A stretch of DNA of 60,544 nucleotides from Hormoscilla sp. GTDB taxonomy: Bacteria > Cyanobacteriota > Cyanobacteriia > Cyanobacteriales > Desertifilaceae. How positions within the stretch are numbered: position 1 is the first letter of the stretch; every line of letters starts with the position of its first letter. The notes below the pieces were generated by a model. That model was given only the letters and a program-made list of their open reading frames with translations, made no database searches and had not been told where the DNA came from. The position numbers and the translations under genes are program-made. Positions 1 to 60,544 of the stretch are shown here, one piece after another. The stretch is from contig JBFRWI010000144.1 of NCBI GenBank assembly GCA_051439505.1, positions 1-60,544 on the forward strand, in the 5' to 3' direction.

Positions 1-18
1 GGAGACCTTACCAACTTT

Positions 19-63
19 CATACTCACCTCTCATATTCTACACCTCTATGGGCGACCTGTCAA
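19..63 (-). promoter_or_regulatory. Sigma70-type promoter and probable start codon of a gene running off the left edge
   Basis: Minus strand reads TTGACA (63-58), 17-bp spacer, TAGAAT (40-35), then GAGGTG and ATG at 21-19. Two more TAGAAT copies lie near 84-89 and 182-187. Confidence 0.55.
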
Positions 64-259
64 CTTTTCGGCAATCCCCATCTATTCTACACCCCAATGC
101 CCGATCGCGTCTAACCGGTTGCCTGTCGGCGCCGCCCGATCGCACCGGATCCAGATGCCAACTTTCCGGCTAGTATATCATATTCTACTCCATTGCTAAG
201 AAATCTGCTGTAGACTGGGCATGAGGGAAGACCCAAATACCCCTCGGACAAGCGAGAGA

Positions 260-1447
260 TTACCCAGAAGTTTGCCGCAAATAAAATAACCGTTGATTAG
301 TTAAATTGCCAATATCATTCATCGACTTTGCTACTAACACTTCCCGGTTCGCTAACCACTTTTCAATCTCTTCATGAATTTGGTAACTATTATGTCCGTG
401 AAAATATAGTAGCCCCGTTGGACTCAAACGGTCTAAAAGTGCCTGGATACCTTGAAAGATTTTCTCCGGTGACTTTCGCCAAAAACATTGCAAAGTTCGC
501 CGCGTAATGATAGCATCAAATGGTCCCGGACAGTGCTGGCGCTGGAAAATATCTCCGGTGACCAATTTCACTGATTTGATTTTTTTGATAACCTGTTCTG
601 AGAATTCGGTCTGGGTTTCCTCTTGTTGTTCTTGTTGAAAATAGTCGAAGTTTTTGATATATTTGGGGGTAATCGGAAAATTAGCAAGATATTTGGTGGC
701 TTGAGATGAAATATCCAACCCTGTCACGGAAAATCCCAGATACGCTAGCATGTAAGGTTCAACGGCAATACCATTTCCGGCACAGAGAATGGTTTGGCAT
801 CCTCGCTGTTGCAGTAAGGGGATGAGTATATCGCTTTCATCGAAGAACGGATAAAGATCGTACTCAACTCTATAGTCTGAGGTCATTTGTTTCCAGAAAA
901 CATCCCAACCTTCTACATCAGTTGGGTCATTGGGGAGGGGATACCAATCCAAAACTGTTCTGGCAGCAGCGGCCACATCAAATCCTTCGGGAAATAAGCT
1001 TTTTTGATTGTAGGTAATATAGGCTAAATTTGCTCCATCAAGATTAGCACTGCGCAAGTTTGTATTACTTAAGTTAGCTTGGCGCAATCGCGCTTCTTGT
1101 AAATTAGCTTGCATCATTATCGCCCCACTTAAGTCCGCTTGCAATAATAAGGCTTCCTCTAAACTGGCTTTGGTCAGCAGCGATCGCTTCATATTAGCAC
1201 GAGTTAAATTTGCCCGGTTCAAATTGACTCGATTGAGAATTGTGGAACTGAGATTGGCACTTACAAGTATACTATCACTCAGATCTGCTTCTGTCAAATC
1301 TGCTCTACTTAATACAGAACGGGTTAAGTCAATGCCCGGCAAAGAAACTCCACTTAAATTCAGACCAGTTAAGTCCGATGCTTGAAAATTTCGTTCTCCC
1401 GCTGCGTAGCGACTTAAGAGTTCTTGTTTACTAAGTTTGTTAGGCAT
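260..1447 (-). CDS. Pentapeptide-repeat protein fused to a class I SAM-dependent methyltransferase domain
   Basis: The N-terminus has YAAGERNF plus A(D/N)Lxx repeats to ~aa150. The C-terminus has ILCAGNG...VTGLDIS, TGDIF, GPFDAII and LSPTGLLYF methyltransferase motifs. Confidence 0.75.
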   Translation of the reverse strand: MPNKLSKQELLSRYAAGERNFQASDLTGLNLSGVSLPGIDLTRSVLSRADLTEADLSDSILVSANLSSTILNRVNLNRANLTRANMKRSLLTKASLEEALLLQADLSGAIMMQANLQEARLRQANLSNTNLRSANLDGANLAYITYNQKSLFPEGFDVAAAARTVLDWYPLPNDPTDVEGWDVFWKQMTSDYRVEYDLYPFFDESDILIPLLQQRGCQTILCAGNGIAVEPYMLAYLGFSVTGLDISSQATKYLANFPITPKYIKNFDYFQQEQQEETQTEFSEQVIKKIKSVKLVTGDIFQRQHCPGPFDAIITRRTLQCFWRKSPEKIFQGIQALLDRLSPTGLLYFHGHNSYQIHEEIEKWLANREVLVAKSMNDIGNLTNQRLFYLRQTSG

Positions 1448-1697
1448 TGGTCAATCTCCTCTATAGCTTTTGGTTTTTTTCTCTCGTTACTTTACTGGGG
1501 CAATCAATAGCTAAATGCCCGATCGCCTCCAGTTACCAAGTATTGTTTTCAAAAGTCACGGATATAATTATCTTGCCCTTTTTTCTGTTGTTCTCGATCT
1601 TTCTTAACAAAAATTAAAGAAATATCGGACAAGGGCGATCGCCCCAGGAATGGGCAAAATCTCCAGCACCTGTTTGGTTTCCTACCGTCAACCCAAC

Positions 1698-4040
1698 CTA
1701 CGAGTTTTTCTCCAAGAAAGCCATATTTAAGCCAGCATTACTTAATTGCATGCGGTAGAGTGCTGCCAGTTCCTGACAACCGGACCACACAACCGCTTCC
1801 CCTTGCTTGTGAACCATATTGGCCAACTGCAAAGCCCGATCGCGCTTCATCTCAGGAATATACTTGAGCAAGCAAGCAATCACATAATCAAAGCTATGGA
1901 AATTATCGTTGAGCAGAATCACAAAATAGGAAGAGCGATCGTTATTTGCCGATTCCTCAGAGGGCGGCAAGCATTTAACATAACTAATAGCTTGCGCTAG
2001 ACCGGGATTTAGCTGTACGGTCTGATCGTAATCCGATAGTACACCCTTTAAGTCTCCTAACCTGTAGCGCACCAAACTCCGACCCCCATAGGCTTCCGCT
2101 AGATCGGCATTGAGGGCGATCGCCTGGGTATAATCTTCCAGGGCCCGGGAGTCTTCCCCGATCGCGGCCCGGGCATGAGCCCGTTGCAGATAGCCTTCAG
2201 CCTGGTTAGGATTAAGAAGCAGATTTTCCAAGTAATTTTCGATTGCCAGATCGGCAAAATGTGCTTGCAGCAGGCGGTGAGTAAAGATGTAACCTCCACC
2301 CACCTTTTGTAAAAAACCCCGTTCCGCCCCATAGTCAAGGAAACGGGCGTAGTTCCAGGGAATATCGCCATTGCTATAAAGGACCAGGCGCTGAATAAAA
2401 TGCTTAATGCATGCATCTCCGCCTTTGAGCATTGCCAGAACTAGCCCCACAACTCCTCCAGTAAAGATCGGCAGACTTAAAACATCTGGCAAAAGCACTT
2501 TTCCCATTAGTCCTGCGCCCCCCATCAAGCACAGTAAACCTCCCGTCACTGCAAACACGATCGCATTTTCCAATGACTGCCATATCCCCTCATTCGGAAC
2601 TGTAGTTTTTTCCAGCTTTTCGCTTATCATGCCGCTACATAGTAGCCCACTCACCCCCAGCACTACTCCCCAAAACAGCCCCCCAGTCAGCCCGCCACTG
2701 ACTCCACAAATCAATCCCAAAGGCAGCCATTTTTTCGCATTCCCCCAGGACCATGTTAGCGCTTCCACTGGTTCGATTGGTTCGGTTTTCGTACTCGCTG
2801 CACCTATTATCCCGCCAACTATCCCGATGCTGGGATTCCCTGCTACCAATCCCACTATCCCAGCAATCATCCCCCAAATCAAACCATTAATCCCCTTTAC
2901 CCCGAGATCGTAAGTTCGGTAGGCTTTAGTCTTTTCCTTGCCACTGAATTGCCAAAATGGTATAGTCAACTTATGCTTGGGATCCAGACGCAGCCAACTG
3001 GGCTGCATCCGCTCGATTAATAGCAGAGTTTGAGACTGCTGTTCCATCCGCCAGGCCAACCCACTCAGCCATTGCAGCGATCGGGATTGCCCATATTGAT
3101 GATATCCCGTCTGGCGGCGGGTAAACATCCGTTGAATATAAGCATTAAATAGATGTTTGCGGGGTTGGGAGTCTCGGGTCGATATATCTGTCACCGACAT
3201 GCCCTCGTAAGCGCGGGCGATCGCCTGAAGCATTACCGGTGTCGTTACCAACTCTTGCAGTTTCTTATCTGACTCAAGCAAGGTATTTAATCCGGCAATT
3301 TCTGCCCCAGCCAGATATTCCCGGACTGCTTCTGTTGTCAGGGGTTGGATGGCGATCGCCCCTTGCAGTTTCAGGCGCTGTGGGAGCATTTCATACTCTC
3401 CCAGGCGCGTCGTTACCACCATTTCCGTGCGTCCGTATTGCTGGCTAAATCGATCGATCGCCTGCACGCATAATGGCATGTAAGTGACTTCATCCAACCC
3501 ATCCAGCAACAGCAACAGTTCCTGAGATGTTATCCAACTGCGAGCAATTTGCTCGGGAACCTGATACTGGGCCTGGAGTTCGGCGACCAACCAATCGGCA
3601 AAAGTTTTTTTCTCCCGCCGCCAAAAAGATGATAGATTAAATATAACTGGAATCGGCTGGTGCATGTCTGCAAGGGCCCGATCGAGCAGGTCCCGGGCCA
3701 TGGACAACAAAATAATGGTCTTGCCAGAACCCGGTTCCCCCAGGATCAGGAGACTTCGCCCCTCTCCCAATTGGTCGAACAAGTCAATTGCCTTTGTGCC
3801 TGGGGGCAATATTTTTCGCGGTGCTTCTGGGGTTTCCCACCCCACCCCGATCGGACCTTCTATAGCATCTAGTCGTTCTGCTAGACTCAGGGAGATTGCT
3901 GGAGAGCAGATTTTTTCCAATACCCCTCTGATCCAGTAATTTCTCACCTTATTAAGTAAAGTCTGGCGGTGGCGGTAACTTTCTCTGACGGAAACTGTTT
4001 CAATCCTCTTTTGCAACTGCGGTAATGCCTGGATCTTCAT
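1698..4040 (-). CDS. NACHT NTPase with transmembrane region, TPRs and a C-terminal ClpS domain
   Basis: Walker A GEPGSGKT and Walker B LLLLDGLDEV; Gly-rich TM helices; the IPWNYARFLDY...GGGYIFTHRLL motif; 2-3 TPRs; the last ~76 aa (VILLNDNFHSFDYV...MVHKQGEAVVW...LYRMQLSNAGL) are ClpS-like. Confidence 0.85.
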   Translation of the reverse strand: MKIQALPQLQKRIETVSVRESYRHRQTLLNKVRNYWIRGVLEKICSPAISLSLAERLDAIEGPIGVGWETPEAPRKILPPGTKAIDLFDQLGEGRSLLILGEPGSGKTIILLSMARDLLDRALADMHQPIPVIFNLSSFWRREKKTFADWLVAELQAQYQVPEQIARSWITSQELLLLLDGLDEVTYMPLCVQAIDRFSQQYGRTEMVVTTRLGEYEMLPQRLKLQGAIAIQPLTTEAVREYLAGAEIAGLNTLLESDKKLQELVTTPVMLQAIARAYEGMSVTDISTRDSQPRKHLFNAYIQRMFTRRQTGYHQYGQSRSLQWLSGLAWRMEQQSQTLLLIERMQPSWLRLDPKHKLTIPFWQFSGKEKTKAYRTYDLGVKGINGLIWGMIAGIVGLVAGNPSIGIVGGIIGAASTKTEPIEPVEALTWSWGNAKKWLPLGLICGVSGGLTGGLFWGVVLGVSGLLCSGMISEKLEKTTVPNEGIWQSLENAIVFAVTGGLLCLMGGAGLMGKVLLPDVLSLPIFTGGVVGLVLAMLKGGDACIKHFIQRLVLYSNGDIPWNYARFLDYGAERGFLQKVGGGYIFTHRLLQAHFADLAIENYLENLLLNPNQAEGYLQRAHARAAIGEDSRALEDYTQAIALNADLAEAYGGRSLVRYRLGDLKGVLSDYDQTVQLNPGLAQAISYVKCLPPSEESANNDRSSYFVILLNDNFHSFDYVIACLLKYIPEMKRDRALQLANMVHKQGEAVVWSGCQELAALYRMQLSNAGLNMAFLEKNS

Positions 4041-4181
4041 ATTTATCTTACCAGATGGTATTGTATGGCCCTTTTACTGAGGCAGCAGGGATAATCTTAG
4101 TTTGCCCTATTTGGCGTTCTCATCTATCAATATTCAAGAAAGATTAACTGGCTCTGCATCATTTCTGAGAATATCATCCCT

Positions 4182-5000
4182 ATGGCTCACCAACCCCGCA
4201 AGCGCTTTGCTCAACACTGGCTCCGCAGTGACCGGGTGCTCGATCGCATCATCATGGCGGCAGAATTGGACTCCGGCGATCGGATCCTAGAAATCGGTCC
4301 CGGGACCGGTAGTCTGACTCGCAGATTATTACCCCTAGTGGAGTCGGTAGTGGCGGTAGAAATTGACCGAGATCTATGCCGGAAATTAACTTCTTCGCTG
4401 GGGAAGTCGGAAAACTTTCTCCTGCTGCAAGGGGATATCCTCTCTCTGGATTTGTCGGAGCTGCTGAGTTCTTTTCTGTCGAAACAAAACCTAAATAAAG
4501 TTGTTGCCAATATTCCCTATAATATCACGGGTCCGATTCTGGAAAAATTGCTGGGCACAATTGAACATCCTGCTGCTTTACCCTACAATATCATAGTGCT
4601 GCTCCTGCAAAAGGAAGTTGCCCAACGCCTAGTTGCCCGATCGGGCACTAGAGCCTTCGGGGCCCTGTCAGTGCGAGTGCAGTATAATGCTGAATGCGAG
4701 TTAATCTGTACGGTGCCCGCCTCTGCTTTCTACCCGCCTCCCCAGGTAGAGTCAGCAGTAGTGAGGTTGCGTCCCCGACAGTGTTCTCCAGCAGCAGTTG
4801 AGCCCCGGCACCTGGAAATGCTAGTGAAGCTGGGTTTCGCAGCTAAACGCAAAATGCTGCGCAATAATCTCAAATCAGTGGTAGAGAGCGATCGCCTGAT
4901 TGGGTTACTATCAGAATTAGGAGTGAATCCGCAAGCCCGGGCTGAAGACTTGAGTGTCAGTCAGTGGGTATCCTTAAGCAATCTCTTGGTCGCTTCGTAG
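4182..5000 (+). CDS. rsmA: 16S rRNA m6,2A dimethyltransferase KsgA/RsmA
   Basis: RKRFAQHWL, LEIGPGTG, VVANIPYNIT, QKEVAQRL and FYPPPQVES motifs. Confidence 0.97.
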   Translation: MAHQPRKRFAQHWLRSDRVLDRIIMAAELDSGDRILEIGPGTGSLTRRLLPLVESVVAVEIDRDLCRKLTSSLGKSENFLLLQGDILSLDLSELLSSFLSKQNLNKVVANIPYNITGPILEKLLGTIEHPAALPYNIIVLLLQKEVAQRLVARSGTRAFGALSVRVQYNAECELICTVPASAFYPPPQVESAVVRLRPRQCSPAAVEPRHLEMLVKLGFAAKRKMLRNNLKSVVESDRLIGLLSELGVNPQARAEDLSVSQWVSLSNLLVAS

Positions 5001-5364
5001 TAAACAAGAAGCCTGTTTGCGGGTTTCTCTAGTGACCAGGGTCTCCGGGTGCAACGATAATGCATGGTCAAGTACCAACTGACGCATGACCACACCCTCA
5101 ATTGTACCGGCAGCATTTTGGTCCATTTACATCCTGTGCTACCACGACCCCGTGGAAACTTCAGTAATTATGCTTAATTTAGCTCGTCATCCACCTAGTT
5201 TAAGCTTAAATTTCCATTTTGATCTGCGTGAAAATATTTATTTAGGCTAGATCGAGAACACTCTGAGGGGCACTTATTTACTCAAGCTTACGTAATTATA
5301 CTAATAATTACGCCCCCAGCCACCCACCCCTGGGAGAAAAATTTCATTAAAAATTAAAAAGGGG

Positions 5365-5394
5365 GTGACACCCCACGCCCCTATCGTGTAAGAT
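5365..5394 (+). promoter_or_regulatory. Putative promoter of a small RNA
   Basis: GTGACA (5365-5370), 18-bp spacer, TAAGAT (5389-5394), about 6 nt before the candidate sRNA. Confidence 0.5.
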
Positions 5395-5400
5395 TATGGT

Positions 5401-5451
5401 AAATAGATGCACCCTGATGGTAGAGGAGAGCCTTATGGCTCTCCTTTTTTT
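5401..5451 (+). ncRNA. Candidate ~50-nt sRNA, NsiR1-like
   Basis: The 5' motif TAGATGCACCCTGAT matches my recollection of the NsiR1 5' end. It is followed by the hairpin GGAGAGCC-ttat-GGCTCTCC and a T7 run. No ORF is present. Confidence 0.55.
5425..5451 (+). terminator. Rho-independent terminator
   Basis: Perfect 8-bp stem (5425-5432 with 5437-5444) followed by TTTTTTT. Confidence 0.8.
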
Positions 5452-5524
5452 GTCTGTGACTCGCAGTCACCGAACCAGTGATTGATATAATCTGCTCTCA
5501 AACTGAAGCAGAGAAGAAAGCAAT

Positions 5525-6766
5525 ATGTCTGACTGGCAAGAGATTAGTGGTGGAGTAACGGCACCCAAGGGATATCAAGCAGCTGGGATTACAGCAGGTC
5601 TGAAGCCATCAGGACAACCGGACTTGGCCTTGATCTGGTCCGAGGTGGATGCGATCGCGGCTGGCGTGTTCACGACGGTGCAAGTAAGGGCGACCTGTGT
5701 AGACTACTGTCGTCAGGTTCTGGATAAAAAACCCAGCGCCAGAGCAATTTTGTGCAATGCAGGCCAGGCGAATGCAGCTACCGGTACCCAAGGCGAACAA
5801 GATGCCATGGAAAGCGCCCAACTACTGGGCGAAGCATTGCACATTCCCCCAGAATCAATATTGCTGGCCTCTACAGGGGTGATTGGCGAACGGATCAAGA
5901 TGGATGCACTGCGCAGTGGCATTCCCCAGTTGGTACAAGCACTGGCAGTAGATGGCTCCGATGCCGCAGCTAAGGCTATTTGTACGACAGATTTGGTCCC
6001 CAAGTCAATAGCCCTGGAGACCATGATGGGCGATCGCCCGGTGCGGGTCGGCGGCATAAGCAAGGGTTCGGGGATGATCCACCCCAATATGGCCACCATG
6101 CTAGCCTTCGTTACCTGCGACGCTGCCGTATCTCCCCCCCTCTGGCAAGAAATGCTCCATCGGGCAGCCGATCGCAGCTTTAATCAAATTACCGTAGATG
6201 GGGATACTAGCACCAATGACACCCTGATCGCCCTGACCAACGGTCAATCCCGGACCAGTGCCATCACCAAAATGGGTCCAGAGGCAGAAAAACTCGAAGG
6301 GATGTTAACAGCAGTCTGTCAGCATTTAGCAAAGGCGATCGCCCGGGACGGGGAAGGTGCCACCTGCTTAGTAGAAGTGCGAGTTTCCGGTGCCGATAAT
6401 GAAGCAGCGGCCCGTCAAGTGGCCAAGACCATCGTCGGTTCATCCTTAGTCAAATCAGCCATCTTCGGGCGCGACCCCAACTGGGGGCGAATAGCTGCCG
6501 CCGCTGGACGCGCGGGAGTGCAATTCGATCCCGAAAATCTCCGCATTCAACTGGGGGATTTCTTGCTGATGGAAAATGGTCAACCCCTGGCGTTCGATCG
6601 GGCAGCAGCGAGTGAATATATCAAGAAAGCAGCAGCAGGGGCTTACTTAAAAGCAGATACAGTATTAATCTCCGTGAGTATCGGCAATGGTGCCGGGACA
6701 GGGATTGCCTGGGGCTGCGATCTGAGTTACGATTACGTGAAGATTAACGCCGAGTACACCACTTAA
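5525..6766 (+). CDS. argJ: Bifunctional ornithine acetyltransferase / N-acetylglutamate synthase
   Basis: GGVTAPKGY, ASTGVIG, KGSGMIHPNMATML, DGDTSTND, DPNWGRI and CDLSYDYVKINAEYT motifs. Confidence 0.97.
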   Translation: MSDWQEISGGVTAPKGYQAAGITAGLKPSGQPDLALIWSEVDAIAAGVFTTVQVRATCVDYCRQVLDKKPSARAILCNAGQANAATGTQGEQDAMESAQLLGEALHIPPESILLASTGVIGERIKMDALRSGIPQLVQALAVDGSDAAAKAICTTDLVPKSIALETMMGDRPVRVGGISKGSGMIHPNMATMLAFVTCDAAVSPPLWQEMLHRAADRSFNQITVDGDTSTNDTLIALTNGQSRTSAITKMGPEAEKLEGMLTAVCQHLAKAIARDGEGATCLVEVRVSGADNEAAARQVAKTIVGSSLVKSAIFGRDPNWGRIAAAAGRAGVQFDPENLRIQLGDFLLMENGQPLAFDRAAASEYIKKAAAGAYLKADTVLISVSIGNGAGTGIAWGCDLSYDYVKINAEYTT

Positions 6767-6890
6767 GCAATTCAAAATTCCAAATTCAAAATGCCAAAGG
6801 GGCGTTGCACATTATGCTTCGCCCCTGGGTGCATACCATATGCACCCGGAACATCCGGAATATTCCCCCGGGCCGAAGTTAATCCAAATC

Positions 6891-7172
6891 CAATACTTCT
6901 CAGTTAAGGATATAGGTTGTCATTGCGAGGGGGGGGGACGTAGCGATTATTTATGCGAAATTGAGTTAACCCCCCCGAAGCAATCCCCGCCCTATATGGG
7001 ATGAAGAGCACTGCGGCGTTGTCGGTGAGATTGCTAGCCCTCCTGCGTCGGGCCGCTGCGCTTTTACGAAGTGCGCGACGCAGGAGCGCTACGGGGGTCT
7101 GATCGCGGTGATCCCGGAAGATGTCGGTTTGGCCCCCCCTCGCAATGACAGGTTATTAACCGAGAAGTATTG
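6891..7172 (+). mobile_element. MITE family A, copy 1
   Basis: Terminal inverted repeats CAATACTTCTCAGTTAA / TTAACCGAGAAGTATTG and an internal GTCATTGCGAG...CTCGCAATGAC palindrome. Homologous to three other copies in the window. The target-site duplication is unclear. Confidence 0.8.
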
Positions 7173-7265
7173 GGAGTTAATCAGTCTGGTATTGTTGTCA
7201 CTAAGCTGTCGAGCATTTAAATTGCATAGGCCGAAACTCTGAACCCTTGTTATTATTGGCTTTCC

Positions 7266-7352
7266 CAATTTGGAATTTGGAATTTGGAATTTGGAATTTT
7301 GAATTGTTAACCTCACCCAAATTAACAATTAGCCATCAACAATTAACCATTA
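7266..7352. repeat. Heptanucleotide STRR-type tandem repeats
   Basis: (TTTGGAA)n then (AATTAAC)n-like tracts. Similar 7-mer tracts occur at ~6768, 21390, 26940-27040, 31825, 41100, 43868 and 53258. Confidence 0.75.
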
Positions 7353-10247
7353 ACTATAAGCAATGATAATTTCCACAGTTCCCAACTGACCGTCAATGCG
7401 CAGACGCTGACCATCTTGCAACTTTTGGGTAGCATCATGCACGTCCATAACTGCGGGAATGCCATATTCTCGGGCGACGATCGCGCCATGGGACAAGCGC
7501 CCACCCACTTCCGCAACCAAACCCCCCGCACGGGCCAAAAGGGGCGACCAACCAGCATCAGTATAAGGTACAACTAAAATATGATTGCGATTAATATCTG
7601 GCATCTCTTGCCAACTGCGGATGATTTTCACCTCACCCTCTACCAGTCCGGGACTAGCACCAATACCTCGCAACTGTTGACTAGCAGTTGGGCGGTTCCA
7701 GCTTAAATTAAGGATAGCTGCTGGGGGGGCATTGCCGTAAACTACATAGGGTACAGCAGTCAGCTTCTTATCCTGTTGCCATTGACTTCTTCTGGTCCCA
7801 ATCAACTGCGGTAATTGCTCACTCAACTCACCCTTGTCCGTACCAGCAATCAAACTGCGGATTTCCTCAAACTGGAGGAAAAAGATATCTCCAGACTCCT
7901 GCAATATACCCGATCGCAGCCAGACTTGCTCCAAAGCCACAAAACTCCAGCGCAGTTCGGCTAGCAATTGATTATAAACCTCCGTTACTCTACCTTTAAG
8001 ATTAAGGCGGGCCTGGACCACCTGAGCTTTCAAACCTTGAGCTTGACCGGACTCTATAGGTGCCATGAAAATAGTACCTATCTGCTGCACGAACAGTTGG
8101 CGAACGGGTTTGGGGTCTTCCTGCCATCTGGGAGTAGCAATATCAGTTGCTGCTTCGCTGAGATAACCGTAGCGACTGAGAAATTGCTGAAATTGCTCTA
8201 ACACCGTTTGACCGTCTGGGATCTCAGAAAGGTTGCCAAAGATAGTTTCCGGCGTCAAAGTCTCCAACTCCGGTAGCAGATGACGGGCCGCGATCGCAAT
8301 TTCATGGAGCGATCGGGCAGCAGCCACTTCTGGCATCAGACTATAATCTAGATTGGCATCTGCCACCTTCAGCAGAGCTTGCCTGAGAGCGAAACTTAAA
8401 GGAGCGAGAATGCTATAGTAAGTGGCCCGTTTCAGCGCTAAGAGAATGCCATCTATCCGTGCCAGCAGTTCTTCTGGGTCACTGAGAGATTCTAGGCTAG
8501 TTTCCTGTAACTTCTCTATTGTCGGGGCAAACTCCTGAGAGTAATCCCGTTCAAAGTCCTGTTCTAAATTCCATTCCCGCCTCAGCAGGCGAAGCAACCC
8601 TGGCAATTGTCCGATCGTAGACATCAGGGGGGGTTTGCTAAACTTAGCCCCGCGAGTCAGAAATTCCAGACTCTCTGGGGGCAAACCCATGCGCAGAAAT
8701 ATTTCCCCCAGCAAGGAAGCATTGAAGTAAGCGCGGGAATATTGCAGAGTCGCCGTTTCTTCAAAGTCCAAAACAGCAGCAGCTTTACCCAAGACGATCG
8801 TAAAAATTTCTCCCCAGACGCCGCAAGTTAAAGGACGATTAATCGACCAAGTCAGGGGTCGAATGGATCCGGGGATCACTTCCGCAGCAATCTTGCGGGT
8901 CCAGATCGGCACCATGGTACTAATGGGACGAGATTGCAACACCCATAGCTGCTGGCCATCATAACTCCATTCAATATCCTGGGGAATCCCGTGATATTTA
9001 TTTTCCAACTGACGCGCCAATACCGCCACATCATGAATCAAACTTGATGGCACATCTCCATCAGTTTCCTCTACCTGGGTTGTTTCCCCATCCAACACCA
9101 CAACTCGATATTGTTCTGGCGTCTCCTGTCCGGACACTACCCTAGTGGCGTCTCCTGGTAAAGCTTCAATCACCACCTCATCCCCATGTCGCTTCACCGG
9201 ATCCCGACTAAATGCCACCCCTGAAAACACCCCCCCCACTTGGGTTTGAATCAGTACGGCCATGGATGCTTCTGGCAAATTGCGACTGCGACGATACTCT
9301 ACCGCCGCCGGGCGATCGTATGAATTCAAGCAGCGGACGATCGCCTGCTGCAATTCCCGATTGCTAGTAATATTTAAGAAGCTGGCATACTGACCCGCCG
9401 CCGTGGCCTGCTGTGAATCTTCCCCCACAGCAGTCGATCGCACCACCAGGGGATTTTCTGGGGAAGGTTGCAGAAACTCAATTAGCCCTTCGGGATCGTC
9501 ACCGGGTAGCAGCACCCATCCCCCAGGTACAGCATAGCCCCAGCGCTTCAGTAAAGATAAAGTTGCGGCTTTTTCACCCACAACCCTGGCATCCAGTCGA
9601 TCGGACAAGGAAACTGCCGCCCGATCGCCTCTAAAAAAACGAAACATAGTTCTAGTTTCCCCCTGTTTTTGTGGCACTGGCAAGTCCAAGTCATCGGCAA
9701 TTTGTTGGTAGATCCAGGCTAACAGCAAACTCAGGGCGATCGCTGCCACGCCGACTACCTTTTGTTGCGGGCGCAGCAATATGGTAATCACGGGAAACAG
9801 CACCAATACCACCAAGCGTCCCAGCCTCCGTTCCCGGACAATTGTAAAGCCGATCGTTCCGATCAGAAACACCAAACCTGCTACCTCCGGGTCGTGGGCG
9901 ATCGCCCCCCAGACCACATTAGTAGTGCCAGCACCTTTAGCCATCCCATAGCGGCCCACAACCAGGGCCATCAGGGCCAGCAACTCCCAAGCTGCGGCAT
10001 CAGGAAAGAAGAAACGGGCCAGTAGGACAGCGAAAATCCCTTTAGCCGCCTCAGATAGGACCGCCAGAATGCCTGCGAAGCTGCCGCCGTGGTAAAAAGC
10101 CGCCGAAACCGATACATTACCAGTACCCAGTTGTTTCAGGCTGCGTCCCTTCAGGGCCAATATAATCCAGTCAATTAGAGGTAGCCCTCCCAACAAAGGA
10201 CAGATTGTCAATATGACCAGAGCGCCCCAAACTTGCATTGATATCAT
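7350..10247 (-). CDS. PlsY-like membrane domain fused to PEP-synthase/PPDK-type ATP-grasp and phospho-His swivel domains
   Basis: The N-terminal TM domain has LKQLGTGNVSVSAAF and SEAAKG. VRSTAVGEDS..AAGQY and PQDIEW..LQSRPI mark the ATP-grasp domain. The C-terminus has GGRLSHGAIVAREYGIPAV. Confidence 0.85.
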   Translation of the reverse strand: MISMQVWGALVILTICPLLGGLPLIDWIILALKGRSLKQLGTGNVSVSAAFYHGGSFAGILAVLSEAAKGIFAVLLARFFFPDAAAWELLALMALVVGRYGMAKGAGTTNVVWGAIAHDPEVAGLVFLIGTIGFTIVRERRLGRLVVLVLFPVITILLRPQQKVVGVAAIALSLLLAWIYQQIADDLDLPVPQKQGETRTMFRFFRGDRAAVSLSDRLDARVVGEKAATLSLLKRWGYAVPGGWVLLPGDDPEGLIEFLQPSPENPLVVRSTAVGEDSQQATAAGQYASFLNITSNRELQQAIVRCLNSYDRPAAVEYRRSRNLPEASMAVLIQTQVGGVFSGVAFSRDPVKRHGDEVVIEALPGDATRVVSGQETPEQYRVVVLDGETTQVEETDGDVPSSLIHDVAVLARQLENKYHGIPQDIEWSYDGQQLWVLQSRPISTMVPIWTRKIAAEVIPGSIRPLTWSINRPLTCGVWGEIFTIVLGKAAAVLDFEETATLQYSRAYFNASLLGEIFLRMGLPPESLEFLTRGAKFSKPPLMSTIGQLPGLLRLLRREWNLEQDFERDYSQEFAPTIEKLQETSLESLSDPEELLARIDGILLALKRATYYSILAPLSFALRQALLKVADANLDYSLMPEVAAARSLHEIAIAARHLLPELETLTPETIFGNLSEIPDGQTVLEQFQQFLSRYGYLSEAATDIATPRWQEDPKPVRQLFVQQIGTIFMAPIESGQAQGLKAQVVQARLNLKGRVTEVYNQLLAELRWSFVALEQVWLRSGILQESGDIFFLQFEEIRSLIAGTDKGELSEQLPQLIGTRRSQWQQDKKLTAVPYVVYGNAPPAAILNLSWNRPTASQQLRGIGASPGLVEGEVKIIRSWQEMPDINRNHILVVPYTDAGWSPLLARAGGLVAEVGGRLSHGAIVAREYGIPAVMDVHDATQKLQDGQRLRIDGQLGTVEIIIAYS

Positions 10248-10427
10248 GGATCGAAGTTAACTTAATTTCCTCGACTCGCGGAGCTAAAGCTTCCCAGTCC
10301 CGGGTACCATCACCGGTCTGTGTTTTCTCGGGACACAGCAGCTTTAGCCATTCGGCACCGTCCTCAAACTTTATAATTCTATTTTATTTTGACCGTTTGT
10401 TTGACCGAGCCTGCTCTCTCTAGGGCC

Positions 10428-10460
10428 AAAAAAAAGCACTCCCTTTTCAGAGAGTGCTTT
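10428..10460 (-). terminator. psbA rho-independent terminator
   Basis: Minus strand AAAGCACTCTCTGAAAAGGGAGTGCTTTTTTTT, about 60 bp after the psbA stop. Confidence 0.8.
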
Positions 10461-10519
10461 TGAGTTGGACGTTACATTAACTTCTGCATGAATGCAACGC
10501 CTCTAGGGGGGTGAAAACT

Positions 10520-11602
10520 TTAACCATTGATAGCGGGAGCGGTCAAAGCAACGGGAGCCGCTTCACCGGAGGCTAAATCTAAGGGGAAGTTATGAGCATT
10601 ACGCTCGTGCATTACTTCCATACCCAGGTTAGCACGGTTCAGCACATCTGCCCAAGTACCGATCACGCGACCTTGAGAGTCAATGATGGACTGGTTGAAG
10701 TTGAAACCGTTCAGGTTGAAAGCCATCGTGCTCACGCCCAGGGCGGTGAACCAGATGCCGATCACCGGCCATGCACCCAAGAAGAAGTGCAAGGAACGGC
10801 TGTTGTTGAATGAAGCATATTGGAAGATCAAACGACCGAAGTAGCCATGAGCTGCCACGATGTTGTAGGTTTCTTCTTCTTGACCGAACTTGTAACCGTA
10901 GTTTTGTGATTCTACTTCGGTTGTTTCACGCACCAAGGAAGAAGTTACCAGAGAACCATGCATCGCGCAGAACAGGGAACCACCGAAGACACCTGCAACA
11001 CCCAACATATGGAAGGGGTGCATGAGGATGTTGTGCTCAGCTTGGAACACCAACATGAAGTTGAATGTACCAGAGATCCCCAAGGGCATACCATCAGAGA
11101 AGGAACCTTGCCCGATCGGGTATATCAGGAAAACTGCTGTTGCGGCGCTTACTGGTGCGCTATATGCAACACAGATCCAAGGACGCATACCCAAGCGGTA
11201 GCTCAACTCCCACTGACGACCCATGTAGCAGCAAATGCCAATGAAGAAGTGGAAGATGATCAGTTGGTAAGGACCACCGTTGTACAGCCACTCATCCAAA
11301 GAAGCAGCTTCCCAAATGGGGTAGAAGTGAAGACCGATCGCATTTGAGCTAGGAACAACCGCACCAGAGATGATGTTGTTACCGTACAGCAGAGAACCGG
11401 CGACGGGTTCCCGGATACCATCAATGTCCACAGGAGGAGCAGCGATGAAAGCGATGATGTAGCAGGTGGTTGCGGTCAGCAGGGTTGGGATCATCAGAAC
11501 ACCAAACCAGCCCACATACAGGCGGTTATCGGTGCTGGTCACCCAGTCGCAGAACCGTTCCCAAACGTTAGCGTTTTCACGCTGTTGTAAGGTCGTAGTC
11601 AT
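10520..11602 (-). CDS. psbA: Photosystem II D1 protein, standard form with Q130 (D1:1-type)
   Basis: Canonical 360-aa D1 with YMGRQWELS (Q130). The Mn-cluster ligands D170, E189, H332, E333, D342 and A344 are retained. Confidence 0.99.
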
Positions 11603-11666
11603 GTTAAGTATGATTGCTATTTATTTTTCGAGGTACGTCGGTAGGTTGTTTCCCCCACCTGAATAC

Positions 11667-11696
11667 AGCATAGCTAACAATGTTTAGTTTTGTAAA
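11667..11696 (-). promoter_or_regulatory. psbA promoter
   Basis: Minus strand TTTACA-N18-TATGCT, the usual psbA promoter architecture. Confidence 0.65.
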
Positions 11697-11788
11697 CCCC
11701 TGTTAAGTTTTTTGTACTTATACCTCATATAAGCAGAGCTTATGAGAACGGATCGGCCTCACCACCAGTACCCAAGCCAACAGCAAAA

Positions 11789-12751
11789 ATGTTAAAAATT
11801 GTAACTTACAGCCCCTTCTATACTCTGGTGCCGACCTATGAATGCTTTAACCGGTGTGCCTACTGCAATTTTAGAACCGATCCTGGCCAAAGTCCTTGGA
11901 TGACACCGGCGGATGCTAAAGCGCAACTCCAGCATTTTCAGGGACAGGCGATCGAGATTTTGGTCCTCAGCGGTGAGGTACATCCGGCTAGTAGGCGCAG
12001 ACCAGACTGGTTCCAGCGCATCTACGATATCTGTGAGTTGGCATTGTCTATGGGATTTTTGCCCCACAGTAATGCCGGTCCCCTCAGTTTGCCGGAGATG
12101 GCCAGATTAAAAGAGGTAAATGTCTCCATGGGGTTGATGTTGGAGCAAATGCCTGACCATCTGCCGGTTCACAAACAGGCCCCGAGTAAAGTCCCTGGGG
12201 TGAGACTGCAACAACTGGAGTGGGCGGGAAAATTGCACATTCCCTTCACCACTGGGCTATTATTGGGAATTGGAGAGTCTCAAGCCGATCGGCGAGAAAC
12301 TTTGCAGGCGATCGCCCAAATACATAACCGGTGGGGACACATACAAGAAGTCATTCTGCAACCTTATAGTCCAGGAGAACGGCAGAGTTGGGAGGCCCCG
12401 GGTTTCGATCTCCAGCAACTGCCGGAGGTAATTGCCACAGCCCGTCGCCTGCTACCACCGGAGATAACCTTGCAAATTCCTCCCAACCTGGTACTCAATA
12501 CGCCCAGTCTGTTAAGGGATTGTATAGAAGCCGGTGCCAGAGATTTGGGCGGCATCGGACCCAAAGATGAGGTTAATCCCGATTATCCCCATCTATACTA
12601 CCGGTCACTGGTAGAGATTTTAGCTCCAGGAGGCTGGAAATTGCTGCCCCGGTTACCGGTTTATCCTCAGTACGATGGTTGGTTGAGTACCCGACTGCAA
12701 AATTTAGTCAAAAAATGGCGATCGGATTTGGCAATTAGGATGAGAATGTGA
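11789..12751 (+). CDS. cofG: FO synthase subunit CofG (radical SAM)
   Basis: VTYSPFYTLVPTYECFNRCAYCNFR (CxxxCxxC), LPHSNAG, SMGLMLE, FTTGLLLGIGE and DEVNPDYPH motifs. Confidence 0.92.
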   Translation: MLKIVTYSPFYTLVPTYECFNRCAYCNFRTDPGQSPWMTPADAKAQLQHFQGQAIEILVLSGEVHPASRRRPDWFQRIYDICELALSMGFLPHSNAGPLSLPEMARLKEVNVSMGLMLEQMPDHLPVHKQAPSKVPGVRLQQLEWAGKLHIPFTTGLLLGIGESQADRRETLQAIAQIHNRWGHIQEVILQPYSPGERQSWEAPGFDLQQLPEVIATARRLLPPEITLQIPPNLVLNTPSLLRDCIEAGARDLGGIGPKDEVNPDYPHLYYRSLVEILAPGGWKLLPRLPVYPQYDGWLSTRLQNLVKKWRSDLAIRMRM

Positions 12752-12773
12752 TATAGTCTAATACATAGGTGAT

Positions 12774-12845
12774 GGCGACATAGCCAAGCGGTAAGGCAGA
12801 GGTCTGCAAAACCTCCATTCCCCGGTTCAAATCCGGGTGTCGCCT
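12774..12845 (+). tRNA. trnC: tRNA-Cys (GCA), CCA not encoded
   Basis: Acceptor stem GGCGACA/TGTCGCC, D-loop AGCGGTAA, anticodon arm GAGGT-CTGCAAA-ACCTC, T-loop GGTTCAAATCC. Confidence 0.97.
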
Positions 12846-12869
12846 TGATTGAGATTGTGAGACCATAGT

Positions 12870-12937
12870 AAGGGATCCCCCCCCAGCCCCCAAGGGGGGA
12901 GAGGGATCCCCCCCCAGCCCCCCTTCTTAAGGGGGGA
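12870..12937. repeat. C-rich/G-rich palindromic dispersed repeat (CCCCCC..AAGGGGGG type), two units
   Basis: GGGATCCCCCCCCAGCCCCC..AAGGGGGGAG occurs twice. Related elements lie at ~40330-40370 and 40430-40465. Confidence 0.65.
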
Positions 12938-12966
12938 GCAACCGGCTTTGCCGGTTCAAATCCGGG

Positions 12967-13049
12967 TATTGCTCGCAGTCTGCGAGGTTATTGCTCGCAA
13001 GCTGCGAGGTTATTGCTCGCAAGCTGCGAGGTTATTGCTCGCAGTCTGC
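12967..13049 (+). repeat. 22-bp tandem repeat, ~3.8 units, each with an internal palindrome
   Basis: Unit TATTGCTCGCA(GT/AG)CTGCGAGGT containing the hairpin CTCGCA-N3-TGCGAG. Confidence 0.85.
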
Positions 13050-13196
13050 CTGGTCATGACATATTGGCTGGCTCTAACCGTTCATTGTCAGCTGTCGAGC
13101 CTTGACTTGGCTATGGCCGAAACGCGCTCAACCCTTGTTCTCAATGGCTTTCGGAATGCAAGAATTTAGCAATGAGAGAATAAAAAATTTGCTTAT

Positions 13197-13853
13197 ATGT
13201 ATGACTCGCTAGCAACCGATCGCACTCCTAGCTTGATTTCACCGGATGTTTTGCCTTACCAATCCAGGACAACCGGTCCCCTGAAGCTGGGAGTGCTGGC
13301 TTCTGGTAATGGTAGTAATTTTGAGGCCCTGATTGAGGCGATCGCGTCGGGGCAACTGCATGGCCAAGTGCAAGTGGTGATTTACAATAATCCGGGAGCG
13401 AAGGTGGCCGCCCGGGCCGAACGCTGGGGGGTGCCTGCTATTCTGCTGAACCACCGGGAATACGATCGCCGCGAGTATTTAGATGCTGCCATTGTGGAAG
13501 TTTTCCAGAGATATGAGGTGGAATGGGTGGTGATGGCTGGGTGGATGCGCATTGTGACACCGGTACTGCTGGATGCTTTTCCCAACCGGGCGATCAATAT
13601 TCATCCCAGTTTGTTACCGAGTTTCCCTGGGGTGCGGGCTATTGAACAAGCCCTGGCTGCCGGCGTGAAAATTACTGGCTGTACGGTGCATTTGGTGGTT
13701 CCAGAGGTGGACGCGGGACCGATCTTGATGCAAGCTGCTGTGCCAGTTATGCCTGATGATACCCCGGAATCTCTACATGAACGGGTTCAGGTCATGGAAC
13801 ATATGATCCTGCCTCGCGCGATCGCCCTAGCAGCGTCGAGAAGATCTAGTTAA
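13197..13853 (+). CDS. purN: Phosphoribosylglycinamide formyltransferase
   Basis: LASGNGSNFEAL, MAGWMRI, INIHPSLLPSFPG, GCTVHLV and DAGPIL motifs. Confidence 0.97.
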   Translation: MYDSLATDRTPSLISPDVLPYQSRTTGPLKLGVLASGNGSNFEALIEAIASGQLHGQVQVVIYNNPGAKVAARAERWGVPAILLNHREYDRREYLDAAIVEVFQRYEVEWVVMAGWMRIVTPVLLDAFPNRAINIHPSLLPSFPGVRAIEQALAAGVKITGCTVHLVVPEVDAGPILMQAAVPVMPDDTPESLHERVQVMEHMILPRAIALAASRRSS

Positions 13854-14325
13854 CCCGGTGAGGAAATCATAATTGATGAAAGCCTACAGTTAACGATCTC
13901 GGGACGATCTCGACGATCGGAATTAGAGGAGATCGTCATCTGGTTGGCGAAGATAATGAGGTTGAAAAATTAGAAATGATGCGATGTGGTAATTGCTCTT
14001 GACAAATAAGAAATTAACTGCTATTGCGGGCGCTGAAGATGTGGGAAACAAAGTTCAGCGGCCCGGTTGTCATATGGTTTGGTAGGAGAAAAAGGCGATC
14101 GACGGAAGATATTTGCGTGTTTTTACAGAAAAAAGATTATGGCAAAACTATCCGGATAAAAAAAGCTCGGGGAAGGAAAGGCTAACTAGACAAGCAGAAA
14201 AAATTAACCCCCTGAGGAATTAAAATAGATACAGTCGAGAAGTTTTGATACTTGAGAAAGCTCAAAAAGCGGTTCAGATGGACTCTGGTTAGTTTATACT
14301 AAAACAATCAAGCAAGAGAAGTGAT

Positions 14326-15012
14326 ATGGCATCAACGATAGGTATACAAGGCACTCCATTACAAGTAAAAACCCGCGTCCTGCTGACATTGTGGGACATG
14401 GAACCCAATGGGGAGAAAGTGAAGAAAAGTGAACTGATTCAGAAAAGTAAGCGGAGTAGGGAGAAGGCTGGAGACTATAAGGGCATTTTACAAGAATTAC
14501 TCGAAGCTGGGGCGATCGCGCTCGTCACGGAAAAGCGCGTGGCGAAGGTGTCCCTGACAGAGAAAGGTAAGCAAATTCTCGGGGAAGGTCTGAAAAACCC
14601 GGAGTTTTGCTTTGAGGGCAATCAAGTTGGCTCAAAGGTGGTGAATGCGGTGCTGAACTGGTATCGCCAGTCCGATGTTAGTGCAGTAACTGCGCCAGTG
14701 ACAGAGAAATTGGAGGCCAAAGAGGGGGCGATCGCCTCTTTTGAAGACTTCAAGTCGAAAGTCCTGGCCCTGTTTGAGAAGCTGGACAAAGGTTACAACT
14801 ACAGCGGACTTGTCCCCATTTGGCATCTGCGTCGGGAACTAGGAGAGGGCGTCGGTCGCGAGGAATTTAACGAATGGATGATGGAAATGCAGGCGCAGAA
14901 GTTGTTCTATCTGCAAAGCGGCGAGGCCCGTGGAGCTACTGATGACCAGAAGCAAGATGCAATTACCAGTGAAGTCCGAGGACTTTTGTTTTACGCTAGC
15001 CAACCATCTTGA
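14326..15012 (+). CDS. Two-domain probable winged-helix protein, gene 1 of a 3-gene operon
   Basis: N-terminal MarR/PadR-like pattern (LQELLEAGAI...VSLTEKGKQIL) and a C-terminal helical domain (LVPIWHLRRELG...EFNEWMMEMQ). Confidence 0.65.
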   Translation: MASTIGIQGTPLQVKTRVLLTLWDMEPNGEKVKKSELIQKSKRSREKAGDYKGILQELLEAGAIALVTEKRVAKVSLTEKGKQILGEGLKNPEFCFEGNQVGSKVVNAVLNWYRQSDVSAVTAPVTEKLEAKEGAIASFEDFKSKVLALFEKLDKGYNYSGLVPIWHLRRELGEGVGREEFNEWMMEMQAQKLFYLQSGEARGATDDQKQDAITSEVRGLLFYASQPS

Positions 15013-15028
15013 ACTACGGAGAAAAAAC

Positions 15029-16870
15029 ATGAGCGATCTCTATAAGCTGTTTGCCGAGGCCCGTCAGGAAGGACCAAATCCTTTTCGACTGGAAACGGTG
15101 ATCTCCGATCGAGAGATTTGGGGTGATGTGTTGACTGACCTTCCCAACCTGAATCGGGATATTGATGACAAAATATATCAGGCAATTTCTGAGCTGCGCC
15201 AACAAGATTCCGGCAAGATTGGTATTGCCATCGAGGGCGATCGCGGAACGGGGAAAAGCCATGCCATCCATCGGATCTGGAAAAATATTGAAGGGGAAGG
15301 GGGGGCAGTATTTGCCTACATCCCTCCCTATACAAATCCCCGTATGATTAACTCTCATGTCCGGTTCTATCTGTGCGAGAGTTTCAAGCATCAAGACCGA
15401 CAGGGTGCCAGTCAATGGCAGAAGCTGTCTGCGGCAGTCATCGCTACGTTAAAAGGCACGGAATTTGAACAGGAGTATCAAGAATATTTGGAACTGGTCG
15501 ATCGGCCAGAAAATCTCAGAAAATATATTAAGAAAACGATCGGCAAAGGCAAAGATGATTTGCTCGATTGGATGATGGATCTGGTTGACTGTATTGTCGA
15601 AATTAAGCCGGAACTGGATCCTGATTTTGTCAAGGCAGTCTTGTTCTTGCTGTTCAAGAACGATCGCTACGCTCAGGCGGCGTTAGCATGGATTAAAGGA
15701 GAAGATCACCCCAAGATTAAAGATTTACTGGGTTTGCCTGAATATTCAATGGAGGTACAAGATGAAAGGTCTATCTGGATGATGGAGCAGATCTGCAAAG
15801 TTGCTGAAGTTGCTTCTTTACCTGTGCTGATTTGCTTTGACCAGTTAGATAGTGCTGAACCAGATCCTGAGACTGGTGATAGTCCCGCACAAACAGTGGC
15901 TAGGTGTATCGATCGCATCTATTTGCAGTGCAGCAATTTGATTGTTCTGTGTTGCGTCATCAGCGATACCTGGAGGGAAATTAAGCAAATGGGAAGTGGC
16001 ATCCCCGATCGGGTGGGTCAAAGGTCGGTAATGGCCAAACCTCCGACAGACGAACAGATGATAGAGATTGTCCAAAGCAGGTTGAATTGGTTTTACCGAA
16101 AGCACAATCTTCAGGCGGAAGACTATCCGGATTTATATCCTTTAGAGTCAAGTAAAATTAGGAATATTGCCCGGGAAAATGCCAGCGTTCGTTCTCTGCT
16201 GGAAACCTGCGCCCAAATATTTGAGGCCGTGGAAGTCGATAAGCAAAGCTTAGTCGGAAATGAAGGAGACAATATCCAGAAAAAATTCATGGATATTTAT
16301 CATGACATCCTCCAGCGAGTTGATGATACCATGAAGGATGATTACCATCTGGCTGATGACAATCTAGCAGCAATTATCGCTCAAAACATCAGAATGCTTC
16401 CTGAAGGAGGAACGGCATTTGTGGTTGTTAATCAAGTTGAAGAGGTTAAGAGTTCATCCCACGATATCCAGTGTACTATATCTGGGTACGATCAATTTCG
16501 CGAACAGCAAGTGAAAATTGGGGTAAAAGTTTGTGAAACTGAAAATGGAAACAGCTTTAATGCAGTGATGAAGCGACTGCTGAACTACGAAAAACATCAG
16601 ATAACCCGTAATTGTTTATTGCGTCATCATGAAGTGCCGAAAAAATGGAAGAAAGGTAAACAGCTTGAGCAGGAACTGGTGGCGGAAAAAGGCGGAAAAG
16701 TGGTTATTTGGAAACGAGAAGAAATCTTGCCTTTAGTTGCGCTCAAGAGAATCTACGATGAAGCAGAGGAATATGGCTTTGCTAAAGAGGAGGTAAGCAA
16801 TCTCGTCAAGGAGTTAAAATTAGAGGTTGACAATCAATTAATTCATCAGATTCTCAGGGATGTAAAATGA
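15029..16870 (+). CDS. P-loop (AAA/STAND-like) ATPase, gene 2 of the operon
   Basis: Walker A GDRGTGKS and Walker B LICFDQLD. Start moved to ATG 15029, which has a GGAG RBS and lies 16 bp after the upstream stop. The stop overlaps the next start (ATGA). Confidence 0.8.
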   Translation: MSDLYKLFAEARQEGPNPFRLETVISDREIWGDVLTDLPNLNRDIDDKIYQAISELRQQDSGKIGIAIEGDRGTGKSHAIHRIWKNIEGEGGAVFAYIPPYTNPRMINSHVRFYLCESFKHQDRQGASQWQKLSAAVIATLKGTEFEQEYQEYLELVDRPENLRKYIKKTIGKGKDDLLDWMMDLVDCIVEIKPELDPDFVKAVLFLLFKNDRYAQAALAWIKGEDHPKIKDLLGLPEYSMEVQDERSIWMMEQICKVAEVASLPVLICFDQLDSAEPDPETGDSPAQTVARCIDRIYLQCSNLIVLCCVISDTWREIKQMGSGIPDRVGQRSVMAKPPTDEQMIEIVQSRLNWFYRKHNLQAEDYPDLYPLESSKIRNIARENASVRSLLETCAQIFEAVEVDKQSLVGNEGDNIQKKFMDIYHDILQRVDDTMKDDYHLADDNLAAIIAQNIRMLPEGGTAFVVVNQVEEVKSSSHDIQCTISGYDQFREQQVKIGVKVCETENGNSFNAVMKRLLNYEKHQITRNCLLRHHEVPKKWKKGKQLEQELVAEKGGKVVIWKREEILPLVALKRIYDEAEEYGFAKEEVSNLVKELKLEVDNQLIHQILRDVK

Positions 16871-18324
16871 GTATCCAAATCACCAGAGGGATTCAACTGT
16901 CAGCTTTTGATGTGGAAATGCTGACCTCGGGCCGGCTAATTGCGGTGCCCTTCAAGCAGTACCGAAAGAATGGCGAAATATTCTGGCTTTATCCCAGTCA
17001 GCAACTGCCAGATAATCTTAGTTGGGAGCAATACTATCAGCCGGAATATTTAATTAAGGCTGAAATTTCATTAGCAAAATGTCAAACATATCCCCTGCAA
17101 ATTGAGGTTTGGGGACGTTGCGAAGAACATTGGCATGTTACCCCAGAGCAAAGGCATCTTTTACCTCAGATTGCTGCCTCAACGGTCTGGAATTTGACGG
17201 CCTTGGAATATATGTTTGAACGGCATCAAGTTCTCAAGCTGTTGTTTTTGCGAGTCTATCGTTTGTCCAGTCCTTGTCTGGTTAAGGTACCTCCTAAACC
17301 AGCTCCTTTCTTCTTCCCTCAGTCGGAAGATGTGATGACCATGGCAGATACTACGGATATTCCAGTGGTCTCGGAAGCCAGTTTTAACAGGCGTAAAGCT
17401 CTTTTGTTGGCGGGAGAGGTTCATCCCGATCGGGACTTGGAGCTGTTGGAACTGCAAGTTTCCTCCATGAACTGCGAAAACTCTGCTGTTCGACAGTTTA
17501 TCTCGGATATTAACGTATTTTTGGGAGGGACTGGGGAGACGGTAACGCCGCAACCCGATCGGGATAAAGATTGGATTGAGCAAATTGCGGCTGTGGGCAA
17601 TTCTAGCGATGGCAATGAGTTTGAAAAGCTAGTGCGCAAAGGTTTGATGCTGCTGGGATTTTCTAATGATAACAGTAATCCCCAAATCAGTCTGGATCCG
17701 GAGGCAACGGGGGGCGCTGGGGGTTTAGACTTTTATTGTGCGTCTCCCTATCCCGTGGTGGGTGAATGTAAAGCAACGAAAACGGAAAAGGTGCCGGATG
17801 GAACGGCTGCACAGTTAATTAAGCTGGGCTATAAGCACCTTCAGGAAAGGTATGATGATTGTGTTAAGTTAATTATCGCGGCTGGGGAACTAACGCCAGC
17901 GGCTCGCCAAACTGCTGAGGGGAACAAAATAAGCGTGATTAGTCCGGAAATTCTGCAAGGTATGGTAGAAATGCAAGCTAATTATCCAGGTTCTATTGAT
18001 TTGATGAAGCTTAAGGAATGCTTGCAAGGTGCTTATGGTTTGGCTGACGAACATCTGGCACGATATCTGCAACAGATGCGCGGCGAAATTGAGTTGCGAT
18101 CGGGCATTGTGGAGTTAGTGAAAAACTACTTGGAAAACTCCAATTCTGAGAGTGCGGGGGTAGAAGCTTTACATGGTGCTTATTTTAGTTCTCACCCGCC
18201 TCAGTCATTAACTACAGAACAACTGCAAGAAATTTTGATTGAACTTTCCTCCCCCCTAACGGGTTATTTGGGTAGGAAGGGCGATCGCTTTTATTTCCTG
18301 CGCCCTTTGTTGATGGATGCTTGA
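16867..18324 (+). CDS. DUF1802-like domain fused to a PD-(D/E)xK restriction-type endonuclease domain, gene 3 of the operon
   Basis: The N-terminus FWLYP...LLFLRVYRL...PVVSEASFNRR follows the DUF1802 pattern. The C-terminus has FEKLVRKGL..LGF, GGLDFY and VVGECKAT, an Mrr-like E..D..ExK set. Confidence 0.75.
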   Translation: MSIQITRGIQLSAFDVEMLTSGRLIAVPFKQYRKNGEIFWLYPSQQLPDNLSWEQYYQPEYLIKAEISLAKCQTYPLQIEVWGRCEEHWHVTPEQRHLLPQIAASTVWNLTALEYMFERHQVLKLLFLRVYRLSSPCLVKVPPKPAPFFFPQSEDVMTMADTTDIPVVSEASFNRRKALLLAGEVHPDRDLELLELQVSSMNCENSAVRQFISDINVFLGGTGETVTPQPDRDKDWIEQIAAVGNSSDGNEFEKLVRKGLMLLGFSNDNSNPQISLDPEATGGAGGLDFYCASPYPVVGECKATKTEKVPDGTAAQLIKLGYKHLQERYDDCVKLIIAAGELTPAARQTAEGNKISVISPEILQGMVEMQANYPGSIDLMKLKECLQGAYGLADEHLARYLQQMRGEIELRSGIVELVKNYLENSNSESAGVEALHGAYFSSHPPQSLTTEQLQEILIELSSPLTGYLGRKGDRFYFLRPLLMDA

Positions 18325-18352
18325 GGTATATAACAGGCATCTTGCATGTTTT

Positions 18353-18864
18353 AGGGGCACTATATTGGGCGATCGCATATCGTCGGGACAGGATATTGGG
18401 CGATCGCATGTGACCGGGGCACGGCGCGAGTAACATTATCATCTTCACCGATAATCTGCTGATGCCGTGCCCCTACAGTAATTCGCGATCGGCCATTTTT
18501 TTATTTAAGTGCTGACAGGCGATCGCCCGACATAACAGAAATTATTAAATATCTTGACCTGACCAGTATTGTAGGGGCACGGCATCAATAACATAACTAT
18601 ATTAACCAAAATATATCTATTGCCGTGCCCCGGCCCGACATTGGCGATCGCATCCCGGCAGTTCCGAAGCGATCGCATGGGGGCCGGGGCACACAGTCCA
18701 TTGGCGATCGCATGGGGCCGGGGCACGATATTGGGCGATCGCATGGGGCCGGGGCACGGCGGTACTAACATTATAATCTGAACCGATAATCTGCTGATGC
18801 CGTGCCCCTACTGAACATTCGCGATCGGCCAGTTGAAAATTTAAGTGCTGACAGGCGATCGCCT
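18353..18864. repeat. Mosaic of GGGGCACGGC/GCCGTGCCCC palindromic (REP-like) units and HIP1-containing short tandem units
   Basis: A ~130-bp direct repeat (~18398-18527 vs ~18733-18863) flanks an inverted REP copy at ~18571-18635. Several GGCGATCGCATGGGGCCGGGGCAC units are present. Confidence 0.8.
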
Positions 18865-18865
18865 C

Positions 18866-19015
18866 TTACAAAGCCTGAAATTGTTCCCACAACCAAGTCC
18901 CCACTTGAGCTTGATCTTGTTCGCGACTGCGGCGTAAAGCTTCTGCCAATAACTCGACGGACAACCCAGGCAAAACCCGAGACTCAGTAATGCTTCGACT
19001 GCCACCACCAGCAAA
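18866..19015 (-). pseudogene. C-terminal fragment of a Uma2-like (DUF820) endonuclease gene
   Basis: The minus frame reads FAGGGSRSITESRVLPGLSVELLAEALRRSREQDQAQVGTWLWEQFQAL*. The 5' part is replaced by a REP-like repeat at ~19016-19041. Confidence 0.6.
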
Positions 19016-19165
19016 TAGCTAAAGTCGGTTGAAAACCGACTAAAAATAATATAGAACAATATTGCGATCGCTCTCGATTGATTATCATAAGGGAGTAAAG
19101 AGATCGCCTCTTTTTTCTGATTCCCCGATCGCCCGTACAATAGTTGCCACATGGCTCATTATCCT

Positions 19166-19648
19166 TCATTCCGCTGCATCTGCGCTGGACAAAAAAGTAG
19201 CGAACTCTAGCAAGTCTGAACGAACTTGGAAAAATACATTGGGGGCCTCTTCTACTAAGGGCTGTATTCTAGTTACATCAAGTCGAAAAGGGTAAATATT
19301 CCGTACTATATGACGGAATGCGCGATACTCTTCTAAAGCCTCGCGACTACTCTGAGAAATCACAGCAGGGCGAGTTCCTGACTTTTCTACTGCCATTTGC
19401 TGTAGTAGCGCCTGATGCCAACCGGGACCTTGAGGCAGGGTTTCGTCGAGTGCCTTAGCAGTTTCCTGAAAAATTTTTTCTACTCCATTGTAGAAACTGT
19501 GTAGGTTTAATGCTACCGTATCTAAGAAAAGGTGATTGGATGACTCTCCGAAGAGTTGCCAGGCATCCTGCGTGCGTTGAATTACCTGTTCTATATTTTC
19601 CAATTCCTTAGCTATCTGCTGTCTTAGTTCTGTATTTTGTTGACTCAA
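19166..19648 (-). CDS. HEPN-domain (DUF86/HepT-like) RNase toxin
   Basis: LHSFYNGVEKIF, WHQALLQQM, RPAVIS and YRAFRHIVRNIY motifs; 4-bp overlap with the upstream MNT gene. Confidence 0.85.
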   Translation of the reverse strand: MSQQNTELRQQIAKELENIEQVIQRTQDAWQLFGESSNHLFLDTVALNLHSFYNGVEKIFQETAKALDETLPQGPGWHQALLQQMAVEKSGTRPAVISQSSREALEEYRAFRHIVRNIYPFRLDVTRIQPLVEEAPNVFFQVRSDLLEFATFLSSADAAE

Positions 19649-20043
19649 ACTTCAACTCCATCCTTTTCAATCAACTGCCACAACCAGGGGCTGCAAATTT
19701 TTTGGTCTAGCATCTCTACTAAGAATTCTGAGCTGCTAGTCACTTGCCCCATTGCCTTAAAATAGACACGATCTGGAATTCCCCAAACTGCTAATTCTAT
19801 GTCGGCGTTGGGGTTAAAACCAGTCCGATCGAGCAGCGATCCAAATACCACTACTCGTGTTGCTCCATATTTTTCGCGCAGTAGGTTGGCGAGAGTGCGT
19901 GCGAATTCCCAGGCTTGCTTTTGTCTTGCTTGCTTTGGATCTATGCGCTTCTGAAGCCGCTCGAAAAGCTGGCGTTGTTCCTCTGAGGATAGGGTTTCGA
20001 CTGCTGTCACGACTTGCTCCAATGCGGATGTTTTGGTTTTCAT
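19645..20043 (-). CDS. Minimal nucleotidyltransferase (MNT) antitoxin
   Basis: YGATRVVVFGSLL...ADIELAVWG motif; lies directly upstream of the HEPN gene. Confidence 0.85.
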   Translation of the reverse strand: MKTKTSALEQVVTAVETLSSEEQRQLFERLQKRIDPKQARQKQAWEFARTLANLLREKYGATRVVVFGSLLDRTGFNPNADIELAVWGIPDRVYFKAMGQVTSSSEFLVEMLDQKICSPWLWQLIEKDGVEV

Positions 20044-20232
20044 AGTTGTTGACGATCTGGTATATTTGAGAGGACAATATTTATGATACCAGCAAGATGC
20101 TGTTTGACAGATGGGCTGGGGAGCGATCTGGAATATATTGAGTCATACTTCAACTCCATCCTGTTTATCGAGCATAACACAATTATAGCAAACCTGGGGG
20201 AGGCGCTATCTCCATTCTCCGATTTTCCAAGT

Positions 20233-20315
20233 CGTAGGTTGGGTTGAGGCACGAAACCCAACAAATAAATGTTGTTGACATTGTGCTTGTTGGGTTTCAG
20301 TCAACCCAACCTACG
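20233..20315. repeat. REP-like doublet GTAGGTTGGGTTGA...TCAACCCAACCTAC
   Basis: Inverted pair. Further copies at ~1671-1702, 22849-22886 and 39030-39056. Confidence 0.75.
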
Positions 20316-20419
20316 AATGTCTACCTCCTCCCGGTTCTCGGACCTTGTCCTATGATAGCATCAAAGCAGCTTTTTGAGTAAAATGGTATAATAGAGCAGA
20401 GTCAGGTACTCTTGAGAAA

Positions 20420-20540
20420 GGGTGCATTTCACTTTCGCAAATGTACTTTGATAATAAATGTGATCTAGCCCGCGCAGGCGGGCTTTGTATCTGTAGCCGG
20501 ACCCTTTAGGGTTCGGGCAACGCAAATATGCAGTGTACTC
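20420..20540 (-). mobile_element. MITE family B copy
   Basis: Imperfect TIR GGGTGCATTTCA / TGCAGTGTACTC with flanking 8-bp duplication TTGAGAAA / TTGACAAA. The core GCCCGCGCAGGCGGGC..GCCGGACCCTTTAGGGTTCGGGC is shared with 34749-35103 and ~56411-56512. Confidence 0.7.
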
Positions 20541-20561
20541 TTGACAAATGCAAGCAAATGA

Positions 20562-21380
20562 GTGAAGATCGAAACTATGATAATTTGGCAGGCTGATTTC
20601 TATCGAGGACAAAAGCAGGATGCAGCAGGGAAACCACTGTGGGAGTTGCTGATGTGCGATCGCACCGGCAGTTTCACCTATGAAGCGACCTGTCCGCAAT
20701 CAGAAGTAAGCGCGAACTGGCTAATAGAACAGTTGCAAACAACAGGGTTGCCAGATATAATCGAGGTGTTCCGTCCCCAGTCTCTGAGTTTGTTTGCAAC
20801 TGCGGGACAGCAGTTGGGAATAAAGGTGGAACCCACTCGACGCACTACCGCATTAAAGCAATGGTTAAAAGCCCGATCGTCCCCAGATACCGGATATAAT
20901 CCTTTAGCAATAGATAAACCGCCACCATTGCCCTTGCCAGAAAATCTTTGGGGCGAAGTCTGGCGCTTTGCTACCCTGCCAGCAGGAGACTTAGTAGATG
21001 CCTTTGCTTCACGTCCCATTCCCATTCTAGAGATGCCCGAATTTCTGCACCCGATCGCTTTAGGCTTGCCATCGACAATTCCCGTACCAGGAGTAATAAT
21101 AGATGGAGGGCGTCAGTCAATGAAATTAGCCCGTTGGATAGAAAATGTCAGACCTGTAGCGCTGAATTATATTCCCGGTAGCCCTGATGGGTTAATATTG
21201 GAAGCGGGGTTAGTCGATCGCTGGGTGATGGTTACCTTTGAAGATCCTGATGTAGCAGCAGGGGGGAAAGCTTTTCAACAACGTCTACAGTCAACTGGGG
21301 GATTGCATTTTTTGTTAGTGCAACCCGATGATTCCGGCATGACTTACAGCGGGTTTTGGTTGTTGCGAGATGAGAATTGA
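20562..21380 (+). CDS. Tab2/Atab2-family RNA-binding protein (DUF1092); start probably ATG 20577
   Basis: IWQADFYR, WELLMCD, PLPENLWG..WRF, LILEAGLVDRW and GLHFLLVQPDDSGMTYSGFWLL motifs. Confidence 0.88.
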   Translation: MKIETMIIWQADFYRGQKQDAAGKPLWELLMCDRTGSFTYEATCPQSEVSANWLIEQLQTTGLPDIIEVFRPQSLSLFATAGQQLGIKVEPTRRTTALKQWLKARSSPDTGYNPLAIDKPPPLPLPENLWGEVWRFATLPAGDLVDAFASRPIPILEMPEFLHPIALGLPSTIPVPGVIIDGGRQSMKLARWIENVRPVALNYIPGSPDGLILEAGLVDRWVMVTFEDPDVAAGGKAFQQRLQSTGGLHFLLVQPDDSGMTYSGFWLLRDEN

Positions 21381-21543
21381 GCAATTTTTAATTGAGAATA
21401 GAGAATAGAGAATTGTTGATTATTTATATATTCACGTTCATATCCATTTGCCATTTTCCATTCACAATTTCTCATTAAACAAAACCGCGATCGCCCCTGG
21501 GTTGTTTGGTGCGATCGCTTATATATTTGATCGCATTTGTTTC

Positions 21544-21753
21544 TCAATCTACCACATTAATCCGACCCTGTTGCAGAGCATCAAACACGCGATTAACAAG
21601 CAGATATTCCCTGTCGCTAAGTGCATCCTTTGCTAACATATTTGACATCAGTAACTCTTGGTCAATGCGAGTAATCATGCGAAACTTAAATATGCGCTCA
21701 ATTAGCTTTTCGACTTCAATTTTCGGTGCATCAATTTGAGCCAGCATTTTCAT
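21544..21753 (-). CDS. Small helical protein, member of the ~67-aa LSDEE...RL..AV.RG family
   Basis: LSDREYLLVNRVFDALQQGRINVVD aligns with the 39-41 kb paralogs; GAGGG RBS before ATG 21753. Confidence 0.75.
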   Translation of the reverse strand: MKMLAQIDAPKIEVEKLIERIFKFRMITRIDQELLMSNMLAKDALSDREYLLVNRVFDALQQGRINVVD

Positions 21754-21949
21754 CAACCACCCTCTTTATAAAAAAACTGCATGACTCCAGCATAGCGATT
21801 TTTTCCGATTTGTGAGTGATGGAGCGCAGATCCACTTGGTAACACTTGCTGCCAAATCCTATGACAATCGTCATTGACAAATTCAATAAAATGTGGTAAT
21901 CGCCGTAAGGATCGGATAAAATGACTAGATGTTGCAATAGGAAAAACTC

Positions 21950-22825
21950 ATGGCACAAGCAAAGATTGGGATTATCGGCGGTAGCGGTCTGTACAAAATG
22001 GATGCCCTCCAGGATGTAGAAGAAGTGCAAATTGACACGCCTTTTGGTCCCCCTTCTGACTCCATCATCCTCGGCACCCTCTCCGGAACCCGGGTGGCAT
22101 TCTTGGCCCGTCACGGTCGCAATCATCATCTATTACCCTCGGAGTTGCCCTTCCGTGCCAATATCTATGCCATGAAAAGTCTGGGCGTGGAATATCTGAT
22201 CTCTGCTTCCGCCGTTGGTTCCCTCAAAGAAGAAGTCAAACCAATGGATATGGTATTGCCCGATCAATATATCGATCGCACGAAGAATCGAACGTCCACC
22301 TTTTTTGGAGATGGCATTGCGGCCCACATAGCTTTTGGCAATCCCGTCTGCAGTCAATTAGCTGGAATTATCGCCGACGCAATTACCAGTTTAGAATTAC
22401 CAGAGATCGCCCTGCATCGCGGCGGCACATATATCTGCATGGAAGGTCCAGCATTTTCTACTCAAGCAGAGTCAAATCTGTATCGCAGTTGGGGGGCGAC
22501 AATAATTGGCATGACAGCTTTACCCGAAGCCAAATTAGCCCGGGAAGCAGAAATAGCCTATGCAACCTTAGCTTTAGCAACGGATTACGATTGCTGGCAT
22601 CCAGACCACGACCATGTTACCATAGATATGGTGATTGATTATCTCCGACGCAATGCCATCAATGCTCAAAATGTGCTTCAAGAAACCGTCAAGCGTCTGA
22701 GTGCCAATCCTCCTGTTTCCGACGCTCACTCGGCCTTGAAATTTGCCGTTTTTACGCCGCCCGAGCAAATGCCTGCGGCTACCAAGGATAAGCTAAAATT
22801 GCTGTTGCAAAAGTATTATGAATAG
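21950..22825 (+). CDS. mtnP: S-methyl-5'-thioadenosine phosphorylase
   Basis: [34 protein letters not shown] and ATDYDCW motifs. Confidence 0.95.
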
Positions 22826-22896
22826 GTTGGTAATTGCGCTTTAGCTCCTGTAGGTTGGGTAAGGAACCTCAACCCAACCAACCTACCAGCCATTTT

Positions 22897-24561
22897 TCAA
22901 GAAATACCCACTAATTTCTGCGTTTCGCCAACTAACTGCTTAAAAGCCTGATGTTCTCGAATTGTCGCTAAATCTGGGTCTGTTTTAGCAGCTTCTCGAT
23001 AGGCCGAGTTGAGCGCGATCGCCCGCTGCAAATTGAGCAATGCCGATTTCATATTACCCATCGCCCCATAGCAGTAAGCCCGGTTGTAGTAAGCATTAGC
23101 ATGGTCCGGTTTTATTTGCACCGATCGCTCCAGACTAGCGATCGCCTCCTGATAGCGACCCAATCTTGCCAGAGTATAACCCCGATTATCCCATGCTTCG
23201 TATTTATTCGATTGAATACTCAAAGCCTTTTCATAAGAATTAATCGCCTGATTGTACTCCTGCAATTTTTCCAGCACATTGCCTCTGTTATTCCAAGTAT
23301 CTGCTTTTCCCGGCTGGATTTCCAGAGACTTATCATAGGAAGCCAAAGCCTCTTGATATCGTTGCAACTCGTATAACGCATAGCCCCGCCCATACCAACC
23401 TTCCGCATCATCCGGCTTAATTGAGAGCAACCTGTTGTAGGAATTCACCGCCTCTTCATAATTCCCCAACTTTGTCAAGGCATTGCCTCTATTATACCAT
23501 ATTAACGGTTCATTTGCACCTAATTCTATCGTCTTGTCGTAGGCCGCGATCGCCTGTTTATACTGCTGCAATTTTCCCAGCACGTTTCCCATATTTAACC
23601 ATATTAACGGGTCCGACTCCTTAAACGATATCGCCCGCTCATATGATGCGATCGCCTCTTTATAGCGCTGCAACTTCGCCAATGCCCCCGCGCGATTGTT
23701 CCATGCTTCCGGGAAATCTGCCTTTATACTCAGAGACTTATCATAGGATGCGATCGCCTCCTGATAGCGTTGCAACTTCGCCAATGCCCCCCCGCGATTA
23801 TTCCATGCTTCCGGCAAATCCGGCTGCAAGGCGATCGCCCGATCGTAGAGCCCGATCGCCTCTTCATAGCCCTTTTCCATAAACATAGCATCGCCTTGCT
23901 TAACATAATCTGCCGCCGTCGGCACCTGCTTTTCCCCTGCAGCTGGCCCTTGAGTTAATCTGGGGAGGAACTCAGCCAGCTTTTTGTAAATCTGGTCTCG
24001 CGCCGCTTGCGTTTCCGCCGCAATGCTTCTCAACTCTGCCGCCGCATTATTCTTCGCGGAAACAATTTCTTTCTCCGTGCGATCGGCCTGTTCTCCTAGC
24101 CTTTCTAATACCGTTTCCGCCTCAGAAATTGTCCTTTTGATTTGATTTATACTGTCTGCCTGATAACTTTCCAGTTCTTGCTTGTGGATCTCCGTTTGGG
24201 TAAACAACTTCTCCCGTTGCCACCACAGCAGCAGCATCCCCACCGCTATAAATAAACCCAAGAACGCCAGCAGCAAAGCGTTCAGGGAGACGACTGCATT
24301 CAGCAGCGAATCATTTATTTGCGACTGGATCCGAACCTTCAGGCCCGGACTTTTCTCTACAGTCTCCTCAACTATTTTTTCAATTTCCTGTCGTTCCAGT
24401 ACCCCCCCGCGATCCTCTGCTGACTGGGTCTCCCCTAAGATGCGAATAGGACTTTCGGGGGATAGGGGTGTTTCTTGAGCCCACAGTACGGGCGTCACTG
24501 CCACCCCACCTGCCAACACGAGAGTCGAAAGTGTACGTGCCATCTGGTGCTTGACGTTCAT
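22897..24561 (-). CDS. Membrane-anchored coiled-coil + multi-TPR protein
   Basis: Signal peptide, one TM helix, a coiled coil and ~9 TPRs (AWNNRG..L..L.RY.EAIASY). Confidence 0.85.
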   Translation of the reverse strand: MNVKHQMARTLSTLVLAGGVAVTPVLWAQETPLSPESPIRILGETQSAEDRGGVLERQEIEKIVEETVEKSPGLKVRIQSQINDSLLNAVVSLNALLLAFLGLFIAVGMLLLWWQREKLFTQTEIHKQELESYQADSINQIKRTISEAETVLERLGEQADRTEKEIVSAKNNAAAELRSIAAETQAARDQIYKKLAEFLPRLTQGPAAGEKQVPTAADYVKQGDAMFMEKGYEEAIGLYDRAIALQPDLPEAWNNRGGALAKLQRYQEAIASYDKSLSIKADFPEAWNNRAGALAKLQRYKEAIASYERAISFKESDPLIWLNMGNVLGKLQQYKQAIAAYDKTIELGANEPLIWYNRGNALTKLGNYEEAVNSYNRLLSIKPDDAEGWYGRGYALYELQRYQEALASYDKSLEIQPGKADTWNNRGNVLEKLQEYNQAINSYEKALSIQSNKYEAWDNRGYTLARLGRYQEAIASLERSVQIKPDHANAYYNRAYCYGAMGNMKSALLNLQRAIALNSAYREAAKTDPDLATIREHQAFKQLVGETQKLVGIS

Positions 24562-24746
24562 GAAGTTCTGCCCACCTTGTGCCGATCTTGCCTTGCCTTT
24601 TACCAGATTATCCCATAGCGGTTAATTTTTTGCACCCGGGGGTGATGACCATTTGGGACAATATGCCAACTTAGGAATCCCTGGAGAGCGAGCAAGTGGA
24701 GCAATCTACTGACTAGCCTTGTCCCACCCTCGATCGCCAACTGAGA

Positions 24747-26939
24747 TCATACTACCTGATAGATAAAGCTCAGAGTTGCCCAGGCATTTACATCCAGGGC
24801 CCAAACATCCGTCGATAGCCCCAGATCCGAGGCCGATAGCTGACTCGCCTCGTGCAAATCCTCTAGCAGCGCCTTTACCACCTCTAAAGGATTTGACAGC
24901 ATCGCCGATGAGCCATCTCCTGTCGGAGCCATCGATTTTGCCATTGCTGCGGAGGTCTGAGTGAAAGGAGCAATACTGAAAATCAGTTTAGTTTCCACCA
25001 GTCCCGTCGGACCGGAAACTGCCCATTCCACCGAGGTAGCTTGAGGGATAACCAGAGTTTCCCCTGGGGCAATGACTTGCTGTTTGAAGATGGATTTTTC
25101 TGTCGAACCCCTATTTTCTTGGGAGACTGCTGGAGTTGCTGCAACTGGGGATAGAGTTACCCTCGCAGGTTTGCAGATGTTAATTGTACCCCCATTGCTA
25201 TCCAAGCCCAACAGCAGAAAATAAACTGGGCGAGACTCTTTATTGTGCAGTCCGTAGCGGATCCTGCTCCCCACGGGCACTTGCAAAATTTCTGTTCCCA
25301 CCCGTGAGGGTAAGTTCAATTCCTGGGGAATTTCGGCTCGCGGTTGGAGTCTCATTACTAACCGATCTTGAGCAGTAACCATTTCTAGGGCAGCTTTTAC
25401 CCTCAAGCTAGAAGAGTCCGGGTTTTCCGTTAACCGCAGCAACTTGGCTGCTTGCAGAGCTTTCAATTGCGGTGCGAGCCGCTGCACGGCTGTTTTCACC
25501 GCTTCCCCTTTAGAACCCCCGGTATTGTCAATGGGAATGTTTGCTGGCCAGAACAGGCCGTAACTCTTCTGAACCTCTGAAATACTATCACTCTTGTCTA
25601 TTTTACCAAACAGGCAATCTGCTGAGACTGGAGATTTTTCGATCGCCACTGTCTTGACATTATCAACAGCTGAAAAAGCACTGGTGGCATCTACCCGTTC
25701 AATGCGTTCCAACCCAGGACTCAGTCCCACGGTCAATGACACCTGACGGGGTATAACTCTGATTCCTTCTCGAACCAGTTGCCCGACTGCTGTAGACCCT
25801 GTTTTCAATTTTGCCTTAGCTATCAGACCCGATCGGGAGGTAATTTGCAATTGAGTCTCTGAGCTTGCCACCTGAAGCACGGAATTGACGCCATAATTTT
25901 CCAGTACCTGTGGCGGTAGTCCCCCCAACCACAACTGTACGGTTTGGCCATCTGCTTCTACTGCTCTGACTGCGCCATCAGCCCCCCATACAGTATTCTG
26001 AGTTAGGTATTCACTTTTTTCCTCGCTCAACTTTGGCAGCTCTTCGTTACTGGTTAGTTGTTCTACTACTCCTGATGCCTGAGAGAAACTGACTTTTATG
26101 CTAGTCGCTGCGGTCGCTAACCATAGCTGCTGGGTGATAGCGTAAGTAAATAGACCACTGCTAAATCCATTCCATTGCGCCTCAAATGCTTTCTCTCCCG
26201 TCTCCTGGGCCGTCCCTATGGGGTTTGCTGCCGCCAGCACCATTCCTGGTAGTTGACTAATGTTCTGGATCTTGGCTATTTCTGTCGATCTATTCTGGGA
26301 GAGTTTTTCTGGCACGGCTAATGCTCGATCGCTCAGAACTCCTGCGACTGCATCATTACGAGCCCGCAGCCACAAGGAACCCACTAGCTGAGCGTCCAAA
26401 CCCTTCAGGTAGCTCGTATCTAGGATAGCGATCGCCTTCTGCGTCGGCAGCATATGCAGCAGCAGATGCAGCCTTGAGATCGATAAGTCATTCACTTGCC
26501 TATTTTCCGGTGATGGATCTCCCCCATCCACTGGCACCAGGGTGTTTTGCAATGCTTCTCCCTGGCGAACCTGCCTGCCATAGCCGCTAAAGTGGAATAC
26601 TACCACATCATCAGGACCTGCCTGTTCTATCAGATGCTCGATGAATGCCGATTCTATTTGCTCTCTTGTAGCCTGCTTATCCGTGAGGGTGATAATATCA
26701 TCTGTGCTGAAGCCAAACCGATGGATCAGCAGCGATCGTTGTAGTTCTACATCCGTGACGCCACCTGTTAGTGCTGCTGTGGGATACTGGTTAATACCCA
26801 CTAGCAGAGCTAACTTTCGGCTGGTGGGTTGGGCTAGGGCTTGGTAATAGCGCCTCCCCAATAGTGACAGTCCAGCCTCACTAATTCCCAGGGCTGCCAT
26901 TGTCCAGCCCAGCCGTTGCAAAAAATCCCGCCGTTTCAT
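24747..26939 (-). CDS. Tat-exported caspase-like protein (pseudo-orthocaspase) with C-terminal DUF4384-like domain
   Basis: MKRRDFLQ Tat motif; KLALLVGINQY; FHFSGYG and ILDTSY, in which the catalytic His/Cys are replaced by Tyr/Ser. Confidence 0.85.
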   Translation of the reverse strand: MKRRDFLQRLGWTMAALGISEAGLSLLGRRYYQALAQPTSRKLALLVGINQYPTAALTGGVTDVELQRSLLIHRFGFSTDDIITLTDKQATREQIESAFIEHLIEQAGPDDVVVFHFSGYGRQVRQGEALQNTLVPVDGGDPSPENRQVNDLSISRLHLLLHMLPTQKAIAILDTSYLKGLDAQLVGSLWLRARNDAVAGVLSDRALAVPEKLSQNRSTEIAKIQNISQLPGMVLAAANPIGTAQETGEKAFEAQWNGFSSGLFTYAITQQLWLATAATSIKVSFSQASGVVEQLTSNEELPKLSEEKSEYLTQNTVWGADGAVRAVEADGQTVQLWLGGLPPQVLENYGVNSVLQVASSETQLQITSRSGLIAKAKLKTGSTAVGQLVREGIRVIPRQVSLTVGLSPGLERIERVDATSAFSAVDNVKTVAIEKSPVSADCLFGKIDKSDSISEVQKSYGLFWPANIPIDNTGGSKGEAVKTAVQRLAPQLKALQAAKLLRLTENPDSSSLRVKAALEMVTAQDRLVMRLQPRAEIPQELNLPSRVGTEILQVPVGSRIRYGLHNKESRPVYFLLLGLDSNGGTINICKPARVTLSPVAATPAVSQENRGSTEKSIFKQQVIAPGETLVIPQATSVEWAVSGPTGLVETKLIFSIAPFTQTSAAMAKSMAPTGDGSSAMLSNPLEVVKALLEDLHEASQLSASDLGLSTDVWALDVNAWATLSFIYQVV

Positions 26940-27032
26940 ATCAGCTCTCAGCTATTAGCTATCAGCTATTAGCCTACCAGTTTTTTGTTTGCTGTTCGCA
27001 ACGACTGGGCATCGCTGACTACTGACTACTGA

Positions 27033-28208
27033 CTATTGACGGCCAGTCTGCATTGCCCGTGCCAGTTCTGCTGCCACTTCTGGGCGCGAGAACTCCGGTG
27101 GTGGCAACTCGCCCCGGCGCAGCATCTCCCGCACCTTTGTTCCTGACAGGTGAATTCGTTGTTCTTTTGTACTCGGACTTGTCTTGCTAGTCGCCATGGT
27201 CTGGGTGAGCGTGCAATAGAAAGCATGTTCAAATTTCATCGGCACAATGCCCAGTTCCCCTGGCTGAAAGTCATCAAAGATATATTGGGCGTCATAGGTG
27301 CCATAGTAATCTCCTACCCCAGCATGATCCCGTCCAACTATGAAGTGAGTGCAGCCATAGTTTTTTCGTACTAAGGCGTGGAAAATTGCCTCTCGCGGTC
27401 CTGCATAGCGCATGGCGGCTGGGTTGATTGCCAAAATCACCCGGTCTTTGGGATAATATTTCTCCAAGATGATTTCATAGCAGCGCATCCGCACGTCGGC
27501 AGGAATGTCATCGCTTTTTGTGGCCCCGACCAGGGGATGCAGCAAGAGACCATCTACAGTCTCTAGAGCGCATTTCTGGATGTATTCATGCGCTCTGTGG
27601 ATGGGGTTGCGGGTTTGGAAGCCGACTACCGTGTTCCAGCCTTTATCTTGGAACTGGGCCCGGGTGTCAGCCGGATCGATCTGGTATTTGGGAAACTGGG
27701 GGTGGGGGTCCCGTTCCAGCAACCATATCGGTCCCGCCAGATTAATCGGACCTGAGTCGTAGACTACTTTTACCCCTGGGTGTTTGCTCTCATCTGTGCC
27801 ATAGACATTGGTGACCTCGTGGGCTTTGTTGTAGCGGTATTTCTGAGTCAGCTCCAAAATGCCGACGAATTTTCCCGTTGGATCGTCTAGACGCACCCAG
27901 TTGCCTTCTTTGAGAGGTTCGGCCACCTCCTCCGTGACTGAAAGGGTGATGGGAATTGACCAAGGCAGGCCATTGGCCAGTCGCATAGATTCTACTACTG
28001 GTTCGTAGTCTGCCTGCTCCATGAAGCCCGTCAGAGGACTAAAGCCGCCGATCGCGATCATCACCAAGTCCGAGTGTGCCCGTTCGTCTAGCTGGACTCT
28101 AGGTAATTTTTCTGCTTGGCCAAGAAATTCTTCTTTTTCAGAGGCTGTGGCGATCCGATTGACCAGTTGACCGCCGTGGGCTGCTATTCCTTCTGGATTT
28201 TTATTCAA
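27033..28208 (-). CDS. sat: Sulfate adenylyltransferase
   Basis: [39 protein letters not shown] and LSGTKVR motifs. Confidence 0.98.
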
Positions 28209-28312
28209 AATTATCCCCTTTGTTCTCTTTGCTCTAGTTTTGCTTTTAGGTCATACCTCGCACATTTGTCAAGGATCGCCCTCGTCACCGAAGGGCCGCG
28301 CGGGCAGTCTGG

Positions 28313-28735
28313 TTACTCGGTGGCGCGGGACAGATGTGAAGCTTGAATGCAACCGCCCAACCAAAGTTCTTCTCCAGCGGGAGCATAACTTGCCCAAACG
28401 TTTCCTTTGTCCTTGCTATGATATAAGCTAGTAATTCTAGCTTTTGTCGCAAACCCCATCACCTCAACATTCACCAGATCTCCTGGACGGAATTGTTCGC
28501 CGTCGGAATTGCTTGCCACCGAAACTATTTTCAGTTCCAAGTTCTTTTGCGGCTTTTCCGATTTTCGCTGCGGTCGCGACTTCGGTCTGATAGGTTTGGC
28601 GATCGGAGTTGTCGGTCGAGATGGGGGCGCGGCAAGCTTCTTCTGGTCGGCGCTGGGGGCCAGTTTCGTCGCCGCGTCGGCTTTTTCATCCGGTTGGGGC
28701 GCTCTTGTGGGCTTTTTTAAACCAACTATTTCCAT
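28313..28735 (-). CDS. Hypothetical protein with Pro/Lys-rich N-terminus and small beta-rich (SH3/KOW-like) C-terminus
   Basis: 140-aa ORF co-oriented with sat; FRPGDLVNVE...ARITSLY pattern. Confidence 0.5.
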   Translation of the reverse strand: MEIVGLKKPTRAPQPDEKADAATKLAPSADQKKLAAPPSRPTTPIAKPIRPKSRPQRKSEKPQKNLELKIVSVASNSDGEQFRPGDLVNVEVMGFATKARITSLYHSKDKGNVWASYAPAGEELWLGGCIQASHLSRATE

Positions 28736-28953
28736 GATTGTGCGATCCTAAATCCTGACTGGAAAAAGCTGGAGACCAATGCATCCTGACCTTGGATATC
28801 TCCAGCCTCCTCTATTTTAACAGCCTGAGACCGGGCAGATCCGCCTGAAATTCTACCCGTACCCGAATCAGCCCTGGTTGAGCTTATTCTCACTGGGGCT
28901 AGCCTGGTAAGGATCTCGCACCAGTCAAAAATCACTATTTACGAACAGAGAAG

Positions 28954-30228
28954 ATGAAGCTACTTTGCTTGAGTAACGGACATGGAGAAGATGCGATCGC
29001 CACCCGCATCCTGGGCCAACTAAAATCATTCACCGAACCTCTGGAATTAGCGGCCCTGCCCTTGGTAGGTTCGGGAGTTGCTTACAAGGAACTGGGGATC
29101 CCGATAATTGGTCCGGTAAGGCAGATGCCTTCTGGCGGTTTTATCTATATGGATGGGCGTCAGCTGTGGCGGGATCTCGACAGTGGCTTACTGGACCTGA
29201 CGCTGGCCCAGTTGCAAGCAGTACGCCGTTGGGTACGGGGTTCCCCCAGGACATGTAAAGTTCTGGCAGTGGGGGATATTGTACCGCTGTTGTTTGCCTG
29301 GTGGAGCGGTGCCAAGTATGCTTTTGTGGGCACGGCCAAGTCGGAATATTTCCTGCGGGATGAAGTCGGGGTGCTACCAGGATATGAATGGGAGGCTTGG
29401 TCCGGTTCTGTTTATCTACCTTGGGAACGCTGCTTGATGAGTAACCGCCGCTGTCAGGCAGTTTTTCCCAGAGATTCCCTGACAGCCGCTAGATTAACAG
29501 GGGGGAAAATACCGGTTTTCGATCTGGGGAACCCGATGATGGATGATTTACAGCCCCAACAGCCAATGGCCGATCGCCCTCTTGAGGAAAAATGGGAAGG
29601 GGACCGCAAGCTAAAAATTCTGCTGCTGCCGGGTTCGAGAGTACCGGAGGCTTACGAAAATTGGCAGTTGCTGCTGCAGACGGCGGTTTGTATCCTCGGG
29701 AAGAGGCGTTCAAAGGTGATATTGGCAGGGGCGATCGCGCCTTTATTAAATGTGGAGAGGATGGGTGAAATAGCAGAATCAGCAGGCTGGCTTCCCCGTC
29801 CCGATGAAAACCAATTATACGATCGGCTCAATCCCACCATGACCTACATCCAGAAACGTGGGACATTGGTACTGACCGCAAAGGGTTATAATCAATGCTT
29901 GCACTGGGCAGATGTGGCGATCGCCATGGCGGGAACGGCCACAGAACAGTTTGCGGGCTTGGGAAAACCGGCGATCGCGATTCCCGGAGGAGGCCCCCAG
30001 TTCACCCCAGCTTTTGCCGAAGCCCAGTCTCGCCTGTTAGGACCTTCTCTGGTGCTGGTGCAGCAGCCAGGTCATGTTGCTGATATCCTGGAAAAGCTGT
30101 TGCGCGACCCCGACTGGCTACAGCAGATCTATGAAAATGGTCGGCGGCGAATGGGAAAACCAGGGGCGGCTCGGCGGATCGCAAAAAACTTGACAAAAAT
30201 CTGGTATAATACTCTAAACATTTCTTGA
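28954..30228 (+). CDS. Lipid-A-disaccharide synthase-related GT-B protein
   Basis: LSNGHGED, MPSGGF, FVGTAKS, GNPMMD, LLPGSR.PEA and MAGTATEQ..GLGKP motifs. Confidence 0.88.
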   Translation: MKLLCLSNGHGEDAIATRILGQLKSFTEPLELAALPLVGSGVAYKELGIPIIGPVRQMPSGGFIYMDGRQLWRDLDSGLLDLTLAQLQAVRRWVRGSPRTCKVLAVGDIVPLLFAWWSGAKYAFVGTAKSEYFLRDEVGVLPGYEWEAWSGSVYLPWERCLMSNRRCQAVFPRDSLTAARLTGGKIPVFDLGNPMMDDLQPQQPMADRPLEEKWEGDRKLKILLLPGSRVPEAYENWQLLLQTAVCILGKRRSKVILAGAIAPLLNVERMGEIAESAGWLPRPDENQLYDRLNPTMTYIQKRGTLVLTAKGYNQCLHWADVAIAMAGTATEQFAGLGKPAIAIPGGGPQFTPAFAEAQSRLLGPSLVLVQQPGHVADILEKLLRDPDWLQQIYENGRRRMGKPGAARRIAKNLTKIWYNTLNIS

Positions 30229-30537
30229 AAGCTTTACGGGACAAGCGTTTAAGACCTGTAGAAATAAGATGAGGTTCAAGGTCTGGTCGAAATTGCCGAA
30301 GTCAAGATCTTTTTCGATCTTGAAAGCCTCATTCCTGGCGATCGCTCTATTTTTAGGGGTGTCGGCCAAGCCAAGGGATATATACTGTAACTTTGACTCT
30401 CATGAGGTTGCTTTCCCTTGTTTTTCACATTTCACATTTAAAGTCAAAAATAGTTCAGTTTTCATCCTCACGCCTTCACCGGTTCGGGATGAAAAATCTG
30501 TCATTACGTGGTAAAACTGAAAATGCAAGGTAAAACA

Positions 30538-30762
30538 ATGAAATATATAGACGAACTAGGCAGCATCTTTACGAGATCCCACGACTCTAGAGTGCTCAAT
30601 CTCAAAGATCAGTATACCCTCAGAGCAATAATGAAAGGGGAGCCCTCAGAAGAAGAGCTGAGAATAATCAACCGGCTCATGCATGCGGTACGCCGAAACT
30701 GGATCGAAATGTCAGAGAATGTTAACGGTAGCACCGGCGATCAATCTCTCATGGGTATATAA
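30538..30762 (+). CDS. Small helical protein, member of the ~67-aa family (start could be 30523)
   Basis: PSEEELRIINRLMHAVRRNWIEM matches the family consensus. Confidence 0.7.
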   Translation: MKYIDELGSIFTRSHDSRVLNLKDQYTLRAIMKGEPSEEELRIINRLMHAVRRNWIEMSENVNGSTGDQSLMGI

Positions 30763-31083
30763 CAGGGTAGTGCGTCATAAGTGGTAATTTTAGCAGCAGA
30801 AACCCTGAGTGGACCGTAATTAAATCAGCAGATATTGACCGTTACCCTCATCCACTGAAACCCCTGAGGCGAAATTGACAACTGCTCTTTGAAATCGTAT
30901 AAGATCCATAATTGTACTAGCAACAATAATCCAGCAACGATCGCAAACTGAGACTTTGGCCTTCGGTCTAGCGATCGCTAGCTGAATGTAATTGTAACTG
31001 GCTATTTATGATTCCAGGTCGGTTCGAGTCCGATCTTCGGCTTTTGAACCTGACTTCCAAGATATTCTCTTTCTTTCCCTGAT

Positions 31084-31764
31084 TTGCGAATTTTGCTGGT
31101 GGATGACGAAGTTGAGTTGACCGACCCCCTGAGTCGGGTGCTGACTCGCGAGGGTTACAATGTTGATGTGGCCTATGATGGCACGGCAGGCCGCGATTTA
31201 GCTTCACGATCGGATTATCACTTGTTGATCTTAGATTGGATGCTGCCCGGCCGATCGGGCTTAGAGATTTGCCAGGCGATCCGTCAGCGTTCTGACAGTA
31301 CGCCCGTTCTGTTCCTGACTGCGAAAGATACATTGGACGATCGGGTAGCGGGACTGGACGCTGGGGCCGATGACTATCTAGTAAAACCCTTTGAACTGCG
31401 AGAGTTACTGGCAAGGGTGCGGGCCTTATTGCGCAGGGCCCATGGCCCGACAAATGCAACTGCCAGGTTGCGCGTAGATGATTTGGAACTGGACTGCGAT
31501 AACCTGCTGGCCGATCGGGCGGGAAGACTTATTTCCCTTTCTGAAAAAGAATGCCTGTTACTAGAATATTTTATGCGACATTCCGGTCAATTGCTGACCC
31601 ACGAGCAAATCTATCAACATTTGTGGCCTTGCGAAGGCGATCGACCCAGTAGCAACGTTTTAGCAGCACAAATTCGCCTGCTGCGACGTAAAATAGAATT
31701 ATCTGGAGAAACGCGCTTAATTCACGCCGTCTATGGTAAAGGTTATCGCTTTGGAAGTTCCTAG
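31084..31764 (+). CDS. OmpR-family response regulator (RppA/NrsR-like)
   Basis: [29 protein letters not shown]; the winged helix has SNVLAAQIRLLRRK; TTG start. Confidence 0.9.
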   Translation: MRILLVDDEVELTDPLSRVLTREGYNVDVAYDGTAGRDLASRSDYHLLILDWMLPGRSGLEICQAIRQRSDSTPVLFLTAKDTLDDRVAGLDAGADDYLVKPFELRELLARVRALLRRAHGPTNATARLRVDDLELDCDNLLADRAGRLISLSEKECLLLEYFMRHSGQLLTHEQIYQHLWPCEGDRPSSNVLAAQIRLLRRKIELSGETRLIHAVYGKGYRFGSS

Positions 31765-31962
31765 GTTCCTATTAAGGTTCGTAGTAAGGACTTTAGTCCT
31801 TTCTCGGGGGAAGGAAGCACTAAGCAATTCAAAATTCAAAATTCATAATTCAAAATTGGGAAAATATTTGATCGCAAGGGTTTCAGCATTTGGATCCATG
31901 CAATTTAAATGCGCGACAGCTTAAAGTGCTTACTACAAACCTTGGAAGCACTAAAGTGCTTA

Positions 31963-32085
31963 CTACGAACTTTCCCCTTTGAGGATATCAACATCTATCC
32001 GTTCAAAAGGAATATCCAGTTGAGTTAGCAGCAGACGAATCTTGTAGCAATTTCCCGAATCTCCAAAGTCGTACAATCTTAGCAT
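31963..32085 (-). pseudogene. Truncated glutathione S-transferase (N-terminal 40 aa only)
   Basis: MLRLYDFGDSGNCYKIRLLLTQLDIPFERIDVDILKGESS*. The stop is supplied by a GTAGTAAGCACTTTAGTGC palindromic repeat cluster (~31780-31970). Confidence 0.75.
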
Positions 32086-32151
32086 GTTCGTGAATGTAAT
32101 CTAGGACATGAAACTATAGCTTATTTTAACCCCATTCGCCAATGTCGCATC

Positions 32152-32991
32152 TTAATGCCTCCGAACTAGAGTAATTATCGTCACCTCTGGAGGACAAAAC
32201 AACCGACCGGGAAAGTAAGTGCCCAAACCTCGATTAACATAGAGATAGTTTGATCCCACCTGATGAAAACCTTCTGCCCATTCCCAATGCTCAATTTCCC
32301 GATGAAAGTGACGTTGCAGAAATTCTGGTATAAAAGCTAAGATGGGTTTGAAAAGGATGTCGCGAATTAGATCCACCCATGCTGCCAAAGGACCCTGTTC
32401 GGGAATTACGATCTGACCTCCGTGAGTATGTCCTGATAGTTGCAGATCTACTCGCCATTGTCGCAGCACTTGGGCAGTATCTGGCTGATGAGATAGTACG
32501 ATCCGGGGAATATCGGTAGCTATTTTATCCATTACGGGACTAGGATTAAATTCCCGAGACCGAAAGTCAGCTAGTCCGACTAGGGCTATTTCCGGTCCTA
32601 AAGGATAAGCTACTTCGTTCCACAGGACTTTGATGCCAATTTCTGTTAAAGCTGCTGTTACTTCTGGTTTAGTTTCCGGATGATAAATGTCATGGTTGCC
32701 TAAGATCGCATAGATCCCGGCATGACTTTGCAACTGCTGGAGATGCTTGACCAGTTCGTGAATGGGGTCTGGTTCGTAGTTCACGAAGTCTCCTGTTAAC
32801 AATACTAGGTCAGGTTCCGCTTCATTGGCAAGGGCGATCGCCCGTTCCAGCAGTGCGATCGGCAACTGATAGGGACCGTAATGAAAATCCGACATTTGCA
32901 CCAATTTAGTACCTTGGAGGGCAGTTGGCAAACCAGCAATCTCTACAGTCAATGTTTCTACGCTTAACGGTTCCGATAGTATGGTAAACAT
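32152..32991 (-). CDS. Calcineurin-like metallophosphoesterase (YkuE/YaeI-like), copy 1
   Basis: SDFH, LTGDFV, LGNHD, LSHQPD, LSGHTHGGQ and YVNRGLG motifs; start moved to ATG 32991. Confidence 0.9.
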   Translation of the reverse strand: MFTILSEPLSVETLTVEIAGLPTALQGTKLVQMSDFHYGPYQLPIALLERAIALANEAEPDLVLLTGDFVNYEPDPIHELVKHLQQLQSHAGIYAILGNHDIYHPETKPEVTAALTEIGIKVLWNEVAYPLGPEIALVGLADFRSREFNPSPVMDKIATDIPRIVLSHQPDTAQVLRQWRVDLQLSGHTHGGQIVIPEQGPLAAWVDLIRDILFKPILAFIPEFLQRHFHREIEHWEWAEGFHQVGSNYLYVNRGLGTYFPGRLFCPPEVTIITLVRRH

Positions 32992-33017
32992 GGTGTCTGT
33001 CGTTAAAATATGCGCCT

Positions 33018-33824
33018 CTAAACTAGAGTAATTATTGTCACCTCTGGAGGACAAAATAACCGACCGGGCCAGTAAGTACCTAAACCGCGATTAACATAGA
33101 GATAATTTTCTCCCACCTGATGAAACCCCCGTGCCCATTCCCAATGCTTAACTACCCGATCACAGTTTCGTTTCAAATATGGTACAAAAGGATGTAAAGG
33201 TTTAGGAATAGTCCGACGCAGGGTATCCAACCATGCAGGCAAAGGACCAATTTTCGGAAGCCATATCTGACCGCCATGAGTATGTCCTGATAATTGCAGA
33301 TCGACTCGCCATTTGCGCAGCACTTGGGCGCTATCTGGCTGATGTGATAGCACAATGCGGGGCAGATCGGTAGCTAACTTTTCCATCACCGGGGCCGGGT
33401 TAAATTCCCGAGACCAAAAGTCCGGCATTCCTACTATAGCTAATTGGGATCCTAAAGGATAAGCCACTTCGTTCCACAAGACTTTGATGCCTATTTTCCT
33501 TAAAGCTGCCATGACTTCTGGTTTTGTTTCGGGATAATACATGTCATGGTTGCCCAAGACAGCATAGATCCCGGCACGACTTTGCAACTGCTTCAGATGC
33601 TTGACCAGTTCGTGAATGGGGTCGGGTTCATAGGTGACGAAGTCTCCTGTTAACAATACTAGGTCAGGTTCCGCTTCATTGGCAAGGGCGATCGCCTTTT
33701 CCAGTCGTTTTGTGGGCAACTGATCGCAATCGTAATGAAAATCAGACATTTGCACCAGTTTAGTGCCTTCCAGGGTAGCTGGCAAACCGGCAATTTCTAC
33801 AGTCAGTGTTTCTAAGGATAACAT
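33018..33824 (-). CDS. Calcineurin-like metallophosphoesterase, copy 2 (tandem paralog)
   Basis: Same motifs and highly similar to copy 1. Start is ATG 33824 or 33872; the upstream extension runs through a REP at ~33888-33957. Confidence 0.9.
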   Translation of the reverse strand: MLSLETLTVEIAGLPATLEGTKLVQMSDFHYDCDQLPTKRLEKAIALANEAEPDLVLLTGDFVTYEPDPIHELVKHLKQLQSRAGIYAVLGNHDMYYPETKPEVMAALRKIGIKVLWNEVAYPLGSQLAIVGMPDFWSREFNPAPVMEKLATDLPRIVLSHQPDSAQVLRKWRVDLQLSGHTHGGQIWLPKIGPLPAWLDTLRRTIPKPLHPFVPYLKRNCDRVVKHWEWARGFHQVGENYLYVNRGLGTYWPGRLFCPPEVTIITLV

Positions 33825-34019
33825 TGGAAAAAGTCGGCTATAATGATGGGGACTTGAGTTAGGTGCTTCCATTATAACGCAATATCTGTAGGGGCGAAGC
33901 ATTTGGGCGACAATATAAGTCATAGATCGACAAATTTACTATCCAAATGCTTCGCCCGCCACCTAGTGATATGCACCCGATTATCCGCATGCTTCCGTGC
34001 TAGCCTTGGCTTGAAGATG

Positions 34020-34691
34020 CTAGCGTAGCACATAGCCCACACCGCGCACCGTTTGAATTAGGCGCTTTTCTTGGTTCGCTTCTAGTTTCAGGCGCAGGTA
34101 GCGGACGTATACTTCAATGATGTTAGAATCTCCCATGAAGTCGTAACCCCAGACCTTATCCAAGATGCGATCGCGGGTGAGAACCTGCCGGGGATGAGCT
34201 ATCATATATTCTAACAGATCGAATTCTTTTGCTGTCAGTTCGATCGATCTGTTGCCCCGATACACTTCCCGCGATCGCCTATCCAATTTCAGATCGTCAT
34301 ATTCCCACATTTGGGGGTCTGGTTCTTGGGTGCGGCGGAGGTGGGCCCGGACTCTGGCCAGCAACTCTTCGATGCTGAAGGGTTTGACTACGTAGTCATC
34401 CGCACCGGCGTCTAATCCCGTCACCCGATCGGTCACTTCATCTTTAGCAGTTAAGATAATCGCGGGCACTTGATTGCCAGTGGTGCGCAGGCGGCGGCAG
34501 ATTTCCACGCCAGTTATTCCCGGCAGCATCCAGTCGAGAATGACTAAATCTGGATTAGCTTCCCGCGCTGCTGTCAGTCCAGCTAAACCATCCTGGGCGA
34601 CTGTGACTTGATAGCCTTCGTAGCCCAGTTCTAACTCGATAAATTTTGCCAATTTGGCTTCATCTTCTACCACTAGGATATGGGATGTCAT
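34020..34691 (-). CDS. OmpR-family response regulator
   Basis: [36 protein letters not shown] and IQTVRGVGY motifs. Confidence 0.95.
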
Positions 34692-34748
34692 GGCCTTAGG
34701 GAATGATTGCTCTGCTACTGTTATAGCATGGTAATATTCTCATGTCAA

Positions 34749-35103
34749 GGGTACAGTGCATAGCAAGCATTTGTGTCGCCGCCGCCCGAACCCTAAAGGG
34801 TCCGGCTACAGTTACAAAGCCCGCCTGCGCGGGCTAAATTACAAAAGTGCAGTGCAATACTTCGTAGGTTTTGAATATAGGTTGTCATTGCGAGGGGGGG
34901 GGTACGTAGCGATTAACTTATGGGAAATAGAGTCAACCCCCCCCCCCGAAGCAATCCCCGCCCTTGATAAGATGAAGAGTGCTTCGGTATCGTCGGGGAG
35001 ATTGCTTCGGGGGATCCTCACGACGATCCCTACAATATCGGTTTAAGCCCCCCCCTCGCAATGACAGGTTATTAACCGAGACGTATTGAAGTGCAGTGTA
35101 CCC
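34749..35103 (+). mobile_element. MITE family B copy carrying a nested family A MITE
   Basis: TIR GGGTACAGTGCA / TGCAGTGTACCC; perfect 8-bp flanking duplication CATGTCAA (34741-34748 and 35104-35111). Confidence 0.8.
34855..35088 (+). mobile_element. MITE family A, copy 2
   Basis: CAATACTTC...ACGTATTG ends; perfect 10-bp duplication AAGTGCAGTG (34845-34854 and 35089-35098). The unoccupied equivalent site is at 56498-56507. Confidence 0.88.
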
Positions 35104-35107
35104 CATG

Positions 35108-35728
35108 TCAAGCACTCGATCGCTGCCAGTTTCCATATTTAGATAGAGGGGGCTGATTGTCAAAATGGTTAATCAGCTTCTGGATATTGTACGGATCTTT
35201 ATGCAAAGTTCCTGCTTCCAGGTAATGACTATTGCCACTGGTGATATTGGCGCTGAGTAGGTTGTGACTGCCGATATAGGCAAATAGGCGATCGCACGTA
35301 ATATACTTGGCATGATTCCCCATCAGTTTCAAGTTCAAGCCCTGAGGATAGCGCGATCGCAATTGGGCCAACCGAGGCAAAGCATTATATTTTCGCTATT
35401 CATCCCCGACCGCATCAATAAAATATTTCCCGGACTCAGAGAATTTGATAATCGTGCCGATATCATAATAATAACCCCAGCCGATATCAATACTGATACC
35501 TCGACGGAGGGCAGTTGAAAATTGGTACAGCAGTTGGTCGGAGATACTTTTGAGACTCAACCAAGGACAAACAATAATTACCCGTTCTCGGGCTGAAGCC
35601 AAGGCTTTTACCAGTAATTTGCGTCCCTCAGAGTGACCGAAGACGAGATCGGAATCAGGATGACTGGCAAGTATATCCATTATCCCAGGAATTTCCAGTT
35701 GGCAAACGCTTTCCGTGCAATCTTTCAT
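35108..35728 (-). pseudogene. Single-HKD phospholipase D-superfamily (nuclease-type) gene with an internal in-frame stop
   Basis: ORFs 35396-35728 and 35108-35380 are in the same frame, split only by TAG at 35396-35398. Motifs IIVCPWL, HAKYITCD (HxKxxxxD) and IGSHN are present. Confidence 0.8.
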
Positions 35729-36112
35729 GGTAGCAACTCCAATGAATTACGTCTATTCAAATCATGGCACGGTGCTTAGGGAGGCGTCTGCCTTATTAAG
35801 ATAGTAGTTATGTCATGATTAAGAATTAATTTTATTATTGCCTTTTGTTGGTCAGATATTGCACCATTGTCAACTAGAGGCCGAGCCTCTATAACTCGTT
35901 CCCAGGCGGAGCCTAGGAACGAGGGGAAAACGAAGGAAAAATACCTTTTATATAAGGTTTTCAGTGGGTTTTAACCCACTTTAGCTGTTAGCCGTGGGTT
36001 TGAACCCACGGCGGGCCAGGAGACTAATCGAGAATGGTGCAATATCATTGGTAATGTGTTAGTAATGTATTGGTTTGGGAACCAGAAGTAGTCAGCAAGT
36101 GAGAACGAGAAG

Positions 36113-37102
36113 ATGCCACCACCGCGAGTACCACAGCTATCTAAACAGGGCATTAAGATTGCCAAAGAAGCTTTGACACGCGAGGGATGGTCTTACGAGA
36201 AATTGGCAGAGAGGATAGCCGAAAAGCATGATTTGACCTTTACGGATCAGGTGGTTAGCCGCTTTCTCAATGGCAAACGAATTGACCGTCATAATTTTCG
36301 CTGGCTTTGCGATGAACTCGGCTTAGAGGTGAGTGAAGTAGCAGAGACCCTGGAGGAACTGGCACCAAATCCGCCGAAACCATCCCATCCCTTCGACTTT
36401 ATCCGAGGTCCGGTCAGCAAGCCAGAGGATTTTTTTGGTCGCACGGAACTCTTACGACAACTGTTCGAGGAACTCGCCAAAGGCAGCAATATTTCATTGC
36501 TTGGACCGGCACGGGTGGGCAAGTCTTCGATCTTGAAGATGATTTGCCATTGGGGACCGGAACGTCTGGGGCTATCTCCCGAACAGTTTATCAACCTGGA
36601 CATGCAATTGATTCGGGATGAAAATGAATTTTTCGAGGCCCTATGCGATGAATTAAAGATTGAGACCTGTCGCAGCCGCAAGTTAGACCGGGCCTTGCGG
36701 GGCCAGCGGTACATCCTCTGTCTGGACGAAATTGACAAGCTGACTCGGGAAGAACATTTCACCGGGGACGAACGGAGAGAGTTACGGGCACTAGCCTATG
36801 GTGCGGACAAGCCCTTCAGCTTAGTCATTGCCAGCCAAAAACCTTTGCAAGACTTGTTCCCCGACTCGTCTGACAGGACATCGCCCCTGGTGGGTATCTG
36901 TCTCACCATGGACGTGCAGCCATTCTCAGGGCGGGAAACGCGGGATTTTCTCAGCCGCCAGTTGCAAGGCACTGGCATCAACTTTACTGAAGATCAGATT
37001 AAGGCATTGCTAAAGGAAACTGAAGGTTATCCAGCACGCCTGCAACGGGCTGCTGCTGACTTGTACCGTCGCCTATCCGGGGGAAACGAGGGGAAATGCT
37101 AA
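36113..37102 (+). CDS. XRE/Cro-like HTH fused to a STAND-type AAA ATPase
   Basis: WSYEKLAERI...VVSRFLNGKRID helix-turn-helix; FFGRTELL, Walker A GPARVGKS, Walker B LCLDEID and GYPARLQ. Confidence 0.85.
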   Translation: MPPPRVPQLSKQGIKIAKEALTREGWSYEKLAERIAEKHDLTFTDQVVSRFLNGKRIDRHNFRWLCDELGLEVSEVAETLEELAPNPPKPSHPFDFIRGPVSKPEDFFGRTELLRQLFEELAKGSNISLLGPARVGKSSILKMICHWGPERLGLSPEQFINLDMQLIRDENEFFEALCDELKIETCRSRKLDRALRGQRYILCLDEIDKLTREEHFTGDERRELRALAYGADKPFSLVIASQKPLQDLFPDSSDRTSPLVGICLTMDVQPFSGRETRDFLSRQLQGTGINFTEDQIKALLKETEGYPARLQRAAADLYRRLSGGNEGKC

Positions 37103-37144
37103 CCTCAAAGTGAAAGCCTGACGCCAAAATCGCAAATCGTACCG

Positions 37145-38770
37145 ATGCCCACATTTCCCACCTATCGCGGCGAACTCCCCCCATGTCTGAATCCCCTCAA
37201 CCTGCGCCACTACTTATTGCTCTTCTACTGGGTTTACTTTCGTTCCACGGCGCTCAAATGCTATCTCTACCAAGCCGATGGAGAACTTTACACGGCATCG
37301 GGCTTGAATATCTTGAGCACGTTACGGCTGCCAGCATACCGCAATCTCTATCTGATGGTGCCCGGAGTGAGTCTGTTGCTCTCATCACTAATAAGCTTGC
37401 CTATTGTGCTAGCAACTAGCTGGATTCAAAATACACCAGTTAGCTTCTTGGGGGTTGGTAGAGGCGTCGCAATTGGCGTCGCAATTGGCGTCGCCATCGG
37501 CCTCGCCTTCGGCCTCGCCATCGGCGTCCGTAAGAGCGTAGCATTCGGCGTCGCGTGGGGCGCAGCCATCGGCGTAGCCTGGGGCGTAGCCTGGGGTGTA
37601 GCCATCGGCGTAGCCTGGGGCGTAGCCATCGGCGTCGCTTGGGGCGTAGCCATCGGCATCGCATTCGGCGTCGCCTGGGGCGTAGCATTTGGCGTAGCCT
37701 GGGGCGTCGCAGGGGACCTCGCCATCGGCGTCACCATCGGCGTGGCATTGGGCGTGGCATTCGGCATTGCCTTCGGCGTCACATTGGGCATCCCATGGGG
37801 CCTCGGGACTTTGCGCATGCCCTTTTACCCATTTCAGTTACCCTTAGCATTACGCAGCAGGTTTCGGGGAAGACATCCCTTAGAGTGGGATCAATTGGTC
37901 ATATTACCCCTGCCCGGAACGCAGCAGTTGCTAACTAGACGGTTACAGCAGGATGAGATAGGGGGATTGGGTCTTGTAGGTGATGTAGCTCGCAACCCAT
38001 TTCAGCGCCCTTACGCACAACAGGCACTACAAGCATATCTACACCGTCACTCAGCCCCGCTACAGTTTATCTATACTCTGCTTGCTTGCCCCGCTCTGAA
38101 TGAGTACGTTTTCACGCCATTTAGAAAGGAATATTGGGAGATAGTACCAGCAACTAGAAAGCTGCTACTGGGGGAACTCAATGGACAGTGGGTGGACTGC
38201 AAATTACCAGGTGAGGGTTTAATCTGGTGGCTGAGTTGGAGAGGGCGCGACTTGCGTCAGACGCCTCTGACTCACTTTGCAGGTATGCTCTACCAGTTAC
38301 TAGACGAAGAGACAGTCGTAATGGAAGATTTCGACCTATCTCGCTACCGTAAAACCTCCGATCGCTTGACCGACTACCCAGGGGGCGTAGAAATTGCCAA
38401 TTCTTTTGAAGCAATGGCAACCTTCTTATCTTACAACCATTTGTCCGCCCTACCCGCAGCAGTTGAGGTGGTCGAGAAGTTACAGTTACATCAAATATCT
38501 CTAGAAACAGCCATCCGCCCGGCAGTCATAACTGCTCTCACCCGTCTGGTCCAAATCGGTGCAGAAATAGCCACCTACCAAGATGGGACAACCCGGGCGA
38601 ACAAACAAGCAGCTCTCCTCCGCGCCACTGACGCCCTCGATAAGTTAGATGAATACATTATTGCTGAAGTAGTCGCCCCCGAACAGACAATTCTGCGGCG
38701 CATCATCCGCCAGTGGCGTCCGTTAGTGAGCGAAGCAGGTGGCGAGGGTGCATCTGGGATTTGCAAATAG
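37145..38770 (+). CDS. Membrane protein with GVA(W/I/F) tetrapeptide repeats, probably a C-terminally truncated STAND ATPase
   Basis: LNPLNLRHYLLLFYWVYFR start, ~25 GVAx repeats, then a helical region. The ORF ends at a (GACAAGGCT)n repeat with no P-loop. A possible C-terminal relic lies at 38854-38937. Confidence 0.65.
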   Translation: MPTFPTYRGELPPCLNPLNLRHYLLLFYWVYFRSTALKCYLYQADGELYTASGLNILSTLRLPAYRNLYLMVPGVSLLLSSLISLPIVLATSWIQNTPVSFLGVGRGVAIGVAIGVAIGLAFGLAIGVRKSVAFGVAWGAAIGVAWGVAWGVAIGVAWGVAIGVAWGVAIGIAFGVAWGVAFGVAWGVAGDLAIGVTIGVALGVAFGIAFGVTLGIPWGLGTLRMPFYPFQLPLALRSRFRGRHPLEWDQLVILPLPGTQQLLTRRLQQDEIGGLGLVGDVARNPFQRPYAQQALQAYLHRHSAPLQFIYTLLACPALNEYVFTPFRKEYWEIVPATRKLLLGELNGQWVDCKLPGEGLIWWLSWRGRDLRQTPLTHFAGMLYQLLDEETVVMEDFDLSRYRKTSDRLTDYPGGVEIANSFEAMATFLSYNHLSALPAAVEVVEKLQLHQISLETAIRPAVITALTRLVQIGAEIATYQDGTTRANKQAALLRATDALDKLDEYIIAEVVAPEQTILRRIIRQWRPLVSEAGGEGASGICK

Positions 38771-39069
38771 ACAAGGCTGACAAGGCTGACAAGGCTGACA
38801 AGGGGGGGGTTGGGCTCTTAAAGTCGGTGAAATTGAAATCAAACAATAGAGAGATGTCGCTTCGGGAACTGGTGGCAGAAACAGCAGTTACTCCCGAACA
38901 AGTTGAAGAGGCCCTGAATAGAGAAACTATGATGTAATAGAGTAGCGGGGCGATCGGTTTGCCTATACAGTGAAACTGATGCGGCGCTGGGTGGCGCGGC
39001 GAAATTCCTAGGGTGGGCACCGCCCACCGGGGTTGGGTTTCGTGCCCAGACCCAACCGGAGGGCGTAAG

Positions 39070-39273
39070 TCAAACCTCGACCACTTCTAACCATCCCCGC
39101 TTAACAGCATAGAACAGGCGAGTAACTATCTTTACGTCCTCATCGCTAACTTGAGAATTTACTTTTATTGATTCCCATGCTTGCAGGTCATTGTTAGTTA
39201 CTTTCCTCGCGTGGGAAAAATCATAAAATTGCTCGCAAATATTATGATTGGAGAAAAATAATTCATTATCCAT
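39070..39273 (-). CDS. Small ~67-aa family protein, array copy 1
   Basis: ...VSDEDVKIVTRLFYAVKRGWLEVVEV; AGGAGG RBS. Confidence 0.85.
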   Translation of the reverse strand: MDNELFFSNHNICEQFYDFSHARKVTNNDLQAWESIKVNSQVSDEDVKIVTRLFYAVKRGWLEVVEV

Positions 39274-39546
39274 CGTTCTATCCTCCTTGAAGGTTCCTGT
39301 CTATTGCTTTCAATGCTAGCCCGACAGAGAATCGTCCTAGTAGAGGAGGTTTACTGATTTTTGCTTCAGTAGATTCTCCAAATTGTTTTTCAGTATGCTT
39401 TCCCGATCGCTTCCGTGAATACTCCCATCCCTTCCGCTTTAAGGTCAGACTGCAAAATTATCCATAAAATAGCGATCGCCTGTGGGGACAAAGGGGGCGA
39501 TCGCGGATAATAAACCTAAGATATCGTACATCAAAACTGAGTGGAA

Positions 39547-39753
39547 TCAAACCTCGACCACTTCTAACCATCCTCGCTTGACAGCATGGAGCAGGCGAGT
39601 AACTATCTTGACTTCCTCATCGCTAAGTTCAGGATTAAATCTTATTGATTTCCATCGTTGCAGGTCATTGTTAGTTACTTTCCTCGCGTGGTAAAAATGA
39701 GAAAATTGCTCGCAAATATTACGTTCGGATAAAAATAATCCATTATCCATCAT
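39547..39753 (-). CDS. Small ~67-aa family protein, array copy 2
   Basis: ...LSDEEVKIVTRLLHAVKRGWLEVVEV; AGGAGG RBS; part of a ~410-bp direct duplication with copy 1. Confidence 0.85.
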   Translation of the reverse strand: MMDNGLFLSERNICEQFSHFYHARKVTNNDLQRWKSIRFNPELSDEEVKIVTRLLHAVKRGWLEVVEV

Positions 39754-40031
39754 TCTATCCTCCTTGAAGGTTTCTGTCTATTCCTTTCAATGCTAGCCCG
39801 ACAGAGAATCATCCTAGTAGAGGAGGTTTACTGATTTTTGCTTCAGTAGATTCTCCAATTTTTTTTTCAGTATGCTTTCCCAGTCGCTTCCGTGGATGCT
39901 CCCATCCCTTCCGCTTTAACGTCAGACTGCAAAATTATCAATAAAATAGCGATCGCCCCGTTCGTAGTCAGGACGAACGTCCTTCCCCGAGGGCGATCGC
40001 TGATAATCAACCCTATTATCTGAAGAGGGTG

Positions 40032-40250
40032 TTAAAGCTCAATTACTTCTAACCATCCTCATTTAACAGCATGAAACAGGCGGGTAACCAACTTGCTCTC
40101 CTCATCGCTAAGGGTAGAACTCAATCCTATTGATTTCCATCTTCGCAGCTCGTTGTTGGTTACTTTGCCCGCTTCGTAGATATCACCAAATTGCTCGACA
40201 AGATTCTGGTTGGAGAAAGCAAATCTCTTGTTTAGGGTGTGGTCATGCAT
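40032..40250 (-). pseudogene. Small ~67-aa family protein, array copy 3, with a nonsense codon
   Basis: Reads ...RLFHAVK*GWLEVIEL*. TGA at 40059-40061 replaces the conserved Arg codon; the original stop is at 40032-40034. Confidence 0.8.
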
Positions 40251-40518
40251 TAGTTGCAGCCCGATCCCGATCCCCCAAACCCCTCCCTTGCGTTACAAGG
40301 CAGAGCCTCGTAACGAGGGGGGGGGCTCCGGAAGCCCCCCTTTTTAAGGGGGGTTTGGGGGGATCTCCGGGGGGCTGGGGTCTCGATATTTTTATCAACG
40401 GGTTTTGAACACACCCAGGGGGGTGATGTCAGCCCCCCTTCCGTAAGGGGGGTTTGGGGGGATCCGCCGACAGGGATGGTTCATGAACGATCAACGGGTT
40501 GTGACCGCACCCCTATCT

Positions 40519-40722
40519 TTAAGCTTCGACCACTTGTAACCATCCCCGTTTCACTGCATGAAACAGACGGTTAACTATCTTACTGTCCTCATCGCTCAGT
40601 GCTTGATTTACCCCGAGCAATTCCCAGCGTCGCAAGTCATGGTTGCTAATTCTGCCGGAATCGTAAATATCCGAAAATTGCTCTGCCAGACTATACTTTT
40701 GGAAAATATATCTACTGTCCAT
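40519..40722 (-). CDS. Small ~67-aa family protein, array copy 4
   Basis: MDSRYIF...LSDEDSKIVNRLFHAVKRGWLQVVEA; start set to ATG 40722 by alignment to the paralogs. Confidence 0.85.
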   Translation of the reverse strand: MDSRYIFQKYSLAEQFSDIYDSGRISNHDLRRWELLGVNQALSDEDSKIVNRLFHAVKRGWLQVVEA

Positions 40723-40959
40723 CCCTTGCCAATAATCCTTTGGTAACTCCAAAAAGTAGAAAAATTGTTTCAAGCTTAATAGCACTGCTCCCATTCTAGT
40801 ACAGAAAATATGCCTATTTTTGCTTCCGTATATTCCCCTACCTTACTGGTTGGCGCGGTGAATAGTCGGATCTGATGGCGATAAATTCTGTTCTGCGGAC
40901 AGGGACAGACCGGATTTGGAGCCTACTAAGGCCCCTTCCCCTATCTGCTGCTATCCCCC

Positions 40960-41002
40960 ATTTTATCGCCAGTTCAGATCACTTTATGTATCCGTCACTA
41001 CA
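40960..41002 (-). promoter_or_regulatory. Canonical NtcA-activated (class II) promoter
   Basis: TGTA-N8-TACA (40987-41002), then exactly 22 nt, then TAAAAT (40965-40960) on the minus strand. Confidence 0.7.
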
Positions 41003-41217
41003 TTCGTCTCCCGGAACACTTTAATTTTTCGGCGTCGCACAGCGACACCAATGATAACTGACTTCAAGCTAGGCCACGCTTTGACCACAACTCATTATTA
41101 ATAACAACTAACAACTGACAACTGGCAACTGACAACCATCATCCAGTGAGTTGGTGCAATGCCAATTTTTCTTCTTTTTCTGTTCAAACTGCTTTCCGAA
41201 AGGCTTACGCAGATTTA

Positions 41218-41233
41218 TGTATCCTTTGCTACA
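41218..41233. promoter_or_regulatory. Second NtcA-type box
   Basis: TGTA-TCCTTTGC-TACA with the same TTTATGTATCC flank as the first box; no -10 at canonical spacing. Confidence 0.5.
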
Positions 41234-41238
41234 CTTTC

Positions 41239-41439
41239 TTAACCTTCAATCACTTTTAACCACCCCCGCTTCACCGCATGGAATAAGCGGGTAACCAGGG
41301 ATGCTTCCTCATCACTTAGTGTCGAGTCTCGGGCTAATTCCCACTGTTGCAGGTCCGCTTTGCTAATTCTGCCAGCACTGTATATATCGCAGAACTGCTC
41401 TGTGAGGGTGTATTGGGAAAGAATGAATTCGCTGTTCAT
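41239..41439 (-). CDS. Small ~67-aa family protein, array copy 5
   Basis: ...LSDEEASLVTRLFHAVKRGWLKVIEG. Confidence 0.85.
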   Translation of the reverse strand: MNSEFILSQYTLTEQFCDIYSAGRISKADLQQWELARDSTLSDEEASLVTRLFHAVKRGWLKVIEG

Positions 41440-41674
41440 AATTCGGAACCATCCTGAATCGAATTATATTTATAAACTCAATGTATCTTGACTGCGAACT
41501 ATTCCCGTCTAAGTTTATAAAGTTTTTAGATTTTGGTTAATGAGATATTAGATCTATATCATTTTTACAAAGAATAGGCAGACCACACCCTGGTTTCAGC
41601 CTTTTTTATTGCTCAAAATTGTATATGACAATACATTTTTACCCAAAACCCAGCAAGTTTTTGGGTTATGGCTC

Positions 41675-43114
41675 CTATGGTGCCGGCAACCAGACTGTAA
41701 AAGTGCTCCCTTCACCTAACTTGGATAGCACCGTGACGCGACCACCCATTCCTTCCACCAGGGTTTTGACGATCGACAAACCCAAACCGGTACCGCCAGT
41801 TGCCCGGGCCCTGGCTTCATCTACCCGATAAAATCTCTCGAAGATGCGGGTTTGATGTGCCAGCGGTATGCCACATCCAGTGTCGCAGACAGCAATTGAC
41901 GCCTGGGAATCCTGGCGATCTAACTTAACGGTCACCGGTTTGTCCGGGTCGGAATATTTGACTGCATTGTCAATTAGATTCAGCAGCACCTGCTTGAGAC
42001 GATTGCGGTCTGCTGCTACTTCCATCGGATGGGAATCTGCGGACAGAATAATTTGACGATTACTATATTGTCGTGCCATCCCCACTACTTCTGACAATAA
42101 ATCATTCAGTATTATTACCTCTAGCTGAAGGTGGATGTGACCGCTGTCTGCCCTGGCTAAGTCGAGTAAATCTTGCAATAATTGAATGGTCCGATCGGCC
42201 TCTCCCGCAGCTGTTGCCAATGCTTCTCGCTGAGGTTCTGTTAGGTTAACTCCGCGTCTGAGGGTACTTTGAACGTATCCAGCTACAATAGTCAAGGGCG
42301 TGCGCAATTCGTGGGAGACATTGCTGACAAATTGTCGCTGTTGTTCCCAAGATTCAGACAGTCGAGATAACATGATGTCCAGGGTACGGGCTAATTCTCT
42401 CACCTCGCTGGGAGCGCAGTCTAGCTGCACCCGTGCCTTACCTAAATCATCAGCAGAAATGGCCCTAGCATGTTGAGATATCTGTCGCACCGGTTCTAGC
42501 GATCGCCTGACATACAGGGCAATGGCCACCGTTATTCCGGCGATGGCCAAAATGGTAGCAATCAGCAAGCTACCCATCATCGACAGTAGCATCCTGCGAT
42601 CGTCTGTAATGTCCTGAGCCACATATAATTTCCCCAATTGATTACCTCCTACCACCAAGGGGCCACTACAAATTGCCAGATATTGGTCGTTGAGGCCGTA
42701 GACTTGGGGGGCGATCGGGCGATTGGAAATAGACCTTAAAGCAGAATATAGCTGATTTTCAAGTGCCTGGGGAGCTGACTTAGTTAAAATCATACCATCA
42801 GTAATTTCTACCCAGAGTAAGAGATTGGCAGTATTAGTATCATCAATCGCTTTTTGCAATCCTACCTGGAAGGAAAACTGCTGAGAATATATTTCCACAT
42901 CCCTGGGAAATCGCTCGGCCACATATTGGATATTCTGCTTGTGCGCAGAAATTAGCTGCTGATGCATTTTCCAGCTAGTATAGAGGGCCACGCTGCCCAG
43001 TCCTAAAGCTGAAACCCCAGCAATGCCTACCGTCAGACGGAACTGTAGTGAATTTGGGTCAATGCGACCCCATAATCGGGCCAATTTTTGCTGCCAAATG
43101 CTGGTAAATATCAT
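41675..43114 (-). CDS. Membrane sensor histidine kinase (2 TM, HAMP, HisKA, HATPase)
   Basis: H-box FVSNVSHELRTPL, N-box NLIDNAVKYS, G-boxes DTGCGI and GGTGLGL. Confidence 0.95.
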   Translation of the reverse strand: MIFTSIWQQKLARLWGRIDPNSLQFRLTVGIAGVSALGLGSVALYTSWKMHQQLISAHKQNIQYVAERFPRDVEIYSQQFSFQVGLQKAIDDTNTANLLLWVEITDGMILTKSAPQALENQLYSALRSISNRPIAPQVYGLNDQYLAICSGPLVVGGNQLGKLYVAQDITDDRRMLLSMMGSLLIATILAIAGITVAIALYVRRSLEPVRQISQHARAISADDLGKARVQLDCAPSEVRELARTLDIMLSRLSESWEQQRQFVSNVSHELRTPLTIVAGYVQSTLRRGVNLTEPQREALATAAGEADRTIQLLQDLLDLARADSGHIHLQLEVIILNDLLSEVVGMARQYSNRQIILSADSHPMEVAADRNRLKQVLLNLIDNAVKYSDPDKPVTVKLDRQDSQASIAVCDTGCGIPLAHQTRIFERFYRVDEARARATGGTGLGLSIVKTLVEGMGGRVTVLSKLGEGSTFTVWLPAP

Positions 43115-43225
43115 AATATAAAGATTTTCGATCGACTGGGAGTTGTTTTCACGCTTTCAGTTTAACAAGCGATTCTGAGAAAAACCTGATATAATTATGA
43201 GTATTTGGTACCAACGGACAAGAAA

Positions 43226-43867
43226 ATGAATATTTTTATAGAAGCTTATGAATATGGGGCCAATAATCCCGAGGAGCTGGTGAAAGCGCTACAGGAACAT
43301 CTGCTACTGGTAGCGGTGCCACTGGCTATTAGCTTAGTTATGGGTTTACCCTTGGGGTGGCTTTCTTCGCGATCGGCCACTGTCTCGACTATTGTGATTA
43401 ATACTTTCAACTCCCTGCGGGTGATTCCCAGTCTGGCAATTTTATTCCTAGCTATCCCCTATTTTGGACTTAGCTTCCAATCAGCGGCGATCGCCCTGAC
43501 GATTTTAGCCATGCCACCTATTTTAATTAGCACGGATGTCGCCTTCCGCACAATCAATCCTGCCATTGTTGAAGCGGCCTATGGCATGGGGATGCTACCG
43601 GCACAAGTGCTGCGCCAGATTGAAATTCCCTTGGCCCTGCCCGCGATCGTCGCTGGGATTAAAACCGCTACAGTGGAAGTCATTGCCAGTGCCACCCTGG
43701 CTGCTTTTATCGGTGCTGGGGGATTGGGATCCTTGATCGTTCTGGGTTTTGCCCTCTACGATAATTCCGTTCTACTGGTGGGTGCCATTCCCGTGGCCCT
43801 CCTCGCCCTGACTGCTGAAGTCAGTCTCAGTGCTTTAGAAAGATTCTTGCGACCCCCCGTCAGGTAA
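43226..43867 (+). CDS. Osmoprotectant ABC transporter permease (ProW/OpuCB-like), on the opposite strand to the rest of the operon
   Basis: VIPSLAIL, EAAYGMGM, EIPLALP and FIGAGGLG motifs. Confidence 0.9.
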   Translation: MNIFIEAYEYGANNPEELVKALQEHLLLVAVPLAISLVMGLPLGWLSSRSATVSTIVINTFNSLRVIPSLAILFLAIPYFGLSFQSAAIALTILAMPPILISTDVAFRTINPAIVEAAYGMGMLPAQVLRQIEIPLALPAIVAGIKTATVEVIASATLAAFIGAGGLGSLIVLGFALYDNSVLLVGAIPVALLALTAEVSLSALERFLRPPVR

Positions 43868-44021
43868 GTAGTTCGTAGTTCGTAGTTCGTAGTTCGTAGT
43901 TTTTTGAAGTTGGAATGTAAATATAGCTGAACCTCTTTTGGGGAGACTATTTCAGCCATTTACGTAAATATTTACTCTCATTTTACATTCAGCAGTTTAC
44001 CAATGCACACCTACTTAATGA

Positions 44022-45440
44022 TTAATTATTTTTTTGCTTCTGTTTCAGGGTCAGGGGAATTTCAATAATCAACTCGGTCCCTTTGCCCAACTCTGATACG
44101 CAATCCAAACTGCCTTGATGTTGTTGGATAATCTGGTAGCTAACTGCTAAGCCTAGTCCCGTGCCCGCACCAACTTTTTTAGTAGTATAAAAGGGGTCAT
44201 AGATTTTATAGATGGTTTCGGGCTTGATGCCAATGCCGTTATCAGCGATGCGAATTTGCACCCGATCGCTCTCCAGTAAAGCCGTGCTAATCTCAATGGT
44301 GAGTGATTTATTCTCGGTTTCCTTGACTTCTGCTAAAGCATCAACAGCATTAGTTAAGATCTGCAAAAATACCTGATTTAGTTCCGATGCGTAGCATTCT
44401 ACTTTGGGAATGCGATCGTAATTTTTGATCACTTGAATAGCCCGGGCCTGCTTTGAAAAGCGATATTGTAAAAGCAGGAGGGCGCTGTCAATGTTATCAT
44501 GGATATTCACGAACTTGATCTGGGCTTCATCCAGACGGGAGAAAGTCCGCATTGATTTAACAATCTTTCTAATGCGCCCAGCTCCATTTTTCATTGAACC
44601 CAAGAGTTTTGGCAAATCTTCAGCGAGAAATTCTAAGTCGATCGCTTCTATTTCTGCTTCGATCTCCAGAACTGGTTCTGGATAATACTGCTGATAAAGT
44701 TTAACCAATCCCAACAGATCCCTGCTATAGTCAATTGCGGGACTGACATTGCCATAAATAAAGCTGACGGGATTGTTGAATTCGTGCGCGATACCCGCCA
44801 CCATTTTTCCCAGGGCGGACATTTTTTCCGCTTGCACGAGTTGAGTTTGGGCTTGTTGCAGTCGTCCCAGGGTTCGTTCGAGAGATGCCTGTGCTAAGGT
44901 ACGTTCTTGGTTTTCCCGTTCCAAAGTTGCGTTTGCTTGGGCTAAAGCTGCCGTGCGATCGGCTACCCGTTGTTCTAACTCAAAAGTCAGTTGGCTAAGT
45001 TCCTGTTCGGCTAGGATGCGATCGCTAATTTCCTGTTGCAGGGCTAAATTAGTCTGTCTGAGTTGTGCGGGACTGGGAATCATCATCACTTTGGGAACTA
45101 AGGGGACCATTACTGCACCCGTAGTCAGGGAAACTGTAGCGCAGACGGCTTTCAGGAAACCCGACAGCCAATAGTCGGGGTGCCAAAGGGTCCAGATATC
45201 CATCCCGTGGGTAATGCCGCAAGAGACAATGAAGGATCCGAACAGCAGGAAAATCCAGTCGAAGGGAATGTCGCCTCGCTGCTTGACTAGGTAAACTAAC
45301 ACTATGGGAATCCAAGCATAGGCCAAGGCGATGAGCGCATCTGAAACAACATGCAGCCACACCAACCCGGGTTTCCAAAGAAAGCAATGTCCGTGGGGAA
45401 TAAAAGTACCGCTAAAAAAGTTACTGAATACTTCGGCCAT
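44022..45440 (-). CDS. Histidine kinase with an N-terminal ethylene-receptor (ETR1-like) membrane domain
   Basis: FIPHGHC.LW, SDALIALAY, FIVSCGITH (Cys-x3-His) and KAVCA; H-box AGIAHEFNNP; GTGLGL. Confidence 0.85.
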   Translation of the reverse strand: MAEVFSNFFSGTFIPHGHCFLWKPGLVWLHVVSDALIALAYAWIPIVLVYLVKQRGDIPFDWIFLLFGSFIVSCGITHGMDIWTLWHPDYWLSGFLKAVCATVSLTTGAVMVPLVPKVMMIPSPAQLRQTNLALQQEISDRILAEQELSQLTFELEQRVADRTAALAQANATLERENQERTLAQASLERTLGRLQQAQTQLVQAEKMSALGKMVAGIAHEFNNPVSFIYGNVSPAIDYSRDLLGLVKLYQQYYPEPVLEIEAEIEAIDLEFLAEDLPKLLGSMKNGAGRIRKIVKSMRTFSRLDEAQIKFVNIHDNIDSALLLLQYRFSKQARAIQVIKNYDRIPKVECYASELNQVFLQILTNAVDALAEVKETENKSLTIEISTALLESDRVQIRIADNGIGIKPETIYKIYDPFYTTKKVGAGTGLGLAVSYQIIQQHQGSLDCVSELGKGTELIIEIPLTLKQKQKNN

Positions 45441-45474
45441 AAAAAATCCTCAAATACTGGCAACTGACAACTGA

Positions 45475-46107
45475 CTACGTCTTCTGAATGCGCCTGCTGG
45501 GATTAGCTAACCATTCCAGTGCCAACAAGCCGCCATTAATAGCAAAAGCTAGCAGAGAAACAGCGATCGCGCCCGCCCAGATTTTATCATTACGATTTTG
45601 AGCGATGCCATCAAACAGGAGCACTCCCAGTCCTCCCGCACCAAACTTTGCCCCAACAGTAGCAATAGCAATACCGACAATCGCTGCGATCCGCAACCCG
45701 GCGATAAAAATCGGCAAGATCAGCGGCACCTGCACCCACCACCATCGCTGCCAAGGATTCATTCCCATTCCCAACGCTGCTTCGCTAATTGTAGCAGGAA
45801 TCGATTCTAATCCTACCACGAGATTGCGTACCAGAATCACTTGGGCATAGATCACCATCCCAGCAATCACTGAGGCCGGATTTAATCCAAAAATTGGCAC
45901 TAGCAGAATAATTAGTGCCAGACTCGGGATGGTGTAGAACACTCCCAGCAACCCGATCGTTGGTACTTTCAACCAGCGGTAGCGCGTGACTAGCAATCCT
46001 ATAGGTAAAGCGATCGAGACGGCGAGCACCAGGGTCGTGCCAATTAATAGCAGATGTTCCAGCAGCAGATTCCCAACAATTCCCGGATTCTTAATTATAT
46101 AGCTCAC
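45475..46107 (-). CDS. Osmoprotectant ABC transporter permease
   Basis: YTIPSLAL, EAALGMGM and GAGGLG motifs. Confidence 0.9.
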   Translation of the reverse strand: MSYIIKNPGIVGNLLLEHLLLIGTTLVLAVSIALPIGLLVTRYRWLKVPTIGLLGVFYTIPSLALIILLVPIFGLNPASVIAGMVIYAQVILVRNLVVGLESIPATISEAALGMGMNPWQRWWWVQVPLILPIFIAGLRIAAIVGIAIATVGAKFGAGGLGVLLFDGIAQNRNDKIWAGAIAVSLLAFAINGGLLALEWLANPSRRIQKT

Positions 46108-46119
46108 AGTTTTCGCTCG

Positions 46120-47082
46120 TTAGTTGTTGCGCTTTGGCGCTATTGAATTACGAATATAATCGAGAGTTAAGACGCCAACCGGGCGATCGCCATCTCGCAC
46201 CGTCAGCGAACTAGCACCAGTTCCCAGCATCAGAGATAAAGCCTGACGGAGATTATCCGAGAGGGCGATCGGGGGATTATCCTGAGATATATCACCTGTG
46301 GGCAAATCATCCATAGCATCTTCCACCTGCAACAGACTCAGCTGACGGACCATATCATCCGCCCCCACAAGACTACGAACGAACTCCGATGCCGGCTTAG
46401 TCAAAATATTAAAAGGCGTATCGTACTGCACAATTTTACCTCGATCGAGAATCAGGATTTTATCAGCCAGCAGCAAAGCCTCCTCCACATCGTGGGAAAC
46501 AAACAAAATAGTTTTATGCAGTTGCTGCTGGAGGTAGAGGATTTCATCTTGGAGAGTCTCCCGGGTGATAGCATCGATCGCCCCAAAAGGTTCATCCATC
46601 AACAGCACATCCGGGTCGCCAGCTAAAGCCCTGGCCAACCCCACCCGTTGCTGCTGTCCCCCAGAGAGTTGTCCGGGATAGCGGTGACGATATTCTTCCG
46701 GAGGCAATTCTATCAGCTTCAGCAACTCATCAATCCTGGACTTACATCTATGCTGCGACCACTTTAGCAACTTAGGTACGACAGCGATATTCTGAGCAAC
46801 TGTCATGTGGGGAAACAAACCAGACTGCTGAATCACATAGCCAATTTTCCGTCGCAGCTTGGTAACCTCCATCTGACGGATATCAGTCCCATGCAGATAA
46901 ATGCTCCCAGACGTGGGTTCATATAAACGGTTGACCATCTTCAGCAGCGTTGTTTTCCCGCAGCCCGAAGGTCCTAAAATCACTACCAGGTCTCCTGCTG
47001 CTATCTTACAACTGCAATCATCCACCGCCCGACGGGTGGCGCCGGGGAATGTTAGGGATACGCGATCGAAACGGATAGTCAT
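46120..47082 (-). CDS. Osmoprotectant ABC transporter ATPase with CBS domain
   Basis: GPSGCGKT, LSGGQQQRVG and LLMDEPFGA motifs; C-terminal CBS domain. Confidence 0.93.
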   Translation of the reverse strand: MTIRFDRVSLTFPGATRRAVDDCSCKIAAGDLVVILGPSGCGKTTLLKMVNRLYEPTSGSIYLHGTDIRQMEVTKLRRKIGYVIQQSGLFPHMTVAQNIAVVPKLLKWSQHRCKSRIDELLKLIELPPEEYRHRYPGQLSGGQQQRVGLARALAGDPDVLLMDEPFGAIDAITRETLQDEILYLQQQLHKTILFVSHDVEEALLLADKILILDRGKIVQYDTPFNILTKPASEFVRSLVGADDMVRQLSLLQVEDAMDDLPTGDISQDNPPIALSDNLRQALSLMLGTGASSLTVRDGDRPVGVLTLDYIRNSIAPKRNN

Positions 47083-47099
47083 TGTTAAATTGCTAATAG

Positions 47100-48008
47100 T
47101 TAATTGTTTATGAGTCCTTGTTGAATTAGAAATTCCCTAGCCACATCTGCTGGTTCCTGCTGCTTACCGCTTACTTCATAGTTTAAGCGCTGCATGACTT
47201 CGTCCGTCAACAGAGGGGAGATAGAATTCAGAGCATCGCGAATACCTGGATATTTGTCCAATGTCTCCTGGCGTACCACCGGGGCCACTTGATAGACCGT
47301 GAAAAACTTTTTATCATCTTCTAGCACAGCTAGATTAAAAGCACTAATCTCCCCATCCGTCCCAAAAGCGACTACCACATCTCCTTCACCCTGCATCAGT
47401 CCTTGATATCTTAAACCTGCATCAACAACCTTAATTTTCTTAAATTCCAAATTACCATATACTTGCTTGAGTCCAGGCAAACCATCTTCTCGCACTCTGA
47501 ACAGTTGTGTTCCGATAAGCACCAACTCATTAGCTAAGTCTACCAGGTCTGAGATCTTCTTAATCCCCAATCTTTCCGCATCTTCACGCTTCATGGCCAA
47601 AGCCCAAGTGTTATTCATCGGGGCAGGTTTTAGCCAAACCAAGTTATATTTTTCCTTGTAGCCTTTGGCAACTGTATCGAACAGCTGCTCTCCATCGCTA
47701 CTAGGAGGCAGTTTGAGTACAGTTGTCAATGCTGTCCCCGTATACTCTGGATACAAATCTAGTTCACCCTTTTCTAAACCCGCTTGTATTACTGGTGTCG
47801 TACCTAAGTTCACTTTCCGTTCCACCTTGAATCCCTGCTCTTCTAACATTATCGCATACATTTCCCCCAGAATATACTGTTCTGTGAAGTCTTTTGAAGC
47901 TACTTTGATCTTGTCAGCACTGTCCTTACCACCATTACATGCTACTACGAATAACGCTGTTACGAAAACCAGCAAAGATAGGACAATTAAGCGCCTAACT
48001 TGTTTCAT
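47100..48008 (-). CDS. Glycine betaine/choline-type substrate-binding lipoprotein (OpuCC/OsmX-like), copy 1
   Basis: Lipobox FVVAC; SKDFTEQ, YPEYTGT, MNNT and REDGLPGL motifs; AAGGAGG RBS before ATG 48008. Confidence 0.92.
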   Translation of the reverse strand: MKQVRRLIVLSLLVFVTALFVVACNGGKDSADKIKVASKDFTEQYILGEMYAIMLEEQGFKVERKVNLGTTPVIQAGLEKGELDLYPEYTGTALTTVLKLPPSSDGEQLFDTVAKGYKEKYNLVWLKPAPMNNTWALAMKREDAERLGIKKISDLVDLANELVLIGTQLFRVREDGLPGLKQVYGNLEFKKIKVVDAGLRYQGLMQGEGDVVVAFGTDGEISAFNLAVLEDDKKFFTVYQVAPVVRQETLDKYPGIRDALNSISPLLTDEVMQRLNYEVSGKQQEPADVAREFLIQQGLINN

Positions 48009-48101
48009 ATAACCTCCTTTGTCAGTTATCATTTGCTTCGGACTATAGCCCCCCTTGGTCCTCAATTGTCAGTTCCTCCGGACTATAGTCCCGTCTGCTT
48101 C

Positions 48102-49019
48102 TCAATTGTCAGTTAACATTCCTGCTTGCACGAGAAACTCCTTAGCCACATCAGCCGGTTCTCGCTGCTTACCACTCACCTCATAGTTGAGGCGCTGCAT
48201 GACTTCATCCGTCAACATAGGCGCGATCGCATTGAGGGCCTCGCCAATTTCGGGATATTTTTTTAAGACATCCTGACGCACCACCGGAGCAACTTGATAG
48301 ATCGGGAACAAATTTTTATCATCTTCTAGCACCACTAGATTAAAAGCGCTAATTTCTCCATCCGTCCCAAAAGCCACCACTACATTTCCTTCACCATTCA
48401 TTAGTCCTTGATAACGCAGACCCGGGTCTACGCCCTTAAACTCTTTCAGTTCAAAATCACCATATACTCGCTTGAGCCCGGGCAAAGCATCTTCTCGCGT
48501 CTTGAATGCTGGTGGTCCGAGGAGCACTAATTTATCTGCCTGAGCAACCATATCGGAAATTGTCTTAATGCCCAATTTTTCCGCATCTTGCTTCCTCAGG
48601 GCCAAAGCCGTAGTGTTATTCATCGGAGCAGGTTGCAGCCAAACCAAGTTATATTTTTCCTTGTAGCCTTTAGCCACCGTATCGAACACCTGCTTGGCAT
48701 CGCTACTCGGAGGCAGTTTGAGTACAGCTACCAATCCCGTACCCGTGTACTCTGGATACAAATCTATTTCACCACTCTCCAAACCCGCTTGTAATACTGG
48801 CGTACTACCTAAATTCAGCTTCCGTTCCACCTGAAAACCCCGCTCTTCTAATATTAGAGCATACATGTGACCCAAAATAAACTGTTCTGTGAAATCTTTG
48901 GAACCCACTGTAATCGTCATGTCAGCATTACTCTGACCATTACTATGACAGGCTACCACCATAATAGCCGTGAATAAAGCCAGTAAAGATAAATTAATTA
49001 AGCGACGAACCTTTTTCAT
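48102..49019 (-). CDS. Glycine betaine/choline-type substrate-binding lipoprotein, copy 2
   Basis: Lipobox MVVAC; GSKDFTEQ and YPEYTGT motifs; tandem paralog of copy 1. Confidence 0.92.
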   Translation of the reverse strand: MKKVRRLINLSLLALFTAIMVVACHSNGQSNADMTITVGSKDFTEQFILGHMYALILEERGFQVERKLNLGSTPVLQAGLESGEIDLYPEYTGTGLVAVLKLPPSSDAKQVFDTVAKGYKEKYNLVWLQPAPMNNTTALALRKQDAEKLGIKTISDMVAQADKLVLLGPPAFKTREDALPGLKRVYGDFELKEFKGVDPGLRYQGLMNGEGNVVVAFGTDGEISAFNLVVLEDDKNLFPIYQVAPVVRQDVLKKYPEIGEALNAIAPMLTDEVMQRLNYEVSGKQREPADVAKEFLVQAGMLTDN

Positions 49020-49310
49020 ACAACCTCCTCAGCTGCGCCTTCGTTCTACAGGGCCACTCCTTGAGACCGATCCAGAGATGCGATGTCTCTTGTAGCCAAT
49101 TTGCTAAACAACTTTCTCTATTATATAGCCGATCGTCAACATCTGTGCAAGTCGATCGCACAGATGCCCCGAAAATGACTAATAACTCATTTCCTGGCAG
49201 TTAACATTCCTACTTGCAGCATAAATAATATAGCTACCTATTTGATATTTGATAATTCTCCTTTTTGATATTTGATTAACATGTTTATTTCTGTAAGCTT
49301 GAGCGAAAGC

Positions 49311-50273
49311 TTAATAAGGACCAAGAAATCGTTCTCCATTAAAGTGAATCATGTGAGTCGGTTCCTCTGCGACCCATACTTCGGTTTCCCAAGAGATTTG
49401 ATGGATATATTTTGCCATGTCACTGCGGGTCAGGAAAGCAGTCACGAATACAAGGCCAGCAGTTGAATTTTTAAATACTGCTTCCAGTTCATTTCGGCGC
49501 TTTGCATCTACAGGACCATGACTTGTTACAGCTTCAATTAAAACCAACCAATTACGTTTTAGATAATGAACTGCAACATCCGGCATTTTCCCGTAAGTAT
49601 TAAAGTTAACTCCTAGATTTTCCAGGTACTCTTGATTACCTAGTTGCCACTTCTTATCGGCATCACCTATTAAGATTACTTTTCCGCCCGGAGTGAACAG
49701 CTCACAAAAATCTTCAATAATATGCTTGAGCAGTTGGTTTTGCCCGCCAGGAGACAAAGATATTGTTTCCCCTGAAGCCAGGGTGACGGGAATTCTTTTC
49801 ATTTCCCGATCGCGCGCATACCTTTTTTTCAGTGTCTCTATCGATGACAAATATGTTTTTAACTTTGGCATCCATGCTTCTGTGCCATAAATACGCAGCA
49901 AATTCAGGACACTTTCGTCAACACTATAAACTGTGTTCGGACTATTAGTTGGTCTTGTCGGCTTATCTGGGTTGATCTTAATAATACCAGCATCTAAAAA
50001 CTGGTGTACGGTGTGGCGACGAATTGTTTCGCGAGTGTTAGGTGCATATTCTCTGCCATAATTTTGTTTGATAAATTGCATAATAGGCGTAATTCCCATG
50101 AGCGGATTACTTGCTTGAGACCAAAAACTATCTGACTTGAGAGCGAGGAGAGCAAGTAATGTCAGAGCCGATCTATCGTTTTGCTGTTGCTCCGGCAAAC
50201 CAAGCGCTTTCAGGATATATTTTGCCTCTTCTATTTTCTGTACTGTTTTGTCAGATATCTGCTGCCCAGACAT
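49311..50273 (-). CDS. Type II restriction endonuclease, BsuBI/PstI family
   Basis: YAPNTRETIRR, PTNSP, LSPGGQN, KMPDV, LIEAVTSHGPVD and ISWETEVW motifs. Confidence 0.92.
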   Translation of the reverse strand: MSGQQISDKTVQKIEEAKYILKALGLPEQQQNDRSALTLLALLALKSDSFWSQASNPLMGITPIMQFIKQNYGREYAPNTRETIRRHTVHQFLDAGIIKINPDKPTRPTNSPNTVYSVDESVLNLLRIYGTEAWMPKLKTYLSSIETLKKRYARDREMKRIPVTLASGETISLSPGGQNQLLKHIIEDFCELFTPGGKVILIGDADKKWQLGNQEYLENLGVNFNTYGKMPDVAVHYLKRNWLVLIEAVTSHGPVDAKRRNELEAVFKNSTAGLVFVTAFLTRSDMAKYIHQISWETEVWVAEEPTHMIHFNGERFLGPY

Positions 50274-50279
50274 AAAACT

Positions 50280-51332
50280 CTAATACTCCTTCATGAAGTC
50301 AAAAGATAGCTGTATTGGTTCTTGGGATGCTGTGGGTGTTGGCTTACCCTCTAAATATTGTTTAACAGAATCAGCGATCGCTTTTGCCAGCAAAGGCGGC
50401 ACGGCATTGCCAATTTGATAGCACTGACTGTCAAAATTACCACAAAACTCAAACCAGTCGGGAAAACTTTGCAGGCGTGCTCCCTCCCTGACAGTTAACC
50501 GTCGCCTCCTGCCATCGGGCAAGCGAATGCGGAGCATATCTCCCGTAGCGGCGGCGAGGTTGCGACAGGTGACGGTTCTGGCGGGAGCATGCAAGTGCAA
50601 GTCTCTGGGGGTGACGCATTTGGAAGCACGCTCGTATTTTTGGATATATTTATCCATGCTGGGGGTGAGAAATTTGGCATCAGGGGGTACAGTAAAGGCT
50701 AGATCTCCGAGGGCTTCCCCGGCGGTGTAGGTTGAGTGAAAATGGGTAGGGGGTGGCCATCGCCAACCGCCTTTGTGGGCAATGCAAAACAGTCGCTCTC
50801 GTCGCTGGGGTACACCGTAATGAGCGGCCTTGAGTATTTCCCATTCTACATGATAACCGATATTTTTTAACGCCGCGACAATTTCGGCAAAATATGTTTT
50901 ATTTTTATACAGCATTCCCCGGACATTTTCAAAGATGGCGATCGGGGGTTGATAGCGTTCTACGGCACTGATAAAAATGGGGAAACCGTCGCGGCTGTCT
51001 TTGAGTCCCCGCTGGTGGCCGCTAACGCTAAAAGGTTGGCAAGGGGGTCCGCCGATAATGGCGGCGGCTTCTGTTTCTAAATCCGAGTTTGGTGATAGAG
51101 TGACTTGGTAGCAACTTCCGTGTAAGTTGTGACGGTATGTGGTGCTGGCATCCGGCAGCATTTCATAACCGACAGTTCTCAACCCAGCGGCTTCAAAGCC
51201 AAGTGCCATGCCGCCGCATCCAGCAAATAAATCTATAGTTAAAGGTGCCAATTTGGGCGGTGGGTTGGGGGGCAGTTCGGCGGCTAATAATTCCTGATAA
51301 GTTAGTTTAGTGACTGAGATAGTGATTGGCAT
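50280..51332 (-). CDS. DNA (cytosine-5)-methyltransferase
   Basis: DLFAGCGG, GGPPCQPFS, FENV, PQRRER, RLQSFP and QIGNAVPP motifs. Confidence 0.95.
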   Translation of the reverse strand: MPITISVTKLTYQELLAAELPPNPPPKLAPLTIDLFAGCGGMALGFEAAGLRTVGYEMLPDASTTYRHNLHGSCYQVTLSPNSDLETEAAAIIGGPPCQPFSVSGHQRGLKDSRDGFPIFISAVERYQPPIAIFENVRGMLYKNKTYFAEIVAALKNIGYHVEWEILKAAHYGVPQRRERLFCIAHKGGWRWPPPTHFHSTYTAGEALGDLAFTVPPDAKFLTPSMDKYIQKYERASKCVTPRDLHLHAPARTVTCRNLAAATGDMLRIRLPDGRRRRLTVREGARLQSFPDWFEFCGNFDSQCYQIGNAVPPLLAKAIADSVKQYLEGKPTPTASQEPIQLSFDFMKEY

Positions 51333-51558
51333 CTATACCTGGGACGAATGTTCGTATCTATTATATAGCAACTCGCGCAACATCGCTCGTCAAGCAGAGT
51401 CGATCGCATGAAAACTGCTTAAATTCCCGATCGCAAGAGTCCGACTTGAGACAGAGGGATCGCCTCGGATCCTAGCTTTGGGGACATCTGCGGGCTTACT
51501 ATAGACTCTCCGATCCCAAATTTGGTACAATGTCGAGCAGATCTCAAAAGCAACCACC

Positions 51559-53256
51559 ATGACAAAAATTTTAGTAATTGAAGACGAAGAGCCAGTCAGA
51601 GCCAACATTCTGGATATGTTGGAAGCGGAAGAGATGATCGGCATGGGAGCCCAAGATGGTGACATTGGCATCCAGATGGCGAGATCCTTGCTGCCCGACT
51701 TGATCCTGTGCGACATCATGATGCCCGGACGAGACGGCTACGAAGTGCTCAAGGAGCTGCGATCGCATGGCCCGACAGCGTCAATACCATTTATTTTTCT
51801 GACCGCCAAAGCTAGCAAAGCGGATCTGCGAGCCGGAATGAACCTCGGGGCGGATGATTATCTGACCAAACCCTTCTCTCGGGATGAACTGCTAGGAGCG
51901 ATCGCCGCACGTCTGCAAAAACGAGAGGAGGTGATTTCCCACTATATAGCAGAACTCACCGAAGCACAAAAAGAATTAAATAAGGTAGCCGGATACGACC
52001 CAATTACAAAACTACCCAATCGCTTACAATTACAAGAGCGCTTCGATCGGCTACGATCGGAGGTCCAACGAGTTACCCAAATACCCATACTGGTTTTAAG
52101 TCTAGACCGATTCAGTCGCATTAACGACGCCTTCGGTCATGGCTTTGGTGAATTTGTACTGCTGACCGTAGCAGATCGTCTCAAACAAGAGCCTTTTTCT
52201 CATAACACCATTGCCCACTTCAGCGCCGAGCAATTTGCGCTGATCGTCAGTCCAGAGTACAGCATCACCGCCGTAGCTCAAACCCTCCTAGAAACTTTCA
52301 AACAGCCCTTCATCGAATCTAACAACGAAATTATTATCACCGCTAGCATTGGCATCGCCCTCTATCCAAAGCATGGCAGGGATCTGGACACCCTGATCAA
52401 GCACGCCGACTACGCTTGCAACCAGGTGCAAACTCAGGGAGGAAATCAATATCGCTTTTACCACCAAGATATGATTTCCGCTTCATCCTTTGACAAGCTA
52501 GCTCTAGAAACCAGTCTGCGTCACGCCCTCAATGACCTGAGTCAGATGCAAGTCCACTATCAGCCTCAAGTCAATCTGAAGACCGGACAAATTATCGGGG
52601 CCGAAGCCCTAGTCCGCTGGTATCATCCCGAAAGAGGAGCGATTTCCCCAAGCGAATTTATTCCCCTAGCAGAAGAAACAGGTCTGATTATTCCCCTAGG
52701 GGAATGGGTATTGCGCACCGCCATGCAGGAGGCACAAAAATGGCAGGTCTCCCCACCAATCAGAATCGCCGTGAACCTGTCCGGGCGTCAATTCCAGCAA
52801 CCAGGATTTCAGCAGGTGCTGCTGAATATTTTGCAAGCAACAGGTTTTAACCCCAAATATCTGGAATTGGAGATTACAGAAAGTGTTTTACTCCAAGATA
52901 TCGCGGCAACGATGCAGATTATCAAACAATTGAAAACCCTGGGGATCGAGATATCTCTAGATGACTTCGGTACGGGCTTTTCTTCCTTGAGCTATCTCAA
53001 GCAATTTCCCTTTGATACCTTAAAAATTGACCAATGCTTCATCCGCAATCTCGGAGCTGATGCCCGAGATAGCGCGATCGTAATTGCGATCGTCCAGATG
53101 GCCCATAGTCTCAATCTCAAAGTCATCGCCGAAGGAGTTGAGACTGAATCTGAATTAGCAGTTCTACGCGAGAATCATTGCGATGCCATTCAAGGCTACT
53201 TATTCAGTCCTCCCGTCAGTGCCCAGGAATTTCAAGTCTTACTAAATTCCAGATAG
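51559..53256 (+). CDS. Response regulator-GGDEF(degenerate)-EAL protein, probable c-di-GMP phosphodiesterase
   Basis: Receiver domain (LCDIMMP); the GGDEF site reads FSAEQF; EALVRW and DDFGTGFSSL are intact. Confidence 0.92.
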   Translation: MTKILVIEDEEPVRANILDMLEAEEMIGMGAQDGDIGIQMARSLLPDLILCDIMMPGRDGYEVLKELRSHGPTASIPFIFLTAKASKADLRAGMNLGADDYLTKPFSRDELLGAIAARLQKREEVISHYIAELTEAQKELNKVAGYDPITKLPNRLQLQERFDRLRSEVQRVTQIPILVLSLDRFSRINDAFGHGFGEFVLLTVADRLKQEPFSHNTIAHFSAEQFALIVSPEYSITAVAQTLLETFKQPFIESNNEIIITASIGIALYPKHGRDLDTLIKHADYACNQVQTQGGNQYRFYHQDMISASSFDKLALETSLRHALNDLSQMQVHYQPQVNLKTGQIIGAEALVRWYHPERGAISPSEFIPLAEETGLIIPLGEWVLRTAMQEAQKWQVSPPIRIAVNLSGRQFQQPGFQQVLLNILQATGFNPKYLELEITESVLLQDIAATMQIIKQLKTLGIEISLDDFGTGFSSLSYLKQFPFDTLKIDQCFIRNLGADARDSAIVIAIVQMAHSLNLKVIAEGVETESELAVLRENHCDAIQGYLFSPPVSAQEFQVLLNSR

Positions 53257-53380
53257 TTAATTGCTAATTGTTAATTGTTAATTGCTAATTGCACCATTCT
53301 CAAATTAAAAGTCCCAAGGAAATTGTCGCAGGCAACAATTTCCTTGGGACAAAAGCTAGAGACTTGATTTACCTCTATTG

Positions 53381-53636
53381 CAATACTTCGTAGGATTTGG
53401 ATATAGGTTGTCATTGCGAGGGGGGGATATATCGCGATTAACTTATGCTTTGAGCGAGTTACCCCCTCCCGAAGCAATCCCCCTCGCCCCGTATGAGATC
53501 GTCCGGAGCGCGGTTTAGCACTACCCTCCGATACAGCGCGGTGAGATTGCTTCGGGGGGATCATCGCGGTTGCTCCCTAAAATGTTGGTTTTGGTTTCCC
53601 CCCTCGCAATGACAGATTGTATCCCTTGAAGTATTG
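53381..53636 (+). mobile_element. MITE family A, copy 3
   Basis: CAATACTTC...GAAGTATTG ends and the same internal palindrome; degenerate flanks ACCTCTATT / ACCTTATT. Confidence 0.8.
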
Positions 53637-53653
53637 ACCTTATTAACAAAGAG

Positions 53654-56134
53654 CTAATCAGCCACTTTAGATAGCAGAACTGGTTCCTTCTTCTCGGGAG
53701 CCAGTACCTTCACGGCCCCGCTTTCATCCACATCGACGACAGCGGTATCTCCATCTTGAATGCGACCGGAAAGAATTTCTTCAGCCAAGCTATCTTCCAA
53801 CAAGCGCATAATTGCTCGCCGCAGAGGTCGGGCCCCGTAGGCCGGGTTGTAGCCCTCTTCCACCAGCCGTTCTTTGAACTTCTCGGTCACTTCCAAGGTA
53901 ATGCCCTGTTCTGTGAGGCGTCCGAAGACTTCCTTGAGCATGATTACTGCTATTTCCTTCACTTCTTCCTTGGACAGCTGCCGGAAGACGATAATCTCGT
54001 CCAGACGGTTGAGGAACTCTGGCCGGAAATACTGCTTGAGTTCTTCGTTCACCAGAGCACGAATGCGGTTGTACTGAGCATCGGCTGTATTTTCCTCAAA
54101 TTCAAAGCCTAACCCGCCACCACCTTTCTCAATTACCTTCGACCCGATGTTGGAGGTCATAATCAGCAAGGTATTTTTGAAGTCCACCGTGCGACCCTTA
54201 GCATCCGTCAGCCGGCCATCCTCCAATATTTGCAGCAGCATATTGAACACATCTGGGTGTGCTTTTTCGATTTCATCGAACAGCACCACCGTGTAGGGGC
54301 GACGGCGCACCGCTTCCGTCATCTGACCGCCCTCGTTATAACCCACGTATCCTGGGGGAGAACCGATCAACTTGGATACCGTGTGACGTTCCATGTACTC
54401 CGACATGTCTAGGCGAATCATCGCCTCTTCCGAACCGAAGAAATAGGTCGCTAGGGCCTTAGTGAGTTCCGTCTTACCTACACCGGTAGGGCCAGAGAAG
54501 ATAAAGCTGGCGATCGGGCGATTGGGGTTTTTCAATCCCACCCGGGCGCGACGAATAGCGCGAGAGACCGCCTTGACGGCATCGTCCTGACCGATCAGGC
54601 GCTGGTGGAGAGTATCCTCCATGTGCAGCAGCTTTTCGGATTCCGACTCCGTCAGCTTATTCACCGGTACTCCCGTCCAAGATGCGACAATATGGGCGAT
54701 ATCCTCCTCCGTGACGTTCGGACTCTCTGATTCGGCGTTATTCTCCTGTTCCGCCTTTTTCGCCGACGCGATCGCCTTAATCTCGCTTTTTATTTCCATT
54801 TCCCGATCTCGCAATTCTCCGGCCCTGTCAAAATCCTGCGATCGGACAGCATCGTCCTTTTGCTTGAGCACCTCACGCAGTTCCTTGTCAAGTTCCTTTG
54901 CTGCTGGAGGCAATTGAGAATTTATCAGTCGGACCCGGGAACCTGCTTCATCGATCAAATCTATTGCCTTATCCGGCAAATAGCGGTCTGAGATATAGCG
55001 GTCTGACAGTTTTGCCGCCGCTTCCAGGGCCGCATCTAATATTTTCAGCTTGTGATGTTCCTCGTAGCGTTCCCGCAGACCGTGCAAAATTTCAATCGTT
55101 TCTTCCACAGAAGGTTCGCCCACCATCACCGGTTGGAACCGACGTTCTAGAGCTGCATCTCGTTCAATATGCTTGCGGTACTCGTCCAGGGTAGTAGCGC
55201 CGATACATTGCAGTTCCCCTCGGGCCAAAGCCGGTTTGAGAATATTCGCCGCATCGATCGCCCCTTCGGCGGCCCCGGCACCGATCAGGGTATGGACTTC
55301 ATCGATCACCAGGATGATATTGCCTGCCGAGCGAATTTCCTCCATAATTTTTTTCAGCCGTTCTTCAAACTCGCCCCGATACTTCGTCCCTGCCACTAGC
55401 AAGCCCACATCGAGAGTCACAACCCGCTTTTCTTCCAAGATATCGGGGATATCATCTTGGGCAATGCGTTGGGCCAAACCTTCCGCGATCGCCGTTTTCC
55501 CCACCCCTGGTTCTCCAATCAGCACCGGGTTATTTTTCGTCCGGCGTCCCAGGATTTGGATCACCCGTTCGATTTCCTGCTGGCGACCTACAACCGGGTC
55601 CAGTTTACCCTCACCTGCCATTTGAGTCAGGTTAGAGCCGAACTCATCTAGAGTTGGCGTTTTCGTGCGGCCACCGCTGCCACCCGCCGTCACCTCTGCA
55701 GTTTCCCCCAGCATGCGAATCACTTGAGTCCGCACCTTAGACAGGTCAACTCCTAGGTTTTCCAGCACCCTGGCCGCCACCCCTTCGCCTTCCCGGATCA
55801 GACCCAGAAGCAAATGTTCCGTGCCAATGTAGTTATGACCCAGTTGGCGGGCTTCTTCCAGGGATAATTCCAGCACCCGCTTCGCTCTAGGGGTAAAAGG
55901 AATTTCCACAGCGACAAAACCCGAGCCCCTACCAATGATTTTTTCTACCTCTATCCTGGCGTCCTTCAGGTTAACGCCCATAGATTTTAGTACCTTGGCA
56001 GCGACGCCGGTTCCTTCGCCGATCAGACCCAAGAGGATCTGCTCTGTACCTACAAAATTGTGACCCAGGCGGCGTGCTTCCTCCTGGGCCAGCATGATTA
56101 CCTTAATAGCTTTTTCTGTGAAGCGTTCAAACAT
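53654..56134 (-). CDS. clpC: ATP-dependent Clp protease ATPase subunit ClpC
   Basis: [26 protein letters not shown] start (ATG 56134); two AAA modules GEPGVGKT and [11 protein letters not shown] coiled coil. Confidence 0.98.
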
Positions 56135-56410
56135 GGCGTCTTTCCATCGGCTATTTTTTTCTGAGTCTGTCTGGCTAATTTGCTTTCTTTGGGTCCGGGC
56201 AGTCCGTAGGCTGCTTCCCATTACGATGATATTAGCATAGGTTAATTAAAGGATTTTTGTAGGGCAACACAGAAGTTGATGGGGGGATTCCCGCTACAAT
56301 CTACTATAATACGCCGATCTTGCACCGAAGCGATCGCCGGACCACACCGGTGTTGGTGGACGCCCGTTCCTATGGGATTCGCTACTGTGACTTGGATCAC
56401 TTTCCCCAGC

Positions 56411-56512
56411 GTCGCCGCCCGAACCCTAAAGGGTCCGGCTACTCCGAACAAAGCCCACGCTCCGGGCCCCCTCCGCTGCGCAGGGGCTAAATTACAAAAG
56501 TGCAGTGTACCC
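56411..56512 (+). mobile_element. MITE family B partial copy with an empty family-A target site
   Basis: GCCCGAACCCTAAAGGGTCCGGCTAC...GGCTAAATTACAAAAGTGCAGTGTACCC; left TIR not found. Confidence 0.6.
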
Positions 56513-57053
56513 AGTCCCTTCAGCTCTGAGGCCCAACTGTGACCGAGATCACTTTCCCGGGAGATTTTTGGAGCTTTCCTCTCAACGTGCCGAACATTTA
56601 GCGCCATACTTACAGGCTCTTCTGAATAGATCCCGATACCATTAACTGATCTATCCCGATCGCACCCCCGATCCAGCAGCCAGCGGTGAAGCGAACTTCT
56701 CACACTTGCGATCGACTATTGCGATCGCCCTTAATAGTTTTTTTGGCCCAGTCGCCATGGATCCGGTGCGAGGGACTGTTGCGATCGCCGACTTATGCCA
56801 AGCGATCGCTTTTCCTTAAAAAAATTGTTTCAACTGACATCTTGCACCATTGGAGATGGGTCTCTAGACCAGCCAAAAGATTCTCTATTTGTCTCATGGC
56901 CCGCCGGGGGTTCAAACCCAAAGGCTTTTAGCTAAAGTCGGTTGAAAACCGACTGAAAGCCTTATATAGAAAGCGTTTAGTCAACTTTTTTTCCTCGTTC
57001 CCTGGCGACCCCTGGGAACGAATTATCGAGGATCCGCCTCTAGTTGAAAAAGT

Positions 57054-57402
57054 TTCCTTTGTGGAGGAGATCAAAGCACTCAACAACAAGATATCAGTCA
57101 AGCAATCAATACTTCAAGGGATACAACCTGTCATTGCGAGGGGGGCTAGCAAACTAACATTCTGAAAACCTCTGAAGCAATTCCCCCCGTTAGCGCAGCG
57201 GCCCGACGCAGGAGGGCTAGCAATCTCACCGACGACGCCGAACTTATCTTCATATTATACAGGGCGGGGGGATTGCTTCGGGGGGGGTTAACTCAATTGA
57301 GCATAAGTTAATGGCTACGTCCCCCCCCCCCTCGCAATGACAACCTATATTCTTAACCGAGAAGTATTGCGTCAAGCGATAGAATACTGGAGGGAGGGAT
57401 GA
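57054..57402 (+). pseudogene. C-terminal relic of a RelE/HigB-type addiction-module toxin, split by a MITE
   Basis: FLCGGDQSTQQQDISQA [MITE] RQAIEYWREG*. The stop overlaps the antitoxin start (ATGA). Confidence 0.75.
57107..57369 (-). mobile_element. MITE family A, copy 4 (inverted)
   Basis: CAATACTTC...GAAGTATTG ends; near-duplication AGTCAAGCAAT / CGTCAAGCGAT (9 of 11 match). The paralogous uninterrupted site is at ~60341-60380. Confidence 0.82.
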
Positions 57403-58028
57403 CAATGACAGACTTGAAAGTGCAGACTTGCGATCGCCACCGCGATTTCCAAATTGAATGTCTGAAAAACCCAGAACACGCAGCAGCTTATATTGAGGCA
57501 ATCTTAGAAGAGGAAGGCCCGGAACCACAACTGTTACGCAATGCACTGAGAAAAGTTATTGAAGCTCGTTTCCGGTCGAAACTTCTGTCGGAAAATGATG
57601 AATTCCTGCATCAGCGACTGGATGCAATGTTGACAAAAAGCGGTTGTGGGGAAATTTATGCTTTGGTGGAATTTTTGGATGCAGTGGATTTGAAGTTAAC
57701 TATTCCTTTGAAGGCTAATAGGATGAAACATAACAGTGTGCCGACAAGCGATCGCTGGCAAGATGCATTAATCGAATCCCTCAAATACCCAGAACACGCC
57801 GCAGGTTTTATCGAGGCAATCTTGTCGGAAAAAGACCCTGAACCACAACTGCTATCGGCGGCACTTAAAGATGTAATCGATGCCCGATCGGCCATGCAGG
57901 CACTCTCGGAGTCGGCCAAAGAAAAGTACGAGCAATTAGAGAAAATTCTTTCCCAAAGCGGTGGCGCTGAAATTTATACTTTTGTGGAATTGTTAGAGGC
58001 ACTGGGGTTTAAATTGGCGATCGAGTAG
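57399..58028 (+). CDS. Addiction-module antitoxin-like protein made of two tandem ~100-aa units
   Basis: LKNPEHAAAYIEAILEE..PEPQLL and LKYPEHAAGFIEAILSE..PEPQLL; both units end EIY..VE.L.A...KL.I. Confidence 0.7.
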   Translation: MTMTDLKVQTCDRHRDFQIECLKNPEHAAAYIEAILEEEGPEPQLLRNALRKVIEARFRSKLLSENDEFLHQRLDAMLTKSGCGEIYALVEFLDAVDLKLTIPLKANRMKHNSVPTSDRWQDALIESLKYPEHAAGFIEAILSEKDPEPQLLSAALKDVIDARSAMQALSESAKEKYEQLEKILSQSGGAEIYTFVELLEALGFKLAIE

Positions 58029-58118
58029 GGAAAAGGATAAGTAGGTAGGCAAAATTATTTGCGTATTTTCCAATTGTGGTCAAAAACCGTTGGTGCGGGG
58101 AGACCTCCCGTGGGGGTT

Positions 58119-58185
58119 CAGAAACCGGGTTTCTATGGAAATGGCTGCAATAGCCCCTTAAATTGATAAAAGAAACCCGGTTTCT
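58119..58185. repeat. REP-like doublet AGAAACCGGGTTTCT / AGAAACCCGGTTTCT
   Basis: Two palindromic 15-mers about 36 bp apart. Confidence 0.7.
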
Positions 58186-58324
58186 TGCGGTTTCTTGTCC
58201 GTTGGCCTCGCCATCACCGGTGGAGCTAGGGTCACAAAAATTAACAATAATTGATAGGCAGTTGCCCTCGCCTTGGATTAGAATCATAACTAGGGAAGAC
58301 GAATAACTTGCTGGAGAGAAAAGT

Positions 58325-59017
58325 ATGGCATTTAGATATAAAGTAGTCAAAAAAACCGTCGGTACGTCTCCTTATACCACGAGACCGGACTTGGGAACTC
58401 CCTTAACTGAAGAGGAGTTTATGCTCAGGATACAAGAATCTTCTTCCATGGGATTCGGGGATATTAAGAGTATATTCGCGCAGGCTCGCAGCATTTTAAT
58501 CGATACTGCCCGTAACGGACGACCCAGCGAGACCATTCTAGATTTATTTCGTTTGAGTCTCACTTCGGGCGGTTCTATAGATGACCCTCAGCAACCTTTG
58601 AGCGCAGATGAGATCGACCCCCATGTGAGACTTTACCCGGCGGGTTCCGTTCAAAGGGAGTTTCGGGCTAACTTGACTTTAGAACGGACGGGCATAGATG
58701 GCGATCGCGTTCCCAAGATAGAAGCAGTGCGCAATACCAGAACTAATAATCTGGACAGCTATACTCCTGGCAACGTGTTACGGGTGAGCGGAGAAGACCT
58801 GAAGGTGGCGGTTACCGATACGGACACGGGGGTGTTTTTCCGACCGGAAGCCGGCGGCAGCGAGGTCAGGATCCCTCAGTATATTGATAATACTGAGGGC
58901 ACTTTGACGGTGTTGTTGCCGGCGGAGCTTGCGGGACCTCAACGGTTAATCGTGCGGGCGAAGTTCGGTAATCATTTACGGGAAACCGTTTATACCGAGG
59001 TTCTGGTTCAGGAATAG
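58325..59017 (+). CDS. HU-like DNA-binding domain plus C-terminal Ig-like (DUF4469-like) domain
   Basis: N-terminal LTEEEFMLRI...GDIKSIF...ILIDTARNG...LFRLSLT follows an HU-type pattern. The C-terminus has YTPGNVLRVSGEDLKV...GVFF...NT...LTVLLPA.L. GGAG RBS. Confidence 0.65.
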   Translation: MAFRYKVVKKTVGTSPYTTRPDLGTPLTEEEFMLRIQESSSMGFGDIKSIFAQARSILIDTARNGRPSETILDLFRLSLTSGGSIDDPQQPLSADEIDPHVRLYPAGSVQREFRANLTLERTGIDGDRVPKIEAVRNTRTNNLDSYTPGNVLRVSGEDLKVAVTDTDTGVFFRPEAGGSEVRIPQYIDNTEGTLTVLLPAELAGPQRLIVRAKFGNHLRETVYTEVLVQE

Positions 59018-59036
59018 GATGGGCGATCCGGTCTCC

Positions 59037-59418
59037 CCGCCTTGGTCGGACGATCTGACCGCCTTGGTCGGACGGTCTGACCGCCTTGGTCGGACGATCT
59101 GACCGCCTTGGTCGGACGATCTGACCGCCTTGGTCGGATGGTCTGACCGCCTTGGTCGGATGATCTGACAGCCCCAGTCCGAGGATCTCCCCGCCCCAGT
59201 CCGAGGATCTCCCCGCCCCAGTCCGAGGATCTCCCCACCGCAGTCCGAGGATCTCCCCACCGCAGTCCGAGGATCTCCCCACCGCAGTCCGATCGTCTGA
59301 CAGCCTTGGTCCGATCGTCTGACCGCCTTGGTCGGATCGTCTGACCGCCTTGGTCGGATCGTCTGACCGCCTTGGTCGGATCGTCTGACCGCCTTGGCCG
59401 GATGATCTCCCGCCTTGG
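59037..59418 (+). repeat. Phased tandem array of 17 x 22-bp units in three sequence blocks
   Basis: CCGCCTTGGTCGGACGATCTGA-type x6, CC(G/A)CC(C/G)CAGTCCGAGGATCTCC-type x5, one hybrid unit, then CCGCCTTGGTCGGATCGTCTGA-type x5. No spacers. Confidence 0.92.
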
Positions 59419-59716
59419 GTAAGCGAGCTTTTTTATCAAGCAGGTTTGGACGGCTTGGCAGCAAAAGCAAAGGCGATCGCGTTTTTGAGAGCGATCGCCT
59501 TTGGTGGCTATGACTCAGAAGTGCATTGAATGTAGGGTGGGCACCGCCCACCAGCGGCAAGAAACGGGTTTGGTGCGATACAACCGCAGTATTTTCCCAA
59601 GATTGACTTCACACAACAAACCCACCAATACCGAAGAGATGGCGATCGCCCGCCGGTCATCGTCCATAGCGATCGAAGCGATTATCAGATTAGTAGAGCA
59701 ATGTTAGGGGGTAGAA

Positions 59717-59932
59717 ATGCAAGTTAAGGACATGACAGTAGAGGAATTGAAAAGATTGATTAGAGACCAGGTAGAAGAAGTCTTAGAGGAGTTGTTAGAA
59801 GATCCTGACGAAGGAAAAGAAATCAAAGAAGAAGTCAAGCAGCAATTGATAGAGATGCGCCAGCGAAGAAAAGCCGGAACGCGCGGTATTCCGGCGGCAG
59901 AAGTTTATAAGAGACTGGGCATAAATCTATGA
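59717..59932 (+). CDS. Antitoxin of a type II TA pair
   Basis: MQVKDMTVEELK...DPDEGKEIKEE...GIPAAEVYKRLG; ATGA overlap with the toxin. Confidence 0.8.
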   Translation: MQVKDMTVEELKRLIRDQVEEVLEELLEDPDEGKEIKEEVKQQLIEMRQRRKAGTRGIPAAEVYKRLGINL

Positions 59933-60189
59933 AATACACTGTTGAGTATGAACCGGAAGCTGTTGTTAACATGGAAAATATGACTGTGGTTATGCGAGAA
60001 CGCATTGCCAAAAAAATAGAATGGTTAGCTGAAAATATAGACCAGATTGTCCCTCAGCAATTGACGGGGAATCTGGCAGGCTACTATAAGCTAAGGGTTG
60101 GGGATTATCGAGTAATTTATGACTTGATTGATGAAGAAAAAGTGCTGATAATTTCCCAGGTCGGACACCGCAGGGAAATATATGGTTGA
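59929..60189 (+). CDS. RelE/ParE-family toxin
   Basis: LTGNLAGYYKLRVGDYRVIY...VGHRREIY. Confidence 0.92.
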   Translation: MKYTVEYEPEAVVNMENMTVVMRERIAKKIEWLAENIDQIVPQQLTGNLAGYYKLRVGDYRVIYDLIDEEKVLIISQVGHRREIYG

Positions 60190-60340
60190 TTTAGAGACGC
60201 TCGATACAATTAACTGATATATCCCGATCGCACCCCTGATCGCCCAAAGTATACTAAATCATTTCTTTACAATGCTTTCAGTCGGTTTTCAACCGACTTT
60301 AGATATTAGCCGTGGGTTTGAACCCACGGCGGGCCAGGAG

Positions 60341-60409
60341 ACTCAACAACAAGATATCCGTAAAGCCATAGAATACTGGAGTGATGATACAAGTCAAAAT
60401 GCCGACTAG
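60341..60409 (+). pseudogene. Second addiction-module toxin C-terminal relic
   Basis: TQQQDIRKAIEYWSDD...; the 5' part is replaced by a TTAGCCGTGGGTTTGAACCCACGGCG repeat, which also occurs at ~35990-36020. Confidence 0.65.
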
Positions 60410-60544
60410 CGATCGCCACCGCGACTTCCAAATTGAATGTCTGAAAAACCCAGAACACGCAGCGGCTTATATTGAGGCAATCTTGGAAGAGGAAGACCCG
60501 GAACCACAACTGTTACGCAATGCATTGAGAAAAGTTATTGAAGC
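60399..60544 (+). CDS. Antitoxin-like protein paralogous to 57399-58028, truncated by the window end
   Basis: MPTSDRHRDFQIECLKNPEHAAAYIEAILEEEDPEPQLLRNALRKVIE..., nearly identical to unit 1 of 57399-58028. Confidence 0.8.
   Translation, partial: MPTSDRHRDFQIECLKNPEHAAAYIEAILEEEDPEPQLLRNALRKVIE

Follow-up and report, generated by a model that had tools for sequence, protein, structure and literature searches.

A NACHT-membrane-TPR protein of Cyanobacteriales ends in a ClpS1-derived domain, a candidate integrated N-degron sensor

Among bacterial NLR-related proteins, the groups closest to the one analyzed here are three NACHT classes of Kibby et al. (bioRxiv 10.1101/2022.07.19.500537): 'TM regions', 'Hybrids' and 'Other C-terminal sensor domains', the last with GUN4. 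That study described GUN4 as a sensor on cyanobacterial NACHTs, treated membrane segments as likely sensors, noted C-terminal effectors, described 'hybrid' tethering domains and included a clade 14 that also departs from the effector rule; its available text also defines the NACHT Walker B signature used below. Our protein belongs to their type 'TM inserted into the NACHT module', since its membrane stretches split the winged helix, but it differs from their classes in that its small domain is ClpS1 and no N-terminal effector is present. bNACHT25 with DnaJ is, by the available text of PMC12169576, also a bacterial NACHT tied to protein quality control and offers a precedent for indirect sensing through a chaperone; it requires the free host chaperone and has DNA degradation as its readout, whereas the fused protein has the host domain built in and carries no enzyme. 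Integrated-decoy NLRs (plant RRS1-WRKY and mouse NLRP1B, in the available text of PMC13037943) hold a host domain or surface within the NLR, and NLRP1B senses protease activity. NLRP1B is itself degraded, whereas for the fused receptor the ligand would be a new N-terminus on a different protein, and unlike paired integrated-decoy NLRs it has no obligate helper; by analogy, its mode of action may be that of an NLR into which a host domain is integrated. A ClpS-like fold in a predicted conflict system is also known from L12/ClpS-fold insertions in vWA proteins of beta-propeller ternary systems; in the part of PMC7159879 at hand these are ribosomal L12-type and belong to Bacteroidetes vWA proteins, whereas here ClpS1 sits on a STAND protein. 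With the ClpS1 N-recognins (cyanobacterial; Arabidopsis 7d34; E. coli 1mbu/3o2b) the fused domain has fold, pocket residues and descent in common, but it lacks their free N-terminal extension, has E79/E82 eroded, carries Leu at position 80 and is tethered to a membrane switch. The preliminary description of this locus knew of no such architecture, and our literature search found neither a paper on a NACHT-TPR-ClpS fusion nor an account of ClpS on a STAND protein, including in the main text of Kibby et al. (no match to 'Clp'; Table S1, which may list the architecture, lay outside the scope) and in the available supplementary files of PMC13581612.

The window, that is, the whole stretch of 60,544 nucleotides of Hormoscilla sp. 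DNA that was analyzed (contig JBFRWI010000144.1), contains a single open frame of 780 aa at 1698..4040, read on the minus strand from 4040 to 1698. Pfam matches to NACHT (aa 96-243, E 8e-11), TPR (aa 614-662, every model slightly below its cut-off) and ClpS (aa 702-768, E 1e-13, above cut-off) lie in this one frame, confirming the fusion as first described. All of the following parts are on the minus strand. An N-terminal helical motif with the NACHT nucleotide-binding domain (aa 18-235, 3336..3989) was delimited by the Pfam match, by upstream lengths and by an AlphaFold2 model of the NACHT part, whose best fold matches were NOD2, NAIP and NLRC4. Pattern matching found an intact Walker A (aa 101-108, 3717..3740) and a Walker B with the NACHT D-G-h-D-E signature (aa 177-185, 3486..3512). 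HD1 and the first half of the winged helix (aa 236-350, 2991..3335) were assigned from alignment and a low-confidence model, with putative boundaries. A glycine-rich membrane insert with four hydrophobic stretches (aa 351-545, 2406..2990; hydropathy windows starting at 381-395, 443-455, 492-495 and 515-523) probably lies within the winged helix, judging from motif order. The second half of the winged helix was aligned to aa 546-600 (2241..2405) and carries a GGGYIFTH motif, which we take to be part of that domain; the C-terminal winged-helix motif is at aa 581-592, downstream of the insert, where the model is of low confidence. Then follow about 2.5 TPR repeats (aa 601-685, 1986..2240; Pfam and model), a variable linker of 17 aa (aa 686-702, 1935..1985; 25% mean identity) and the ClpS1-derived domain (aa 703-777, 1710..1934; Pfam, NCBIfam, alignment and model). 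A short dispersed repeat (1669..1703, unstranded), with 15 further matches in the genome, overlaps the stop codon.

Continuity of the frame from TPR to ClpS had been named as a check, and the frame proved continuous. Contigs of run X1, which may be the source sample, span the junction with zero differences; one contig from another study (X5) covers 1631-4182, and only a 3-nt deletion is listed within the frame; and 13 other genomes have a single ORF of 785-833 aa. The promoter and terminator scan gave a result no better than chance, and RNA run X20 yielded two small pieces at a depth of ~3, which is no evidence of expression.

Among the fused proteins, a Walker A with its lysine was found in 14/16, the exceptions being one N-truncated copy and that of genome G080, and the Walker B signature D[GAS]hDE (aa 180-184) in 15/16; by the motifs tested, the 780-aa protein is a NACHT protein. 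Only 6-27 aa precede the NACHT module in all 20 fused proteins measured, so the reported absence of an N-terminal effector was borne out. The TPRs, on the other hand, are not usual for the module as had been supposed: 38 of the 44 non-fused relatives sampled end 12-29 aa beyond the winged-helix motif. These relatives were hand-picked (19 genome loci and 25 from the similarity match list). At least 80 aa precede NACHT in 34/44 of them, with kinase, TIR, CHAT, cyclase, AAA_35 and EAD8 domains found upstream when 18 proteins were scanned; another 10 have <55 aa upstream, nine of which also lack a long tail, and one relative ends in a signal peptidase domain. In a quick tree the NACHT cores of 20 fused proteins form one clade (SH 99), which, with its short upstream region and its tail of ~200 aa, is the mirror image of most of its sisters.

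We examined the tail more closely. The preliminary description had placed a full ClpS1-like domain at nt ~1701-1928, and such a domain is present with its core at nt 1710-1934. Its best NCBIfam match was PRK13019.1-3, a model of the ClpS1 type, at E 3e-28 and short of the cut-off set for whole proteins; in sequence identity it stands at 57% with the free ClpS1 of the genome and at 34% with the ClpS2. The AlphaFold2 model of the ClpS part superposes on peptide-bound Arabidopsis ClpS1 7d34 with a TM of 0.94 and an rmsd of 0.7-0.9. The fused ClpS domains form one clade (100/99), adjacent to ClpS1 and apart from ClpS2, in a tree of 70 columns whose bootstrap is not fully settled. By fold and descent the tail is a ClpS1 domain without two features of the adaptor, and clpS1 was probably captured once, in an ancestor of several Cyanobacteriales families. 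The Hormoscilla genome retains free clpS1 and clpS2.

The residues of 24 fused domains were compared with those of 29 free ClpS1 in E. coli numbering. The 24 comprise 17 loci (three broken copies included) and 7 proteins, with P0003 (identical to another row) and the split copy of G004 left out, and counts over them include kin and are hence non-independent. The pocket residues N711, D712, N713, H715, F717 and H744 correspond to E. coli N34, D35, D36, T38, M40 and H66, and both the LLNDNF pocket and the conserved VH are as originally read. N34, D35 and F40 are present in 24/24 fused domains, D35 and F40 with zero changes on the tree, and H66 in 22/24, the other 2 having Asp. Position 36, one of three alpha-amino contacts together with N34 and H66 (PMC12493166, available text), is Asn in 13 domains, stays Asp in 9, and is replaced by Ser or deleted in one each; it changes 5 times on the tree, as often as E79 and E82. 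We considered this D-to-N change as a loss of function and rejected it, because peptide-bound Arabidopsis ClpS1 7d34 carries the same Asn, and it is probably no sign of altered function. His at position 38, as in the 780-aa Hormoscilla protein, occurs in Plasmodium ClpS. The free ClpS1 of cyanobacteria binds F, Y and W at N-termini (PMC7966870, available text), and from this specificity and the conservation of the pocket the fused ClpS would be expected to bind such ligands.

The docking face, E757, A760 and Y762 (E. coli E79, E82 and K84), gave another picture. E79 and E82, which contact ClpA according to the same portion of PMC12493166, occur together in 1/24 fused domains vs 29/29 free ClpS1; counted singly, E79 is in 16/24 and E82 in 5/24, both being invariant in the free proteins. 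On the tree, with four rows clipped C-terminally, E79 changed at least 5 times (to K, Q, H, S, P) and E82 at least 5 times (to A, Q, N). The Hormoscilla domain has Ala for E82 and keeps E79 and Y84; the Tyr that cyanobacteria have for K84 is in 24/24 fused domains, as is Leu at position 80. Exposed residues invariant in free ClpS1 (P77, E82, H85, R90, Q64) are mostly gone, Q64 and R90 with 10 changes each, and since other exposed positions drift too, part of the contrast between pocket and docking face may be general surface relaxation. The fused ClpS thus appears to keep its N-degron pocket while its protease-docking face is worn, and its task may be to detect newly cleaved proteins, not to have them destroyed. 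Its N-terminus is joined to the TPRs through the 17-aa linker and preceded by ~700 aa, leaving no free disordered extension, whereas ClpA has to pull on a free N-terminal extension of ClpS (PMC9663308, available text). Loss of the docking acids and of this extension makes delivery to ClpC unlikely. Docking could still be possible in the fused domains that keep E82, since Y84 is universal among them and the Arabidopsis and Plasmodium ClpS domains have E82 without E79.

A search with the C-terminal 220 aa matched 17/401 genomes of the order, in 9 families, and 14 of the 17 encode one ORF of 780-833 aa; the fusion is therefore not the singleton that the preliminary description had allowed for. 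A phylum-wide sample gave matches in 2/401 genomes, both within Cyanobacteriales. Across the 9 families the protein is shared at 43-58% identity, with mean identities of 58% for the ClpS part and 60% for the nucleotide-binding domain, so the ClpS part is not fast-evolving. Purifying selection on it, also at issue there, was detected: pairwise dN/dS was 0.11-0.31 in 5 whole-domain pairs, not all independent, compared with 0.01-0.06 for free ClpS1 (5 pairs), while two pairs with the IS-broken stub gave 0.49-0.62 over ~17 codons. The fused domain is maintained but relaxed, and is not hypervariable. Broken copies also occur. An ISL3 element splits the gene within the ClpS part in G004, G001 has one frameshifted and one N-truncated copy, G065 has a frameshifted copy, and G002 and G003 have fragments only; in the genus of the window the gene is intact in 1/5 genomes and broken in 4/5.

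ClpS1 also occurs on another scaffold. Longer proteins were searched with a profile (95 matches among the 8000 candidates scored), which brought up P0294, a STAND-like protein of 1355 aa with the order AAA_35-WD40-ClpS-GUN4-Macro (Macro by source name), represented by one cluster of five near-identical sequences. Its ClpS1 has an intact pocket and has lost E79. An orthologue from a metagenome matches P0294 over aa 1-878 at 78% identity and carries another tail beyond that point, which indicates that the ClpS of P0294 belongs to an exchangeable cassette. This ClpS falls outside the fused clade, and a shared origin is compatible with the tree test (p-AU 0.58). The P0294 tail matched 0/401 genomes, a set with no positive control. 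Metallo-beta-lactamase-ClpS 'fusions' (P0312, P0314, P0315 and P0318), and also P0311, were set aside as probable artefacts because they are single-member clusters, most with frameshift-like junctions.

The neighborhood of the gene was then surveyed at 19 loci, where 67 chosen ORFs were mostly housekeeping genes and transposases. rsmA/ksgA (4182..5000, plus strand) is the divergent neighbor at 4/4 same-position loci of the genus and is context outside the system. Elsewhere the gene lies in a stable neighborhood between chlB and pgl/PRC genes (family f19), adjoins an AIM24x3-M48 peptidase cluster (genus g1, to which the window belongs, and G061, in the latter 6 bp before M48), stands 2 bp from a papain-like peptidase (G022) or is near clpS2 and a CAAX protease (two f23 genomes). 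PADLOC on 32 proteins gave short P-loop or incidental matches in 4, none convincing, and none for the fused protein (P0001); neither a defense island nor a second NACHT gene was found at the 19 loci. In effector and in defense context, the fused protein does not match the known anti-phage NACHT/Avs systems, and these results lend an anti-phage role no direct support. An obligate helper NLR was considered and is unsupported, since 3/14 carriers have no close NACHT-membrane paralogue (E 1e-20). clpC is in the window, as had been pointed out, at 53654-56221, but lies ~50 kb off, and no ORF with its N-terminus is among the ORFs listed at the 19 related loci; we rejected linkage on these grounds, and with E82 replaced by Ala and no free extension, the earlier suggestion that bound targets are delivered to ClpC is disfavored.

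The explanation we prefer, at a probability of roughly 0.45, is that a membrane-anchored NACHT switch uses a captured ClpS1 as an integrated N-degron sensor, with ligand and output as predictions. An even number of membrane crossings would leave NACHT, TPR and ClpS all cytoplasmic, and the ClpS domain would pack on the TPRs and keep the switch off. A single-chain TPR-ClpS model had a pTM of 0.79, and as two chains the pair scored 0.58 vs 0.00 for the best control (100% of contacts agreeing between runs, partner pLDDT 89), where a mark of <=0.60 was reached by 18/157 solved complexes and by both of 2 passing mismatches; this weakly suggests, at the level of the score and not of an interface, that the two parts pack. 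The trigger would be a protein with an exposed aromatic N-terminus, either the product of a phage or host protease or one that accumulates when Clp is blocked. Its binding to the pocket would release the TPR-ClpS cap, and NACHT would then exchange nucleotide and oligomerize, as expected from NLRs in general. For the output, the weakest step, the glycine-rich membrane segments may cluster in place of an enzyme domain and cause growth arrest or death, or a partner may be recruited. Weighing against a sensor are the variability of position 36 and the Asp at position 66 in 2 domains, the drift at other exposed positions, the absence of fast evolution in the ClpS part, the housekeeping neighborhoods with no convincing PADLOC match and, from Kibby et al., the view of membrane segments as likely sensors. 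More tentatively, cyanobacteria may have built ClpS1 into NLR-like receptors more than once, as immune sensors that read protease action, or a block of Clp degradation, from new N-termini and signal by their own membrane segments with no enzymatic effector; this wider proposal we consider doubtful.

The roles could also be reversed, with the membrane insert as sensor, as has been proposed for the effector-bearing sisters, and TPR-ClpS as an output that replaces the N-terminal effector, so that an oligomer would capture N-degron proteins or anchor ClpC to the membrane. In favor of such an arrangement, the sisters are effector-NACHT-membrane proteins without a tail where the fused clade has a tail and no N-terminal domain; the relative that ends in a signal peptidase, the C-terminal effectors and 'hybrid' tethering domains of Kibby et al., and the retention of E79 (16/24) and Y84 (24/24) can be read the same way. 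We nevertheless regard it as unlikely, since ClpC finds no free N-terminal extension to pull, E82 is gone in 19/24 fused domains, and the nine tail-less relatives among the 10/44 with <55 aa upstream indicate that loss of an effector needs no replacement; in P0294, moreover, ClpS stands among sensor-type domains. The preliminary description had offered the domain as an integrated sensor or decoy. That proposal fits the pocket conserved under purifying selection, the sensor position and the ClpS1 of a swappable tail beside GUN4. In a rival decoy reading, the domain would catch phage proteins able to bind or take over host ClpS1, with a protein surface and not an N-degron as trigger, and it should then have preserved the host surface, yet P77, E82, H85, R90 and Q64 are mostly lost. 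Some jumbo phages encode ClpS or ClpP (PMC7824862, available text), the fused domain has matches in two PHROG families and in two records of uncultured jumbo phages, and NLRs of both plants and animals are known to include integrated decoys (PMC13037943, available text); the two phage records, however, name no host and no cyanophage match was found, and we hold a decoy to be very improbable.

Of similarly small likelihood is a non-immune regulator of proteostasis or membrane stress that acts with neighboring peptidases. The peptidase neighbors in genus g1, G061, G022 and the two f23 genomes and the lack of a defense context speak for it, as does a different short bare NACHT that adjoins AIM24 genes in other families (G031, G032, G066, G128, G145 and G176). 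The Hormoscilla genome of the window, however, has lost the AIM24x3-M48 cluster and keeps the fusion gene intact, 11/14 other M48 loci have no NACHT, and the gene is patchy (17/401) and broken in 4/5 genomes of the genus and in G065. The several broken copies, together with a dN/dS well above that of free ClpS1 (0.01-0.06), would also be expected of a neutral passenger fusion or a decaying gene, but retention across 9 families at 43-58% identity, a ClpS-part dN/dS well below 1 in whole domains and invariant pocket residues make this barely credible.

The ligands of most sensor domains in bacterial NLRs are not known. ClpS in the sensor position has known ligand chemistry, so activation of the integrated sensor that we favor would be open to a test with one short synthetic peptide and single mutations in the pocket. 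If it is correct, it would link the N-degron pathway to bacterial immunity, show that a prokaryotic NLR can have a host domain integrated in the manner of plants and open a route to the signaling of the large cyanobacterial NACHT-membrane family. No papers with ClpS mutant data were found, and the literature on AIM24 yielded nothing of use. In a profile search across 1.84 billion proteins, TPR proteins swamped the results, and the ESM Atlas returned generic NACHT-TPR clusters only, under 0.9. Full-length relatives at 89-92% occur in metagenomes. Database annotation of the fused proteins is piecemeal, either 'ClpS' or 'NACHT'. Named carriers include Hormoscilla, Oscillatoria sp. PCC 10802, O. 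princeps, Hyella patelloides, Prochloraceae and Xenococcaceae, with a partial protein from Moorea; Oscillatoria sp. PCC 10802 and Hyella patelloides LEGE 07179 have culture-collection numbers.

We found an intact fused gene in only one of the five genomes of the genus, the genome of the window, and this same genome encodes a kinase-NACHT-membrane paralogue of 51% identity (L170:3518-6268, on G000:C68), for which the remaining four genomes gave no match. Another NACHT-membrane protein (L184:1391-3997) carried a signal peptidase (S26) domain as its C-terminal end. In several families, a short bare NACHT repeatedly adjoined rsmA and/or the AIM24 genes (L203:4889-6337, L205, L207, L215, L216 and L226; also L218, L224 and L225). 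The two sequences measured were 451-482 aa long and had a reduced membrane insert. The rsmA-AIM24 slot in this genus was occupied by the ClpS-fused gene, in reversed orientation.

In the window, the place of the AIM24x3-M48 cluster of relatives was taken by a pentapeptide-repeat protein with a methyltransferase-like C-terminus (260-1447; 42% GC). A 33-bp dispersed, partly palindromic repeat (1669-1703) overlapped the stop codon of the fused gene. Peptidases adjoined the fused gene at other loci (L048:7026-8144, L049:10491-11300, L051:12799-13884 and L054:6530-7622): a papain-like peptidase lay 2 bp away at one locus, an M48 peptidase 6 bp away at another, and a CAAX protease with clpS2 was ~1-2 kb distant.

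Asp replaced two of the pocket residues, N34 and H66, in the free ClpS1 of genome G316 (L087). The second ClpS1-bearing scaffold, the AAA_35-WD40 protein P0294 (cluster P0355-P0358), had a ClpS1-GUN4-Macro tail; its orthologue of 78% identity (L231:5008-7956) had a different tail and was preceded by a kinase-AAA_35 gene.

Elsewhere in the window, a PEP-synthase-like (PPDK) protein with a fused glycerol-3-phosphate acyltransferase was encoded at 7350-10247, and this fusion was also present in L207. Two gene pairs lay at 22897-26939 and 36113-38770, namely a caspase-DUF4384 protein adjoining a TPR protein, and an nSTAND1-like ATPase with an unassigned 541-aa ORF after it. A C5 cytosine methyltransferase adjoined a BsuBI/PstI-family restriction endonuclease at 49311-51332.

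Follow-up and report, generated by a model that had tools for sequence, protein, structure and literature searches.

The closest described counterpart of the locus reported here is an operon type combining an Orc/Cdc6 ATPase, an ASCH-fused restriction endonuclease (REase) and a DndG-like triple winged-helix-turn-helix (wHTH) protein, predicted in one sentence by Rakesh, Aravind and Krishnan (2024; PMC10853773, section 22). An anti-selfish-element role was proposed independently for such operons in the same paper, whose relevant passages are silent on host range, allele swapping, replacement by other cargo and copies in phages. These passages also describe sister systems (Orc/Cdc6 + exonuclease-REase-FtsK + wHTH) with an inactive REase after the AAA+ domain, and SspBCD and BREX cores in which an Orc/Cdc6 ATPase (SspC, BrxC or BrxD) is joined by a multi-wHTH subunit. 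Type IV restriction enzymes (MspJI, VcaM4I, HhiV4I, DpnI-type) fuse PUA-fold or winged-helix (WH) reader-type domains to a nuclease in one chain without a cognate methyltransferase and, in those studied that are covered by the relevant part of PMC11037411, act as ATP-independent single chains.

We analysed a 60,544-nucleotide stretch of Hormoscilla sp. DNA (the window), in which three intact genes on the plus strand encode a winged-helix protein, an AAA+ ATPase of the Orc/Cdc6 type and a DNA nuclease (Table 1). In kind the components resemble those of the operon named in section 22, the Orc/Cdc6-clade ATPase and the ASCH-fused REase both being found here, and the trio is therefore not undescribed, as a preliminary description of this DNA had proposed. 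The likeness is one of component description, and there are differences from that account: gene 1 encodes two domains, both matching WHs weakly, instead of a triple wHTH; the ATPase has no evident C-terminal WH whereas gene 3 ends in one; and the slot is fixed whereas theirs is a mobile neighbourhood. The FtsK sister systems were also found (8 loci), and gene 1 is homologous to their longer wHTH gene (hhalign probability 89 and 97). What is new here is the block swapping of modules, the replacement of cargo between stubs and the presence of gene 1 C-terminal domain copies in cyanophages.

Table 1. Features of the trio and its flanks, in window coordinates
Feature	Position	Strand	Evidence or remark
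Candidate sigma-70-type promoter	14273..14300	+	TTCAGA-16-TATACT; consensus match only, 9/12
Gene 1	14326..15012	+	228 aa
Gene 1 N-terminal winged helix, aa ~12-115	14326..14670	+	weak WH matches
Gene 1 C-terminal domain, aa ~136-228, probable second WH	14731..15012	+	MCM4_WHD matches
Gene 2	15029..16870	+	613 aa counted from ATG
Gene 2 Orc/Cdc6-clade AAA+ domain	15029..16228	+	Walker A K76, Walker B D271-Q272, R328, R388; AF2 pLDDT 89.5
Gene 2 C-terminal domain, aa ~412-613	16262..16870	+	probable inactive REase fold
Gene 3	16867..18324	+	485 aa
Gene 3 ASCH/PUA-fold domain (DUF1802)	16867..17361	+	Pfam E 1.3e-13, residues 13-177
Gene 3 FokI-like PD-(D/E)xK nuclease	17563..18066	+	E253, D288, E300, K302
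Gene 3 C-terminal winged helix	18073..18324	+	numerous WH matches, Z 8-10
Two ~335-bp copies of a dispersed HIP1-rich repeat (MITE/REP-like)	18344..18863		up to 85 genome matches per position; flank, outside system
Broken 3' fragment, Uma2-like gene	18875..19051	-	matches ORF on contig C225, E 4e-10; flank
MNT-HEPN pair	19166..20043	-	unrelated neighbour of the trio

Unlike type IV enzymes, the nuclease nearly always has two partner genes, and its reader pocket is degenerate. BREX, Ssp and Dnd systems differ in that the trio has no linked modification enzyme, PglZ or helicase and gives lone weak PADLOC matches, although BrxC resembles gene 2 (Z 12.9). The type IIS enzymes FokI and BspD6I share the nuclease fold (Z 12-14.5), but the trio has no methyltransferase, carries DNA-binding WHs on a separate protein and adds an ATPase. 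Avs/STAND proteins likewise link a switch-type NTPase to a nuclease (Avs3, Z 12.0); here, in contrast, there is no TPR sensor, the effector is a separate chain and the Avs2 model matched 2 of 22 members (E 3e-4). In keeping with the preliminary description, which could match the trio to no named system, the window proteins belong to no system in PADLOC-DB 2.0 (2023; best E 0.017-0.056), at most 2 of 22 family members were matched there (E 1.7e-5 or weaker), and NCBIfam and PDB sequence searches returned no membership for the trio.

The coordinates of the trio (14326-18324) bear out the co-oriented layout first described, with a 16-bp gap between genes 1 and 2 (15013-15028) and an ATGA overlap between genes 2 and 3. 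A longer GTG frame of gene 2 from 14930 was rejected because homologue starts favour the ATG. Homology to relatives begins at 14242, and the 84 bp upstream of gene 1 that they share contain the candidate promoter; a consensus scan found three promoter-like sites against 1.0 expected, and no operator-like motif upstream of gene 1 was common across families. In two RNA libraries made from related strains, contigs span all three genes but may derive from DNA, and so are no proof of transcription. Compared with the closest named relative, dN/dS values of 0.39, 0.19 and 0.29 indicate purifying selection.

The two domains of gene 1 (gene-1N and gene-1C) gave no match to each other in a profile comparison (hhalign). 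Matches of gene-1N to winged helices are weak (Pfam E 0.005 and 0.07; RIO2 wHTH E 0.55), and it tracks the host lineage, genus g5 forming one clade (support 99/97). Gene-1C is probably a second WH, judging by MCM4_WHD matches in 2 of the 26 homologues scanned (E 4e-5 and 3e-4). The PADLOC profile search returned no DndG or SspB match to gene 1. A predicted complex of the ATPase with gene-1 residues 130-228 scored 0.16, a value that bears on binding neither way.

The AAA+ model of gene 2 superimposes on Cdc6/Orc1 (2qby; Z 14.5, rmsd 3.6, 237 aligned) with TnsC (Z 14.3) and MuB (13.6) close behind; a Foldseek match stands at E 2.7e-4. From their positions, R328 would be the arginine finger and R388 sensor 2. 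The Walker motifs, earlier read as both intact, are so in part: Walker A is (G70-x4-GKS77), while Walker B reads hhhhD271-Q272-L-D274, with Gln in place of the canonical Glu. The same Gln occurs in 10/10 alleles of the window's type (type I) and 57/58 rows in A5, whereas 44/47 other alleles have DE. The DQ motif suggests slow, switch-like hydrolysis. No Orc-type WH is evident at the C-terminus. The tail that stands there, ordered alpha-beta-beta-beta-alpha-beta-alpha-beta in the AF2 model, is probably an inactive REase fold, as in the FtsK-linked systems outlined in PMC10853773, with Gly498 where Glu is presumed and a variable residue 500. Structural and hhalign searches gave no fold or profile match for the tail, and a profile comparison gave none with the gene 3 nuclease.

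Foldseek and structural matches support the domain reading of the preliminary description (ASCH/PUA-like fold, PD-(D/E)xK nuclease, wHTH). The ASCH domain matches ZmASCH (prob 1.0 at E 0.014), TRIP4, YqfB and CXorf40A (Z 8.1, rmsd 4.3, 146 aligned). Two of its Trp residues are conserved (W82 in 57/57, W108 in 54/57), but the KEW, RKGG and GCxSW motifs are missing from 7/7 fused ASCH domains, whereas nine stand-alone DUF1802 proteins have KEW (9/9), R/KKGG (8/9) and G/SCxSW (9/9). The nuclease resembles FokI (Z 14.5, rmsd 3.7, 150 aligned) and BspD6I (Z 13.7 and 12.3), and its E253, D288 and E300-x-K302, noted from the outset as intact, are unchanged in 111/111 aligned homologues. Matches of the terminal WH include ORC, Cdc6 and MCM C-terminal domains; the idea that the Orc WH of sister ATPases has been displaced to this position found no profile support (hhalign prob 0.4). 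In the ESM Atlas, genes 1 and 3 fall in cyanobacterial clusters only, with weak REase leads (<0.9).

The trio is near-core in filamentous cyanobacteria at a fixed housekeeping slot, so the accessory patch in which it was first placed is not its typical setting. Among 83 loci fetched by ATPase similarity, 64 hold the co-oriented trio, including all 60 first-fetched, best-scoring ones; this recurrence argues that the arrangement is not chance and supports conservation of the trio in other genomes. Gene 3 occurs in 66/71 genomes of genus g5 and gene 1 is matched in 267/301 f6 genomes, nearly always with one copy of the trio per genome. Most unrelated families lack the trio, a complete gene 3 occurring in 1/225 genomes of the 12 pooled ones. 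The plasmids, phages and viral contigs searched lacked gene 3, and the plasmids searched lacked gene-1C.

An origin of the window's trio as a horizontally acquired island is unsupported because its GC (44-50%) is near the genome value (48%) and HIP1 sites are present. The neighbours named in the preliminary description stood in part: the HEPN gene is HepT-like (E 1.8e-34) while its MNT partner gave weak matches only, and the supposed Uma2-like relic is a broken frame with a counterpart elsewhere in the genome, which we take to be Uma2-like from its motif, not from a Pfam result. The MNT-HEPN pair was not recognised beside the trio at the other loci mapped. No methyltransferase was recognised among the window neighbours, where the profile scan took in the HEPN/MNT pair and other genes were named from their sequence, and none recurs in the gene maps of relatives' loci.

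Divergent alleles of the trio exchange gene-1C, ATPase and ASCH domain as one block, and the nuclease and terminal WH separately. Across 13 g5 genomes, the flanking proteins and gene-1N have a median identity of 91-94%, against 43% for the AAA+ domain and 46% for the REase, with 59/78 and 52/78 pairs respectively below 60%; alleles merely 24-45% identical coexist within one genus. Shared modules differ at a synonymous divergence (dS) of about 0.1 and swapped ones at 0.5 up to saturation; a monophyletic g5 is rejected by AU tests for AAA+ (p 4e-4) and REase (p 1e-28). The window carries type I, type II being the common allele. The type I state requires one change on the gene-1C, AAA+, tail and ASCH trees and eight on those of gene-1N, REase and WH, the trees after gene-1N being FastTree and quick trees; type I gene-1C sequences form one side of a tree branch. 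By this measure gene-1C is allele-matched to the ATPase. Within the genus of the window, G659 combines an ATPase 28% identical to the window's with a nuclease and WH 85-91% identical. Mere physical linkage could explain why gene-1C, ATPase and ASCH are inherited together; against this, swap breakpoints lie within genes 1 and 3, close to the borders between domains.

At some loci the core was replaced, gene-1N frequently persisting as a left stub and the final codons of the gene 3 WH as a right-hand one. We picked 30 loci for having such stubs; 14 of them have other cargo of defence type (retron, Bunzi-like, PDC-S28, helicases) between the retained operon ends and 16 have none, and kin among them are not independent (six cargo kinds). 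PADLOC E values fall below 1e-60 at eight of the 14 (retron RT x3, BnzB x3, PDC-S28 x2), in a scan that covered the cargo at the stub loci. Because defence-type cargo replaces the trio, a defence role, as originally suggested, is now better supported and likely.

Given this anatomy, conservation, swapping and replacement, we favour, at a probability of about one half, an ATP-gated, DNA-cleaving defence against phages or other invading DNA, kept in a fixed slot and diversified by whole-module exchange. The ATPase would oligomerise on DNA like ORC, TnsC and MuB, gene 1 would be a two-WH adaptor whose C-domain matches the ATPase, and the ATPase-matched ASCH domain would dock gene 3. FokI-type catalytic domains must dimerise, and the oligomer would bring them together to cut invader DNA or, abortively, the cell's own. 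The gene-1C, ATPase and ASCH block would thus be the sensor, and nuclease plus WH an interchangeable effector. The literature searched held no experiments on the operon.

Type IV restriction, the idea put forward in the preliminary description, with the ASCH domain or WH reading a modified base, the nuclease cutting nearby and the ATPase assisting as McrB does, seems less probable. The ASCH-REase fusion, the two conserved Trp residues, a SeqA C-terminal domain on one ATPase allele (L095, E 7e-5) and a slot with no recurring methyltransferase all fit it, and reader functions are known for PUA-family and WH domains (PMC11037411). The same article, in its relevant part, treats the 6mA reader role of ASCH as unproven and reports that the HhiV4I PUA domain does not sense modification; moreover, the fused ASCH domains lack the stand-alone DUF1802 motifs and follow the ATPase in inheritance, not the nuclease.

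Defence systems are not usually near-core and single-copy among housekeeping genes as this trio is, which counts against the defence reading. Together with the fixed slots, the ORC-like fold and the lack of matches in the plasmid and phage collections searched, this distribution would suit a module with which filamentous cyanobacteria repair, replicate or recombine DNA. We consider such a housekeeping role improbable in view of the allele divergence within one genus, the near-absence of complete gene 3 from the pooled families, and other species that have lost the trio or carry retron, Bunzi-like or PDC-S28 genes in its place. Similarly improbable is a cassette of TnsC/MuB-like ATPase and nuclease that is selfish or a domesticated transposon derivative, and that persists through addiction or homing and not through host benefit. 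TnsC and MuB do tie with Cdc6 as structural matches, and the psaE-fpg site that three relatives use is empty in G000, where the block 14242-18326 sits elsewhere. Against it, no transposase, recombinase or terminal repeats were seen at trio loci, nearly all genomes have a single copy, the trio was not found on the plasmids or phages searched, and clean deletions occur (L137, L138, L153).

Homologues of gene-1C occur in cyanophage proteins, mostly in tandem and several in head-gene regions (for example PaV-LD ORF078R). They are 46-64% identical to type II and 35-47% to type I, and could be anti-defence mimics. One tentative, rather speculative joint reading is a near-universal, swap-prone immune locus whose conserved ends would serve as landing arms for whole defence cassettes, while cyanophage heads would carry tandem gene-1C mimics that jam the matching ATPase, and type I, with its DQ Walker B, would be an escape allele. 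If true, a gene-for-gene arms race would be legible from sequence.

Many bloom-forming, soil-crust and heterocyst-forming cyanobacteria seemingly carry an operon that had neither a name nor a PADLOC model in the searches made. The slot offers a discovery tool, genes lying between two stubs being candidate defence systems, and the phage copies of gene-1C supply a ready counter-defence hypothesis. If the trio is a defence system, it would be one of the commonest in these cyanobacteria, would allow a direct test of whether ASCH domains read modified DNA, and may restrict DNA transfer into these hosts.

The three genes in the window form a real and intact operon. The layout given in the preliminary description, a 16-bp gap followed by an ATGA overlap, was recovered, as was its nuclease motif, whose residues E253, D288, E300 and K302 are invariant in 111/111 homologues. 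Walker A of the ATPase also proved intact, but Walker B, thought to be so, reads D271-Q272-L-D274. This DQ form is found in 10/10 type I alleles and DE in 44 of the 47 others (types I and II are divergent alleles of the block comprising the gene 1 C-domain, ATPase and ASCH domain; the window is type I). The nearest named relatives of the cyanobacterial window are three Hormoscilla MAGs (ATPase identity 87-90%), and dN/dS against the nearest is 0.39, 0.19 and 0.29 for genes 1, 2 and 3. The ATPase frame is broken in two of these three; one of the breaks involves a single base within a run of G and could reflect misassembly.

Coordinates of the trio and of related features
Feature	Locus	Positions
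Gene 1 (two domains)	window	14326-15012
Gene 2 (ATPase)	window	15029-16870
Gene 3 (ASCH-nuclease-WH)	window	16867-18324
Trio block	window	14242-18326
Tandem repeat pair	window	18344-18863
ATPase - wHTH gene - ATPase cassette	L007 (contig C9)	7410-12504
Distant ATPase	L109	5499-7877
Trio ATPase with SeqA domain	L095	4240-6672
Gene 3 without nuclease domain	L152	6241-7068
Protein ending in gene-1N-like domain	L139	2736-3638
Same	L141	10458-11465
Same	L148	11716-12693
Retron-type RT behind Schlafen-TPR gene	L133	3606-5988
Same	L140	3316-5826
Same	L146	10494-13006
SNF2 helicase	L158	9864-13133
Same	L159	2611-5877
Same	L160	819-4067
Same	L151	8121-11366
Mu-type prophage portal protein	L149	5286-9083

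The predicted model of gene 3 (pLDDT 87) has three domains: an ASCH/PUA fold, for which a structure search returned ZmASCH, TRIP4, YqfB and CXorf40A (Z 8.1 for the last); a FokI-like nuclease (Z 14.5, rmsd 3.7, 150 aligned); and a C-terminal winged helix (WH; Z 8-10). The gene 2 model (pLDDT 89.5) contains an Orc/Cdc6-clade AAA+ domain matching Cdc6/Orc1 (Z 14.5), TnsC (14.3), MuB (13.6) and BrxC (12.9). Its tail, by model and sequence, has a REase-like topology with the catalytic residues gone, and direct matches to any fold or profile were sought without success. Profile searches gave weak WH matches for each domain of gene 1 (gene-1N and gene-1C). Searches of PADLOC, a check suggested in the preliminary description, and of NCBIfam placed no trio subunit in a family of either. 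The operon type is nevertheless not undescribed, as had been supposed: it was predicted once in print, and in the accessible part of that paper two features, the Orc/Cdc6 ATPase and the ASCH-fused REase, agree with the trio (PMC10853773); its supplement could list examples or host range already. For two further features named there, a DndG-like triple-wHTH partner and an inactive REase behind the AAA+ domain, the trio has as candidates the two domains of gene 1 and the gene 2 tail. The accessible portions of PMC12839542 and bioRxiv 10.64898/2026.10.19.760177 do not describe the trio, and a literature search with most subscription papers outside its scope found no experimental test.

Searches of 401 genomes from the phylum gave ATPase matches in 99 and gene 3 matches in 86, the latter nearly always in single copy (72 of the 86 at E 3e-88 or better, by hand count). 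Gene 3 is present in 66/71 genomes of a genus group (g5) with proteins resembling those named Microcoleus, and in 5/5 of the window's genus. Gene 1 was matched in 267/301 genomes of a family group (f6) with proteins resembling those named Nostoc, Dolichospermum and Calothrix; a hand count puts about 237 of these at full length, which is not proof of an intact trio. Conservation of the gene trio was borne out, with a co-oriented trio in 64 of 83 loci retrieved for their resemblance to the ATPase; the remaining 19 comprise eight sister systems (wHTH, ATPase and exonuclease-PD-(D/E)xK-FtsK, often with ParA alongside), six in other contexts and five distant ATPases. Distant relatives (L109, L110, L112, L118, L119) are 630-840 aa long, with an N-terminal exonuclease domain in both of those scanned. 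Searches of plasmid, phage and viral-contig collections did not find gene 3.

Gene maps of both groups place the trio between housekeeping genes at fixed slots, taken from their sequences to be secG/gpmI in g5 and fpg/psaE/ndhS to pgi in f6. The accessory patch with a Uma2-like relic and a HEPN/MNT pair is present in the window but is not the typical setting. The trio follows psaE-fpg in the three Hormoscilla records; the window's own genome has nothing at that site, and its block lies after purN, also adjoining dispersed repeats. Next to the block, two ~335-bp HIP1-rich repeats stand in tandem; they have inverted ends, match as many as 85 places in the genome at a given position, are MITE/REP-like and are perhaps linked to relocation of the block.

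Several loci vary the arrangement. The window's genome also holds a paralogous ATPase cassette without an adjoining nuclease, and L052 has the order ATPase - wHTH - ATPase - ASCH-nuclease. In one trio the gene 3 nuclease domain is lost in frame, joining ASCH to the WH end, and L132 contains an orphan second gene 3. An 811-aa trio ATPase carries a C-terminal SeqA domain (E 7e-5), a sequence-level hint of sensing of methylated GATC, which lies within HIP1. Three proteins of 301-336 aa, ending in a gene-1N-like domain and adjoining fpg/ndhS, had no match in Pfam or PADLOC scans and may be a fourth component in some genera. In f6 loci (L037-L134), gene 3 is often followed directly by a tandemly repeated 105-aa/120-aa gene pair, of which the second gene is weakly aspartyl-protease-like.

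Module exchange was analysed in a set of 57 intact trios, the window's among them, from which six with a split ATPase and two cut by contig ends had been excluded. Among 13 g5 genomes, median identity is 91-94% for flank proteins and 94% for gene-1N; it is 43% for AAA, 43% for the tail, 66% for ASCH, 46% for the nuclease and 54% for WH. In four genomes modules combine freely: L040 and L043 have sensor blocks (gene-1C, ATPase and ASCH) 88-97% identical with nucleases at 46% and WH at 39%, L043 and L048 have a common nuclease (75%) with divergent sensor blocks (25-40%), and L040 and L048 a common WH (83%). DNA homology ends at gene 1 base 468 and restarts within gene 3 in 4/4 type I/II pairs compared. 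With dS at ~0.1 in common modules and between 0.5 and saturation in swapped ones, the arrival of old alleles fits better than rapid point mutation. In AU tests on 18 rows, monophyly of g5 was rejected both for AAA (p 4e-4) and for the nuclease (p 1e-28). Gene-1N tracks the host, with g5 as one clade. In G659, a member of the window's genus, ATPase and ASCH are type II (28% and ~31% identical to the window's), with nuclease and WH at 85-91%.

We also inspected 30 loci picked for a stub (a leftover end of gene 1 or gene 3) or an absent gene 3. Defence-type genes adjoin stubs in 14, a count that includes related, non-independent genomes and comes from a scan of the chosen loci alone: a retron RT with a Schlafen-TPR gene (three loci; RT E 1e-115 or better), BnzB with a PDC-M09A-like partner (three; E ~1e-61), a PDC-S28 helicase (two; E 1e-275 or better), an SNF2 helicase (four; three g5 copies 58-59% identical to the f6 copy), a GajA/OLD-like ABC ATPase (one) and a NACHT protein (one). 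Two of the 14 (L154, L155) are second sites in genomes that keep an intact trio. The other 16 comprise four losses or deletions, two loci with unannotated genes, two longer gene-1 homologues, two damaged trios, one prophage and five uninformative loci. Bacterial Schlafens are reportedly antiviral (PMC13056530). The RTs, with nearest models of type XI/XII/I-C, are stand-alone, and the 200-600 bp gap after the Schlafen-TPR gene could hold an ncRNA; judged from sequence, this is possibly an undescribed retron-effector pairing. The ~1085-aa SNF2 helicase, found in the slot of two families and with a weak PLD-like match in L158, is a candidate single-gene defence system.

Because six kinds of cargo occur at the same stubs, defence is the most economical reading. 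We put the probability of a defence role for the trio at roughly 0.8. The readings of the trio as a housekeeping module, which we consider highly improbable, or as a selfish element, to which we give as little credence, fit the data more poorly. The likeliest mechanism, which we rate an even bet, is one in which the ATPase would oligomerise on DNA with its matched gene-1C adaptor, gene 3 would be recruited through its matched ASCH domain, and paired FokI-type nuclease domains would cut DNA. A single branch separates type I (10/57 trios) from the rest in the trees of gene-1C, AAA, tail and ASCH, but eight changes are needed in those of gene-1N, nuclease and WH. Linkage alone could account for joint inheritance of gene-1C, ATPase and ASCH. 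That ASCH instead reads modified bases seems unlikely, since the fused domain lacks the motifs of stand-alone DUF1802 and, in the part of PMC11037411 available, ASCH as a DNA-methyl reader is unproven.

Gene-1C also occurs in phages. The best 150 of 374 representatives include 41 proteins of at least 250 aa that carry it without the N-domain, 32 with at least two copies and 39 scoring best with type II. Fusions among 26 scanned involve portal plus InPase, a ferritin-like domain and a telomere resolvase (one each). A 1266-aa Mu-type prophage portal protein has the domain at aa 743-826, and the isolated phage PaV-LD has two copies in ORF078R, five genes downstream of the major head protein. The domain is also present at 13 IMG/VR loci, several of them near-identical, with tandem copies at 12, and no trio ATPase or nuclease was found in the viral DNA examined around them. 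Viral copies share 46-64% identity with type II and 35-47% with type I; in a quick tree (92 columns) they group among or beside trio alleles, apart from sister systems, with at least four changes needed. In the accessible part of PMC5512222, portal and InPase fusions count among virion-delivered conflict proteins, which makes anti-defence mimicry, with putative packaging and binding, a lead. Its rival is a generic DNA-binding WH that phages reuse in their heads. Slot behaviour, modular allele exchange and phage-borne copies go beyond the published prediction, as far as the accessible part of PMC10853773 extends.
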